A stretch of 63,243 nucleotides of DNA, the filler included, from Calcarisporiella thermophila CBS 279.70 (taxonomy: Eukaryota; Fungi; Calcarisporiellomycota), in NCBI RefSeq assembly GCF_041956535.1. It is 9 parts of 9 records of this genome, joined end to end, with 100 filler letters (N's around TTAATTAATTAA, not from the genome) between each part and the next. Parts side by side here need not be neighbours in the genome. Positions count along the whole stretch, not along the records: positions 15,914 to 21,472 come from NW_027192224.1; positions 21,573 to 42,983 come from NW_027192210.1; 7 more parts are not named here. One strand, 5' to 3'. The position numbers and the translations under genes are program-made. How positions within the stretch are numbered: position 1 is the stretch's first letter; every line of letters begins with the position of its first letter. The notes under the pieces were generated by a model that saw only the letters and a list, made by a program, of their open reading frames with translations, was not told where the DNA came from and made no database searches. Shown piece after piece: positions 1 to 63,243 of this stretch.

Positions 1-1818
1 CAACAGAGGTGTTGTGTGGAAGATTGGAAGGTGTTGAGATAATGTACGTATCCCGCTTATCCGATTACTATCCTAAGTCCTCCTTTGCAACAACCCAAGA
101 TTCTTGGACATTCCAAGACCATCATTCTCGCATTCCGGAATGAGGTAAATATTCAAGAGGTAATCAAAGATGGCTTTTACGCTAATAATCTGAAAGTCCC
201 GTGTTACAAGACTCTCTCCACGTCCCAGAGAGTGTTAAAGATTAGAATTAACGACCTCCCTGGTCAGGAAGAGGAATCCCTCAGGGGAAAATTGGAAGCA
301 GCCTTGTCCAAGTATGCTCGAGTCATTCAGATCGACTTCCAATACTATGGCAACACGGGGTGGTTACAAGACTACTGCTACGCCATACTTGAGCCGAACC
401 CTGAAACCATGGAACCTTTAGAAAACCTTCTACCTCGCCAGCTATCCATCGATGAGGACAAGATATCACATCCAGCGACCTACAACAAACCCTCAGAATA
501 GCTAGAAACTTCTATCAAACATTATACTCGCAGAATGTGACCAACAAAGAAGATCAAAGAAGCTTCCTACCCTACACCCTCCCAAAGATTCCAACCGAGA
601 AAATGGCACACCTGGAGAGCAGATTTAGTGAGAAGGAAATAGGAATAGCACTAAGATACGCACCAAAAAATAAGTGCCCCGGACCAGATGGCCTACCTTT
701 CGAATTTCTCCAAACTTTTAGCCACATTCTGACGCCTTTCCTAACGAAAGTATTTAACGCAATCCTCTCCGGTCAGAACGAAGCCCTAGGAAAATACACG
801 CTACTAACACTCATACACAAAAAGAAGGGCGACCCGAAAGATCTAAAGAATTGGAGACCTATCAGCCTAATAAATTGCGACGCAAAGCTCATGACAAGGA
901 TAATAGCCTTCAGAATCCAACCGGCGATGAAAACCATTATTAACCCATCACAGACTGGCTTTATCAGAGGGAGAAACATATCTGAAAACACCATGACCAT
1001 CAACCAAATACTCAACCTCGCAAAGATAGAGGAATTAAACGGGGCGCTCATTCTTCTAGACAACGAAAAAGCGTATGATAGGATAGACCGAGGTTGGCTC
1101 ATGGAATGCCTTAGAGCCTTCGGGTTCGGGGCGAAGTTTACACGCCTAATCGCATCCATATACAAGGAAAACACAGCGGCAGTCATAACAATCACATCAC
1201 CCTACCCTTTCCGGTCAATCAAGGAGTACGTCAGGGCGACCCTTTATCACCCCTGCTCTATAACATTGCCATAGAACCCCTTCTGATAAAATTAAGAGCC
1301 AACCTTACTGGAATCACTATCCCGAGAGTCACTAGCATCGTCACCACAGCCTTCGCGGATGATATTACAGTTGCGGTAGCAAACCGGCAAGACATAGACA
1401 CCCTCTCAAAGACACTCACCGATTTCCAGAGAGCTTCTAACTCCAAAATCAATTACCACAAGTCAGAACCCGTCCCTCTATCATCGCCAGCCAGAGCAAC
1501 CCTTTCGCCACCATGTGACTTCATCCATGAAGAAGGGACATTCACTCTTCTTGGAATATCTACCAACCGATGATCGAACCCGAGGCACACGCCCTAGTCG
1601 CAAGGAACCCTGACAGATACTCGAGGGAATTCAGAGAACATTATCTCGATCTTCACCTACTATGGAGGAGAAAGCTGCTCCACCTAGACGAACGACTTGC
1701 TGAGACTCTCACACAGCGAATCCCCCCTGTTGGTAACAAACACAAATACCCTTCCATTCACTTCAGATAAAAATCATCAAGTGGATGTAAAAAATACACC
1801 TCAAGGGAGGAAAAAAAA
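1..1818 (+). mobile_element. Degenerate, internally deleted non-LTR retrotransposon (LINE): ORF1/Gag fragment joined to RT fragment
   Basis: ORF 85-501 resembles a LINE ORF1 (LKIRINDLP...LSKYARVIQI). 537-1274 has RT motifs KCPGPDG, WRPISLIN, QTGF and DNEKAYDR. After a frameshift the frame continues QGVRQGDPLSPLLYNI and AFADD (about 1219-1363). The endonuclease domain is missing. Short A-run at about 1811-1818. Confidence 0.9.
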
Positions 1819-1844
1819 CCATTCTTTTCTAGTACCAATTTATG

Positions 1845-2535
1845 TACTATTTTAAACTTTGATATACTATTCCTTTTGAAATCTCTTTTCATTTCAATGC
1901 TTTTAATCGAGCTTGCTTTGCATTATCTTTTTATGGTTTCATTGGTATGTAATGGTGAGGCTTTATGTTGACATGTTTCGCTCGAGTTATCACAGCTGAT
2001 CTAGCATACTCTAGTTCTTCTAGACGTTGCACGGTCTGTTCCTTATGTTCCTCGGGCGAGCCATCCCATAAGTACGGTACTGTATTGTCGCCAGTAATGC
2101 AAGGCTCACGTCCAAGACGGAACAATTTAATGGTGCATTCGGAAAAATATTGATAAAGTATGTTAAGAGTGCCACTCACAAGTGGGATGTCTTCGTCAAC
2201 CAAGCCCTATTTGCATTACGTATACGTGCACATTCTACTATTATGTACTCGCCATTCTACCTTGTATATGGATGTGAGACCTGTATTCCTGGCGACACCA
2301 TAGCACCATTATGGGAAGATTCACCCGAGCACCATAAGAAACAGACTGCGCAACGTCTAGAAGAACTAGAGTATGCTAGATCAGCTGTGATAACTCGAGC
2401 GAAACATGTCAAAATAAAGCCTCACCATTACATACCAATGAAACCATAAAAAGATAATGCAAAGCAAGCTCGATTAAAAGCATTGAAAAGAAAAGAGATT
2501 TCAAAAGGAATAGTATATCAAAGTTTAACATAGTA
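1845..2535. repeat. Long inverted duplication of an LTR-retrotransposon integrase C-terminal fragment
   Basis: ORFs 1931-2203(-) and 2150-2449(+) end in the same peptide QRLEELEYARSAVITRAKHV(N/K)IKPHHYIPMKP. WD...ALFALR...HST..YSPFYLVYG is the Ty3/Gypsy integrase signature. Confidence 0.85.
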
Positions 2536-4639
2536 TAAACCAAGGCTCTCACGAGTGCTCTCTGAACCTACTGAGCTTGTTTCCGAATTAATCTATGGTC
2601 ATGTCACAGACTATTAGACGAATTCAAAAGGCCCGCATTCTATTGTGAATTAAAACAGTGCTATAATTTTTTGTTCGTCGGAGCCTCATAATTTCTAATA
2701 TTGTCGACATTTTGACATATTAGTTATACTTAAATCGGATATTATTAACAAATTAATGAGATCGTCACCTCACCCATTTTCAAGTTATTTAATTTTTCCC
2801 CATGATCTGTTTAATGACTTGGTTGTAAGTTTTCTAGTAAATATTTGCCCCAAATTTCAATAATTAGCTCTGGAATGATTCTTTCCAATAGAGTAGATAA
2901 TAATAGGGACACTAATTTTAGAAGTGTATATTTATTTAAAGCGGCAGTGGTTTTAAAACTCTGCAAGCAGCTGCAATCGCAGACAACCTGACCTGTTCCA
3001 TTGTTTTTCGCCCATTATAGTACCTATAAAAAATTCATGAACTCTACAATAGGCGTAACTATAGTAAATGCATGCATCTTGATTTACTAAGTTAATCCAG
3101 AAGAAATTAATAAAAAGGTGAAGAAAAATGTTATTTTACCAATGATTAAGTATAAAACGGTTATTCGCAAAAGCTATAATAATGCTCCAAAGTCTTACTC
3201 TCTATAGGTGATGAGTTAAATGATAATCCGCTACTGCCTTCTGTCTCTGAGTGAAGAAACAAAAAAGCGATATAGTATCGTCTTATTGGATCATGTCTGT
3301 TTTCAGGAATTGCGGATGAATATGAATGTGCAAACATCCACATTTTCTGAAAACATTTGTTAAACTTCAAAAAGCAAATGATATCTTGTGGGAAAAGGGG
3401 GACAGGACCAAAATTCCAGTTCAGAATAGTTAGGGCTCTACTTAGCATGGCAAAAAGGCTTGGGTAAAAACTTGGAAAAAGGAACCTGTATAACAAGCCC
3501 CTGCGCCTTCAATTACTCAAAACCCAGGACGGAAATTAGAAATTAACATTCCATTAATCATTTATTTATGACTCTTACTTATTCAACCTTTATCACTTTA
3601 TTAAGATACGCATATATCCAAAATGAAATTATTTCACGAGTAGTCTAGTAAAATACTAAAATATCATTTGAGAATGACATGATGAATTGACTTTGATATG
3701 ATATGAATTTGCTTTTTGTTTAATCTACTTTCTATCGAAGAAATTATTAGGCGTGATCCATAAGCTCAATAGGATTTCTCCCACAAACTGAACCTAAGCA
3801 CATCGAAGTGTACCTTCCCCAATATTCTATTTTCTTTAAGCGGATAGAAGAAATAGTCAACCAAGCTGAATCTACCCGGGGGTAAAATCGGGTATATGTG
3901 GATATTTCGATGGTGCTAGGATAGGGTCCAGTTTTCTCTTTCTTACGTCAATACTGGGAATTTTAGAGGTCTTGTTTTTGGTGAAGTCGGCAATCGTTTT
4001 CTTTTGTTTTTCTCCATCTATGTTTTAAATGCCGAACATGTTTTGCATTCGTTTCTTGTTTGTTTTAACACTTTCATAAATTATTCTTCCTGAAAAAGGG
4101 CTCTTCCATTTAGAACAGGCTGATATCCACATTCCACGAAAACCCTGTAATGGCAATCCCTATCAAATTTTCTCAAACTTCGTTTTCTTCTTGGAAAGAT
4201 ACTTTTATATCGCCGACACATCCGTTTCAATATGTCATTATGTATGCCCTACTGTATGGATCTGATTGTGAAAGTAGGGACCAAAGTTGTACAGCATATA
4301 ATCCTTTTGTTTTAGATCAGGGTAGTTTTTTTTTTTGAGTCCATTACTTTAGAAGAACTGGGGTTGGACAAAGGCTTACTGTTTGTGGCTTTTTATTTGT
4401 AGCTGATTTAAAATTGTATAAATATCAGTTCGTTCGGAAAATAAATCGAAGATCTATATTGGTGACACAAAAAAAAGGATCTATTCAGTCGATCTTATTT
4501 TCTTGAAATTGTTTAACAACTATTATTTGTCTCACTGCGCAATCTCGCGTATATATATATCTGTATCTTCCAAACTCATTTTACACTCGTTTCTATAAAG
4601 ATATACCCTACGTTTCGTCAAGTATGTTCTTTTAAGAAG

Positions 4640-7600
4640 ATGACTATCGTTCAGGAAAATGAAAATGAAACGGTAATGATCGATTCTGCCACGAAATTTC
4701 CTTTTTAGCGAATATTTCCAGTGCTATATGCAAGAAATTTTATTTAATTCGATTGACTTTTATTTGATCTGTCATTTTTGTTATTGATAACAGCGGATAG
4801 AAATGGGCGAGCCCGATAATGGCACCGATGCTACTTCCTCCAGTGCTCTAAAGGCAGACGAGACTAGAGAAGATAGTCGTGATGGCTATCACCCTATCCG
4901 AATATCTGGGCAATCCCCACAACAAAGAAAATCAAATGGAACAAGACCTAAAAAGCTTTCAGCGCATCATAACCAAGCTGCTGAGGATGATTTTCAAGTA
5001 GTTGAAAATCGGCGAGGGTAAGAAATTATACTTTTAATTAGATATTAAATAATAGCATACTAATATCACACCTTTAAGATTTTTTGATATCAAAGCTTCA
5101 TCGTTATCAGCCAATGGTCCAAGCAGCATGTATAACTCTGGAGGCTCAGAAGGTATTGAGAGAAGGTCTGTGGATATAGAAGAGTTAAACTGGGATGACA
5201 ATATCCAAACTACTACAAGCCGCAACCCCTCTCCAACGCCAAGTGAATATGATAAATGTCCAAATCCAACTCCTGTCGAAAAGATCAATGCAAAGCAACA
5301 CAGAATACATCATCGTCTTCATGCCAAATTTATCAAAAGCCTCACCACGGAGAAAATGTGGCATATTCATAAATCTGCTGTTGCTTATACTCTGGTTTCG
5401 CTCTTGACCTTGATTGCACCGGTCGCGAAATGGTTAGGGCCTTTCTCATTCATGTCAGTCTTGGGAATTGTTTATCTCAATCCTGCTCGAACAGTCGGTG
5501 CACAACTAGAGGCTAGTCTCCTTGGAGTGTTTGGGTGTGTCATCGCATGCATCTACTGTATGGCTATACGAGCACTTACCGCATACGTCAATATGAACAA
5601 TCCAGGTAGCTACGCCGGGCGTTGGGTACTCGCAATAGCCCTGTTTGTATTTGTATTTTGTGTAACCTACGCTCGCATTACCTGGGCACGATTATTTGCA
5701 TTCTGGCTCTACACAACCATCATCGCTATATGGGCGTTAACTCGAGACGTTGATGAGACAGTGACAAATCCTCGCGATGAACTTGATCTCTCTCTACCGA
5801 TTGTTTGTGGGATACTAATCACTCTAGCTGTAAATATTTTGGTGCATCCTGAAATGGCGACGCAACGACTTGGCAAAAAGTTGAACGAAACACTTGGACG
5901 CTGTCTCCGTGTTCTTAACTATACGACAGCTGCTTTCCTCCTACATCCATCTGCCCGCAATATCTCATTGGAAACGATCATTACTGAGGCAGAGGCTATG
6001 CGAATCGCATTTGGGCAGCTATCGGATGCGTACTACGAGGCTCGCAACGAACTTTCGTATTCTTGTTTTAATCCTACCGACATTAAGCCCATCAAAATTA
6101 GAATATCGGCTCTGATTCAACACCTCTCAAGCATGGTACTCAGTTTACGTAACCAAAAGACACTTGTTGAGGAAGTGAGAGGTTTGGCTCAAGCTGTTGG
6201 GGCAAATGAGGACATCATTAAGACTTTGTTAACGGTCGAGGAGTTACGGAGACATATGATGGAGATTGAGATGGAGGACGAGGGGGGAATGACCGAGATC
6301 CGCAGAAGTCAATCTGGGATGACACATCGTACATTGGATAAGGGGAAATCTGCACAATCTATACTAAACTTTACTTCTCTGGTCGAAAGGCCGCCTTCTG
6401 CCTCTGTAAAGATCGTAGAGCCAAATCCCGAGAGAGAAATCAACGGCGAAGGGAAATGCGATGAACGGATTAACCCATCAACGCCCTCGATTAGATCCCA
6501 AGCACGCACTCCCTATTACCAGAACTACGGAAATGAGAATTCCCGAATTGACGATTGCGAACAAAACGATTTTATAGAATATCTCGATTCCGAAAACGAT
6601 GTCTCGGAAAAGAAATGGCCATCTTGGAAGTATCTTAGCAAAATTTCATGCCAATCTTCATCACGCTGGGATACTAGTTCAAGTGTGACAATGGACGAGA
6701 CTTCGCAATACTCCACTTCGCGCTGGTCAATGGCTGCTCTCAGTGGAATACCGAAGAAGGAGATTTCTTTTGGGGATAGGCGATTGTTGCTTTTATATCT
6801 CAGAGGGTAGGCGCAGTTTAAAAGCACTATTTATCGAATAGACTTAACTTTAGATATAAATAGTGTTAATGAACCACTCAACAATCTCTCCAATGCATGT
6901 GAATCGACGGTGCAAACAATTCAGCGAGAGCTTGTGCTTGAACTTGGCATTGATAGGAGCCCATGGGATCCAAATACAGGCAGCTCAAGAACAAACATTA
7001 GGAGATCACTGTTCCAGTCGATAGTATACCTTTTTCGTGAATGCTTTCCATGGATATTTCCCTCGCAATTTCTTCCTACATCCGAAAAAACTATGCAGAA
7101 TAGAAAGAACTCGTCAAATTTTCAATCAACCGATATTCAGGTAGACCAAGATAATCAAGGAAATCGCGAGCAAGCCGGTGCTCCTGGTGAAGAGAAATGT
7201 CCTAGACATATTTCCGAGGAGATGGAACAGTTTGATCTTCACACGCGGCAATTTCTGAAACCATATGGATTTTCCGGTGATGATACTGAGGACGAAAAGA
7301 TTAACAATGGTATGGTAGATGTACAGCCTTGCGAAGAACTTTTCCTAGTGTTCTCTTTTATGTTTTCTTTACGTGAAGCGGCGCAGGAGTTGACGAATCT
7401 CTCTGAATATGTAAAGACTTTGAAAGAGAAAATGGAGCGAGGTTCTCAAGAGTACGGGGGCAAAGCTAAACGAAAACGCTGGTGGTGGCCACGAATTAGA
7501 TTGAGCAGTTGGATATCTTTAGAAGGCCAATCACAAAAATCGATTCAGGGAGGGACGACTCCTGGATATTTTGATAGAGCTGGAGAAGCATATGGTGATG

Positions 7601-9425
7601 GAGATAATGATAATTTGAATGGTCAAGAAGGGAGAGTAGGGAAGACCTCAGCATCAGCGAAATCCTCTGTTCGATCCTTTAATGGTGATACGCTACGGAA
7701 AAGAAAGTCACGAGATCTAATATCCAGCCGTGCAAGCATTTATTGCTCTGATATGCGACTAAAAGGTCCGAGTCCAGCAGTATTAACGACCGCACTTGTA
7801 GCCCGGCAGCCACTTTGGCTCACTTATCTACGACATCGAATATGGCGCTCAACTTTCGTATTTTATAGCTATCAGTTTCGGTTTGCTCTCAAGACTGCAG
7901 CTTGTATTCTGCTACTTTCTTTACCGGCATATTTTGATCAGACCATGAAGATATTCATGCAGTGGCGAGGACAATGGGCTGCTATATCGGCAATTAATGT
8001 TATCAATCCGACAGTAGCTGCAACAATTAATGTTAGTCTGATGCGTCTCGCGGGCACGGTTATTGGGGCTACTTGGGCAAATCTCAGCTGGATTATTGAC
8101 AACCATAATCCTTACGTGATCCTTGTCATGGAGATAATTTTATGTAAGATAATAACTACTCATAATGCATTCATTTGACAACTTATCTTTTTATCTATTT
8201 TCTCCTCGTTAAGCATATGTTCTTTGGTATATCTTCTTTGTGCACAGCAATCTGGCTGGAACGGTGGGCCTTATTACCTACGCAGTAGTCATTTTTAGCA
8301 GTTATGTTCTAGTCAATCAACCCAATGTTCCTATGGAGTCTGTTACTGATATTGGGTGGCAACGAGCAAGTACGGTTGCAATCGGTATTGTTGTGGCGAC
8401 ACTATTAAGTTGGACAATTTGGCCATATAGAGCAGGGTAAATAGATTTCTACTCTAATCATATCTCGGATCATTGGATTGATTTTAATGTTGCAACTGCT
8501 TAGCGAGGCACTAAGAAAATCGCTCGCCAACCAACTCTATCGTCTAGGAATTCTCATGAATAATATGGTGGCAATGACAATGACCGGCAGTTTACAGCAG
8601 TGGGAAAATGGCCAAAAACAGAAGAATCCTTTTCAACAGGAGGAAAAAAATATCCAACTTGAAGTTCTACGATCCATGGAGTTAATAAGACTTGCCACAC
8701 TTGAGCCACAGATTGCAGGCCCATTCCCGCGCGAGTTTTATAATGGAATTATAAATTCGATTCAAAGTATATTAAACAGGCTCTTTTCCATGCGAGTTGC
8801 AATGCAGAATATTATGCCCGAGGTGCTCCGAGAAATTGTGACACCAATGGCTACATATAATCGTGATATGGTAAGATATAGTTTTATGCGATATTTGGCT
8901 CTTTTAATAATATAGTATCTACTATGTGATGATACAGATAGCTTCTATGCTCCTTTGTTTCTATGTGCTTGCTGGCTCTCTGCGCAATCGTGTTCCTTTG
9001 CCGCCATATCTACCTTCTGCTCGCCTTGCACGCATAAGATTCATTAACAAACTACGCACAATTTCCAATACCATTGCTCCTGACAGTCCAATCGCTATGG
9101 ATAACCAAGTTAAATTGCTCAGCTACCCATTGTTATATTGGTATGCAGCGTCTTCATGCACGGAAGATGTAAGTATTCATATTAAATTACGAAATGTATA
9201 TATTTCTCTCATTTATTTTATCCTATCGTGTTTTAGATCATTGAAGAACTAGAAACCTTAGGGTTACTACTCCGAGAGTTAACAAATGAAGATTCTTTTG
9301 CGAGGATGGGTGTGCACCATACGGGTTATTACTCATTTCCCATCGATTGTGCTCCTGATAATCAGCATCAAGCTTATAAAAATGAATATCCGCAGTTCAA
9401 GGACAACAAGAAAGTAAATGCATGA
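4640..9425 (+). CDS. FUSC/aromatic-acid-exporter (ArAE)-type multi-pass membrane protein, about 8 exons
   Basis: Exons at about 4640-4672, 4794-5017, 5079-6807, 6864-8143, 8213-8436, 8503-8870, 8938-9168 and 9237-9425 with GT..AG introns. Two TM clusters with motifs NPARTVGAQLE, FRFALK, WRGQWA, RLAGTVIGA, IWPYRA and EPQIAGPFP, typical of fungal FUSC_2/ArAE_2 proteins. Confidence 0.85.
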
Positions 9426-10311
9426 GAGAATTAACCACTGGTGCTGTTATATAAGAATATTTCACTTTTCATTTCACCTAAAGTATATACATATATATAC
9501 ATATGTCTATTTAGAATGGCTTAAATGTATGTTTGTATAGATATTTCATTATGTATTTCTGCATTGACATTTTGATACTCTATATTTTGAAATAAATTAT
9601 CTTGTTCGCAATACTAAAAGTTAACATGTTAATATTATCTTTGACTTCTAACCACCCAATTGATTATAGTCCTAAGTACATCATAAAAGATTTATTGATG
9701 CGAAAGAGGTTGAGGGCATTGTATAATTTGAAACTTTCTTTTACGGTGGCTCCTATTAAACATGTATGAATAACGACGTTAATAAGTAAATTTTTTAATG
9801 AAACAAAATATTTTGCCTAATTTATTTATTGTAGACTTCAGTTAAATAGAAGAAACGAAATTCTTATAAAATCCCGAGAGCAGTTTGTAAATACCCTAGA
9901 GTTTACTAAATACTTAAATAACCAGAGTAGCGAGCGAATCAACAAAAATTAAATCACCACAACTCTTTTAGGAATGGAACGCTCATATATTTCTTCATCC
10001 TTTCAGTAGATAATCACAAATGATAAAAGATTTTCAAAACATGTTGGCAATATTGTCTATTTTCGATTATTTAAATATTTATTTTTAAATTTATGGTAGT
10101 CGAATTCCATTAGAAAATCTGAAACTATCGTAAATGAATATCAAGCCACCACTAGTCTAAATCACATAGGTTAAGGCCCCGCTTTTGCATATCGTGATTT
10201 AGGCTAATCATCATAATAAAGTAATAACCCTGGTTCAAATATCAAGGTCAGACTAAAATCCTCTCATGAAGGTCCGTAAGATAAATTTCCAGTTGAACGG
10301 AACAAAACATA

Positions 10312-11737
10312 ATGAGGATACTCCATTATCTACTCATTCTCGGATTAGTCAATAGTAGTTCTCCCGCTACCCAAGATGCACTTGCCATCACAACGTTTTT
10401 TGTCGACATTATTAATTCCACATCTCTGAGTATCCTCAAAGATACCCTTAATAACCCAGACCCCTCAAGAGTTCCAGCTCTTGAAAAGTTTCAAAAAGAT
10501 ATCGAACGAATAATGGAGCAAAACAAGCTATATACTATAACAGAAACCGGGAGAATTCCGCCAAACAGGAACAATCATTATTACTATAGTTTTGCACCAT
10601 ATTGGTGAGCGAAATACATTGCATTGCCTTATCTACACATATAATTTACTCGCATGAATTTCAATTGTATAGGTGGCCAGATTGTCAGGGTATTGAGAAT
10701 GTAACAAATCCCGAAATACAGTGTCCTTATGTGCGCCGAGATGGTAAAGTTTCATTCCATTTATTTATATCTTGTGGCTACTCTTAAAGGTCCTTAATGG
10801 CTTAACTAATCTGCTCATATTCTTAGGTCAAACTAACCCAGACTCAAAAAAGCTGACTTCTAGCTCGATCCTGTATGATTTTATCACAAACTCAACATAT
10901 CTTGCTGTCGCCTACAAACTCTATGAAAATAACGAGTATGCCCAGCGGTTTGAGCATCTTGTTGATACTTTTTTCCTACATCAGAACACATATATGGAAC
11001 CGAATCTCACTTATGCGCAAGTCATCCGAGGTCCTCCTAGTGAGGAGAGTTGGATCGGAAGAAGAGAGGGAATAATTGATACACGACATTTGATCACTTT
11101 CTCATCAGCAATCTCTCTAATAAAAGGGTCAAGTGCGTTCTCATCGGAAAAGGATAGGCAATTGAAGGCCTGGTTTAGAAGGTATGCTTCCTGGGTTGAA
11201 TCTAGTAAGTTAGGGCGCGACGCATGCAATACCAAAAATAACCACGCAACCTACTGTCTCGCACAAAGGGCAGCATACTGGAGCTATGCTGGTGATTATA
11301 CTAGAGCTCGCGCCGCCGTTTATAAATATTTCTCTGGTCCTTTTCACAGCCAGTTTGAGGCGGATGGTTCTCAGCCTGAAGAGCTCGCAAGGTCTATCCC
11401 ACTTCATTACAGTATGAGCAATCTAGAAGCTCTTACAACCCTCGCGAAATTGGGTGAAGCCCTAGGGGTTGATATATGGCATAAATACAATAAAAATGGT
11501 GCGAATATTCAAACGGCAGTTGATTTTGTTTTACCAATGGCTATGAAAGTCGCGAAACTGAATGGTCGTTGGAAAAGTCCCGAAAACCCTGCTCGCTTAA
11601 TCCCGACTCTATATAATGTTATTAGTATATACGGTGACCCCACTGGTATCTACCAGTCTGCCATCCATAAGATCCGTAATGCAACTGATGGGGGGGAATG
11701 TAATAATATACTGCATCTCTGGCGTCCATATGAATAA
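10312..11737 (+). CDS. Secreted alginate lyase family (PF05426-like) polysaccharide lyase, 3 exons
   Basis: N-terminal signal peptide. Spliced motifs YYSFAPYW|WPDC, PYVRRD|GQTNPD, MEPNLTYAQ, GIID, catalytic NNH and DGSQPEELAR..PLHYS. Introns at about 10605-10672 and 10744-10827. Confidence 0.88.
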
Positions 11738-12475
11738 GTGCACACTATGATGTTCGCTAGCTAGAATAGGTGTAAAATCACCTATCTCTCAGGAACAATC
11801 CATCTCTTAGATTCGCACTGTTTCTCTTGTTACAATACTATGAGAGTACCAATTCGATATGTATCATCAAGTAATCACTTGTAAATGAAAAATTGCAGTT
11901 ATATGTGCATTATTGTGTAGAGTTGTGTAAATTTTACTATTTATATAATCTATTTATGATTAATCTCTATTGCGCACGACTCCTCTTACTCATCTTATTT
12001 TATTTATTATCATTACTATCTTGTGCAATTTTCCTAAAGAGATGACGGATTTCACGAAAGCCGTAGATTGTATATTTAATAATATAACAAAAGCGTTGCA
12101 TCAAGCCAGTAGTTTGAAGTTAAGAAATGGATAAAAGGTTGATAAAGGGGAAAAAAGGCTGTTTTTGAGATAAAGGGTAAATATGTTAGTAAGAATAGAG
12201 AAATGAGACGTAGAAATTACATTTTTTAACAAAGCATGTGTACTGAAAATTATCCTATTCTGTTAAAAGAGGTTGAATAGCTTCTACCTCAAAATTACCC
12301 AGGTAATGCTCCTGGTCTGCCTTGTAGAGAAGAATTGCTTGTACCGAAAAAGTTACAGAATAAGAAGTATATATGAAAGTGTTTCATTGACATATTTTAC
12401 TGCATTTCGGAGACGTTGTAACGAAGTAGCTTATAGCTCAATTCCTAGAGTATGTCCTGGTCACATCTCTAGTAC

Positions 12476-12554
12476 TGGCGCCGTCACTGGGATTCGAACC
12501 CAACGCATAATGGTTAAGCTCTGGGCTCTTAACTAGTATGCCATCCAAGGACGC
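12476..12554 (-). pseudogene. tRNA-derived sequence (tRNA retrocopy or SINE head) with encoded CCA
   Basis: Minus strand reads TGGCATACTAGTTAAG (A-box-like) ... TTGGGTTCGAATCCCAG (T-arm/B-box) TGACGGCG-CCA. Acceptor and anticodon arms do not pair well. Confidence 0.5.
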
Positions 12555-12833
12555 GGAATTAATTTTATTTTATTTTTTTTGATCGATCGACGGAGACTTA
12601 GTATCTGTACGGACTTAAAAGAGAAAAATAAGAGATTGGTGAGGAACAACAAGACAAAATGGATGGATTTAAATAAAGATAGGAAATCAGAAAAATGACT
12701 CAAAATAGATGTTCCCAAGGATAAACTAAAAATGCATCTTTCCAAAACAAAGAAACAACAAAAGATCAATAATATAGCACTATATAACCTTATCCCTCGT
12801 CATGTGATGTCGTCGGGTGAACCGGCCTACACT

Positions 12834-12932
12834 NNNNNNNNNNNNNNNNNNNNNNNNNNNNNNNNNNNNNNNNNNNNTTAATTAATTAANNNNNNNNNNN
12901 NNNNNNNNNNNNNNNNNNNNNNNNNNNNNNNN
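12834..12932. other. Artificial assembly linker (also at about 15814, 21473, 42984, 47340, 53319, 56068 and 60168)
   Basis: Identical N-run + TTAATTAATTAA + N-run spacer, which gives stops in all six frames. Confidence 0.97.
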
Positions 12933-13014
12933 NGTCACGAAATCTAAGCCTCTTTTCCTTCTACTGCGCCATAAATCCATATTGTGCCAAATTTCCTCAC
13001 AACAGAACACAACA

Positions 13015-13087
13015 GCTTCGATAGCGCAGTTGGCAGCGCGTGAGTCTCATAATCTCAAGGTCGTGAGTTCGATCCTCACTCGGAGCA
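13015..13087 (+). tRNA. tRNA-Met (elongator, anticodon CAT)
   Basis: 73-nt cloverleaf: GCTTCGA/TCGGAGC acceptor stem, CTCATAA anticodon loop, GTGAG-TTCGATC-CTCAC T-arm. Downstream T-run terminator. Confidence 0.95.
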
Positions 13088-13494
13088 ATAATATTCGGCG
13101 TTTAATTTGTCTTTTTTTAATTTGATATCAATATTGTCATAATTGTATGGTACAATGAGACGAGTCGTCTCTCATTGTACCATAAAAGTCCCTAATTGAA
13201 TTCATCAGTATTGTTTGCCACGTTCTTTAATACCACTTTTTTGCTTTTGTTTTATTTTTTCCTAAGTACTATAACACCCAAATTATAAGTCAGGCTAAAC
13301 TTCCTATCTTACGATCAGTCAACAGGCAAAAACATTTCGAACCCAACATTCCCCGGTTCCACTTGACTATTTAGTTCGATGACAACAAATGCCTTTTTTT
13401 TATCAGTATGAAGAATAACTTAACTCCTAAGTATCCGCATATTTCTATCGTAAACTCAAAAAACTGTTACACTCAGCCTTTAACATACATTTAT

Positions 13495-14517
13495 TTTTTT
13501 TTATCAAAGTTAAGTCTTTATTGTTTAAGAAGACTCTAAAGTACAATGCTTACATTATTGAAAATAATAAGATGAAAAGAAAGCTAAAGATTAAGGCGGT
13601 AATGTAGATAGGATAAACTGATTATAACGATTTTCAACTCAAATAGGTAGATGAATAGTAAATCGCAGCTAACTGAGGATATCAGAGGATATTGTGACAA
13701 TTGAGATGGAGATTGAAAGAGAAAGAAAAGGAGTAGAAGTAGGGGCTGCTCTGTCATTTCAGTACTAGAACCGCTCTAGTATCACCTTCTTTAACCGCTC
13801 CCAATTTGCACCACCTGTTTCGAAACTGTTCGATATGTTGCTTTTTTCGTACTCTTATTAGTTCGGCTCCTAGAGCCTCCTCAATATTCAGTCTGGCCCG
13901 GTTGATGATAGTTTCGGTGAGGCGCGGGTGCTCTCTAAATGGAAAGCAATACGTTCCCGATGGATTTGCCACAGTACCGAGTCGAAGGTGATTTGAACTA
14001 CGTGTCTTGCTGTTCGCGAGGATTCAGATAGGTCTCCTAAAATGAGGCTGCGAGCAGTCAGTACCTGAGAATTCTGGGGGCCTGTGATGGTGGCAATACA
14101 CCTTCCGCCCACTACCACACTGGTGTGCGTTCGGGACATTCGAAAAAGGTCTGACGAAATGTGTCCCTCGAATTGTTACAGCGTGTACACTTCGGATCAT
14201 TACCAGAGAATGCCGAGTTAATGATAACTCGCTCTACAAGGATCCACCAACGTAACTGTTGGAGTACGACCAGGCGTGACTGATAATCTGAAATTGTCGG
14301 TATTTTAATTAAACTTGATTTTTACTTGTTTGTGTATAAACCATATTACCTGTTTATGATTTCTTGTTATTCTTAAATAGCTCAGCTATTTTGTCTTTCT
14401 TTTAAGAATGGTGATTAATATACTCTGATTAAAATCCCAACAGTAACGCACGGTGGCTTGGGAGGGTATTTTTTCTCTGCTCAGATGTAACCCGTTTCGA
14501 GGTAGACTGGGGACCAT
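13495..14517 (-). mobile_element. Degenerate LINE 3' end (zf-RVT Cys/His region, C-terminus, 3' UTR, poly-A), interrupted by a solo LTR
   Basis: With the 14257-14442 insert removed, the minus strand reads ALRWWILVER...DPKCTRCNNSRDTFRQTFFECP...VW, then LWQIHRER. The 3' UTR matches 20207-20418. Confidence 0.75.
14257..14442 (+). mobile_element. Solo LTR (TGTTGG...CCAACA family, diverged copy)
   Basis: Termini TGTTGG/CCAACA, 5-bp TSD GTAAC. 5' part similar to 23687 and 24647. Confidence 0.85.
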
Positions 14518-16373
14518 AGTCAAATGATTTTGTTATGGAAGTTACCCTGTCTATTTAGCTGTACGGGATACTCTGCAAGAAAAATGTTTTAAAAATAAAC
14601 AGGTGTCAACCGATTGAAATCATTTACTAGTAAACTCATTTGTAGCTTTAAAATTGGTAAAATATATTACATTAGATTAGATAAATTGAAAGATACAATG
14701 GAACCAGCTTGTTTTGCACTTTGATAATATTCGACCTTAATTCGAGGTCTCACCAATTTGATATTAGAATTACTAAGCGCAAGGAGGCGGCGAGAGATTG
14801 AAATGTTCCGAGGTCGGAGGTGCATGCAGGATATAGCGATAGAAGGGTTGTTAAAGCTGTACTGGTATTGGAAGGATTAATAAAAGCTCCTTTTCAATTA
14901 TTATTCGTTTTTATTTATCCTTTTTTTTTTCGAGAGCTTAATGTCAATTAGTATCCTAGCATTATTTTATTAACTAACAATTACAAGATATTGGATAATA
15001 CACTCATTTACAATATACAGTATACTATTAATAATCAGCCACTAATAATCTAAATAATCTAAATAATCTAAATTTTTTTCCACCTATATAATTCATATGC
15101 TTTATTAGAGTCTTTTCAGCTTTAAATATTCTAATAAACTAAGTATGATAAAATAAAAAAGAGCTGACTATGTCATGATCTGGAGCATATAAAAGACCAG
15201 GATAGCAATCGTAAGAATGCCAACAAGTAATAAGCTGTTGGCTTCGAATACATATTTCCGCCCAACTTGATTCTCGCAATCAAAGGAAGACTAAAAGGAT
15301 TCTAGCCGAAATTGGGGATGTGTATGCGGATCTGGGCTCCTGTTACAATGAAATAGCCTTGAAACTTGAGGAGATACAGAGCGACTAATCCGATAAATAC
15401 AAGCTTTTTATTTTAATTTTTCCTCTAAGGTATTGTGTTTGTAGTATCATAACAACATATGAAACCAAATATTTCCAAAAAGTTGGCTGGTTTCATCACA
15501 GCTATGGACTCCACTTGGATGACAGCTAAGATCACTTATGAGTAGTTGCAGGCGGCCTCTTGACTATGCCATCTGGTCGGGGTACCTTAAAGATGCTTCT
15601 CTTGTTCTAGGCGGCTTTTTACATGAGGTCTACTCTGCCCAATTTGCTCCTCGTGGGTTCTAATATACAATGAACGTGAGTGTTATCCCCATGCTTCTAG
15701 ATACCGCCACCATAATTGTGCCAAATCTTCTCAGTCGAGAATTGATAGGCATGATCAAAGGTTGTAAAAATATGGCTAATTGAGCCCCCAAAAATCTAAT
15801 TTTGAATTAAGAANNNNNNNNNNNNNNNNNNNNNNNNNNNNNNNNNNNNNNNNNNNNTTAATTAATTAANNNNNNNNNNNNNNNNNNNNNNNNNNNNNNN
15901 NNNNNNNNNNNNNAATCCGAATAAGCGGAAGCGTGAACACTCCCATAGTAAAATCCATAAACTCTGCATTCTGTATGGAAACGCGAACACTTCTTTGGTA
16001 CGTACTCCCGTTTGGAGACAGTACATGCATCTATTCCGAAACTGAAAACGGTAAAATACGACCGCTGAGAGCAGATATCTCTCCTGGTGCTGGTATATGC
16101 TGTGGACTCTCACAAATCTATCTTCAGTGAGGAAGATAGTAATATCCCGATAATATTGTGTATGGGAGCCATATAAATCAATTAAAACTCCTCTTCCTAA
16201 GTCTTACTGAATTATCCAGTGAATAAACCCACCAAAGGTTTCTCTAACAGACTGCATTATACTCTTTTTATGAATTTGAAAATATGAGAAGAGTATTCGC
16301 GAAAGTTATATAGTACACAGATAAAAAATTAAGTTTACTAATAATGAAAAATAAAACTAATGGGTTATTGATA

Positions 16374-16618
16374 GTTTCATGACCAGTTAATTTTCATTTT
16401 GCTAGACTTGCGGGAGCTCTTTTTTTTTTGCTATTCAAGGCAACCCAACTGGTTGGCAGTGTCATTAATATGGGTTATATCTGTGCCAGAGTGTTTGACT
16501 CAATAAGGCAGAGTTCTCTGTTATTTTGGAAGTCAAAGAAGAGTCGGAAGTGGAGGTATTGGGGGAATGGGTTCAATACGTGATAAATTCGAAGTACTAT
16601 ATGCTCGCAGACTTCTAA
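16374..16618 (+). pseudogene. Paralogue 1 of unknown gene family (last exon only, frameshifted)
   Basis: FHDQLIFILLDLRELF / LLFKATQLVGSVINMGYICARV / VILEVKEESEVEVLGEWVQYVI aligns with the last exons at 19251-19476 and 20621-20853. Confidence 0.7.
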
Positions 16619-16721
16619 TTTAGTCTTTATTGAATATTTCAACAGCGTTCAGTTAATTCTATACATCTACTCTTTCATAGAGTTAAATTACTAATATATT
16701 CTAATCTAATTTCATATATGA

Positions 16722-17087
16722 TCAAATGCCAGGTATTAAAGGCATGTCCCCGCCACGAACAAATTGAGTGAAGTCCATAAAATCAGCATCTTGAACCGAT
16801 ACGCGAATACTTATTAAATGTGGGCTTCCGTTGGGAGAATGGCCGTTCATCCATGGTAACTCTCGTATAGTACGAAGTACCAACAACACGTGTAAAAGCA
16901 TGCACCCACTTTGATGTCGATAAACGCTTTGCTGGATTCGAACATATCCAGCTTCAGAGAGGATGGCAGAAATTTCGGTATAATACCTTGTGTGATTTCC
17001 GAAGAACTCTATCAAAGCCCTACGCCCTAAATCGTATTTAATAATCCAGTGACCTACTCTCAATTGACCTTCTCTAACAGCTTCCAT
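16722..17087 (-). CDS. VapD/Cas2-like endoribonuclease (121 aa, intronless)
   Basis: IIKYDL (beta1 with Asp19), YTEISAILSEAGYVRIQQSVY (VapD Y.DI...L...GF.R.QGS.Y), LPWM, ISIRV and MDFTQFVR (VapD DFT..IK) appear in the VapD order and spacing. A-rich context before the ATG. Confidence 0.8.
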   Translation of the reverse strand: MEAVREGQLRVGHWIIKYDLGRRALIEFFGNHTRYYTEISAILSEAGYVRIQQSVYRHQSGCMLLHVLLVLRTIRELPWMNGHSPNGSPHLISIRVSVQDADFMDFTQFVRGGDMPLIPGI

Positions 17088-17329
17088 TTTATTTTTTTAG
17101 TAAACTTGAAAAAAAAATTAAGAGTGAAATATTTGAGCGAGATAAATGCTACCTCTAGATCAGTTTGAGGACTGAATATAAAGTATCTCTGTAAAGTTTT
17201 GGGGCAACTCAATATTTTTTAATTTTGCCTATATATCTCTTTACAATCAACGCCGGTATAAAAAAACAATTAAATTTTATTTGAAAAATCCACTTACGCT
17301 ATTGTCATTGCATATACTGTACAAATGAA

Positions 17330-17665
17330 TATTCTTTGTTAGCTCTTTACAAGTGAAATATTGATAAATATCGTAAATTTCCTTTAATCTAGATATAGAG
17401 ATTTTACAAATTATGGTGCCAAATTTTACTCTTTTCTTTACAAGGACATTATGATGAATACTCAAAAATTTGTATAGATAAAATGCTCTCCAATTGTCAT
17501 TTAGTATATCCTCCCTTTACCTTTACAACGGTTTGGATCTGTTCTAGCATCCTGCTGATCAGCTTCATACAATCCTCCTCCCTGAGTGACTCCAACACAA
17601 TATTCACCTTGTACCACAGATCACTCTAGCTCACTATCTTCGGGAATCTGCATCTCAGATGTCTG
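17330..17665 (-). mobile_element. Tc1/mariner transposase C-terminal remnant
   Basis: Reverse-complement homologue of 31565-31890 (..ERIQTV.KAKGGYTK and downstream flank). Confidence 0.8.
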
Positions 17666-18019
17666 CGCTTGTTCGTTAGTTGTATATGGTGCCCATGCAG
17701 TTGTCCATTACGCTTCTTTCAGAACCACTCTCGCCTTTCATTCCCAAAGATGAGTATTTGACACTCGTGAGAAAAAATGACACTATCCAAACTTCTACGG
17801 TTCAATTACTGTATTTCTTTGCAAATGCCAGTTTACTAAGACGATGTTTTTCGATCGAAAGTGTTTTTTCCCCTTGGCCCTTGCTAACAAATAATTACGA
17901 TGGAGTGTTTCACGTACAATTGTCACAGAAATAACCTCCTTAGCTGTCACGCTTCAAAGTTCTTATGCCTTGAATGCGTTCTTACACTCTCCTGTTGCAG
18001 TGCTTCTACATAATCTATT

Positions 18020-18285
18020 TTCACTATGATTGGAATATTTGAGTGGCCAGCCCATTTTCTTTATTGAAAGATTCTTCATTCTGGAGTATTCTTTATCCTA
18101 AGACCACTTTGACGCCGGTAAACGTTTTGCCGGATTCGTTCGAATCCGGTTTCAGAAAGAATGCTTTGCGATCTTGTAATAGAAACGAGTGTAATTGCAA
18201 TAAGAATTATCACGGCTTTCCGCCCTAATTCATACTTTACAATCAAATGCCTTACTGTAGTAAGACCTTCACTAACAGCTTGCAC
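18020..18285 (-). pseudogene. Degenerate second copy of the VapD/Cas2-like gene
   Basis: VQAVSEGLTTVRHLIVKYELGRKA...ILSETGFERIRQNVYRRQSG aligns to 16722-17087. ATG>GTG, YDL>YEL, compensating frameshifts (NYTRFYYKI in the other frame) and an early stop. Upstream 18305-18348 matches 17108-17155. Confidence 0.8.
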
Positions 18286-18500
18286 TGTTTTTTGTCTGTG
18301 AATTAAAAAAAGCAAGAGCAAAATATTTGAGAGAGATAAATGCCACCTACCCTCTTAGTTGAATATATACTATTCGATTTTCGGGTAATCAACCAACTAG
18401 GTTAGGTTTGAGAAAATGAAAAAACTGATATATTTGTGAGGATGAGTCGACATTTCAAGTTTTCCAAAGCTTCTCCGGTAAACTGTATAAAGTGAACATA

Positions 18501-19476
18501 ATGTCGAATGAAGATACCTCTCTGACCATCAAGTATCTAACCGACCGTAAGTTATAGTGGTTTTAGTAGTTTATTTTCCTTATACCTCACTTACGCCTAT
18601 TTTTTATCATTTGCTATATTTTCATAAAAAAGAATTAAACAACTTGGTCAAGGAGAGCGAAGAAAATTCTCGCATGTACTACAAGTGCTTGACTACTAAT
18701 ATATACGGAAAAGAGTATCTTGATCCCGCTAAATGCGAAGCTAACAATTTCGATCCAATAAAGTAAGGAGATTAGCAATGCTATTCATAATATACTAACG
18801 TATTCTAAAATAGGGCATGTAATGAGGAAGATATGAGGTACAAACTACTTTCGGAATATTGCGACGGTATCCGAAATTTGGTTGGTTGGCGTGAAACGAT
18901 TAACATTATATTTTCAGTAATGTAAGAAAAGTTATCTTAAATGGCTGTTAAATGGGAAGAGAAGTCATTTTGTATTTTAGCCCGGAGAAATATAAGAAAA
19001 AGCAAACGGGGCGCTCATTAGAAATACTCCATATTCCGGATACAGCTCATATGCGCGTTGAAAAGCGATCGAGAAATGTGAGAGATTTGGAATTGATTTT
19101 GAATGCTGTATGTGCTTGCTCTGAAACGCAATTTCATACAGAAAATACTTTCCTCGGTCTCCAAGGCTGCCCAGCGTATTATTCCAAGAAAGAACCAAAA
19201 GCACACTGGAAAGCAACCGAGTAGCGTAATGCATTGAAAACTGATTTTAGGTGTCATGAAGTACTGAATTACTCTTTAATACGCTTGCAGGAGTCTCTGT
19301 TTAGTAAGGCTTATCAACTCATCGGCCATGAGGTTACCATCGGCGATAGCTATGCAAAGGTGATTGCCGTCAAAGCGACAGAGGATTCTGTCACTTTGGA
19401 GGTTAAAGAGGAGGTGGAAGAAGGCATCTGGGACCAATATGAGATTGAATATGATACTATTATGAAACCACGCTGA
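18501..19476 (+). CDS. Paralogue 2: apparently intact 5-exon gene of unknown function (about 235-250 aa) with a C-terminal small beta-rich domain
   Basis: Phase-compatible exons 18501-18546, 18633-18762, 18814-18921, 18981 to about 19175 (or 19220) and 19251-19476. GTAAG donors for introns 1-3 and a TACTAAC branch site in intron 2. Ends LIGHEVTIGDSYAKVIAVKATEDSVTLEVKEEVEEGIWDQYEIEYDTIMKPR. Confidence 0.65.
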
Positions 19477-20124
19477 ACCGCCTATGAGCAAGCTCAGGTT
19501 ACCCATTGGTATATACAGCGAATACAATACTTGCTAACGCAATGCTAAGCGAGAAAACAAATGCATCCGCCTTCTCTATATATACAGAGAGCATGGGTGA
19601 ATCACACTAGGAAATTTTTTTTTTTCTAAATTTGTGATCATACGAGTTCGGATTCTATGTCAATTGAGTTTTATTTTGCTACTTAGTTTAAGGCGACTTG
19701 TATTTTTGCGCAATGCATTCCCTGTGTTTCTGAAATAATCAAAGTTGAATGGCTCGTCTTTCTTTAGGTTGAGTCCTCTCGAAGGCCTGATATAATGGTT
19801 AGTGGATAAAAAGCTAAATGCCGTGCTAAACGGCCATTTTCTTTGTCGATCAGCGAGAATGTTATCATAGTGGAATATCCCTTACTATTACAAGGAGTTA
19901 ATGCCACAATGCGGGTCGACAGTAAGCTCGAGCTAGAAAAGAGTGAAGGATGACGCGGAGTTTTTTTAAGAGTTAAAATTCAATAAAAGTCTCTGCTCTA
20001 GGCAAAATGGAACCGCGTTTCAAACCCTGGCGATACCTATGTCAAGGTGATTACTGCCGAGATGTCAGAGAAATCGTTAGGAGAGTAAAAAATCGGCTCG
20101 AGTATATTATGAGTGCATGTGCAC

Positions 20125-20853
20125 TGACAAATATGGGCAAACGTATCTCGATCGGGAAAATGGCTAGGCTAACAAATTCGATCCGATAAACGTAAGGTGG
20201 CTAATGTTTTTTTTTTGATCAAAAGTGAGTTTTTATTGTTTAAGAAGACTCTAAAGTGCAATTGTTACATTATTAAAAGTAATAAAATGAGAGAAAAGCT
20301 AGATTTTAACGCGGCATTGCAATTCGGGGTAAGTTGATCATAACAAATTTTCTCCTCAAATGGGTAGATGAGTAATAAAACTCATCTAACTTTGGGTATT
20401 AGGGGACGACTTGATAAATAAGGTGGCTGATGGTGTGTGATGCGTACGACTATATGCTGATGTATTTCATAGTAGATTCACTAGCGATCAAGTAATGAGG
20501 ATCAAAATTGCTATTAGGTATTGCGGCGATATTAGTGATATGCTTGATTGACGCGAAGATAATCAAGTGATTCCGTCTAATATGTAGTCAAGAAGCATGA
20601 CACATCTAAACTCGATTTTAGATGCTATAATCAGTTGAGTTTTATATGGTTACTCTTACAGGATCTCTTTATTTTGCTCTGGAAGGCAACTCGACTTGTT
20701 GACAGTGAGATCGGCATTAGTGATACCTATGCAAAGGTGATTGCTGTTAAAATGACAGATTTAGTTGATGTTTTGGAAGTCAAAGAAGAGGTAGAGGAGG
20801 GCATATGGGACAAATATGTAATCGATTGCAATTCTAATATGAAGCCGCGCTGA
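20125..20853 (+). pseudogene. Paralogue 3 of unknown gene family, disrupted
   Basis: Remnants YLDRENG*ANKFDPIN (exon 2), YCGDISDMLD*RED (exon 3) and last exon ...TYAKVIAVKMTDLVDVLEVKEEVEEGIWDKYVIDCNSNMKPR. Internal stops and a LINE tail in an intron. Confidence 0.75.
20207..20418 (-). mobile_element. 5'-truncated LINE 3' UTR insertion
   Basis: Poly-T at 20207-20216, similarity to 13495-13690, and a 14-bp TSD TAAGGTGGCT(A/G)ATG at 20193-20206 and 20419-20432. Confidence 0.85.
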
Positions 20854-21312
20854 GCTTCTTTGAGCAAGTTCAGTTTTTCATCATATTTGTAAACAGCGAA
20901 TGCAATACTTGCAATCAATAGGCTAAAAAGGAAAATAAACCCATCGGTACTTTCTATCGCATACATCGAGCATGTATAAATAACACTTGGGAATTATCTA
21001 GATTCGTTATCATGTTGACCCAGGATGGATTGTTGAATATTTTGGCCTAAATATCCCAGTGATGTGCCATTGTTTAATAAAGAGATAGGGGAAACTGTGA
21101 GTAATATAGCTAATAGTCACTAGCAATTTATCAAATATTAAGCTAGATATGTGTTGTTATGCATTAAATCAGCTATGTTTTATTATGTGCACTTTATTTG
21201 CCAATTTAGCTGCAGTAAAATATTTCATGAAGCCACATCAGTTAGAATTAAGAATTTGAAGTAGGTTGGTATTATGATCCAAATGAAGTACAGCCGACGT
21301 ATTCTATAATAG

Positions 21313-21419
21313 AGCTTGTAATGACCAAGTTACGAGGATGAAGCTAATAGCCAAGTATTGCAGCGATATTAATAGGATGAATGATTGGCGTGAAGCAGAC
21401 AGATTGATGTTATCACTTA
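21313..21419 (+). CDS. Paralogue 4 of unknown gene family (exon-3 homologue; remainder lost in gap)
   Basis: AG-flanked exon ACNDQVTRMKLIAKYCSDINRMNDWREADRLMLSL, with near-identical length and the same phase-2 boundaries as ACNEEDMRYKLLSEYCDGIRNLVGWRETINIIFSV of paralogue 2. Confidence 0.7.
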
Positions 21420-21591
21420 TGTAGGTAGGCAATATCTCATATATTATTGATATATGGAGGGTGGAGTGCCCCNNNNNNNNNNNNNNNNNNNNNNNNNNNN
21501 NNNNNNNNNNNNNNNNTTAATTAATTAANNNNNNNNNNNNNNNNNNNNNNNNNNNNNNNNNNNNNNNNNNNNTAAGAATTATTCAATTGTC

Positions 21592-23678
21592 ATGCTGGTT
21601 AAGTTGAGAACAAAGAGCATATCGGATTACACTATGCGGTATACTGATAGGAACCATATGAGGATTACTTTCACTTTTATCTCCATTGGGGCACTCATAT
21701 GTCTTTGCTTTATTCGAGCTTGCACTCTTACTAGCCCTAATGTCAATCCCAATAACATGCTCTGCACTATTGGCACAAAAGGCAGTGCTCTGTTTGTTTT
21801 AATCCGTCAGATCCACCATATGTCGCTAGCCGTTTCTGTCCCATTGTTCGCAAATGTCCATATGATTAGTTTGAGATGGATATTAGTCATTGTGGTCCTT
21901 TTATGTGGCTCCTGTTCATCATTATTGCCGCTTTTTACCTCGCTAAAGATGGGAGATATCGGTAAATCACTGCTTTTAAGGTAACAATCGGCGTAGATGT
22001 TCAGCTTTATTTCAATTCACCGCCATTATGACAAATATTGACTGAAAGTATTATTTCTCACTTCACTAATTTATTTAATGTTTCTCTCCTCTTTATAAAT
22101 AGGTTTAAAGACAACAATAAGCGATTAAATAAACTGTATCATCAGCCTAATAAGCATATAGCAACAATGCACACTACTGTCACTGTAGAAACGGATACAA
22201 ATAATGCAACAAATAGGGGGAGCATATTAATTCCAAATACAACAGATAATCTAACTGGAACAAGGCTGGAGTCAATTGAAGAATTCCATAAAACCCTGAA
22301 AGACAACTCATTTGGGGCCAAGATGCTGAGCAACGAAGAGATTCTTTTGCTACTACAACACAAGAAAATCTCACCCTATGCGCTTGAAAATGTCCTTAAA
22401 GATTGCACGCGAGCTGTTCAAATAAGGCGATCTCTCGTCTCTCGACAAGCTATAAAAAGGAAATTTGAGATAGACGCATTACCAATGCACAACTATGATT
22501 ATACTAGAATATTAGGTGCATGCTGCGAAAATGTGATAGGATATGTACCTATTCCAGTGGGGGTAGCCGGTCCATTGCAAATCGATGGTGAGATGATCCA
22601 GATACCAATGGCAACTACGGAAGGTGTCTTGGTGGCTTCGACGGCACGCGGCTGTAAAGTCCTCAACATGAATGGAGGGGTTTCCACGATTCTGTTAAAA
22701 GATGGAATGTCCCGCGGGCCTGTGGTAGAGTTTCCAAGCATTGCACTTGCTGCAGAAGCGAAAGAGTGGCTTGAGAAGGAAGGGAGATCTTGGGCGGCGG
22801 AAATCTTCAATTCAACTAGCAGATATGCAAGGCTAAAGGATTTGAAAGTTGGGCTGGCGGGTCGATTAGTGTTCATCCGGTTTACTGCAACAACTGGTGA
22901 CGCAATGGGGATGAACATGATGTCTAAGGGGTGCGAGAGAATAATGGCAACATTGCAGGAAAAATTCCCAAGTATGCGTGTCATTTCTCTTTCAGGAAAT
23001 TATTGCACGGATAAGAAACCTGCGGCAATCAACTGGATTGAAGGACGGGGAAAATCAGTAGTAGCGGAAGCAGTGATCCCTGAGGAGATAGTCCGCACAG
23101 TGCTCAAAACCAGCGTAGATACACTGGTGGAATTGAACACGAGTAAAAATTTGACTGGCTCGGCAATGGCAGGTTCAATTGGCGGGTTTAATGCCCATGT
23201 GGCTAATATTTTAACTGCAATATTCATTGCGACCGGGCAGGATCCAGCACAGAATGTAGAGAGTTCTAACTGCATTACCTTGATGAAAGGGTAAGTAATC
23301 AATTTATATTCCGCTTGCAAAACTTTAGACAAATATAAAATCTCTTACTATAGGTTAAACAATAATCGCGAGCTCTACATGTCCTGCACAATGAATTCTA
23401 TCGAAGTTGGTACCATCGGAGGAGGAACAAATCTTCCGGCCCAGTCAACAATGCTTGACATGCTGGGTGTACTAGGTCCTCACCCAACTCAACCGGGTGC
23501 AAATTCACAGCGTCTAGCTCGAATTATCTGTGCTGCCTGTATGGCTGGCGAGTTGAGCCTTTGCTCAGCATTGGCAGCGGGACAGCTTGTAAAAAGTCAT
23601 TTGAAGCATAATCGATCAAAAAATTCCCCGGTCTCACTACCCACATTGGCAGCAATGGGAAGATGGAGCAAGGTGTAG
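21592..23678 (+). CDS. HMG1: Class I HMG-CoA reductase (5' end possibly in gap)
   Basis: [48 protein letters not shown] and catalytic His in [11 protein letters not shown]. Introns at about 21981-22102 (joins a hydrophobic exon in frame) and 23291-23352. Confidence 0.95.
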
Positions 23679-23686
23679 GTAGTTAT

Positions 23687-23929
23687 TGTTGGAGAACGAC
23701 CAGGCATGATCTAAGTCTGAATAGTTGTTGTGTTACGACAGTTATTTCATACTTTTAAAAATATGTATAAGCAAGTATCTTATCATCATTATTGGTCATC
23801 ATCTCCTATTCTATCATACATATAGGATGTACTTTCTCTCTTTTGAATTCCTTTGGTGTGTGTTATTTGTGTTATCCCTTTTACCTGTCTTCTTTCCTTT
23901 TATTAATATACTTTTAATAAGATCCAACA
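23687..23929 (+). mobile_element. Solo LTR (TGTTGG...CCAACA)
   Basis: 5-bp TSD GTTAT. Near-identical to 24647-24891 and 56889-57131. Confidence 0.9.
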
Positions 23930-24646
23930 GTTATGGATTATGATTTTTTCGGATAGCATCCTGAGAATGATATAAGAATAAAATGAGTAAAGAGCAAATG
24001 AGTAAACAGCAAGAAAATATCTGTAATCACATTGCTTTAGTAGTACTAGCCTTCACAAGATCGTCCAAATGTACTGTTAGCATAACGAAATTTCTCTACA
24101 TTCATTGGCTAATAGCATCCAACTTTAACACATACGACGCCACTTTATTTACTCCACCAGCAAAGTATTAAAGGTGCACTTTATAAAATATTTTTGGCCA
24201 CTTAGCGAACAAAATGACCAAGGGTATAGTGGTTCGAAATTGGGCAGGCTAAAATTAATATAGAAAAACACAGGTGAGGAATCAAAAATTAAAATTAGAA
24301 GTATTATATAGAAAATAATGGAATGATTGGAATTAAAGGTAAGAAGAATAACAAAGATAATAAAGACATAATAAAGACATTCTTTACAAAGATGATAAAC
24401 GTTCTCATACTGATTTACATATTTTACTCAATATTGTATGGATTATCGGTGACTCTGCGTTTGAAGATCGTTCTATGGTATTATCGACTATTGTATATGT
24501 CGTCCTGCTACAAAGGGTGGGAGATAAATAATAAATATACAGTAAGAACATAGACAAATAATAGTTCACTTTCTAATAACAATTCCAAACTATCAACAAT
24601 ATTACTATAATTATTATAGATGTATGAGCAGGAATGTGTTCATGCT

Positions 24647-24891
24647 TGTTGGAGAACGACCAGGCATGATCTAAGTCTGAATAGTTGTTGTGTTACGACG
24701 GTTATTTCATACATATACAAATATGTATAAGCAAGTACCTTATCATCATTGTTAGTCATCATCTCCTATTCTATCATATATATAAGATGTGCTTTCTCTA
24801 TTTTGAATTCTCTTGTAGTGTGTGTTATTTGTGTTATCCCTTCTATCTGTCTTCTTTCCTTTTATTAATATACTCTTAATAAGATCCAACA
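24647..24891 (+). mobile_element. Solo LTR (TGTTGG...CCAACA)
   Basis: 5-bp TSD ATGCT. Confidence 0.9.
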
Positions 24892-26925
24892 ATGCTGTAT
24901 ACATCTAGACAATGAATGTATAGTCGGCATTTCATTTGGCTAGCAGTACCTCGCCACAAAAAAATTGAGAGCAATTTTCGCACTACCTTTTATTAGCTGC
25001 ATATTTCACTTTGATTGTCTATTTTACGGGACTCTTAGCCGATCCGCTCGTTACTGTGAAATAATTTGTGTCGCTGAATAATGTTATTCCCCAATCGATT
25101 TGGGAACATGTTGACATGAAAAAGATTCAAGAAAATTTATGAAACGAGCACGCCAACTTTTTCCAAAATTAGGTAAATTGTTTCCTGATTAGTTTTAAAC
25201 AAAATTTAACCTATCATTAGTCCCCCTTTTCACTCTCAACCAATTCTTGATGGCAATTTAAGAACTGAGGCTTTTTTGTCATATCTCTCACGTTTTCACA
25301 GACGAAGCAAATGTTATGTATAACACTAGTATGCTGGATAATTTCATTTACGAAAATTTATCTTTGATTAGTAAAATGAAGCTAGAGGAGAATTGCCTGA
25401 AATTGAATATCTATTTTCGAGTCTCCCTAAGTTTCCTCACGTTCACTCCAACTGCACTTGTGATGAAGGGTTTTATCATACATATCGAATATCCTAAGCC
25501 AACTGGCGTGAAGTAAAATGTTACAGAAACTTTAAACTCCCTTCAAATAACACATTAAAGAGGGCCGCAAGGGGTTCAAAATGAAACCTGTCAATGACCA
25601 AGGATAGCACATTTTTCCCATGCTATCAAAAATCGGTGATTCAACACTAAATTGAAAAATATTCGAGACTCGGGTTGGATTTTGCCAGCAAATATTCCAA
25701 TGCCTGCCACTGCTTTCTTAAAATTGAATCTTAATCTCCACCATCACTATAGATTAGTCATTTTTATAACTTGATTAGAATCCAAATTTATCACACGAGT
25801 CCGAACATTTCGACCGAGTAATACTCTTCAACCTCCTTGCGTCTATAGGAATGCTATATCGACCTTGAATGATACGTCATCTTGTTTTTGTCGGACCGAG
25901 AAATATTTTAGAGCTCTCTCTTTAGAATTGCAGAAGATTGGTCATAATATAACTAATATTCCGCTAATATTACTAGCGGAAGCTGAATGAAAAGGCAATT
26001 GAAATGCCGAGATAATGTGAAGTTACTTATTGCATCATCGTATCACCTATTTGATTTAAAACATTTAAAACATCCCTTTATGTAACCTGCCAATCAATAA
26101 AAAGCAGATTATAAGAAATGAATTAAGCCAAAAACCTCTCAAAAAACTAGAGGTAAATTCCCTATCGATCAAATTTTGGAACCAAAAAATCGGTGCGGCA
26201 AAACGAGTATAAAATTTCATCCAAGTAAATGGACAAGTAAGCACATATGAAATACCCCAATTGGCTTATACACATATCTTTACGCTCTTCATGATCAAGG
26301 AATGTGAGACATGATCATTCTGCCTTTACGGCAAGATCATTTCCTACTCTTCTCCACTCTTATCTGTTTATGTTTTCATCCCCTTTTTCTGATATGTCTC
26401 TCTAAACCACTGTAAGGATTTGTGGATGTGACATGAAATTCTATGCTCTTTCATCCATTTAGCCGCGCATTCTTAGTATGTAATTCAAACGTCATGTAGC
26501 ATTCATTAGTTTCAGATTTGTCTATAAAATGCGCTAGCCGACGATATTCCTATTTGATATATACTGTATGTCTCAAACGGAACAGGGACATTTTCTCTCA
26601 CAACTAATATTGGGCTTCAGGCAACTCTCCAGTTTCCATATCCCTAGCAACCGACTTATTTACATAAATGGAATTGCTTAGCAGACTTGTATGCTGCTTT
26701 GCATTTGCGCCGCCTGCGGTAATTCCTGTGAAAGGCATAGGATCTTTGAAACAGCTTTATCGATTAACTTCATTAGGACACTTTATTATTAAAACCCCTA
26801 AATAGAATGGTTCGAAATAGTCGAATTAGATAAGGAAACCGGTCTACTAATTTAGGCTCGCATTAGATATATTAACAGTTGACCTACTTTTTCTGCGAAT
26901 TTTTCGCAGTTTCTTCCGAGGCAAC

Positions 26926-28928
26926 ATGTCCCCAGTTGCTCGGAGAGCAGCATTATTCAATGTCTCGAGCAATGTTACATTCTTTAAAGCGTGTCATTCA
27001 TGCCAACAAAGCAAGCTGAAATGTGATGGCAATATGAAGGAGTGCTCGCGGTGCAAAATTTTGGGGCTAATATGCACATACAAAGTATCCACCGCTAAAG
27101 TAGGGCGCCCCTCTAAATCGCAAAAAAAGCGCAATAAAGAGAATTTTGTGAGTAATCCAAATGCACTCCAATTATCAGAGCGGGATTATTTACTGAATCA
27201 ATACCAATTACTCATTAACGAGCCGGAATCCTTGATTCGTAATCTAAATGTAATCAAGAGAACCCTTTCTGATATAAACTCTACTCATCTTCTCACTTCC
27301 ACCTTTGTTTAGTATCAAATTCTCGAAACCGCTTGGCTATGGAAATGGTCGCAGGGGATTGATTTTCCGCGCTCTCCAGGGTCCAGCATGTGTACCAATG
27401 ATGTGCTAGGAGTGATTATCGGAAAGGTGAGCTCCCTCTGCGTTAACGAGAGGATCTCAAAAGGCTACCCCCAGGTTTCTCAGGACGAAGAAAGCCGCCT
27501 TCTATCCAAAGACTACATGCGCAACCCTATGAGATCCGTGACCTATATCCAGGCTATTGTACTTATTAACTTATGGTTCAGAAATTTCCCATTTCCCACT
27601 GTGCTTAACCGCATCGCTCTAATCCAAGGTTATATTGATGGCCAGACGCACCCCTTGCTCTATTCAGCCATGTTTGCACTAGCACTCTTTCTCCCGGACA
27701 CCACTTTGTATCACGAGTTGCTACGAAGAAAACTAAGCTCAATTTTCTTAAAATACGCGGCATCGTTAACACAAGAAGAGTCATATAGCTTCCCTTCGCT
27801 TATCAACCTTCAAGCCTTTTATATTCTCGCGGTACTGTTGACTTTGCGAGGTTATTTGCAATCAGCCCAAGAAATCATGAACAGAGCATGGAGAATGGCG
27901 TTTGAGCTGCGGATTCATGAGCAGGACGATTCAGAATTCGATATGGAATTGGATCCTTTAAGTCGTGAATTGCGCAATAATATCTGATGGGCCATGCGCA
28001 TTTTTACCACATGGAGCTATGCCCGACTCGACACGAGCTTCGGCCAAAAGATTATCAACGCAACCATAAGATTGCCAGTCATGAAGGAGTCTGAATCCAC
28101 ACTTTATGAGTATAGTCGCCGTTGTGGTTCCAGCTCATTCATCTTAAGCGAAAATGCGCACTCAATTCAATCTCTTTACAACTGTGCTTACTTGATGACG
28201 GTGCTCTCTGAAATACTACTGTATTTCAATACAATTTCTGGGTTTTGTTCGATGAAGCTTCTTGGATGCTCTGGCACAGCATATCTAGATGCTGCTCCAT
28301 TGCAACTGTATGTGTCAAGCTTGCCCTTCCGGTTAGAGAATTTGATAGGCACAATTTCATCGGAAATGACACCCCTTAGCAGAGCGGAGTTACTACTCTA
28401 CCTTTACATCATCAAGATTCATTCGCGATTCCTTAAGCTGGATGAGAGCTTGATCGTATCCATTGACCATTCCTCGCTTGTGGAATGTATTGCGTCTGCA
28501 GACGAGATAGTGGATCTGGTAGAAATGGTGATCGGTGATCAAAATAGCAAGGTGTATCATTCAACAATGGTATTTGGGTTGAATACAAGCGCATGTGTCT
28601 TCCTTATAGAAGCGGTATCAGGAAGCGCAGAGCAAAAGAGAAGTGCACTGTTTGGTTTGCACAGGATCCTGGAGATACTGAAAAATCCGCTTTTATTGTA
28701 TCAAGACTCTGAGCTCATCAATGGTATTGAAGAGGTATTTTGAAGAGGTATGGCGAACAAAACGATAATATAGTGGGGTCTGGATTAGCATCCTTCAATG
28801 CTGCAAGTGTAGACAGCACAACCGTCTCTGTCGTCATCCCCACTGTAGGGCTTAGTTCGATTGTAAATGTGGAGCCAATCGATAGGGATCTTCATCCGAG
28901 TAGAATACTTGTAATTGTGCATGTATAA
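26926..28928 (+). pseudogene. Zn(II)2Cys6 transcription factor pseudogene (intronless)
   Basis: ACHSCQQSKLKCDGNMKECSRCKILGLIC zinc cluster plus middle homology region. One reading frame broken by TAG (27310) and TGA (27985, NNI*WAMR), and a probable frameshift at about 28740. Confidence 0.85.
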
Positions 28929-29099
28929 TTCTAACTGTAATGACTGTAACGGGGCTGTTCACCTTACTCGTCTCAGTACTGGAAATAAATTCGTGGTATC
29001 GTTGTTTTTGTAAGTTGCATTTTGAATTCAATCTTGAGTTATTTACATAGCAAGAAGTAGAAGCGGAGTATTACAGTACCTTACTCACTTACCTCAAAC

Positions 29100-29330
29100 T
29101 GTCCTAGGAATGAAATGCGGACAACGTCAGCAGTCCATGCTTCAAGATGATGAGACAGTTTATAGGTCGAAATAAGCTACTTCCAGAGAATATTACATGG
29201 AAAATCAAGGAAAAGTTAAAGAAACTTAAAAAAATCCGAGAATAAATCAAGATTTTATAAAGTCGTATTTCAAGCGCAACTGCTTATCCCTCCCGAGAGG
29301 AGGGGTGGAGAGAAATAAGAAAAAGTAAAG
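29100..29330 (+). repeat. Dispersed repeat (GTCAGCAGTCCATGCTTCA-GATGATGAG family), probable terminal remnant of a DIRS-like element
   Basis: Core motif also at about 43088-43163, 46091-46154, 46302-46348, 58079-58130 and 60001-60060. 29100-29285 aligns with the reverse complement of 57955-58130. Confidence 0.6.
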
Positions 29331-31399
29331 TAAATAAGAAATAGTACAAAAAGAAGTGGTGATGGGTGGGATCGTGAAGTTTAGATCGATTCCATGCCTA
29401 GTCGTTATTTCCCGCAAAATAGATCGTAAACCGTCAAAGGATTTATTTACTACTCCTCAAGTGGCCATTCTAATACAACCTGCGCGGTGCATTCTAGCTT
29501 CATCTTCAGAAATGTAGCAATTTACACACCATTTTTTTACCTGTAAATCCTGGATTTGCGGCACTCCATTCACCATTTTTCTCATACTATAAAAGATACT
29601 GAAAGGCAATATGATATTTGCAAATATTGCTGACTGTATAGAACCAAGAAACTAAAACTCTAATTGGGTTATAGTCGCAATTATTTGAAATACATGGGAA
29701 AACTTACTTGCACAATATTCGATTCTCCAATAATATTCTTCTTCTTCTGACCTATACTTCTAACCATAGAAGAGATGTATGCTCCGTTGTCCCAAACCAT
29801 ATAGTTTCCCGGACGCATATTTGAAGATGAAAGTCAGTGAATGCTTCTGGAATCGCTATGAACAGTATGATAACTGTCCCTTTCCCTTTGAATTTCTCTA
29901 CGCCTATTAATAACAATTACGATCAACTCAAGTGCGTCAGAGGAAATATTCCAAACAGAGTCACCTAGTTTTTGATAGTTGGACGATTTGATCCGCTTGT
30001 TGCTTAGTTAGAGTAGCTCTTACTCCTAAGAAAATGAGCTTGAAAGAAGTTATAGACCACAAGATGTATAGCTACATCTGAAATTGCAACGCAACATAGT
30101 CAAATATCCCTTTACTCCAGTGATTTCTGCAACTCTTCATTAAAGCAAGTGGTAGGGAAGTTATTGTAAATAAGCAACCAAATTTCTACAATAGCCTTCC
30201 CGCTTTTCTCTTATTTACAGTCGACGGTTATATCGAAAATCCACACCCAATATGCCCGAGTTTGAGGGTGAAACCGAAGCTTGGTGGCAGAGTTTTTTGA
30301 TAAGAGAGGAAGGTATAACGCCACTTCTTAATCCAAAATATGTATATCCAAAGAAGAGTGATGTCAGCGAGTAGTCACAAATTATAAGAACTATCTAAAA
30401 CTAATACTGAACTTGTAACAGGCAGCTGGATTTCCTCGAGCCAGTGAAGGCCTAATGAAAGAATTTCATTTGGCTTAAAGTGGACAAGATCGTCAGCACC
30501 AAATCAAGCGTTGCCATCCGAATCCAGTCGCATGCCTCCATTTTCTAATCCTTAACCCTCCTTCGAACGCATCCAATTAGCTTGCGGCCGACTCAACATT
30601 AGGATTGCCCGAGCTTTACTAATCAAGCTTTGCGCAGAATTGTACATCTGCACACGCTCTGCAGCCCAAGGCTACAGCAGATCGCCTAGACGCCATTTCC
30701 CCTTTTATGCGACTCAACTCGAGGCTTCGCTCCCAAGTCAAGCAGTTCAAGATCGCTGATAGCGCGGCGACTGCTCTTCATCCCCATCGTAGCGATCAAG
30801 ATCCGATTCACAAGAATCGCCATACTATTGGGCCAATTTCCAAAATAGGCTTGACGAAACGATATGCAGGGGGCGAGTTGATACCAACAAAAATGGGCGA
30901 GAAGGTTTCCTGCATATGTTGCAATCCAAGTTGGACAAACGCGAGTGATTGGAAGAGGGGAACGAGCTGGGCCTAATTTAGGGCTGCCCTACTCCCGCAG
31001 AGGGCAGTCCGAGACCTTGGCGCGACACCCCCGGCCGGTTCGTTTCCTCATTCCCATACTTCGCTCTCTCTTCTCTCCGCTTCTCCATTCTACGCGCACC
31101 ATCCATTCGTTAACAATGACCCAGCCTGCCAGAGGGCCCTTCGCTTTGATCGCTGCATTTGCCCTGGCGCTTTTCTATTTCTTTCTTTTTGCAAGGGACT
31201 CGCCATTCCATCCTGCAGCCTATGTGGAGGCCGAGAATCTCTACGCGATTCCTGAGGGTTGAGATTAGCAACTAGCAGCACCGATCACATCCTAAACCTC
31301 CGGATCCATCTGAAGCTCCACAATCTTGATCTCTTCTGTCAGAAGGTTTACAATGCGGCCATCCACGTTGTTGGCAACCCATGCAACACCGTGAAATCA

Positions 31400-31890
31400 A
31401 TGCACTATTAATGCCTTTCGATAAAAGCGCGGCAATGGTGCTAACCCCAAGCATAAAGCCAAACTCATTGATCGATGGTTCGAAAACAACCAAGTCCAAG
31501 TTCTCGATTGGCCTTCACAATCACCAGATCTCAACCCCATCGAAAATTTATGTGCTGAGCTAAAGGGACGTCTAAGGAGCAGATTCCCAAAGATAACAAG
31601 TCAGGATGATCTGTGGGAAAAGGTGAATGTCTTGTGGGAGTCACTCACGAAGGAGGATTGCATGAAGTTGATCAGCACGATGCCAGAACGGATCCAAACT
31701 GTTATTAAGGCAAAGGGAGGATATACTAAGTGGTAGTCGGAGAGCATTTTATATATACAAATTATTGAGTATTCATTATAATACCCCTGTAAAGAAAGAG
31801 AATAAAAGGTTGGCATCATTTAAAATCACTAGATATGAATTTAAGAAATTTTCCGAAATATATTAATATTTCACTTGAAGAGAGTTAGCA
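31400..31890 (+). mobile_element. Tc1/mariner transposase C-terminal remnant
   Basis: DWPSQSPDLNPIENL...LKGRL...MPERIQTVIKAKGGYTKW* reads at about 31505-31735. Confidence 0.85.
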
Positions 31891-33101
31891 AAGGATATTC
31901 AATTGTATATGTAATGGTAACGAGGTAGTTTCATAAGGTTGAAAATAGCTGAGTTTTCGATCTTTCTTATCCTTGGCTCATGGATTTCTTTTTTCATATA
32001 AGTAATTACTTAAACCTTCTCTCTTGAGTTTATCCTCCAGGGAGTAACGTTTGAATTCCCATTTCTTTTCAAAATTCACTTTTCCGCACAGCTTATATCC
32101 ATGCTTTTATAATGGGAGTTGTTATTTATCCATATATATACCTGATATTAAATTTCTCCTACGTCTCCTATAAACTTCAAATAACTTACATTTTTCATGT
32201 GTTTGCCTAAAGTCATCTATTGTACTTCGGACTTCGAGTGAAAATTTCTCAGAGCTGGTAATACCTTTTTACGACCTGTTATCAAATTATAGTATAGAAT
32301 ATAAGGTGAATGTTTGATTGATTGCAAAAGAAAAATAACACTTAATATTAATTTTTAATCATACTAGACAAATTTGAATTTTCGACGCACACCAATTATC
32401 TTGCTAGTCGGATGGAATTTGGGATGAACACGAGAGTAAGAAATAGTTGATTTCCGAAGAATCATTCACTTTCTGAAAGCTTTATACATTGCTTTTATAT
32501 AAGTTGGCAGCATTCTTTTCATTAAAGCAGAAGACGAGCTACATACAGTATCTATTCCAATGGAGTTAGAGTCATATACGTAACCCTTGAGGAACTTCGA
32601 CTGCTATGCAACGGCTCTCCAACGTGCTTTACGCCACGGTTTAAATTAATCTGCGAGAACTTCTTGTTTACTTGGTGAAGGTCTTTGGAAGAACTTTCTA
32701 ATTATAAAGATGAAATAGGCATAGACTCGTTTGAGTCTTTTTGTAACAATCCAGAATTTTAAATTGAATTAAAGACCCGATAGGAGAGTGAAAAGCTATT
32801 TCGTGAAAATTCTAGACTTAAGCAATTTCTCCTCAGGCTTTTGAATGGTCTCAAGTTCTCGATTTAGCCGAATATTTTCAAACTCGTGTAATATTGCTAG
32901 AGGCAATATCAATGTTGGACTCTCATTGACGTATTTCGGTCCATCACGCAAAGACTTACATGTTATCGTGAAATTATCGCCAATTCCTCACATTGCGCCA
33001 AAGACAGTATCTGATCTTACAGTGTACGAAGCAAATTTTGATATTTTTCATATCCATGAAGTAGATTTATATAATGGTAGGAGGAGAGCACTACGACACA
33101 A

Positions 33102-34568
33102 ATGTTGCTTCCAATGAATATAAAAAGTGCTCTGAAATTAGAAGATTTGGGTCATGAGACAAACTGTATTATACTTCCTAATTCCAAGGAAAATATTACT
33201 AAAATCGCACTTGATGTAAGTTGTCGTTTACCCTCGTTTTCTCCTTTTCCCTTCAATCATGGACAAAATTCAATCTTCTACTTAATACTATTACAGATAG
33301 GAGGATCGCTTGTGAAGCTAGTATATTTCACGCCCTTGCCAAATGCGAAAAATGGAGGCCACCTAAACTTCATTAAATTTGAAACCCACCACATTGAGAG
33401 GTGTATCGATTTTATTCGTAATCTGATTGTTGAAAAAACATTAAATGAAAAGCCTTTCGTCAAAGCGACAGGTGGAGGGTCGTATCTCTATTCATCCAAA
33501 TTTTTGAAAGAACTTGGAATAGAATTCGAAAGGAGAGATGAAATGGAATGTCTCATTAGAGGTTTGTACACAAAGCATATTCATTGTGAGGTGTCATTAA
33601 TATACAACGCAGTTTATTCCAACATCCAGTTTATTTATCTCTTTTTAGGGTTGATTTTTTTTTATCACCGAAAATCCAGACGGAGTCTATACACATATTC
33701 AAGCTGAACCCAAACAATTCGAGGTTACACATATCTTGGGTGACCTTTTCCCCTTTATGGTGAGTAGGCTATTTTTCCAGAACATGACCTCAGATTCATT
33801 ATTATGAACTATAGCTTGTCAATATCGGCACCGGTGTCAACGTCCTCAAAGTATCCGACCACAACAAGTTTGAACGTATTAGTGGAACTTCGGTATATTT
33901 TGTTTGGAGTGTGTATTGAACGATTTTTTGATTATCGCTCTGAATTATAGCTTGGCGGAGGAACCTTGTTAGGTCTAAATTCCCTCCTAACAGAAGCAAA
34001 TTCTTTCGATGAATTGCTTGAGCTTTGTGAGCGTGGTGACCATCGAAATGTGGACATGCTCGTCGGCGATATTTATGGTAAGGATTACTCCAAAGTTGGG
34101 CTTAAATCCACTTCAATTGCGTCGTCAATGGGCAAAATTTTCAGATGTGGAATGACACGAGACAAGAAGTTCAAATCCGAAGATATTTCAAAGTCGTTGC
34201 TGATGATGATTTGGTAGGCTTCTTTATATCCAATTGCGTCTAAATATTGGATTGTGAAATCAATCTATCAATAATATAGCAATAATATCGGTGAGATAGC
34301 CTATCTTAATGCACAAATTTACAATCTTAAGCGGGTGTATTTTGGTGGTTATTTTATTAGAGGTGAAAACTCTTGAGTGGAGTAAACCTGGTTTAATTCT
34401 CATTATAAGTTATATTTAATGAATGGTTTAGGTCACCCTATCATTATGAGGACCCTTTCAGCTGCCATTAACTTCTGGTCCAAAGGAGAGATCAAGGCTT
34501 ACTATCTTCGTCATGAAGGATATTTGGGCGCAGTAGGAGCATTACTTGGGCCTAATGGACAACTGTAA
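33102..34568 (+). CDS. CAB1: Type II (eukaryotic) pantothenate kinase, about 7 exons, with an apparent +1 frameshift in a T9 run
   Basis: Spliced motifs IALD|[29 protein letters not shown]|[29 protein letters not shown] and [12 protein letters not shown]. Confidence 0.92.
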
Positions 34569-34737
34569 CTCCGCTATGACTCTCATCGGGAAGTAATTTA
34601 AAGTATGAAATCACCGGGTGATCCTAGCTGTAACTGTTCTGAGGCTATTTATGATTCGGATTCTTATTGAATATATGAAAAGTGGTCTTAATTCAATTTA
34701 TAATAATGGGCAAAGTGGACAACTGGACAAAGAAGGT

Positions 34738-35410
34738 ATTTATCGCAATTGCACCTTTTATAGGGGTATCGCAAGACTCTTCATCCCGTATGAAGATTCA
34801 CTGGAGACACTGCGTTCGAATGGAAAACTAAACGATGAAGTGGTGGATGCTTTTATAATTAGACTTGCGCACTTTGCTAAATGGCAAGGACGGCAGATTG
34901 GTGTCGGATCTACTTGCCATGAATTGGCCTTCAATCTTCCCTTGATAAACAGTTCTATATACTCGGCCAGCTCTCGCACGTCAGCTAAGTGAATTGGCCA
35001 ACCAAGTGAGCAGGAGCTGTTCACAGTTAACGTCTCGACGTTGAAGAGAAGAGAATTCCAGTGTATGTTTCTTGTATTGACACTATTTGCAAATAAGAAC
35101 TTGCTTGGAAGCGTTGCGCTCTCTGGCCACACTCGTCGGAAGGACTACTCCGGTGAGTTCTGCTTATGAGTGCGAACAAACAATTTACATAGGCAATCAC
35201 CTATGTATACAGAAGAGTCTCCCTTCCATTTAGCAAAGTGCGCAAGTCTAATTATAAAAGCATCCACCACTTCATCGTTTAGTTTTCCATTCGAACGCAG
35301 TGTCTCCAGTAAATCTTCAGACGGGATGAAGGGTCTTGCGATACCCCTATAAAAGGTGCAATTGCGATAAATGTCTTTTAAAGTATTTTCATATAGTATT
35401 TTTAATATAG
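34738..35410. repeat. Ulp1-like protease fragment present as about 145-bp inverted repeats (34738-34884 and 35227-35372), probably transposon-derived
   Basis: SLETLRSNGKLNDEVVDAFI resembles the Ulp1/C48 L..L....WLNDEVI motif. A further copy lies at about 56798-57305. Confidence 0.6.
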
Positions 35411-37597
35411 CGTGAAATAATTAATTACTTATCATCATCTGATTATTTGCAATCGCTTACACTCCCAACCCGGAGTTGTCAAAGATTTCTGGATGATCTT
35501 TCCTGATAGAGAATTATTTGTCTGGAAATGAATGCTAATATAATTAGCCAAGACAATAATTTTTTCTTTTTTGAAAGGTTGAGTAATTGAATACTGTACA
35601 TACCTCGCATTAGATGAAGTGCCAGTATCTTGTATTCCGTATGTATTCCGTTATGTTGCTCAAAAAAAAAAAATCCCAACTCCATCTGGCTTTCCTTAGT
35701 CAAGTAAGGATGCGCGTGGATTATTATTATCCTTTTTCCACCTTTCCATTCAGCCTAACCGACCTCTTCGAATCAAACGGTAAAGATCAGTAATATTTTT
35801 GCTAGGATTCAAGGGCAGCATTTCTCTCGCTTTCCAGTAGGTTGAACTTAAGTAGAGATGAAACTACATGGATCTAAATTACTTTTCTCAAATCTCACAA
35901 CTGATAAAGTCCAGTTTAGAAGGGATGTATTTCTCTGAGCATGAACTTGTTGCAATACAATAAGCCACCCTCATTTTTAAAAATATTTGAAAAGCAATTA
36001 TTCTATGTTGTCAGGATTTTTAATATTTAACTTCACATGCATTATTCTTGTTTGTTTGTAAATGATAAATCCTGTTTACTGTTTTTCTTGTTATTCTTTT
36101 AATAGCTTAGCCTTCACTAGTTCGGCCAATGCCCTTTAGGCATCGTGCCCAAGTTGCATTCGCTGGATGTTGTTTCCTCGCAAAGGTATACCCTCTGGAA
36201 CGTTAACCATTTCGGCTCGGTGATAAAATCGTTCGAAGTTTATTGCCGAAGTCCAGTTAGCTGCTTTAAGAATTCTATCTAAGGGTTCTCCTTGCTGCAA
36301 TGCATGAGAGGACGAGGTGCTTCTAGTCGAATGGGCTGTTGCTAAGATATTCGCTTCCGCTAAGATGTCTGTTATCCACCTCGCTATTATGTCTCCCGAT
36401 GCTGGCGTCGGTGGTCTCCTCGCCGTAATGAAAAAGGTAGGGAATTCGTTGTAACCTGGAGCGACATTCCTAGCGCGTTCAATGTATAGATGAGTTGCTC
36501 TAACTGGGCACAGCTCTGGATCTTCCGTCAGCGCCCATAGTCGGATTGTTTTTTTCCATTCCTTCCTTGGGTTTGATGGCTGTCAGCTGCAAACCCGTCA
36601 GTCCGTTGTCGTCATCTCGGGTGAATTGGACTTTACTCGGTGGTATTCTTGCTAAATCAGATCTCGGCCTCCAGATGGTTGTTAAAGCAAGCAGCAGGGC
36701 CACTTTTTGCCCTAGTCGTGGTAGCGGTGTATCAATGGTCGACGGGATCAGTGTCGGTTTCTCAATCGCTTTTTGAACGTTCCAAAATGGGGTCTTCTCC
36801 CTAAAGTGTCGAGCGTTTTCTCTAGCTCCTCTGATGACTCTTTGGATCACCTGTTGGTCCGCCAGGAGGGTTCTATTTGGATGCAATATTTGCCAAGTGC
36901 GGGATATTGCCGTCTTATAAACCTGTAGCGATGTAAAACGATGCGTTTCACTCATCGCTGCTAGGTATTCTGTGGCCGTGGCCAAATCATAGCTGCATGG
37001 ATCTCTACCGTTCTCTGCGCACCAAGTAATATATTTCTTCCACGCCGAAGCATAATGCTTCCCAGTAGTTGTCCTTTCTGCCTTTGTGATGAGTTCGATA
37101 GCGTTCTCTGGAAAGCCCTGCGTCTGGAGGGCACCCCTGATAATTTCCAGGCGATTACTTGTGCTGGGTGCCTCGGGAGTGTTGTTGGTGACGATAATTG
37201 TTGCATGTTGAGAATTATTGGAGAATCGACGGTCATTTCCAGGGCCTGCGCTATCCAAGGCTGGGTCGTCCAGTTCGGCGTGATTACTACTATCTCCTCT
37301 ATCCGTCTCACCGAGATTTCTCGGAGTAGTCTTGGGAGCATTATCCAGGGTGGGTTCGCGTAGGCTCCTCTCGTCGGCCAACGTTGAGCAAATGCGTTTG
37401 TTGCCCCTGCGCCCGGATCTGGTCTCATGCTGTAAAACCGTTGGTGTCTCGTATTGACTCGCGTCGCGAACAAGTCTATTGTTCTCTCCCCCCATCTCTT
37501 GTTTATTAGATCCCATGCCTCGATTGGGAGTTGCCAGTCGTGCTGCGAGTCTTTCCTCCTGCTCTCCGCGTCTGCTCTTTCGTTTTGACTTCCCGGG

Positions 37598-37842
37598 TGT
37601 AACACGACCAAGCCTCTATCTCCTTTTACAATTAATACCCCTTTCCTTTTATATACGCACTGATCACATGCTCATGAAAACGAGTTTTTTAAGGTTTTTT
37701 CCCGGAGATTCAGCTTTATTTAATACTCGATGTGTGTTTCATTATTTCCTCAACGTTCTCTTGAATTCATTATTCATTCTCTTGAATTGGATTCATTATT
37801 AATAAAGGATCCAAATCATTAACAGTCTGCAGAACTGTTACA
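37598..37842 (-). mobile_element. 245-bp solo LTR-like insertion (TGTAACA...TGTTACA) in the DIRS element; strand is relative to the second copy only
   Basis: 5-bp TSD CCGGG. Reverse complement of 38195-38439. Confidence 0.9.
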
Positions 37843-38194
37843 CCGGGAGGTATTCCGTAGTCAGATAGATATTGTGCTTGATACATATCTCCCATATTTT
37901 CGTTGCTATGTTGAGGAGTGGAAGACTTTTCGTGCCTCCCTGATTCTGGATGTACGCTACCGCTGTGATATTGTCTGTTCGTATGCGTATGTGCTTGTTT
38001 TTCCACCACTTGTGATGTAACCTCAGCGCGAACAATATTGCTCGGAGTTCCTTTTGGTTCGACGAGGCTGACCTTTCCTCCTTCGTCCATCTCCCGTGGG
38101 TCGTAAGGTGCGAGCTCACCATTCCCCAGCCTGTTCCCGATGCATCCGTTGTTATGTTTATCGTCTCGTCTGGTGACGGCATTCTTAGCGGCGA

Positions 38195-38439
38195 TGTAAC
38201 AGTTCTGCAGACTGTTAATGATTTGGATCCTTTATTAATAATGAATCCAATTCAAGAGAATGAATAATGAATTCAAGAGAACGTTGAGGAAATAATGAAA
38301 CACACATCGAGTATTAAATAAAGCTGAATCTCCGGGAAAAAACCTTAAAAAACTCGTTTTCATGAGCATGTGATCAGTGCGTATATAAAAGGAAAGGGGT
38401 ATTAATTGTAAAAGGAGATAGAGGCTTGGTCGTGTTACA
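38195..38439 (+). mobile_element. 245-bp solo LTR-like insertion, second copy in inverted orientation
   Basis: 5-bp TSD GGCGA. Confidence 0.9.
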
Positions 38440-41056
38440 GGCGAGCCGTTGTGAGCGTCGAGGAGGGTTTTCCAATTGTTCAGCTCTTCCGCCGTGTCTT
38501 TGGTGAGCGTTATTATCTTTTCCCATCCCTGGTTGGTTCTCTGGAGATGCTTTGCTAGGCCCCTCTGTAGGAATCTCTGGTATATGAATGCTGGCCGTAT
38601 TGCTGGTGCTGTCATGCCAGGAGTCCCGCTAGTGATGCTATTTGCTTCGCTTTATTCTCGTCCTTGTCGTCGCTAGTTTGATATCTTGTTTGATGCGGGC
38701 GATCTTTTCCTTTGGTAGCGTAATTTCCATCGTCTTTGTGTTGATCACGAAGCCTAGGAAGACTTGGGTTTTCTTTGGTGAAAGGTCTGACTTTTTCTTG
38801 TTGATCAGGAATCCCAGTGTTTCCAGGTGTTCCACCAGAACTTTTGCTTGTTCTCTTGCCTTCTGTTCTGATTGGTGCATCAAGCAGATATCGTCGAGAT
38901 AGAACGTCAGACGCATTCCTTGTTTCCTCAGTGGCTCTAGTGCGTCTTTCTTCAGTTTTGAGAATATCCTCGGAGCTGACGCTAGACCGAATGGCATTGC
39001 TTTGAATGAATAGGTCTCTCCGCGATGACTGAACGAGAGGAATTTTCGACTCTTCTGATGTATCGGTATCGTAAGATAGGCGTCGCTCAGATCGATCTTG
39101 ATCAAATAATCTCCCGGTAGTACCAAGTCCCGTATTGTTGATAGGCCCTCCATCTTGAAGTGCTGGTACTGTATGTATTGGTTTATCCTTCTCAGGTCAA
39201 GTAACGCTCTGAACTTGGTCTTCTCTCTTTTCGGAAACAGGTTCGATGGGTATCCTTCTGCATTTGGTTGCGCTATCTCTACCGTTTCGTCTTTTATGAA
39301 CCTTTCCACTGCTTCGTCTAGGGCCTGTAAGTCGTCGTGGGAGAGATGAAATGGCTTTACTTGTTCTTGGGGTGGCATTCTTTTGAATTGTATCCTTACC
39401 CCCTCCCGTATTGTTTTCGTGCTCCAGCTCTTGCCTATTCGCTTTTCCCATTCCTTGGCAAAGTGCTGTGTTCGTCCACCCGGAGGGATTCTCGCCTCTA
39501 ATTCCCGGGGAACCTGTTGTTCTGACTCGAGCTTGTGTTTGTTGGGTTGCTCGGCAGGTGGTTGTAGTTGGTGCTGGGCGTGTTGTCGTACCGCTGGGAC
39601 TTGGGGACATTTGTCCCCCATTGTCCTTTTCCCTGTCTTCCATTGCTGTACCGTCGTCTGCTGTAGTAGCTGGGCTTGCTCTGAGGTCGTGTTCTGTGTG
39701 CTTGGTTGAACAATGCTGCTGCTCTCTCCAGTTCCATGACCTCTCCGATAAACTCTTCTCCAAAAAGATATCTTTTTGATTTTGATTGTACGAATTTTGC
39801 ATCTCGTACCATTCCTTGGGAGAGTTTGGCCTCTTTCGCAATTCTAGATCGCCGCTCCACTTTGATCTTTGCCGCAGTGTGGAGGATAAGTTGTATGGTA
39901 TACTCGAGGGTGACCTCAAGTCCTTTTTGCGTGATTCTCCCTTGTTCTGAACCGAGTTTGTTGAGGATTAATAGGAGGGGTCTTGCAAGTCCAAGTATAT
40001 CTTTTTGGATTTCTGCGGGGTATACATCGAGCAGCTGTGTGGGCTTTGAGGTACGATGTTGCCAGAAGCTTTCCAATTGGAGGCTTTGTAGGTACCCTCC
40101 TCTCGGTAGTGGGTATCTTCGGTAAAGTCGTCTTGCTGATTTCCCCGAGAGTAATGAGAGTATGGAATCTTCTGGGAATAGTTGCTTAAGGTTTTCTCGT
40201 AAGTCGTATGCTCCAGCCTCGCGCGCTTTTATGGCGGCGACCAACTTTTCTTCCTCTTCTTCTTCTGATTCCACTTCCGTTTCTGGATCAGAGTGGAATT
40301 CCCCGTCATCCCCATCATCTTGTAGTTAGGGTCTTCTGTTATCTCGTTCGTTTCGTTGTCTACCGAAATACAGTTCCAAGTGCTCGATTCTCTCGAGGAT
40401 TCCTTCCATGGCACGCTCATTGCTCATATTTTTCGATTTTTGAAGAGGTGTGGGTTTTGTGAACTTGTTCTTAGCGCACGATTCGGAGGCTTCGAAAAAG
40501 CTGAGGAGAAGGATAAAGAGGAGCAACCCAAATTATATGTTTACCTTTCCATACATTGTTTTAGTTTACATCAAAATCAGTTTAAAGACATTCAATTCCA
40601 ATGGCATTTTGTCTAGTCATTTTTCGAATTTTTTCCATATTTTATTACGAATAAAGCACGATTTGGGCTTCGAAAGAGCCGATACCATCCAGCGAATGCA
40701 ACTTGGGCACGACGCCTAAAGGGCATTGGCCGAACTAGTGAAGGCTAATTTACTATAGGAGTCGTAGAGTCTCAAATTATTTTTGTCACATATGTAGCCA
40801 ATATTTTTAATAAAAGTATTTTTCAATCCTCAGAGGCTTATGCACCTAGACATATGCATACATTGTAAATTTATCAGTGTAACACATTGCAAACTGCAGC
40901 TTTCCCGAGATTTTTAAAAACAAAGAATCTTTTATTGATATTGACCGAATGACACGATTTAGAGAATTATAGGACTCGTAAATTACCGTGATGGTGAAGT
41001 CAGAAACGAAACACAGACTCGTTTGGATAGGTACACATTGGTTGAGGCAATAAAAA

Positions 41057-42088
41057 TCAGAATTTTCTGACTGGCAAGAACTTGCCCTCTAGTACAAGCT
41101 GCACTCGATCTCCTTGGGGATGCTCCACCTAAGCATTAAAAACGTTTAGCAAAGCGGTTGGATTATAGATTTAAGCTAGACACATTCAGGTAGAGATATT
41201 AATTTATCGTGTGGATAGATACCTTGTTCACCTTAGCACTAAAATCAATAGCGCTCATGACACCATCGCCGAACTAGAAGGGAGATTAAGTATAAAGTGG
41301 ATATTATGAGTAAATTCAAATATTTTGCCTCACCTTTTCTTGGATAACCGCCTTAATGGGATAGCCATAGACCTAAAAACCGAAAATATGTAGAGATAAT
41401 TGAATATTTGAGCATTAGACTACATATTTCATGCTGAATAAGATGAATTGCTTACCATCATCATCTCATTGAGACGATAAAGGACGGGATCACGGGGAGG
41501 CAAGCTGGTAATCAGGCTACCAATTATACGATATGAGGATTGATTATGTCTTAAAAATTGGTTAAAATTTGAACCCATACGTTCCACGCTCAAGCATTCC
41601 GCGGTCGCGAGAACCAAAGCTCTCGGTCAAATACTCTTCAGAGATATTGAGGATCTGGGAAAGGCCTTTAATATCTTCGGCGGAGGGTGAAGCCTAATTA
41701 AATCATAATTGTTTGTTTGATAAATTACTCATGGCAGTAATCTAAAAGGTATCATTCACCTGTCCATAGAATAAAGCTGCAACCCACACTTCTTCATGAT
41801 TGATATGCTCTGATATTTGAGCGAAGCTATCACCCAAATACCCGTTTGTTAGATAATCAATATTATTATTGTTATCCTTATCCAATCGAGTCTATTAATT
41901 TACTTACGACAACCTGGCTTTATCCTTGGCCTCCAACAGCTTTTGACACACGGTGGGCAAGCTCTAATTACAAAAAGAGATAGTCAGGTACAGTAACAAG
42001 GAGGGTGTGCTGATATCATATTAAAGCACATGATGCCACGGTTCTTATAACGCGATATTGATAAAATGATACTCACATTTATATTCAT
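41057..42088 (-). CDS. CYN1: Cyanase (cyanate hydratase), about 8 short exons
   Basis: Spliced translation LPTVCQKLLEAKDKARLS / FAQISEHINHEEVWVAALFYGQ / ASPSAEDIKGLSQIL / PPRDPVLYRLNEMMM / VYGYPIKAVIQEK / FGDGVMSAIDF / GDRVQLVLEGKFLP matches CynS-family signatures (DP..YR..E, EKFGDGIMSAIDF, GK.LP). Confidence 0.9.
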
Positions 42089-43248
42089 GTTGACTCTAGT
42101 TTATTTTAATGGAAAAAGTTGGAACGCTTGAACTGTGTTAAATAAAATGCTCTCAGGATGTTTGAGGATAAGATGGATGGTTATCGTGTATACTCCATGG
42201 CCTTTTTATAGCAATACTTGATTATATATGATTCTCCGCAAATAAGTCTTGTCGTGTGCTTACCCTGCCAAAGGATTACATTATGTCATAGGGCTGTTCG
42301 GGCTGCTGTAATTGTCAATTGTTACTCCGTCGTCTCTTATTAGCATCTTGGCCAAGATAAACACAGGCTTAGCACGATTTACGACAATTCAATCATAAAA
42401 TCTCTTTGACACATCTATATTTTTTGAAATGTATTTGGAAAAAAAATTCACAAATAGATAATACTTTAGTTTAATATTTACAGTAGAGGTGATGAGAGGA
42501 TAAATATTTACTAAATGTGTGGTTGAAGTATCTAATCGTTAAATTTTTTACAACTTCTTCAATTGCTTAGGTCAGAGAGGAATTACTATATATGGATATC
42601 CCCTCACAATTATTAAACTTATCAACATAGTATATCAAAATGCATATCAACTCGGGAGAAAATCCAACACAGTAACCCGTAGGGTGCCAATACAGTGCGT
42701 TTATGCGAATGACATATTGTATTCTCACTTCGGTTAATTGACTCGATTACTTAGCTTAAATGCTCTGCTTAGTTAGGTCTTACTTTTTACCCTACACTAT
42801 ATTTCAAATACTGTGAATATCTTTGTTCACCTTTTATTTTATCCCATGAATACCTATCATTCACTAATTTAATTTTTCATCCTCTTACTATTACCCAACG
42901 TATTAAGTATAAACCGAATTCGAAATATCCCGAAATATCTTCAATACATAAAGGACATTTCTCATTTTATTTCATATATTCCCNNNNNNNNNNNNNNNNN
43001 NNNNNNNNNNNNNNNNNNNNNNNNNNNTTAATTAATTAANNNNNNNNNNNNNNNNNNNNNNNNNNNNNNNNNNNNNNNNNNNNTAAAACGGCCTCATCAT
43101 CGTGAAGCATGGACTGCTGACTGCCTATTCCATTTATACTAAGCCGTCGCATACGCTAGGCTTAGTGCTAAATTATCCATTAAAGTCAATTTTTCAAACT
43201 CAGACACCCCCATAGAATTCATATTGTTTTTTTATTTATAAAAATATT

Positions 43249-44265
43249 TCAATATCTTGTATGACCACCCTTTGCTTTTATCACTGCCTCTATACGCCTT
43301 GGTATAGTCACTCTAATATTAGCACACAACTCTGGTTCTATCTTCTCCCTCTCTTTCTGCAGTATATCCCTAAGTGGCTGGGAATTAGTCTGCTACTGCT
43401 CACAATCTTCGATTCTTCTGTCTAGTTCATCCCACATGAACTCAATAGGATTTAAATCAGGAGACTGAGCTGGCCATTCCAGTACAATAATATTGTGGTT
43501 TGGCAGCCATTCCACTTTACTACGCGCGGTACGCTTAGAATCATTATCATGCTGGAAAATAATTTGATTCTTGTCTAAGTTATACCGATCGAGTGTTCTC
43601 ATTAATAATTCTCCTAAAATATTCTTCTACAGTTGTGTGTCTAGTCCCTTCTCGATTCGGCACATAAAGCCAGCCCCTTTGGAAATGAGGCCTGCCCTCA
43701 CGGTAACCGACCCATTGCCGTGCTCGACTGCATTTTTGAAATGATGATTACGCCTAGGATAGCCTGGAGCTTTACAATAATATCTTCTTCTATCTCTGCT
43801 GAAGATTCTAAAATATACTCTCATCTTACCATATGAAATACTTGCAATCATCTAACCTCCAGTTCCAATTGCTATGTACAGTAGCTAGTCGAACCTCCTA
43901 TAGCTAACTTTTAATAACGGCTTTTTTCTCCACAATCTCAAGCACATTCGGTTTCACTTCAGTGTGTTCCTTACAGATGTCAATGTCAAATCGACATTGT
44001 AATCATTCTTAAGATGTTTCTTTGCATCTGGTATATTTTCATAAATTCCAGTCTTGAAATTTCGTACGAGGACTTTCCCTTGTCTCTCAGTGAGAACACG
44101 TGTTCGACCGGCGACAGGTTTAAAGGATTCTGGAGCGCATATTCTACGATATTTGTTGACGACATAATAACTTATCCCAAGCTGACGCGAGATATCTCTA
44201 CTGGATAAGCTCTCATTAAATAATGAGACTATCCTTGACTTGGCTGTTTCCGAGATTTGCTTCAT
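43249..44265 (-). mobile_element. Tc1/mariner transposase pseudogene
   Basis: N-terminal HTH (SSRDISRQLG), FQHDNDSK, WPAQSPDLNPIE and AKGGHTRY*. Several stops and frameshifts. Confidence 0.9.
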
Positions 44266-45158
44266 TGAGATAAACCAAGCCAGCTAACGTATTGTTAATA
44301 AGATAAAAATGTAGGCAGTTTGTAATAACGATTAATTGAGTTAAAGATTGATTGTTTTCCAAGGTAATGCCCGTTAAAATTTTATCAGCGTTCTGCCTCA
44401 GAAATTGAGTTCATGATCGGCCCATGTTTCAGGCTCATAACCCATGTATAAAGGAATTAGATAAGAATCCAGGTAGTAGGTTATTTAAAGCAAGGGTAGA
44501 GTTATCTTCACTGTGTATCCCCAATTGGTGCTCTTAGAATGGGGGAAGGAATGGAAGTTAATAGTCAAAATATACCCTATCGAACTCAAAAAGTTAGCCC
44601 AGTGTATATACCGCGAAAGTGACATAAAAATATGTAGAGTTTTGAGATATCTTATTAAGAATTCCAATAAATTGCATCAATTATATGCCAAATGTAAAAT
44701 CAGCACAGATATATTTTATGAAATAGCAAAAGTGTAGATTGTAATATGATATACTCTAAGTAATGAAATGGAAATGTAAAGGTAAAGTAACAATGCCTTT
44801 CAAAAGATAAAATGTCTCACAAAACCATAATTAAGCATACTATTTTCACTCGCATATGTACTTGAAAGCTTGGGTTATACAGAATATGCCTCATATGATA
44901 TGTAGCTAAGCGAGATATTGGATAAATGGAATCAAACATATTACCATATATAATAATGAATTCATAACAATCGTTATGTCATTAATTTGTGTCGTTAAAT
45001 ATTACAATATTCATAATTTTTAAAAAATTATTCTATTAAAATATCTTGCAAATTATATCAGACTTGTTTATTAGTTAATAAGGGAGATATCCCATATCTT
45101 CAAACCTAAAACAAGCATTCCGCAAGTGACTGATCTTTGCTTACTTCATTGACTACCG

Positions 45159-45419
45159 TTAGCAAGCACGACTATCGCAACAGTGAATTTCGTAGTTTGT
45201 ATTTTGACGTGTGCACGTAGGACTAGCTCTGTAGCATCTACCACATTTCCAGCCTTTGCTACGACAGGTCCTTTGAGCATAATTATCGCACACCGGCTTG
45301 CTGTTTGTTCGGAAACATTGATCAAGGAGGCAAGGAGGATCAGCAAGCACACCCAAAGCAAACACAATAATAGCCATAAGAATGGTCAGAAATAAGGAAT
45401 TCAGACGAAAAGAACGCAT
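45159..45419 (-). CDS. Small secreted cysteine-rich protein (86 aa, 10 Cys)
   Basis: Hydrophobic signal peptide ending VLA-D and a basic mature peptide with 10 cysteines. Confidence 0.75.
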   Translation of the reverse strand: MRSFRLNSLFLTILMAIIVFALGVLADPPCLLDQCFRTNSKPVCDNYAQRTCRSKGWKCGRCYRASPTCTRQNTNYEIHCCDSRAC

Positions 45420-47486
45420 TTCGATGATAATAACAGTTGACTTAAATATAGTGATTGAATCTGTAGGTACTTACATTTGGATTCTCAATGCCCCTTAAAT
45501 ATTCTTTTTTCTTAACTCAATGCTTTTGGCGGTGATATTATTATGAATAAATGCAGCATGATCTTTTATGCTACTTTATACATAATTTTTAGAGTTATGT
45601 GAATATGAGTCTTAGAAATGGCTTAAGTCTAATTTCGTGGGAGTCAGACTGTCTGATGCCATGTTTTTATTCCCATTTATAGTTTCAACATACTATATTC
45701 GGATATTTAGCTACAACTCGACTGGGTAGCGTTCTATATCATTAGAGTTGCTTTTTGTACACAAAAAGTATTAAGTTTGGCCATGAGAATTTTGAAATAT
45801 ATGCTACATATTGCTCTTCAATACATATAAGATAGCCAAGCAAAAAGATTATTCTAATGTTCCTTTTCTTTCCTCTCACTATGATTGTCATGTGATGTTA
45901 CTCTATTAGGCCCACACAACTTGCTCATAATATATCTATACATCTTATATTAACCGCTGCAGTGTATAGGGTAGGCTATTTCAAATAAAAAGAGTTCTAT
46001 ATTTGTGAATAGCGCTGTGGCTCATGTGAGATGATAATAGGTCTGAAATCAATAGAAAATAAAAGATTTTCTCATGCAGCGCTTCTTACTTAAGCCTAGC
46101 GTATGTGACGGCTTAAAGAAAATGGACAAGACAAAGTCAGCAGTCCATGCTTCACTTCCCTCCCTCTTCTTGGGACGGCCGAGGAAACATCGCCTTGGAA
46201 AGATCATATTTATAGTAAGATCGTGTTCAAATTATCCTACGATTTTGCTTTTTTATTTTTTTTATTTTCTTAATTGCTTTGTATCGGCCTATATATTGAA
46301 TAAATCGGCCTCATCAACGTGGACTGCTGACAAAGTCCTCAGTCTATTCTCTTCACAGTTAACCTGTTAACATCAGCTGAATTTTTCTTGTGAATAATTT
46401 GAATACAATAAGATTAGCGTGATATGATATAAGGTTAGTGATGAGATGTAAATTAAAAGATAAATTATTCGAGAATATAACCACTAGTAACCTAATCGAG
46501 AAGTGTAAAAGCAAATACTACAGACGATAGAAGTGCCACGAGGACTAAATATTTTATAGAATAATACAGAATTGTATAAAATAGCATTGCATACAAAAAG
46601 TCGAGTCACCTCCTTGCTACCGATAAAATGCATTCATGCCCTTTGATAAATTTCATTATCGAGTGGATTTTGTTTCATCTTTTTAAATCTTAAATTGTAC
46701 CGATTCTAATAAATTATACATATTATGGATTAGCACCATGGTTTTGTGATACCCAGGAATACCAAACTTTAAATAGTGTTAAGATTCAATTAAATGTATT
46801 TGACCAGAAATTTGCCTTTTACCCACTTGCAGGGATGACTAAATCACTTGTAGCTAATAAGGTATTCTGTAGGCTTTTATTCTCATGTCCTTCTTTCTAT
46901 CTTTATATAATTAGAGTTGAATGTGTAAGCAACATGCCTCGCACAACTTCCAGCAAACTTACTCGTGCGCTCCATCATTGAAGAATCTTCTACTTGTTGA
47001 GTCCATGATTCTAATCGCAATAGTAGCCTATTCAGAGAGAGTGAATCATATATTTAATGGTAGTATTAAGTGCATTGGAAGTTACCCTACAAAAATCCAT
47101 TTGGTGAAAATTGTTAGAAAGCATATAGGAGCATGTAGAAAAGATGGAGGGGGTTCGCGATTCCCTATAATTTTTCAACAATTTCACTATAATTTGTAGA
47201 CTCCTCTCCCTTTGTGGGTGTTCACGCTTCCAGCTTATTCGGATTATTTTGCTTAAAAATAAGCAAAATTCTGCATTAACTGGCTACTAACAAATTCTTA
47301 GCCAATCACAATGCGCTATTTCGCTTATTTATCATTGTCNNNNNNNNNNNNNNNNNNNNNNNNNNNNNNNNNNNNNNNNNNNNTTAATTAATTAANNNNN
47401 NNNNNNNNNNNNNNNNNNNNNNNNNNNNNNNNNNNNNNNATCATATACCCCAAGTTTTATGAATGACTCTAACCCCGTATTAATAG

Positions 47487-47649
47487 TTGTATTGAAAGAT
47501 GGTGAGATACAGGAAACAGGGTAAGATTTTTTTTCTTAATTCATTCATCTCATGATATTATATTCACGATTAATAGCGAACATGCCAAATTGATTACGTA
47601 TCCCGGGATATATCGCGAGCTAGTGAAACAACAGAACCTTAGCTATTAA
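47487..47649 (+). CDS. C-terminal two exons of an ABCB/MDR transporter
   Basis: VLKDGEIQETG|EHAKLITYPGIYRELVKQQNLSY* matches the ABCB tail (G.I.E.GTH..L....GIY..LV..Q). Confidence 0.8.
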
Positions 47650-48511
47650 TTTATTAACATTTAGTCAGTGGTTCATACTTCATGGTGACAAAGTAGTTTT
47701 ATTAGACAATATTAACGAACAACTTAAGTTATATCAGAACTATGTAAGAATTATTTTTGGTAGATACAAAATATATAACAAATTGGCAAAGAACAAAACA
47801 AAAAGCGGAACTAGTCAATATAAAATAAACGGAGTATATCATGATCATTGAAAATATTGGAAAATACTGAGCTATCGATGCTCTAGCTTAGAGGGATATA
47901 GCTCAAGTAGTTCTCACTACAGTTTGATACTGCTGCTTATATTATTGTCTGCACTCTGAAAATTTCGTCAATAAAATGATTTGTCACAATAAAAGTAGAT
48001 GATCAGTCCTCTCTAACAACATAATAATACCGAAAATAACAGAATATTCTCGCTTTAAAAGCAGATGGTCGGCGAGGAATATTATATATGTTAGAAGGGT
48101 TCATAAAGGAATATAAACCAAATAAAACTCATGGAGCATTCTAATAGATCAAACTCATGATACATCGCTTAAGAAATATTTCGCCAAAACGAAATAGTAG
48201 GAGCTTAGTGTCATATGATAATATACGTAGATGTCATCCCGCTACAGAGGGAATTTGTAATTTTTTTTTGTTTCTGCCGGGCAGTTATAAATATCTTCTA
48301 ATATCAACATTGCATTCAGATTGAGTTTGTGTGCACTTTTCAAGCTTATCTATTTTACAGTTTTAGCGGGATAGTTTGCTCTCTTATCTACCAGGATTTT
48401 TAAATCCTATATGTTGCCCCGTATTCGACTTATATTTTATCGATCCACAATTAGATATGAAGTGATTTAGAATATCCTTGATTCCTTCATTCCAACAGCA
48501 ATGTTTCCAAC

Positions 48512-50269
48512 ATGTATTTCCGCCAATTGCTTGCTGACCCAATGAATTCCGTATACTCCATTTCTGTGAATAATACTGCAGATGAAACAGAACACCATCC
48601 ACAGGAGCGTTCTAATCTTTGGGAATTGCTCTTGACTTCAGCAGCCTTGCACTTCCAGCTCAAGCTGAATTCATATACTGATTTACTTCATCTTCTCAGT
48701 GCTCAGTACCTTATTGATGGCATCTTACTACCAGCAAACCATTTTCGCCCTAAGGTATATACTATAGCAACCAACCGAGAGCATACAAGTTACTGCTCTT
48801 ACTTTAAAGTCTATTCTTACCCGAAGCCAATTGGAGACAAAATTCTCAGACGGCCGACAAGATTTAAATTTGCCAAAGAGAATCTACTCATCGATCAACT
48901 TTTTCATGTTTATCTTAGTGCTTGCTGTGTTGGCTCTTTGCACCCGGACCGTGGAGCTTTTCTCGAAAGCTATTATTGTAGCAAACTCGAGCCTGCACTT
49001 GTGTACACTGCTGTAGCATGTGCAGCTATCCATTTATTGCTATCACATCCAGAAACTCCTTTCATGAAAAAGCTCCATGCGGCTGCAGGGGGTCTATTTG
49101 CGCAGGCAAAACAGTCATTGGCAGATGTTTTTGATGTTCCAACTCCACAAATTGTTCTTGCTTTTATAAATATGGATGCATGTCTGCAATATCTTTATAG
49201 TTATAAGGAAGCATACTCATTCTATTCCCAGGCTGCACAAATGGCATTCTCTCTCCAGATGTATAAGGACGATGCTACAGAGAAGGATCCCGTGCAGCTA
49301 GAATTTCAAAGAAGGATTTGGTAAAAGCTGGAATTTACTTGCTAGGTTAAATGTGTACATTGATATCATGTAAATCGATTTCTAAGGGCTGAAATTTGCA
49401 TGCGTGAATTAGAATATGTATTTGAATTTGATATGCCGTCCCTAATAAGCATGGATATTATCAAATCGTCTCCCAAACCGACCGTGACAGTGAAAGATAG
49501 CGAGTCATATAAGTTTGTAACTGTAATAAGTCATAACAACTGCTAGGGTTAATATATCAAGTTAACTAACTAGATGCTCAGATTCGTTTATTGCTGCAGA
49601 TTGGCACATTCTCTAAACTCTTGGAATTGCGAAATATGGACTGGGTGCTACCAGATATTGTTATCTTGCAAAATCTGGCTAACCTTGCTACATATTTGCA
49701 AAATGAATATACCGAATTAATGCAATACTGCTATGAAGGTGACCTGCGAAAGACTTCTCTCCCTATAATAAGTTTCGATTTTTGGTTTCATTGGTGTGCC
49801 CTTTGGCGTCAATTTATAAAGTCAGACGCACCTGTCGAGAGATTGGAGACGAATTTGATGCAGCAATTGCGAGAAAAGGCATTCGACGAGTATATCAAGG
49901 TAACAATATTTTTGGATTTCTGCATCATCGCTGATTGACACCATATCATTTCTGTATGTCATTTATAAGGGCCTAATCCATTGCATAAGGTTTTTCAAGA
50001 GGGTAATTAATGCTCAAAACAGGTGCAAAACGAGATTTCTTTTAGCAGCAAGTATTGTTTGTGAAGATGTTAAGTTTATTGCACAAACGCATCCCAAAAT
50101 TTGGATACGGCGCAAGATATTCCAAGAGCTTATTATAATATTAAACGACCTACAATCACTAGAAATTAAAGGAGTTTTATCACAGCTGCTTGCTTTTCAA
50201 TTCTTGGATGTATTAGAAGAGATGAAACCAACGGTATTTTCAGCGGATGTACTGGAACGTAAAACATGA
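48512..50269 (+). CDS. Fungal-specific transcription factor domain protein (no Zn cluster seen), about 4 exons
   Basis: LIDQLFHVY...FLESY...ALVYTAVACAAIH...AAQMAFSLQM...EFQRRIW is the fungal TF middle homology region. GT..AG introns follow. Confidence 0.7.
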
Positions 50270-52076
50270 AATCTCGAACAGAAATTAGAAAAAAGTATAT
50301 TGGTGCGGTTGAGTTATACTTTTTTCTATTCTTGCATTGTTATATTTTTTATACTACATTTGGAATGTTGAGAAGTATTGTATATTAGGTTATATAACCC
50401 TTATAATAGTTTTTCTGCAAACGATTTCCACCATTGGCTGCTATCTTGAAAGAGGACTCTGATAAGAAAGAAATTGCTCTGTTAGCAATTCCCCCACTTG
50501 ATTTGAATCATGAGCTGATAGCAAATAGATCTCAGCATTCTGAAAAACTCTCCTTTCGGAACTATGAACCCGCTTGTCGCTAAGTTCGGCTTATCGTACT
50601 CAGGTAAATGTACAAACCGAGCGAGTCAATTGGTTATAAGTGGAACTGTTCAAGTCATTACACCAGGGATCAACTTCTTGCATGCGTGCAATTGCCTATA
50701 CCAAATTCGTCCATCAACAACCAGATTATTACTCTACATTTCAGACTTGGGTTTCAGTCCACCCCCGCCCTCTACCCTATTGATGTCATCCACTGGATCT
50801 CTCCATTTACAATAGTTGGAAAATTGTCGTCAGCCTCATCCTATCTAATTTCATTCTGCTAGGGACACTATTATGATAAGCCGACCTATTCAATCAATCT
50901 TATCATCTAGCTGAGTGAAGTTGGTGATCTTGCGGTACTTTTTACTGAGAGTCTTCATCAACCATTAAGGATCTACAAGACTATAAGGGAGGGTTTAATT
51001 AGGTTTATTGGACGGTTTTCAAAGAACAATATAGTGAATTCGTATGCTTAACTCTCGATCTATCGTCCGCTTTTCGATTCAACTGGTGGCAAACGTGTGT
51101 CGATTGAAACTCTTCACTGATAATATAAACGAGATCAACCCAAGCAGGCTACATCATTCTTCTCCCGTTTTCCATGACAATACTGCAGTCTCAGATAATG
51201 TGATTGGAGATATCCTCCGAATTTGCAGACAGAATGAAAAAGAGTGTTTGCTCAATTTCCGACGAAGAAACCGTGTTTGAATCACTAGAACGTTTTCGAA
51301 TTGCTTCAAATGTCGTTCGATAAATCGAAGCCGCAATGTAGTCTCAATGCAGCGATGTCTCTCTACGAAGGGGACACAATGTTTTCGGATGATTTGTCTA
51401 CCCTTATTTCATCTTAGGAGATACAAGCTATTGCTGCTATTTTGTGGTTATTTGGTCGATTTTTTTTTTGGAGTATTAACCTTTAATAGTTGCATTTTGA
51501 GTGCGATCTTGAGAAACACCCACATATGGTCGTTCTTCCTAATTCTATGTAAACATGCCAACTTTTATTTATCTTTCCTCACCTATCTTATTGAGTCTAC
51601 TTTGCCTACCTGTCGAGCCGTTACAATCTAACTCTGTGCTTGCCCTTTGTACTTGTTTGCATTGACGACCTCTATTCCAGTGCCATGTGAATAAACTTAA
51701 CACAAAATTTGACTATTTAACATTATACTTGATGGGAATTTGGTGAGGCTTTGATATACTTTTATTTCTACCAAAGCAATTCGAACGCTAACCTCAAAAT
51801 CACTAATATGCTTTGGATTAGTTACACGTTAACTTTAGAGCATGCTTTTGAGTTATAAACTAAAGAATATATAAAGGGCTTATTCGAAGCCAGTATATAT
51901 GTATAAATTATTCTTAAATGTATTTTTATTGTTATATTGATGTTCAATTTATCTCATCCTGAAAGTATAGCATAATTGCGTAATCTATAGATCTTTTCGA
52001 CTTGAATAGTGTCAATAATACTAAATCCGCTCCATTGCTGAAAAGAAAAAGATTTCTCAGCTCTCCATTCCTCAGA

Positions 52077-53318
52077 ATGCAAAAATCATTTAAGAAAACT
52101 CCTAAGTTAACTTATTTTCACCTCTATCGATATGCTGGTAAATTTGATGTACTCTTGATTATGTGGGTATTTCGCTAAATATGGTCGATTTTAAGTACCA
52201 ATTATTTATATACTTCTTATAGTCTTGGGGTAATATCTTGTATTACAACAGGCATTTCTAGGGCATTTGCTATTGTATGGCTGTGGAAGGCTGTCGCTAC
52301 TATTAGTTCGATAGGAGACCCCAATTTAGAGAGTCAGGATATGTTTGGAGTTATTATGCCGTTTTTGGGAATTGTTATTTCAGTCATGCTTTCATCCTAT
52401 TTGCAAAATTGTTTTTGGTCTCTTGCTGGTGAGAATCAGACAAAGGTAATCGAATTTTCCATTTATTCTATGACATACTTTTTGAATGCATATTGTGATA
52501 TTCGCATAGCGTATCCGCGAGCTCTACTTCCATTCGATTCTCCACCAAGATCAGAGTTGGTTTGATCTAAACCAGTCGGAGTCTCTCAACACTCGTCTTT
52601 CAGCTGACACTTTGCTAATCCAAGAAGGCCTTTCAGAAAAGGTCGGGTTTCTCCTTAAGGACATATCGTATGCTATAGCTAGTTTTACACTAGCATTTTA
52701 TTATGGATGGAGGCTGTCGATTGTATTGCTTGCGATTGTGCCGATGCTTATATTTTCAGGGTTTGCATTTGCTTACGTATTAAAAGGGCAGATTGAAAAG
52801 GTTCAGAATGCCTATTCGAGTGCCGGAACCTTAGTAGAACAATGTATATCCGGAATTCGCACAATTACCGCCTTTTCCATGCAGCAACATTTTATCGAGC
52901 TCTTCAATTCATATCTCAATGTGGCTTATCGAGCTGGCATCCGGAAAGCTATGAGGGCAGGTGAGACAATTCACTGTTATGCTTTATATAAGTATAATTA
53001 TGTTAAATAATATTTAAATTCAAGGGTTTTTTATGGGGCTGGTGATGTTTATTGATTTTAGTGCCTATAGCTTTGCTTTTTGGTATGGAGCACGCTTAAT
53101 TTCACAGGAAGCAATTACAAGGACTGCAACTTTGCAATCATTTTTTTTAATCGTCGCAGGATCATTTGCAATAGGGTTAGTATTTTATTATATCTATCTC
53201 CTAAAAGTTTCAACACAATAACCACTCAAATATGTTTAGTGAAATAGCACCAAATTATAAGGCACTTGTGGAAGCCCAAGTAGCAGCTTATAAAATATTT
53301 CCAGTCATCGACCGTAAG
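52077..53318 (+). CDS. ABCB/MDR (P-glycoprotein-like) transporter, N-terminal TMD1, truncated by gap
   Basis: LYRYAGKFD, AGENQTK|RIRELYFHSILHQDQSWFD, RLSADTLLIQEGLSEKVG, GWRLS, ISGIRTITAF and AFWYGA. Confidence 0.9.
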
Positions 53319-53418
53319 NNNNNNNNNNNNNNNNNNNNNNNNNNNNNNNNNNNNNNNNNNNNTTAATTAATTAANNNNNNNNNNNNNNNNNNNNNNNNNN
53401 NNNNNNNNNNNNNNNNNN

Positions 53419-55003
53419 CAACACTCCCGAGTTAGCAAACTCAGATATAATGCCGTCTACTTCAACCTCACAGACCATAATTCCAGAAAAGCATAAGCAT
53501 GTGTTAACGGGGGATATCGAGGAAAGTATAACTGAGATTGGCGAGTTGCTCGCAAAAGCTTTCTTTTCTGGAGGTGTGCCGTTCAATTTTATCGAAAATG
53601 ATTATTTTCAACAATTTTTGAGCCGAGTATGCCCTAGCTGCAACGTTATTTCACGCTATCGGCTTGCAAATCCGCTCTTATCCAAGACATTCAAGGAGGT
53701 CAAACAAGGGATTGACCTCAGTATACAAGCTAGCGAAAATCTATGTCTTGTAGCCGATTCATGGACAAATATCAGAGGAGAAAGTGTAATGAATTTTGTA
53801 ATAACCACGCCTAAGCCGTTCTTCTACGATGTTATATTTATAGATACTAATCAGCATACAGGGGAGTACATTGCAAGAGAAATATCAAAAATTATTAGGA
53901 GAATCGGACCTGATAAGGTAAAGGCTGTAGTGACGGATAACGCGGCAAACATGAAAGCAGCATGGAGTATCCTTGAAAAAGAGTTTCACAATCTCGTATG
54001 CTATGGCTGCGCTTCACATGCCACCAACTTACTTCTTAAAGATGTTTTAAATCTCCCATGGGCAGCGAGCCCAATCGGCGAAGTAAAAGCCATTGCGAAA
54101 TGGTTTCGAAAACATCCGAGAGCTTATTCGATACTTAAAAAGGCTCAAAGAGAGAAGCTTGGTTATGAAATTGCTCTTGCCCTTCCAGTCGAGACTCGGT
54201 GGCTCTCTTATTCAAAATGTTTGGAATCGGTTTTGTCCACGCGAGTACCCCTCCAAATAGCTGCTTTGGAGCTAGCATCCTCGGAATTGCGCTGCTTGCT
54301 TCAAGATACTTGGTGGGAAAAGGCGGAAGAATTGAGAGACATTATAAAACCAATTACGGAAGTAATTATTGATCTTGAAAGAGACACTCCCCGCCTCTCG
54401 CTAGTCAATCAACACTACTTTTCGCTAATGAAAATGGCTGTGCAACTACCCGGCAATCAGAACAAAAACTTGATAGAAAAGATTGCTGCTCGCTTCAATT
54501 TTATCAAGAAGCCTGTGATGACGGTGGCACATATACTCGACCCAAAACACTCAGCATTCAGCTATGAAATTGAGTCGCTCCAAGATGTACAACAATTCCT
54601 ATGGGAGAGACATCCACAAGATGAGTTGGGCGATATATATACGGAATTACTACTCTTTAATTCAAAATCACCACCATTTGACTCTCCGGTAATTTGGGAC
54701 GCTGCAAAAAAATTGGATCCCATAGTGTGGTGGAAAAAGCATACATCGCTCTCACCAAGATTAGCAAACCTTGCCATTACTGTACTCTCAATGCCCGCAT
54801 CTGCAGCTGCATCGGAACGAAACTGGTCGAATTTTGGATTTATACATAATGGAATTAGGAATCGTTTGAATGATTCAAAGGCCTTTAAGCTTGTGTATAT
54901 ATACTCCAATTTGCGTCTGCAAAGAAAGATAAGAAACTCTGAATTATGGTTTACTGAAGAGGAGTTGGAGGAGGAGGAGAAAGAGGAAGAGGAAGACTTC
55001 TAG
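53419..55003 (+). mobile_element. hAT-superfamily transposase (DUF659 plus C-terminal dimerisation domain), intact ORF, 5' end in gap
   Basis: DSWT, VVTDNAANM, CASH, TRW, WW and SMPASAAASERNWS...RNRL. Confidence 0.92.
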
Positions 55004-55320
55004 GACGATATACTTTAAGATATATGATACTCAGGGTATACCTTATTGAGAAAGGTAATTGCAACTGAAGAGACACTTAAAATTTCTCAACTTTTCCAAT
55101 CTCTTTCAAAAACATCTTATGATTACTAATGTACAAGATAGCATTTATAATAACTTTATTTCTTGTAGTAATCTCTATCTTTAGTTTTACTTATTATTTA
55201 TTATAATCCCTTAATTGTAGCATATTCAACTAATAACGATGATGCTGCAGTTGTGTCTAGGCTATTTTATTTGATTGTTAATACTACTCGCACACTAGTA
55301 AACCTTCGCGTAAGTTCTTA

Positions 55321-55420
55321 TTTTTGAATTTCGGCAACTTATAATATAAGTTGCCGAAATTCAAAAACTCTCTGCAAGAGTATCCTTAAAAATTTTTTAA
55401 GGATACTCTTGCAGAGAGTT
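55321..55420. repeat. Two abutting perfect palindromes (23-bp and 27-bp arms, 1-nt loops)
   Basis: TTTTTGAATTTCGGCAACTTATA-A-reverse complement, then AACTCTCTGCAAGAGTATCCTTAAAAA-T-reverse complement. Confidence 0.95.
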
Positions 55421-56888
55421 CTGAAACACCGATTCTTCAAAATCTAAATGCAGTATGTCTGATCAAGCTTGGAAACTCCCAGTTTCTAAATCCAGTATGT
55501 CTGCTCAGGCTTGGAATCTCCCAAATGTTCTCTAGACAAGATATAGCAAATATAACTGAATTCTAAGATCTTCTAAGGAGTGAGTTTTCTCGCAAAGAAC
55601 ACAGCCTAATTAATCGTGCGGCTATATACATTGTTTCCTTAAGCGCGGGTTGCAAACGAAAAAAAGGTTCTTCATGGAACTCATTTTAATATATTTATAT
55701 TTACACCATTTTCGTTACTTGACTTTGCGAGTCGTCCTTGCATTATCAAGAGACACCCAAGATTCAGAAACCCTTTCTTGCATATTTGACAGCAAAAGCA
55801 TTTTATTAAAACAGGGGATTTCTATCTTGTATTATAATTATTATTAATATTTAGGGATCGAGCCCTATTTAAAAATCCATGTCCGTATTCTGGCATCATC
55901 ATTCTAGTCTGAAATAACGCTAATAAAAAGTGGGGTTTATTTTCTTTACAACATAAAATGCAGAGGCGAAATAGATAGGTTTAGACTTGAAAGCTAATTT
56001 TAGTAACGGTGAAACTGCTGAACAAAATCTATGTTGATTAAAATGCTGGTGCTGATTTTCCGATGGANNNNNNNNNNNNNNNNNNNNNNNNNNNNNNNNN
56101 NNNNNNNNNNNTTAATTAATTAANNNNNNNNNNNNNNNNNNNNNNNNNNNNNNNNNNNNNNNNNNNNTGTTCATATCTTGTTGGATATTGGTTCCATGAG
56201 CATGAGCTTATATCTGTTGATGGATGTCTATCTCAAGTATTATTTAAAATTAAAACAAAAAATTATAATAATAAAGTTATTGAATAACCAAATTTTTCCA
56301 GATGGCGGATGGATTTTCAACGAAATTGCAAAAGTCATATATACATTTTGTTAAAACTCAGCCTCCTATCTCTCGGAAAATTTTCGTTTAAACTTTTGTG
56401 ATAATTATGAAAGGTTATTGACTTCATGTTATATTATTATAATATAAATCATCATTGGTATACTTCATGGGATAAAAGAACAATAAGAGCAATAAGAAAA
56501 ACACTTTAATTTCATATACCTTCGTGCGGCATACTGTACTTCGTAACCTGTACTGAAATAGAACACCATCAAGATTGGTAGCTTATAATCAGCGATACAA
56601 GTAGCCCCCTGTCAATGGATGAACTTACACGATATCTTTTTACTTGTATTGAAGAAAGTCCTAAATATTCACCGACGTTTATATAGTTCTTTTTATCGGG
56701 AAATACCGGTTTATTGATACATTGCATTCCGGTCTTTTCGATATTGAAAAACGACTCATTAGATAGTAAGATGAATTGGTAGAATTAGGTTAGGCTTCTC
56801 CGGTGAGTTCTGCTTATGAGTGCGAACAAAAATTTACATAGGCAATCACCTTTGTATACGGAAGAGTCTCCCTTCCATTCAGCAAAGT

Positions 56889-57131
56889 TGTTGGAACTGA
56901 TTAAGAGTATATTAATAAAAGGAAAGAAGACAGATAGAAGGGATAACACAAATAACACACACTACTAGAGAATTCAAAAGAGAAAGCACATCCTATATAT
57001 ATGATGGAATAGGAGATGATGACTAATAATGATGATAAGATACTTGCTTATACATATTTTTATAAGTATGAAATAACCGTCGTAACACAACAACTATCCA
57101 GACTTAGATCATGCCTGGTCGTTCTCCAACA
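56889..57131 (-). mobile_element. Solo LTR (TGTTGG...CCAACA family) inserted in the Ulp1-fragment repeat
   Basis: 5-bp TSD AAAGT. The empty site AGCAAAGTGCGC is visible at about 35232. Confidence 0.92.
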
Positions 57132-58300
57132 AAAGTGCGCAAGTCTAATTATAAAAGCATCCACTTCATCGTTAAGCTTTCCATTCGAACGCAGTATCTC
57201 CAGTGAATCTTCAGACGGGATGAAGAGTCTTGCGATACCCCTATTAAAAGGTGCAATTGCGATAAATATCTTTTAGAGTATTTTTATATCGTATTTTTTA
57301 TATAGAGGGCGCTTCGGAATACGAGGGCAGATGTAAGGAAATGAACTTAGCCAAGTTCAATGTCCTTAGAACCTTTGCTTAGCATCGACCTTGATCCATC
57401 GAAGACCAAGCAACACCCATCCGCCAAGAACAATACAAGCATTTACCTGTGAAAACCCACTTTAGCTTAGTTATACTTTTATCCTTTTTACATTATTTAA
57501 GACACACGATCATTCGTCAGAAATAGTTTTAGTAATCACTCAATGTCACTCTTCCCTTAGTTTTCTTTAGTCAAATTCCCTTTTTGTCTTTAGAATAAAC
57601 CTTGTCTTTATTTTTCTTAGCAAACCAAGTGTCCTTCCTTATATTCCTTATAATCAGAGGTGCGTCATACTTGAGGTCTGATAGGGGGGACTATTGTCCC
57701 ATATGACTTGTCGCTCCTCAGACGTGAGGATGGACTCCGGTGCGTATGGTGTTTTGTGCCCAATCGTGTCCGTTATCTCGTCCGCTGGCGTCCACTGATG
57801 TCTCTCGCGGATAGGCACTGGCGAGAGTAGTGCCAAGAGAGATCCTTCAGTGCTCGCGTGCTGATGCGTTTCTTGCGTGCTGATGCATTGCTTGCGTGGA
57901 CGAGGGCTCTATTTCTCAAACGGAGGTATGCCAGCTCAAAAAACGGCCAAGGAATTGCACTTGGAAAACGACAGCTTTATATACTCTTGATTTATTCTCA
58001 GATTTTCTTTTAATTTCTTTAAAATTCTTTAATTTTCTATGCAAAATTCTCTGGAAGTAGCTCATTTGTCCAATAATACGCCTCATTATCGTGAAGCATG
58101 GACTGCTGACGTAGTCCGCATTCTATTCCTTGTTTTATTTATATTTTCTAACAAATTTCGTTGTGCTATTTTTATGTAGGGAGAACTGTCACAATAATAA
58201 AGACAAAATAGGAGAAAATATCAGAAAATAAATAGTTGAGAAATTTAAAGACTGCCAAGAGTAACAAACAAGATAATGATTGAAAAGTAGCTAGGTTAAA

Positions 58301-58754
58301 TTAAAAACCCTGACAAGGTTGGCCAATACATGGTTTTTTGCAATTTTTTTGTTCGCATTGATCTCGACAACATAATAGATCTCCTGGACAATCATAATCA
58401 TTACTGCATTCTCCACCGCCAATTTCCATACACGGAATAGGAAAAGGTTGGAAAATGGGGCAATCTCCTCGTTTTTTATAGTTAGCGGTAGGTGTTTCCG
58501 TTTCACGTGTTTCTTTGAGGCATCTTATTCGCACTCCATCATTATATATATCATTCTAATAAATTAATAGGTATATTTGATTTTGCTATTGAACATGATT
58601 ATATCCAATATAGTCTCACTTTCGCATATCGCTGATGACTGACTGCATGACTGTCGTCTCTGGTAGTGAATTGATATCCTTCAAAATTTTCTATTGCAAA
58701 CACATTGGCCACGAATAGAAAACAGAACGCGGAGAGCTTTCTTGATAGTCTCAT
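58301..58754 (-). CDS. Secreted WAP (four-disulfide core) domain protein, 2 exons
   Basis: Exon 1 MRLSRKLSAFCFLFVANVFA... (signal peptide), then a GTGAGA..TAG intron at about 58556-58619. Exon 2 contains KKRGDCP-x7-C-x7-CSNDYDCPGDLLCC-x3-C-x4-CKKP. Confidence 0.8.
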
Positions 58755-60304
58755 TATGGGTACAATAAAGTGATTGAGAACATAGAGGTTGACGGATTTA
58801 TTTGAATTAAATGCGAGACATAATCAATTTCTGCCAATTAATCACATTTATATAGGATAGAAAACAATGGCAAAGCGTGTCTGAAATCGCAATATGCCCC
58901 CATGCCCCTCATCATTTGCCATTTGGGGCGAATTAAGATCCTAACAACACAATAATGAATATCAAATGTGTGTTACAAGAACAAGTGATTCTTCTACAAA
59001 AGTAAGAGAAAACAGATCTATTTACACAATACAGTATGTGAATTAAGTCGATGGAAGATAGTAACCGTACGAATTTTTCACAAAGATCATAATTCGACTC
59101 ACAATAATTTCTTGGCATCCCCCATTTTAATATTATGGATTAACTCTTCAATAAATTTGCCTTTACAAATATAAATTATTTATTTTGCAATAGTTTGTAA
59201 TATCAGCTCTTATTCCATACACACCAAGTGGTATTATGTTTGTAACTTTTCAAGGGTCAAGGTGTTTTAAAACCGAACTTCATGTATGACATTTTTGCCA
59301 TTTTAATTAGAGGCAGAGCCATACCCTTGTATCTCAACAATAAAAAGCTTCTATGGCCCGGAAGTCTTTACATACTGTTTTTTCTGACAGACTATAACAG
59401 TGTTCGAAAGGGTAGATAAAAGATTATATTAGAAAAAAGTCTTGAGCTTTATTAATAGATTAATAGAGAGAAAGTGTCCGAAAAATTTTTCATTCCAAAA
59501 AATTGGCCATGTATCTTGAAAAAATTTTTCAAAAATTTTTTGGGGGGTGGCTTATTAGTTTCATAAGATTAGAGTAATACGTCATCATGAATATTTCTCA
59601 TATTAGATGGGTTATATTGTGGAGTTACTAGGAGGGCGAAATTGTTTCGAGGACAGACCGATGATAGAGGACAATTGACAGTTGAATTGCCTTGATAGTA
59701 AATGAGTCCCCGTTACATGCTGTTGCTTTTCAATCTGTACAAGATATGTGGAAGTCAAATAGTAATAGCGTAGACAAAATTGAAGCGACGGTGGTCGAGA
59801 TTCTACCGACAGCTTCAACAGAAATGATCTCCAGCGTAATGGATCTGTTTGTAAGATGTTACCTCGAGAGTTACGATCCAGCTTGTACAGTAACTGCTGA
59901 TTGAGGAATCTTTCCAATAATAATCGACTCCTGAAAAAACCATCGGCAATCGTTTTTATTCCAGAACTTTTTGTTGAATTATTTCATTAACACTTTCATC
60001 AAATAGACTGCGGACTTTGTCAGCAGTCCACGCTTCAGGATGATGAGGCCGATTTATTGGATAAAATGAGCTGGTACAAAGAATAAAGAAAAAGTAAACA
60101 AAAAAAAAATTGTACGATAATCTGAACGTGATTTTGCTATAAATACAGTCTGAATCGACCAAGGAGANNNNNNNNNNNNNNNNNNNNNNNNNNNNNNNNN
60201 NNNNNNNNNNNTTAATTAATTAANNNNNNNNNNNNNNNNNNNNNNNNNNNNNNNNNNNNNNNNNNNNACCACCGGCTGCCCCCATCAGCAACTTTGCCCC
60301 TACG

Positions 60305-61138
60305 ATGAATGAACCCCGGGGTAAAGAAGCCGAGGGAAGCTCTCCGGGAGAAAGCGACCACGTCGCCCCTGTAACGAGCGCTACTACCCTCGAAACCGCC
60401 CAACCACGCCCTCCACCTGCTGCGAGAAAGCCCGCATCTTCGCCCAAGATGTCTTATGCCGAGCTTGTAAAAAAGTTCCGGATAAAGGAGGAAGACAGGG
60501 ATAGATTCATTCTCTCTCTGTCAATTCTACGACAGACCAAGCCCCCCAAGGAGTTAAGGTCGACCATGAAAGCTGATCTGCAACATGAGCTGAGGAGGGT
60601 GTATGTCACTGGCCTTCCGTTTATAAGGGTCAAAGAGCTGTACAAACACCTTTTTAATATGCGGATTAGAATGTCCAAGGTGTTTAACGTCGCATACCTT
60701 GGCAGGCATACCGTAGAAATCCTGGTAGCGGCCGACTACCAGAACAACTTGGAGAGAACCCTCTTCACTCTTGGCTTGACGGTAGATCACGAGTATGATC
60801 CTACCAAAACCTTGGACCCAAAGGCGGACGAGGCTATCAAGGCCAAAGTCAAAGCCTCCTTCCTGAAAAGGCTGTGTTCCACAGCCAATAGGGCAAGAAG
60901 GGATCCAGCCAGGAAATTCTTCGCAGACTGGTTCATCCAGGAAGGAGGCAATCCCTCGGATCTCCAAACGAACCCAGATCATTTGAACCCAGATCTCTCT
61001 GCTCCCACCACCACCACCACCATCACCACCACCATCGCCGCCGCCCCAATCCCCAATCAACTCGAGATGACCCCCACACCCGGAGCTCAGCAAGACATAG
61101 ACAAGCGCCCCCAGGAGAACCCCGTGACCCATGAATAA
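60305..61138 (+). CDS. LINE ORF1 (Gag-like)
   Basis: 277-aa ORF immediately upstream of, and overlapping by 8 nt, an EN-RT ORF. GC-rich like ORF2. Confidence 0.8.
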   Translation: MNEPRGKEAEGSSPGESDHVAPVTSATTLETAQPRPPPAARKPASSPKMSYAELVKKFRIKEEDRDRFILSLSILRQTKPPKELRSTMKADLQHELRRVYVTGLPFIRVKELYKHLFNMRIRMSKVFNVAYLGRHTVEILVAADYQNNLERTLFTLGLTVDHEYDPTKTLDPKADEAIKAKVKASFLKRLCSTANRARRDPARKFFADWFIQEGGNPSDLQTNPDHLNPDLSAPTTTTTITTTIAAAPIPNQLEMTPTPGAQQDIDKRPQENPVTHE

Positions 61139-63243
61139 GACGGTCCTTAGAGTTGGTTACCTGAACGTCCATGGACTGGGCCTCGCAGCTTTTGACTACA
61201 TGGCCAACCTGCTTGATCCCTTTCTGGATATCCTCTTCCTAGCAGAAACATGGTATATGAATTATGAAACCTTGCTCAGCCACCCCCACACTCTAGCCCA
61301 TACACCTTACCCCCACCAAAGAGATACATGGGCCGTCGGTCATGTACCCGGCGGAATCATTGCCCTAGTCAACCCCTCCATCCGACGACGAATCACGGGA
61401 GTCCTAAGCTCACCCCACTCGCTGACAGTGAGCATGGGGGAAACAAGCATATGCGCCGTATACTTCCCCCCCTCTCTGCATAAACACGATGCACTCCACC
61501 TTAAAACTTATATCCCCGATATCCCTCTGAGCATGCTCATTGGAGATATCAACACCTACTACGGCGAGCTAACCGGTGATAAGAAAAGCGGCCCTGAAGA
61601 CAGGCAAGCTTTCTTCGCCGGACTCGCCTTCGAGAAAGGCTTGGAATTCCACGTCCCGTCCCAAGGCGCGACCAGAGTGGATCATGTGTTCGCGTTGCCT
61701 GGCCGAGTGCTAGGATATAGAGCGACCGATCCTCCACCTATAGCGGCCACAGATCACATTAGCTTCCTCCACGTAGAACTAGATCTAGATTATTCACCTA
61801 TAAGCGCTCACCCGAACAACCGAACCAAGGCATGCATCCCAAGATACCACCTGAACCTTCTCCAAGATCCCCACACGAGAAACACTTTATCCACCACCTA
61901 CTCGGCAGTGATGCAACACTATACCCCGTTGCAAGATAAGCTACGCCACAGACTCGAAACACATTCCCTCGAAGAGCTGCAGGAGATGGTTGACTTGTTC
62001 GACGATACTCTACTTACAGCGGTCCAGTATGCGGCCGAGGAAACACTCGGCTCCTACCTGCCTACGGTAGCAAGACAGCAGCAGGACCATCTACTCTCCA
62101 AACTATCCACCCCCCTCTCGCTCTCCGAGGCGATGAGAGTTTTCAAACGCGCCCAACGGTCCACCCGGCTAGACAAACATATCAACTCTAGAAACCCCGG
62201 TCGTACAGTTGAAGAGGATGTAAGGGACCATTTCCAACACACCTTCCAGTATTCAAGCTCGCAATCAGACGACGACCCCCCAACACGAATCCCATCCACA
62301 GCCTTACTGGGGGAGGGGAAAGCACTAGCGACCTACTTTACCCCAGTAAACATTCTGGAATTCATCCTCAACTACCCCGCCCATAAATCCCCCGGAGGGG
62401 ACTCCATACACAGAGAGATACTACTAGCGCTACAACCAGCCGGATTCATGGACCACCTATCCCATCTTTTTAGACTGTGTGCCCTCGCTGGCTGCACACC
62501 GAGGCGATGGAACTGCTCCGTCGTCTTCCCAATCCCAAAGTCGGATGACGCTCGAGTCATTTCGGACTTCCGGCCAATTGCTCTCACCGTCATGTTCAGA
62601 AGAATATTTGAGGGTGTCCTTCTCTCTTCTTTGCAGTATGACTGGACCAAGCGATCCCTCTTTCAACACAACTTTGGCCAAGCGGGCTTCCGCTGTGGCT
62701 TCTCCACCCTCACCCATGCCCTGATCTCCCACGAGTGTAACCTACTAGGATTTGGCATCAAAGCATTCATCGACCTCCGCCAAGCATACGACAAGGTGAA
62801 GATCAACAGACTGCTGCGGAAACTCCAGTCAAAAGGTGTATCCCCGGTCCTGGTCAACGTGATAGCCTCGCTCTTCACCAACACCTCCTCCCAACCCGTG
62901 GTGAATGGGGCCCTCCTCGAACCCATACCCCACCACAGGGGATTGTTCCAAGGTTCGCTCCTCTCCCCATGGCTCTTCAATATCTATATTGATGACCTGG
63001 CGGAGCGACTCAATGGAAGAGTCCCATCGCCCACCCCGAGAGCTCTCTTCTTTGCCGACGACATCCAAATTCAAGGGAAAACCCCGAATGAAATCCACGA
63101 GTCCTTGGCCCATTTGGAAACATGGCTCGTGGAGAACGGAATGGAAGTCAACATCAACAAGAGCGGAATCACCGGGGCCAAGCAAGGCACTGTCTTCCAC
63201 CTGGCCAACCAAACAATCCCGCACAACACCCACTACAAGTACC
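61131..63243 (+). mobile_element. LINE ORF2 (APE endonuclease plus reverse transcriptase), apparently open to the window end
   Basis: GYLNVHG, FLAETW, VYFPP, IGDIN and TDH (APE). KSPGGD, FRPIAL, QAGFR, DLRQAYD, GLFQGSLLSP and FFADD (RT). Confidence 0.93.

What the first reader, a model, noticed from the sequence alone, without database searches (positions are those of the whole stretch)
16374..21472. Candidate fungal toxin-antidote/defence cluster: two VapD-like copies interleaved with four paralogues of an unknown gene
Seen on one contig: [paralogue 1 remnant +][VapD -][Tc1 remnant][VapD pseudogene -][paralogue 2 +, divergently oriented, only about 215 bp from the VapD pseudogene start][paralogue 3 pseudogene +][paralogue 4 +]. 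Each family seems to keep one intact copy here, apart from paralogue 4, which is cut by the gap. Established: bacterial VapD is neutralised by a small beta-rich antitoxin (VapX). Fungal killer, meiotic-drive and incompatibility loci are fast-evolving, duplicated and TE-rich. Inference: the partner gene could be an antidote or regulator, giving a two-component system under birth-and-death evolution. The link rests only on clustering and co-duplication.
Basis: inference. Interest (0 to 1): 0.85.

Follow-up and report, generated by a model that had tools for sequence, protein, structure and literature searches.

The report
Fungal VapD-like nuclease and partner pair
At the end of a Calcarisporiella thermophila contig lies a decaying tandem array of a bacterial-type VapD-like nuclease gene and an unknown partner gene, and the same head-to-head pair also occurs in arbuscular mycorrhizal fungi, so it is a conserved two-gene module and a candidate toxin-antidote system in a eukaryote.

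Summary
The piece is the last 5.5 kb of contig MU987597.1 of Calcarisporiella thermophila. It holds three minus-strand VapD-like copies: one intact 121-aa ORF that NCBI did not annotate, and two pseudogenes. It also holds four to five plus-strand copies or fragments of an intron-bearing partner gene, one of them intact (annotated, 216 aa).

The VapD assignment is real but divergent. Solved VapD structures are the best sequence and fold matches, and the catalytic Asp and Ser are invariant. The curated HMM cut-offs are not reached.

In Rhizophagus clarus, Funneliformis caledonium, F. mosseae and one metagenome contig, the gene just upstream of the VapD-like gene, and divergent from it, is a homologue of the partner. 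The pair is therefore conserved across two fungal phyla.

The partner's C-terminal domain folds confidently as an SH3-like small beta-barrel. That is the fold class of the bacterial VapD antitoxins VapX and VapY, but the match is generic.

Paralogues diverged under purifying selection (dN/dS 0.1-0.3) before they decayed. Toxicity, binding and expression are untested. A toxin-antidote or defence role is an inference, at about 40-45%.

The parts
15914..16257 (-). VapD-like copy A, a pseudogene. The Tyr codon just before the catalytic Asp is a stop, there is a frameshift in the middle, and its 3' end is cut by the assembly gap.
   Evidence: (tblastn E 1e-17)
16384..16590 (+). Partner remnant P1: last exon only, with one frameshift.
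   Evidence: (D1, D10). The same arrangement is duplicated on contig MU987670.1 (L001).
16722..17087 (-). VapD-like copy B: intact single-exon ORF of 121 aa. Catalytic Asp19 and Ser54 are present. NCBI did not annotate it.
   Evidence: NCBIfam VapD E 1e-5; PDB 6ZI0/6ZN8 E 9e-4
17088..17260 (-). Upstream block shared by B-type VapD-like copies. Its proximal 75 nt or so are also shared with copy C.
   Evidence: (D7, 86%)
17500..17953 (-). Decayed, internally deleted Tc1/mariner-like stretch. It replaces the 3' half of copy C and whatever lay upstream of copy B.
   Evidence: motifs read by eye: a VIFSHE...F segment and a C-terminal ...KGGYTK stop. Pfam is blank, so the support is weak.
18103..18285 (-). 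VapD-like copy C, a pseudogene. It has a GTG in place of ATG, the catalytic Asp is changed to Glu, and it is truncated after about residue 61.
   Evidence: (E 5e-13)
18286..18500 (.). Spacer of 215 nt between the divergent starts of copy C and partner P2. Inferred to be a bidirectional promoter.
   Evidence: The spacing matches the head-to-head pairs in other fungi (about 190-900 nt).
18501..19476 (+). Partner P2, the intact copy, annotated as a 216-aa product with 5 exons. Exon 1 is 18501-18546, exon 2 is 18633-18762 and exon 3 starts at 18814. A middle exon lies within 18981-19220. The last exon ends at 19476 and encodes the SH3-like domain (19291-19473).
   Evidence: annotated gene; splice combinations that give 216 aa
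19660..19705 (+). Possible further short remnant of the intron/last-exon junction of a partner copy.
   Evidence: D8 and D10, 81-83% over 21-24 nt. Weak.
20029..20853 (+). Partner P3, a pseudogene. It carries a last-exon fragment fused upstream, in-frame stops in the exon 2-like (20081-20188) and exon 3-like (20483-20572) parts, no middle exon, and an open last exon (20662-20853). NCBI models a 77-aa product from 20287-20853 (P0002).
21297..21472 (+). Partner P4 fragment. An exon 3-like part (21314-21397) is open. No exon 2 was detected upstream, and the copy is cut by the end of the contig.

Best explanation
The locus is a tandem, mostly decayed array of a conserved fungal two-gene module.

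Gene 1 is a single-exon gene of about 120 aa from the VapD branch of the Cas2 superfamily. It has a ferredoxin-like fold, and the Asp and Ser that bacterial VapD nucleases need are kept.

Gene 2 is transcribed divergently from a short shared spacer. It has introns and encodes a protein of about 170-240 aa. Its N-terminal part carries an invariant motif (Y..C.T..YG...LDP.K..A..FD), and its C-terminal part is an SH3-like small beta-barrel.

Shown here:
- The homology and fold of both parts.
- Conservation of the head-to-head pair in Calcarisporiella, Rhizophagus, Funneliformis and an unnamed metagenome fungus, with different flanking genes.
- Repeated duplication followed by decay, with purifying selection acting between paralogues.

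Inferred:
- The VapD-like protein is a nuclease that harms the cell when free.
- The partner binds and restrains it, as the SH3-fold antitoxins VapX and VapY do in bacteria.
- The pair therefore behaves as a selfish addiction, incompatibility or defence module, which would explain its patchy spread, its copy-number turnover and its place in a repeat-rich contig end.

My odds: about 0.8 that this is a conserved, functionally coupled pair, and about 0.4-0.45 that the coupling is toxin-antidote.
For: VapD identity:
- NCBIfam VapD model, E 1e-5.
- phmmer to H. influenzae VapD 6ZI0/6ZN8, E 9e-4.
- A family profile hits four solved VapD proteins, best 9KAN at E 2.7e-5, and Cas2 only weakly.
- The AlphaFold model has pLDDT 89. 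Its eight best Foldseek matches in the PDB are all VapD chains, E 8e-5 to 4e-3.
- Asp19 and Ser54 are invariant in 9 full-length members. They align to the residues called catalytic in PMC11980593.

Pairing:
- tblastn of C. thermophila partner exon 2 against the gene divergent from the VapD-like gene gives E 1e-15 (R. clarus), 1e-8 (F. caledonium), 3e-8 (F. mosseae) and 8e-13 (L013).
- For the last exon of the C. thermophila partner, E is 3e-8 (R. clarus), 5e-8 (F. caledonium) and 1e-6 (F. mosseae). On L013, whose contig end cuts that exon, only the Funneliformis last exons match (F. caledonium 4e-7, F. mosseae 3e-4).
- The orientation is the same as C/P2 in the window, and the flanking genes differ.

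Partner fold:
- pLDDT 90.7 from a six-sequence alignment.
- All the top structural matches are SH3-like barrels, and VapX 6ZN8_F scores Z 5.0 over 55 of 62 residues.

Selection:
- dN/dS is 0.08-0.33 between VapD-like paralogues and 0.22-0.28 between partner last exons.

Turnover:
- 1 intact copy among 5 VapD-like copies on this contig, plus 2 broken copies on L001.
- Broken copies also occur in Glomeromycota.
Against: - There is no evidence of toxicity, nuclease activity, binding or expression.
- The curated thresholds of the VapD and Cas2 models are not reached (25.9 against 100 bits; 14.9 against 23.8 bits).
- The SH3-like fold is among the commonest small folds, and VapX is only one of about 47 matches at Z 5 or more.
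- The partner is two to three times longer than VapX or VapY. Its best-conserved part is the N-terminal motif, not the barrel.
- The genes are divergent, not an operon.
- The intact VapD-like copy B no longer has a partner at its own head. The intact partner P2 sits head-to-head with a dead copy.
- Three VapD-like loci (L005, L008-L012, L014) have no detectable partner beside them.
- In R. clarus and both Funneliformis loci the VapD-like gene is itself broken.
Confidence: 0.45

Rival explanations
1. The two proteins are functionally coupled, but not as toxin and antidote. They would work together, for example as a VapD/Cas2-like nuclease with an SH3/Tudor/KOW/Sm-like adaptor that brings it to RNA, DNA or a protein target. 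The role could be RNA processing, or defence against mycoviruses, transposons or endobacteria, with both parts needed for activity.
For: - The head-to-head pairing is conserved, which suggests co-regulation from one spacer.
- The nearest fold matches of the partner barrel are domains that bind nucleic acid or protein: NusG/Spt5 KOW, Tudor, Hfq/Sm and EF-P.
- The partner is much larger than bacterial antitoxins and has a strongly conserved N-terminal motif of unknown role.
- Cas2 itself works as a structural partner rather than as a toxin (PMC11980593).
Against: - A cooperative housekeeping function fits poorly with the patchy distribution, the many pseudogenes and the copy-number turnover.
- The kept catalytic Asp and Ser fit a free-standing nuclease.
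- A defence version of this rival is hard to tell from the main explanation without experiments.
Confidence: 0.3
2. There is no functional link. Two unrelated neighbours were copied together by segmental duplication, and the whole array in C. thermophila is a decaying relic with no present function.
For: - Most copies here are broken.
- The only intact VapD-like ORF was not called as a gene and has lost its own head-to-head partner.
- L001 shows that whole blocks are copied as units.
- The 'middle exon' of the partner evolves neutrally, with dN/dS of about 1.
- Expression is unknown.
Against: - The adjacency and orientation recur in four other loci from at least three further lineages in another phylum, with unrelated flanks. 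Microsynteny by inertia is not expected over that distance.
- dN/dS of 0.1-0.3 between paralogues shows that selection acted after duplication.
- L013 carries an intact VapD-like ORF next to open partner exons.
- Intact 120-121-aa members exist in R. irregularis.
Confidence: 0.12
3. The pair is cargo of a mobile element or a virus-derived insert. Its spread and copy number would then reflect transposition or transfer between Glomeromycota and Calcarisporiella, not selection on the host.
For: - The distribution is patchy. Only about 15 representative relatives exist among 1.8 billion proteins, all from Glomeromycota, Calcarisporiella or unnamed metagenomes.
- Flanking genes differ at every locus.
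- The array lies next to a transposon-like remnant in a region rich in gaps and repeats.
- The VapD-like gene has no introns.
Against: - No terminal repeats, transposase or integrase were found in a consistent position beside the pair. The Tc1-like stretch interrupts the array rather than framing it.
- The partner gene has several spliceosomal introns with fungal signals.
- Copies within C. thermophila differ by dS 0.4 to over 1, so amplification is old, not a recent burst.
- This rival was not tested systematically.
Confidence: 0.13

Closest known systems
Bacterial VapXD and VapYD type II toxin-antitoxin systems (H. influenzae VapD-VapX, PDB 6ZN8; Muribaculum VapD-VapY, PMC11980593)
   Same: - The toxin-side protein has the VapD fold and keeps the catalytic Asp and Ser.
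- A neighbouring gene is conserved with it.
- The C-terminal domain of that neighbour is an SH3-like five-strand barrel, the fold class of VapX and VapY (PMC11980593).
- Bacterial vapD loci are also prone to local duplication (PMC11980593).
   Different: - The host is a eukaryote.
- The genes are divergent with separate transcripts, not an operon.
- The partner has introns, is 170-240 aa rather than the small single-domain VapX (62 residues in chain 6ZN8_F), and has a conserved N-terminal region with no known relative.
- The partner has no detectable sequence similarity to VapX.
- Identity to bacterial VapD is only 14-23% over the Foldseek structural alignments, and the curated HMM cut-offs are not reached.
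- Toxicity and neutralisation are untested.
Cas2 (CRISPR adaptation protein), Pfam PF09827
   Same: Same superfamily and ferredoxin-like fold. There are weak HMM hits: Pfam E 0.03 for copy B and 1e-4 for P0003, and PADLOC Cas2 E 5e-6 to 6e-4.
   Different: VapD structures match better than Cas2 by both sequence and fold. No Cas1 gene and no CRISPR array are seen in the 5.5-kb piece. Nothing suggests an adaptation role.
Fungal toxin-antidote and incompatibility loci (wtf, Spok, het genes)
   Same: The genomic behaviour is similar: a fast-turnover, duplicated, pseudogene-rich, transposon-associated cluster, with a plausible killer and protector logic.
   Different: I recall no homology to any of these, and did not test it. 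wtf and Spok are single genes that encode both activities. No data on drive, segregation or allorecognition exist for this pair. This comparison rests on my general knowledge, not on a test here.

Membership tests
VapD (Cas2 superfamily) nuclease | Ferredoxin-like VapD fold, with solved VapD structures as the best structural matches | tested here: met
   The model has pLDDT 89 and pTM 0.84. Foldseek PDB ranks 1-8 are all VapD chains (6ZI1, 6ZN8, 3UI3, 9KAN, 6ZI0), with E 8e-5 to 4e-3 and target TM up to 0.75. Cas2 ranks lower.
VapD (Cas2 superfamily) nuclease | Score above the curated cut-off of the family HMM | tested here: not met
   NCBIfam NF041506 VapD scores 25.9 bits against a cut-off of 100. 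Pfam PF09827 scores 14.9 bits against 23.8 for copy B and 22.9 for P0003. This is a divergent branch, not a canonical member.
VapD (Cas2 superfamily) nuclease | Conserved catalytic Asp at the end of beta-1, and conserved Ser | tested here: met
   Asp19 and Ser54 are invariant in 9 full-length fungal and metagenome members. They align to the Asp and Ser of solved VapD proteins. These residues are named as catalytic in PMC11980593.
VapD (Cas2 superfamily) nuclease | Nuclease activity, and toxicity on over-expression | not testable with these tools
   Needs an experiment.
Type II toxin-antitoxin pair of the VapXD/VapYD kind | The toxin gene is consistently next to one particular partner gene across taxa | tested here: met
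   The partner homologue lies just upstream and divergent in C. thermophila, R. clarus, F. caledonium, F. mosseae and metagenome contig L013. It is absent beside three other loci, where the VapD-like gene is mostly decayed. The genes are divergent, not co-oriented as in an operon.
Type II toxin-antitoxin pair of the VapXD/VapYD kind | The partner is a small SH3-fold beta-barrel protein | tested here: inconclusive
   The C-terminal 61 aa fold as an SH3-like barrel with pLDDT 90.7. VapX 6ZN8_F scores Z 5.0, rmsd 2.6 over 55 residues, but it ranks 41st among many generic barrels, the best at Z 6.9. The whole partner is 170-240 aa with additional conserved parts.
Type II toxin-antitoxin pair of the VapXD/VapYD kind | The partner binds the toxin directly and neutralises it | tested here: inconclusive
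   One complex prediction (two VapD-like chains plus the partner barrel) returned 'no answer' with a score of 0.02.
Tc1/mariner transposon (the stretch at 17500-17953) | A recognisable transposase domain | tested here: not met
   Pfam finds nothing on any ORF or stop-free fragment. Only short motifs were read by eye.

The most novel reading that the evidence does not exclude
A chromosomal toxin-antitoxin-like module of bacterial VapD ancestry has been rebuilt in eukaryotic form. It would consist of an intronless nuclease gene and an intron-bearing partner gene on a shared bidirectional spacer. It would persist and turn over as a selfish or defence element in coenocytic early-diverging fungi (Glomeromycota and Calcarisporiella). 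There it could act between nuclei, between fusing hyphae, or against viruses and endobacteria.
Probability: 0.35. Interest if true: 0.85.

Novelty: new variant of a known kind. Interest (0 to 1): 0.72.

Why it matters
Type II toxin-antitoxin modules are treated as a prokaryotic invention, and the VapD branch of the Cas2 superfamily is described from bacteria. Here a VapD-like gene with intact catalytic residues is conserved, together with a specific neighbour, in two fungal phyla, one of which is the arbuscular mycorrhizal fungi. If the pair acts as nuclease and inhibitor, it would be a eukaryotic counterpart of a bacterial addiction or defence module, in organisms where many nuclei share one cytoplasm and where conflict between nuclei is an open question. 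The test is simple: express one protein, express both, and mutate Asp19. I found no paper on fungal VapD in the searchable library. The intact copy in this genome is not even annotated, so the family is easy to miss.

Tried and rejected
I did not try read laying, so expression is unknown.
- Complex prediction of two VapD-like chains with the partner C-terminal domain: 'no answer', score 0.02. This is no evidence either way.
- Partner against Pfam, NCBIfam, PADLOC, PDB sequences and the ESM Atlas by features: nothing.
- Atlas by shape: only generic SH3/Tudor/FlgD/L19-like barrels.
- I searched exons one by one, by reference. One search listed only splice-site coordinates consistent with the annotated 216 aa.
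- For the same reason, and because of the length window of the search for homologous proteins, I could not retrieve the annotated 168-241-aa partner proteins. I therefore could not ask whether the partner occurs without VapD.
- Pfam support for the Tc1 remnant: none.
- Bacterial contamination: rejected. The partner has GT-AG introns with TACTAAC-type branch sites, and the family sits on fungal contigs of 0.24-2.2 Mb beside fungal genes.

Full report
**Where the piece comes from.** The stretch 15914-21472 is identical to the last 5,559 bases of contig MU987597.1 (241,882 bp) of Calcarisporiella thermophila assembly GCA_041956535.1. C. thermophila belongs to the phylum Calcarisporiellomycota. 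On the left the piece abuts an assembly gap of about 2.9 kb. On the right it ends with the contig. GC content is 31-41%.

The minus strand carries three copies of a gene of about 121 aa:
- Copy A, 15914-16257: a stop at the codon before the catalytic Asp, a frameshift, and a cut at the gap.
- Copy B, 16722-17087: intact.
- Copy C, 18103-18285: a GTG start, the Asp changed to Glu, and truncation after about residue 61.

The plus strand carries copies of a second gene:
- P1, 16384-16590: a frameshifted last exon only.
- P2, 18501-19476: intact, annotated by NCBI as 216 aa.
- P3, 20029-20853: stops in two exons and no middle exon. NCBI models a 77-aa product, P0002.
- P4, 21297-21472: an open exon 3-like part, cut by the contig end.
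- A possible scrap at 19660-19705.

Between copies B and C lies a decayed stretch that looks Tc1-like by eye. Pfam does not recognise any of its fragments.

The array continues beyond the gap. L002 holds another partner copy, 77% identical to P2 over 687 nt, and two more VapD-like copies in an inverted arrangement. A separate 2.1-kb contig (L001) repeats the block A - P1 remnant - B.

**Is it VapD?**
- Copy B matches the NCBIfam VapD model at E 1e-5, but at 25.9 bits against a cut-off of 100. It matches Pfam Cas2 only weakly.
- It matches H. influenzae VapD (6ZI0, 6ZN8) at E 9e-4.
- A profile of 11 family members hits C. jejuni VapD (9KAN, E 2.7e-5), then the VapD proteins of H. pylori, H. influenzae and a fourth solved entry (5DYR), then Cas2 weakly.
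- The AlphaFold model built on that alignment has pLDDT 89. Its eight best Foldseek matches in the PDB are all VapD chains.
- In nine full-length members Asp19 and Ser54 are invariant. They align with the Asp and Ser that PMC11980593 describes as the catalytic residues of VapD.

So this is a divergent branch of VapD, with the fold and active-site residues kept. It does not pass the curated family thresholds.

**Distribution of the VapD-like family.** An exhaustive HMMER search of 1.84 billion representative proteins finds only 15 relatives at E up to 1e-3. The named ones come from Rhizophagus clarus, R. irregularis, Funneliformis mosseae, F. caledonium and C. thermophila. The rest are unnamed metagenome or SRA proteins, some called VapD or Cas2 by IMG. 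No bacterial VapD reached that threshold, so this is not a recent transfer or contamination. Intact copies of 120-121 aa exist (P0003, P0018). Many genomic copies are broken. Copy B itself is not in the NCBI gene set.

**The key test: is the partner linked elsewhere?** I fetched the loci around the VapD-like genes of other fungi and searched them with the C. thermophila partner exons. In four distinct loci the gene directly upstream of the VapD-like gene, on the opposite strand, is a homologue of the partner.

| Locus | Source | Exon 2 E-value | Last exon E-value |
|---|---|---|---|
| L003/L004 | R. clarus, two assemblies | 1e-15 | 3e-8 |
| L006 | F. caledonium | 1e-8 | 5e-8 |
| L007 | F. mosseae | 3e-8 | 1e-6 |
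| L013 | metagenome contig, intact 121-aa VapD-like gene | 8e-13 | no hit with the C. thermophila exon |

On L013 the match to F. caledonium exon 2 is 70% identical (E 8e-19). Its last exon, which the contig end cuts, is matched only by the Funneliformis last exons (F. caledonium E 4e-7, F. mosseae E 3e-4).

Orientation and spacing match C/P2 in the window. The annotated gap is 263 nt in R. clarus, about 750-820 nt in the two Funneliformis loci, and about 190-240 nt on L013 by my estimate from the tblastn coordinates. The flanking genes differ: a protein kinase in R. clarus, and two giant GTPase/VWA genes in F. caledonium.

Three other loci show no partner. These are R. irregularis L005, the metagenome element L008-L012 with a disrupted VapD-like gene, and L014. 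The pair is a conserved module across two phyla, though not an obligatory one.

**What the partner is.**
- No family library recognises any exon.
- Exon 2 carries a strongly conserved motif, with 12 invariant positions in five lineages.
- Exon 3 is conserved more weakly. This is my reading of the translations and of tblastn hits between Funneliformis and L013.
- The 'middle exon' is shared only by the C. thermophila copies P2 and P0. It evolves at dN/dS of about 1, so it may be a linker or not coding at all.
- The last exon, aligned from six copies in four species, folds with pLDDT 90.7 into a short helix and a beta-meander.
- Foldseek, VIA-align and the Atlas all return SH3-like small barrels: EF-P/eIF5A, NusG/Spt5 KOW, Tudor, Sm/Hfq, FlgD and L19. 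The best Z is 6.9. VapX from the VapXD complex (6ZN8_F) scores Z 5.0, rmsd 2.6 A over 55 of 62 residues, at rank 41.

The known VapD antitoxins VapX and VapY both have the SH3 fold (PMC11980593). The resemblance is therefore suggestive, but the fold is too common to count as identification.

All searches were exon by exon, by reference.

**Evolutionary mode.** Between C. thermophila paralogues, dN/dS is 0.08-0.33 for the VapD-like gene and 0.22-0.28 for the partner's last exon, with dS from 0.4 to saturation. The duplicates are therefore old and were under purifying selection for most of their divergence. The stops, frameshifts, truncations and active-site change now seen came later. This is birth-and-death evolution. 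On this contig only one copy of each family is intact, and they are not each other's head-to-head neighbours. Copy B has lost the partner at its head to the Tc1-like stretch, and P2 faces the dead copy C.

**Mechanism, with odds.**
- Shown: a VapD-fold protein with catalytic residues, a specific conserved divergent neighbour with an SH3-like C-terminal barrel, and high turnover.
- Inferred, about 0.4-0.45: the VapD-like protein is a harmful nuclease and the partner restrains it by binding, as in VapXD and VapYD. The short spacer would act as a bidirectional promoter that keeps the two in balance. The pair would behave as an addiction, incompatibility or defence element.
- Main rival, about 0.3: the two act together, with the barrel as an adaptor that binds nucleic acid or protein.
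- Lesser rivals: no functional link, or a relic (0.12), and cargo of a mobile element (0.13).

The one complex prediction gave no verdict and counts for nothing. Expression could not be examined.

**Novelty.** Full-text searches found no paper that links VapD to Rhizophagus or to fungi in this sense. The 2025 census of VapD partners (PMC11980593) started from 617 UniProt sequences classed as VapD, and every system it characterises is bacterial. I rate this a new variant of a known kind: VapD with a conserved partner, but in eukaryotes, with divergent gene order and a new, larger, intron-bearing partner.

Noticed in passing
window 16722-17087 (-): The only intact VapD-like ORF on this contig is not in the NCBI gene set for the assembly. 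No gene is called between L002 630 and 8215. Absence of the family from annotated fungal proteomes therefore says little about its absence from their genomes.
   Followed up: partly
L002 1541-2042 (upstream of the gap, outside the piece): Two VapD-like copies face each other as a near-perfect inverted duplication (dS 0.03, centre near 1880-1900). Both are truncated at the junction. This is either a recent palindromic rearrangement or an assembly artefact.
   Followed up: partly
L006 1-5531 and 13946-20318 (F. caledonium): Here the VapD-like/partner pair sits between two same-strand giant genes (2,372 and 2,325 aa) with URGCP-type GTPase and VWA domains. These may be tandem duplicates. Whether large NTPase genes recur next to the pair was not checked.
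   Followed up: no
window 18981-19220 and L002 151-375: The partner's 'middle exon' is shared only by P2 and the upstream copy P0, and is missing from P3 and from the Glomeromycota genes. It evolves at dN/dS of about 0.96 with low dS (0.28). The last exon of the same two copies is saturated at synonymous sites. The unequal divergence along one gene pair is unexplained. Gene conversion, or a stretch that is not coding, are possible causes.
   Followed up: partly
window 17088-17260; L001 1080-1258; L002 2043-2220: A block of about 170 nt upstream of B-type VapD-like copies is conserved among paralogues. Its proximal 75 nt or so are also conserved upstream of copy C, including a motif of the form CATTTATCTC.CTCAAATATTT. 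It could be a promoter or a 5' UTR element.
   Followed up: partly
L008-L012 (JGI metagenomes 3300050046-3300050168): The same decayed VapD-like gene (P0013, with an insert of about 180 nt) appears on contigs from six metagenome samples. No partner is detectable within about 1 kb upstream. The source organism is unknown.
   Followed up: partly
P0015: A 2,137-aa protein matches residues 33-66 of the VapD-like query in ten separate stretches (E 9e-5). It may be a repeat protein built from part of this fold, or a low-complexity artefact.
   Followed up: no
L001 1259-1621: NCBI protein VTP21DRAFT_1498 (P0001, 79 aa) is a gene model that splices around a frameshift and stop in a broken VapD-like copy. 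The annotated 'intron' is probably not real.
   Followed up: partly

Follow-up and report, generated by a model that had tools for sequence, protein, structure and literature searches.

Why would a fungus, Calcarisporiella thermophila, have in its genome an open reading frame for a VapD-like ribonuclease, when VapD and Cas2 are generally seen as proteins of prokaryotes? The ORF, here called copy B, lies in one of the parts (positions 15914-21472) of the window, by which we mean the whole stretch of 63,243 nt that was analyzed. The initial annotation had described an intronless 121-aa ORF with a series of VapD motifs. The frame was indeed open from start to stop, and all motifs were in place (Y18-D19-L20, Y36, G47-Y-V-R-I-Q-Q-S54-V-Y, L77-P-W79, S93-I-R-V96, and D105-F-T107). 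The JGI annotation of the source assembly does not contain any gene for this product, so the ORF is unannotated. Going beyond the initial annotation, we found copy B to be the single intact member of an array of mostly decayed copies. It belongs to a family present in two fungal phyla, is under purifying selection, and has a spliced partner gene, here called X.

Bacterial contamination or a chimeric assembly would be an alternative to a fungal gene. The part of the window harboring copy B was an exact substring of the C. thermophila scaffold MU987597.1 (GCA_041956535.1, 241,882 bp) and represents the last 5,559 bp of it. Its location at a scaffold end, with an N gap of roughly 2.85 kb on the left side, is compatible with contamination, as is the otherwise prokaryotic range of the VapD family. 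However, we considered contamination very unlikely, because copies of both gene families were present on both sides of the N gap. Furthermore, the gene adjoining copy B (X1) carries GT-AG introns, and the GC content of the copy B ORF (42.6%) fitted that of the host exons (40.5%), compared to 25-32% in introns 1-2 and the flanking intergenic stretches. When 1.84 billion protein representatives were scanned exhaustively with HMMER, no bacterial protein was found at E ≤ 0.001, and a locus scan with the family alignment gave no match in 185,579 genomes of prokaryotic species, which also argued against a bacterial source. The same locus scan found no match in metagenome contigs or viral contigs. 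Homologs from Glomeromycota adjoin ordinary fungal genes, for example an aldehyde dehydrogenase gene in Funneliformis geosporum (locus L003). We concluded that copy B is a real fungal gene, and the initial annotation was right to place it on a fungal contig together with a gene containing spliceosomal introns.

The relationship of the protein to VapD and to Cas2 was assessed by profile and structure comparisons, as had been proposed with the initial annotation. The copy B protein matched the NCBIfam VapD model NF041506 with E = 1e-5 (25.9 bits), which is well beyond chance, although the curated equivalog cut-off of 100 bits was not reached. Matches to Cas2 models were weak for all three models used, namely Pfam PF09827 (E = 0.03, 14.9 bits, below the gathering score of 23.8), TIGR01573 (E = 0.04, 14.3 bits, below the cut-off of 24.5), and PADLOC Cas2 (E = 6e-4). 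A phmmer search of the PDB with the copy B protein had VapD of Haemophilus influenzae (6zi0, E = 9e-4) as the sole match. When a profile of seven family members was used against the PDB, VapD of Campylobacter jejuni was found with E = 1.9e-6 (9kan), VapD of Helicobacter pylori with E = 2.4e-4 (3ui3), the H. influenzae protein 6zi0 with E = 7e-4, and VapD 5dyr with E = 2e-3, while Cas2 ranked after the VapDs with E of about 0.5. Alignment of the family to the VapDs of a Riemerella and a Sulfuriferula plasmid by hhalign resulted in 95% probability and E values of 2-3e-8.

The AlphaFold2 model of the copy B protein (pLDDT 89.8, pTM 0.83) showed the order beta-alpha-beta-beta-alpha-beta. In a Foldseek comparison of this model to the PDB, ranks 1-10 were all VapD chains, with target-normalized TM values up to 0.75, and Cas2 followed lower down. 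Bacterial VapD clusters were also returned by both the features search and the shape search of the ESM Atlas. The assignment to a VapD/Cas2-like fold with a conserved Asp on beta1 was supported. We concluded that the copy B product is truly related to VapD, but only distantly, as it forms a separate branch and is not an equivalog.

The weak profile matches to Cas2 could also mean that copy B encodes an actual Cas2, the subunit that CRISPR-Cas systems use for adaptation. VapD scored higher than Cas2 in every test, however, and the host is a eukaryote. In agreement with the initial annotation, neither Cas1 nor a tandem or CRISPR-like repeat was present at positions 15914-21472, and no Rfam RNA family was found there either. 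The probability that copy B encodes a Cas2 is therefore practically negligible.

For the H. pylori VapD (HP0315), D7, L13, S43, and D76 were reported to be important for RNase activity (PMC3351183). Residues D19, L25, and S54 of the copy B protein align with D7, L13, and S43 and were invariant across the seven-sequence family alignment. In the HMMER and hhalign alignments, the Asp that starts beta4 in the VapDs of H. influenzae and Sulfuriferula pairs with His89 of copy B; this Asp is equated with D76 of HP0315 by its position on beta4 only and not by direct alignment. Position 89 was His in most of the aligned fungal members. Should His89 stand in place of the second acidic residue, catalysis may differ or be lost. 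Based on the conserved residues and the fold, the product would be a small, probably dimeric endoribonuclease, with catalysis by the beta1 Asp D19 together with S54 and perhaps His89. Compared to bacterial VapDs, the N-terminus of the fungal proteins is longer by about 12 conserved residues, about 4 residues are inserted ahead of beta4, and the C-terminus carries a tail with the motif F-V-R-G-G-x-x-P-x-I-P.

The HMMER scan of 1.84 billion representatives resulted in 15 matches at E ≤ 0.001, of which 14 were members of the family. The remaining match was a repetitive fish protein and evidently spurious. The members with a species name are from C. thermophila, Rhizophagus clarus, Funneliformis mosseae, and F. 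geosporum, and the others stem from soil or other metagenomes, including the full-length proteins P0002, P0003, P0004, and P0006. Further homolog searches recovered only these known fungal and metagenomic members. According to the NCBI taxonomy, the named hosts are members of Calcarisporiellomycota or Glomeromycota, and the family has so far been seen only in these two phyla and on a few metagenomic contigs. One metagenomic member was automatically named "virulence-associated protein VapD" by JGI, and the fungal proteins are listed as "uncharacterized" or "hypothetical". We found no paper on a fungal VapD in full-text literature searches, which is in line with the earlier statement that no function has been described for such proteins in fungi.

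A phylogeny had also been proposed with the initial annotation. In a tree of 10 sequences, a long branch with support of 100/100 parted the fungal-type clade from the bacterial side, which consisted of two VapDs only, and internal nodes were not resolved. The tree thus supported a separate fungal-type clade but did not point to a donor. Since the range of VapD is otherwise prokaryotic, horizontal origin from bacteria is a reasonable inference. The family is distant from all bacterial VapDs, which fits an old acquisition and a long subsequent stay in fungi, and the transfer would not be a recent one.

Copy B was the only intact VapD-like copy in the named genomes. At the end of scaffold MU987597.1 only one of five VapD-like copies was intact, a sixth copy on scaffold MU987670.1 was frameshifted, and one of the five copies of X in the cluster, X1, was intact (Table 1). 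The array reads as a series of tandem head-to-head pairs, namely copy A with an X remnant, copy B with its X lost, and copy C with X1, followed by X2 and X3. As copy B has lost its own adjacent X copy, the one surviving intact gene of each kind, copy B and X1, are divergent and 1.4 kb apart, with a dead copy between them.

Table 1. Positions and state of the VapD-like genes, the partner gene X, and an associated upstream element. Positions are those of the window unless a locus is given.
Feature	Locus or scaffold	Position	Strand	State and remarks
Copy A, VapD-like pseudogene	Window	15914-16260	minus	Several stops and frameshifts; 3' end cut by assembly gap
X remnant, last exon	Window	16383-16615	plus	Decayed; convergent with copy B; found by tblastn and blastn
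Copy B, VapD-like gene	Window	16722-17087	minus	Intact, intronless ORF, ATG to TGA, 121 aa
Conserved upstream element	Window	17111-17154	minus	44 bp; repeat family; upstream of copy B
Copy C, VapD-like pseudogene	Window	18076-18285	minus	ATG lost, Asp changed to Glu, frame truncated after about 70 codons; head-to-head with X1
X1, partner gene	Window	18501-19476	plus	Appears intact; exons 18501-18546, 18633-18762, 18814-18916, 19291-19476; 154 aa
X2, partner-gene pseudogene	Window	about 19970-20853	plus	In-frame stops in exon 2-like and exon 3-like parts
X3, exon 3-like fragment	Window	21287-21421	plus	Near scaffold end at 21472
106-codon VapD-like copy	L009, MU987597.1 left of N gap	1541-1861		73% identical to copy B
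Inverted partial VapD-like copy	L009, MU987597.1 left of N gap	1758-2042	minus	Partial
Paralog of C. thermophila	L001, MU987670.1	1259-1621		Pseudogene; two indels (2 + 1 nt) enclosing a stop
R. clarus VapD-like gene	L002, BLAL01000006.1	6001-6345		In frame over full length except for a single TAG at 6235-6237
F. mosseae VapD-like copy	L004			Match split over two reading frames; appears frameshifted
F. geosporum VapD-like copy	L003			Fragment only

The 106-codon copy left of the N gap has lost its 3' end to a partial duplicate of itself in inverted orientation. The paralog on MU987670.1 is annotated by JGI as a protein of 79 aa (P0001) by a model that splices out the frameshifted stretch; this copy is a pseudogene and not a spliced gene, and the annotated intron is invented. 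The annotated R. clarus protein P0005 (78 aa) corresponds to the portion ahead of the in-frame TAG. We concluded that the VapD-like family evolves by duplication and decay.

The element upstream of copy B recurred at copy C (18305-18348, 86% identical) and at the paralog on MU987670.1. Between copy C and X1 it was better conserved than the coding sequence of copy C itself. It may serve the divergent pair as part of a shared promoter or represent a 5' UTR. The stretch of about 0.9 kb between copies B and C (17160-18075) had no match elsewhere in positions 15914-21472 or in the fetched loci and no match to Pfam, and its GC content climbs to 42% at 17514-17913. This stretch may be an insertion that replaced the X partner of copy B. 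The remnant of a Tc1 element, which the initial annotation had listed for this contig, was not confirmed, as no Pfam transposase family was found in the ORFs of 17280-18097.

The high number of broken copies raises the question of whether copy B is merely a copy that has not yet been hit, without present function, in a family that is dying out. Four of the five copies at the scaffold end and the copy on MU987670.1 are broken, those of R. clarus, F. mosseae, and F. geosporum are broken or fragmentary, and the copy B ORF has no annotation, all of which would fit a decaying relic. Substitution rates were compared among the paralogs. Copy B and the MU987670.1 paralog, with the frameshifted codons left out, showed dN of 0.105 and dS of 0.58, and thus a dN/dS of 0.18 (Fisher p = 7e-9). 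For copy B and the 106-codon copy, dN/dS was 0.26 (p = 1.6e-6). Had one of the two lineages evolved neutrally after the duplication, a pairwise ratio of at least 0.5 would be expected, and therefore constraint acted on both during most of the time since they diverged. A neutral dN/dS, which had been named beforehand as evidence against the initial annotation, was not found. At the nucleotide level, identity was 83.5% for the coding sequence, compared to 74-78% for the flanking regions, and for exon 4 of X a dN/dS of 0.23 was calculated between X1 and X2. These values show that the VapD-like protein is under purifying selection despite the decay of copies. Together with the invariant D19, L25, and S54 and the intact full-length members in metagenomes, they make a relic without function an unlikely explanation for copy B.

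The exon model of X1 was built from GT-AG sites and conservation across species, and it differs from the JGI model across the same span, which has 216 aa. The third intron in our model (18917-19290) is long (374 nt) with an exon-like GC content of 38.8%, and the JGI model evidently places extra coding sequence there. This stretch was not conserved in the X gene of R. clarus (168 aa). The last exon of X2 is annotated as a C. thermophila protein of 77 aa (P0017). A further copy of X was found left of the N gap, and remnants of X were seen there at positions 3-65 and 460-627 of locus L009.

X was found head-to-head with a VapD-like gene at four loci in two phyla, namely in the window, in R. clarus (L002), in F. 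mosseae (L004), and on a soil contig (L008). In R. clarus, homologs of X exon 2 (E = 2e-16) and exon 4 (E = 6e-9) were located directly beside the VapD-like gene in divergent orientation, and both exons had homologs in the same arrangement in F. mosseae. On the soil contig a homolog of X exon 2 adjoins the intact VapD-like gene for P0002, also divergently. The pairing was not seen at the F. geosporum locus L003 or at the metagenome locus L012. Another metagenome contig (L013:454-936, minus strand) has an ORF without introns, at least 160 codons long, which is convergent with the gene for P0004 and whose end is 12 bp away from the stop of that gene. The C-terminus of the ORF product weakly matched X exon 4 with an hhalign E value of 0.009 and a probability of 4.5%, so that an X-like gene beside the intact P0004 gene is suggestive only.

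When the exons were searched separately, X had no relatives in Pfam, PADLOC, or the ESM Atlas, and the protein homolog search with exon 4 had the X2 fragment of the window itself as the sole match. Exon 4 was modeled as a small SH3-like beta-barrel with pLDDT 89, and Foldseek returned only generic SH3/KOW/Tudor-like barrels with E of about 0.4. A complex prediction for the VapD-like protein with exon 4 of X alone gave a score of 0.02, which speaks neither for nor against binding. X also showed no similarity to the small genes that are located upstream of the VapD genes on the Riemerella and Sulfuriferula plasmids.

The association with X makes it necessary to consider a toxin-antidote-like or defense module, with the VapD-like RNase as the toxin and X as the antidote or trigger. 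Such a pair would be a selfish or immune cassette that spreads and then decays, and this would account for the many copies at the scaffold end. The conservation of the head-to-head pair across two fungal phyla, the survival of a single intact copy of each gene in a cluster with many dead copies, and purifying selection on both genes are in line with this explanation. Moreover, VapDs of bacteria are toxins and have small partner genes next to them, as seen on the two plasmids and in the titles of the PDB entries 6zn8 and 9kan. On the other hand, X is unlike the genes adjacent to bacterial VapDs and unlike any known family, the pair is missing at some loci (F. geosporum L003 and metagenome L012), and the H. 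pylori VapD reportedly does not belong to a toxin-antitoxin system (PMC3351183). On balance we consider a toxin-antidote module rather improbable.

The explanation which we regard as probable as a whole is that copy B is an intact nuclear gene of the VapD branch, which belongs to a small and old fungal family, is under selection, and is linked to X. Because of the head-to-head linkage in two fungal phyla, the VapD-like product and X probably act together, and X could be a regulator, an antidote, or a specificity partner. A more far-reaching explanation, which we consider distinctly unlikely, is a eukaryotic two-gene toxin-antidote or immune cassette, in which a VapD RNase of bacterial origin was captured by early-diverging fungi and is controlled by X. 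A shared divergent promoter would then couple the VapD RNase to a fungus-born SH3-like X, duplication and decay would take place in clusters at scaffold ends, and the cassette would persist in, or move between, Calcarisporiellomycota and Glomeromycota.

Our data define a coherent VapD clade that so far comprises only fungi and metagenomes, is under selection, and has its own sequence additions and a eukaryotic partner. This raises the questions of whether eukaryotes can domesticate bacterial toxin-type RNases, what keeps such an RNase in check without a bacterial antitoxin, and whether toxin-antitoxin-like or immune cassettes occur in arbuscular-mycorrhizal and related fungi. There is also a point for annotation, since the sole intact C. 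thermophila copy is missing from the gene set, while a frameshifted paralog was annotated with an invented intron.

Among known systems, Cas2 (PF09827, TIGR01573) shares the fold superfamily and the beta1 Asp with the copy B protein and gave weak profile matches and lower-ranked structural matches. Unlike Cas2 systems, the locus has no Cas1 and no CRISPR array, and the matches to VapD were stronger throughout.

In the type II pairs VapXD and VapD-VapW, one specific neighbor gene is likewise coupled to a VapD-type protein. However, the bacterial partners are small, co-oriented, operonic, and located upstream, whereas X is divergent, spliced, larger (about 154 aa), and unrelated in sequence. A small gene ahead of the toxin gene, overlapping or abutting it, is the usual layout of a toxin-antitoxin operon. 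This layout is present at the bacterial VapD genes nearest to copy B. On the Riemerella plasmid (L010:1292-1788) the VapD gene is preceded by such an overlapping or abutting gene for a hypothetical protein of 72 aa, and on the Sulfuriferula plasmid (L011:1238-1719) by one for a DUF5397 protein of 66 aa; the latter pair is flanked by a Tn3 transposase and a recombinase. Directly upstream of copy B there was no small co-transcribed antitoxin ORF.

Multi-copy toxin-antidote genes of eukaryotes include wtf in fission yeast and Spok in Podospora, which are single genes or encode unrelated proteins. Like these, the VapD-like genes occur in multiple copies that cluster at a scaffold end and turn over rapidly by duplication and decay, leaving many pseudogenes; the likeness is one of gene arrangement.

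The closest known proteins are the bacterial VapDs (HP0315/3ui3, H. influenzae 6zi0/6zn8, C. jejuni 9kan, NF041506), which have the same Cas2-like ferredoxin fold and a similar size. The Asp, Leu, and Ser corresponding to D19, L25, and S54 are common to them and the fungal protein, with S54 in the beta2-beta3 turn, and the C-terminal D-F-T motif is common to copy B and the VapDs of H. influenzae and Sulfuriferula. Identity to the copy B protein is only about 22-34%, and scores are below the curated cut-offs. Unlike the bacterial VapDs, the copy B family is encoded in fungal nuclear genomes, and it represents a eukaryotic variant of the known VapD family.
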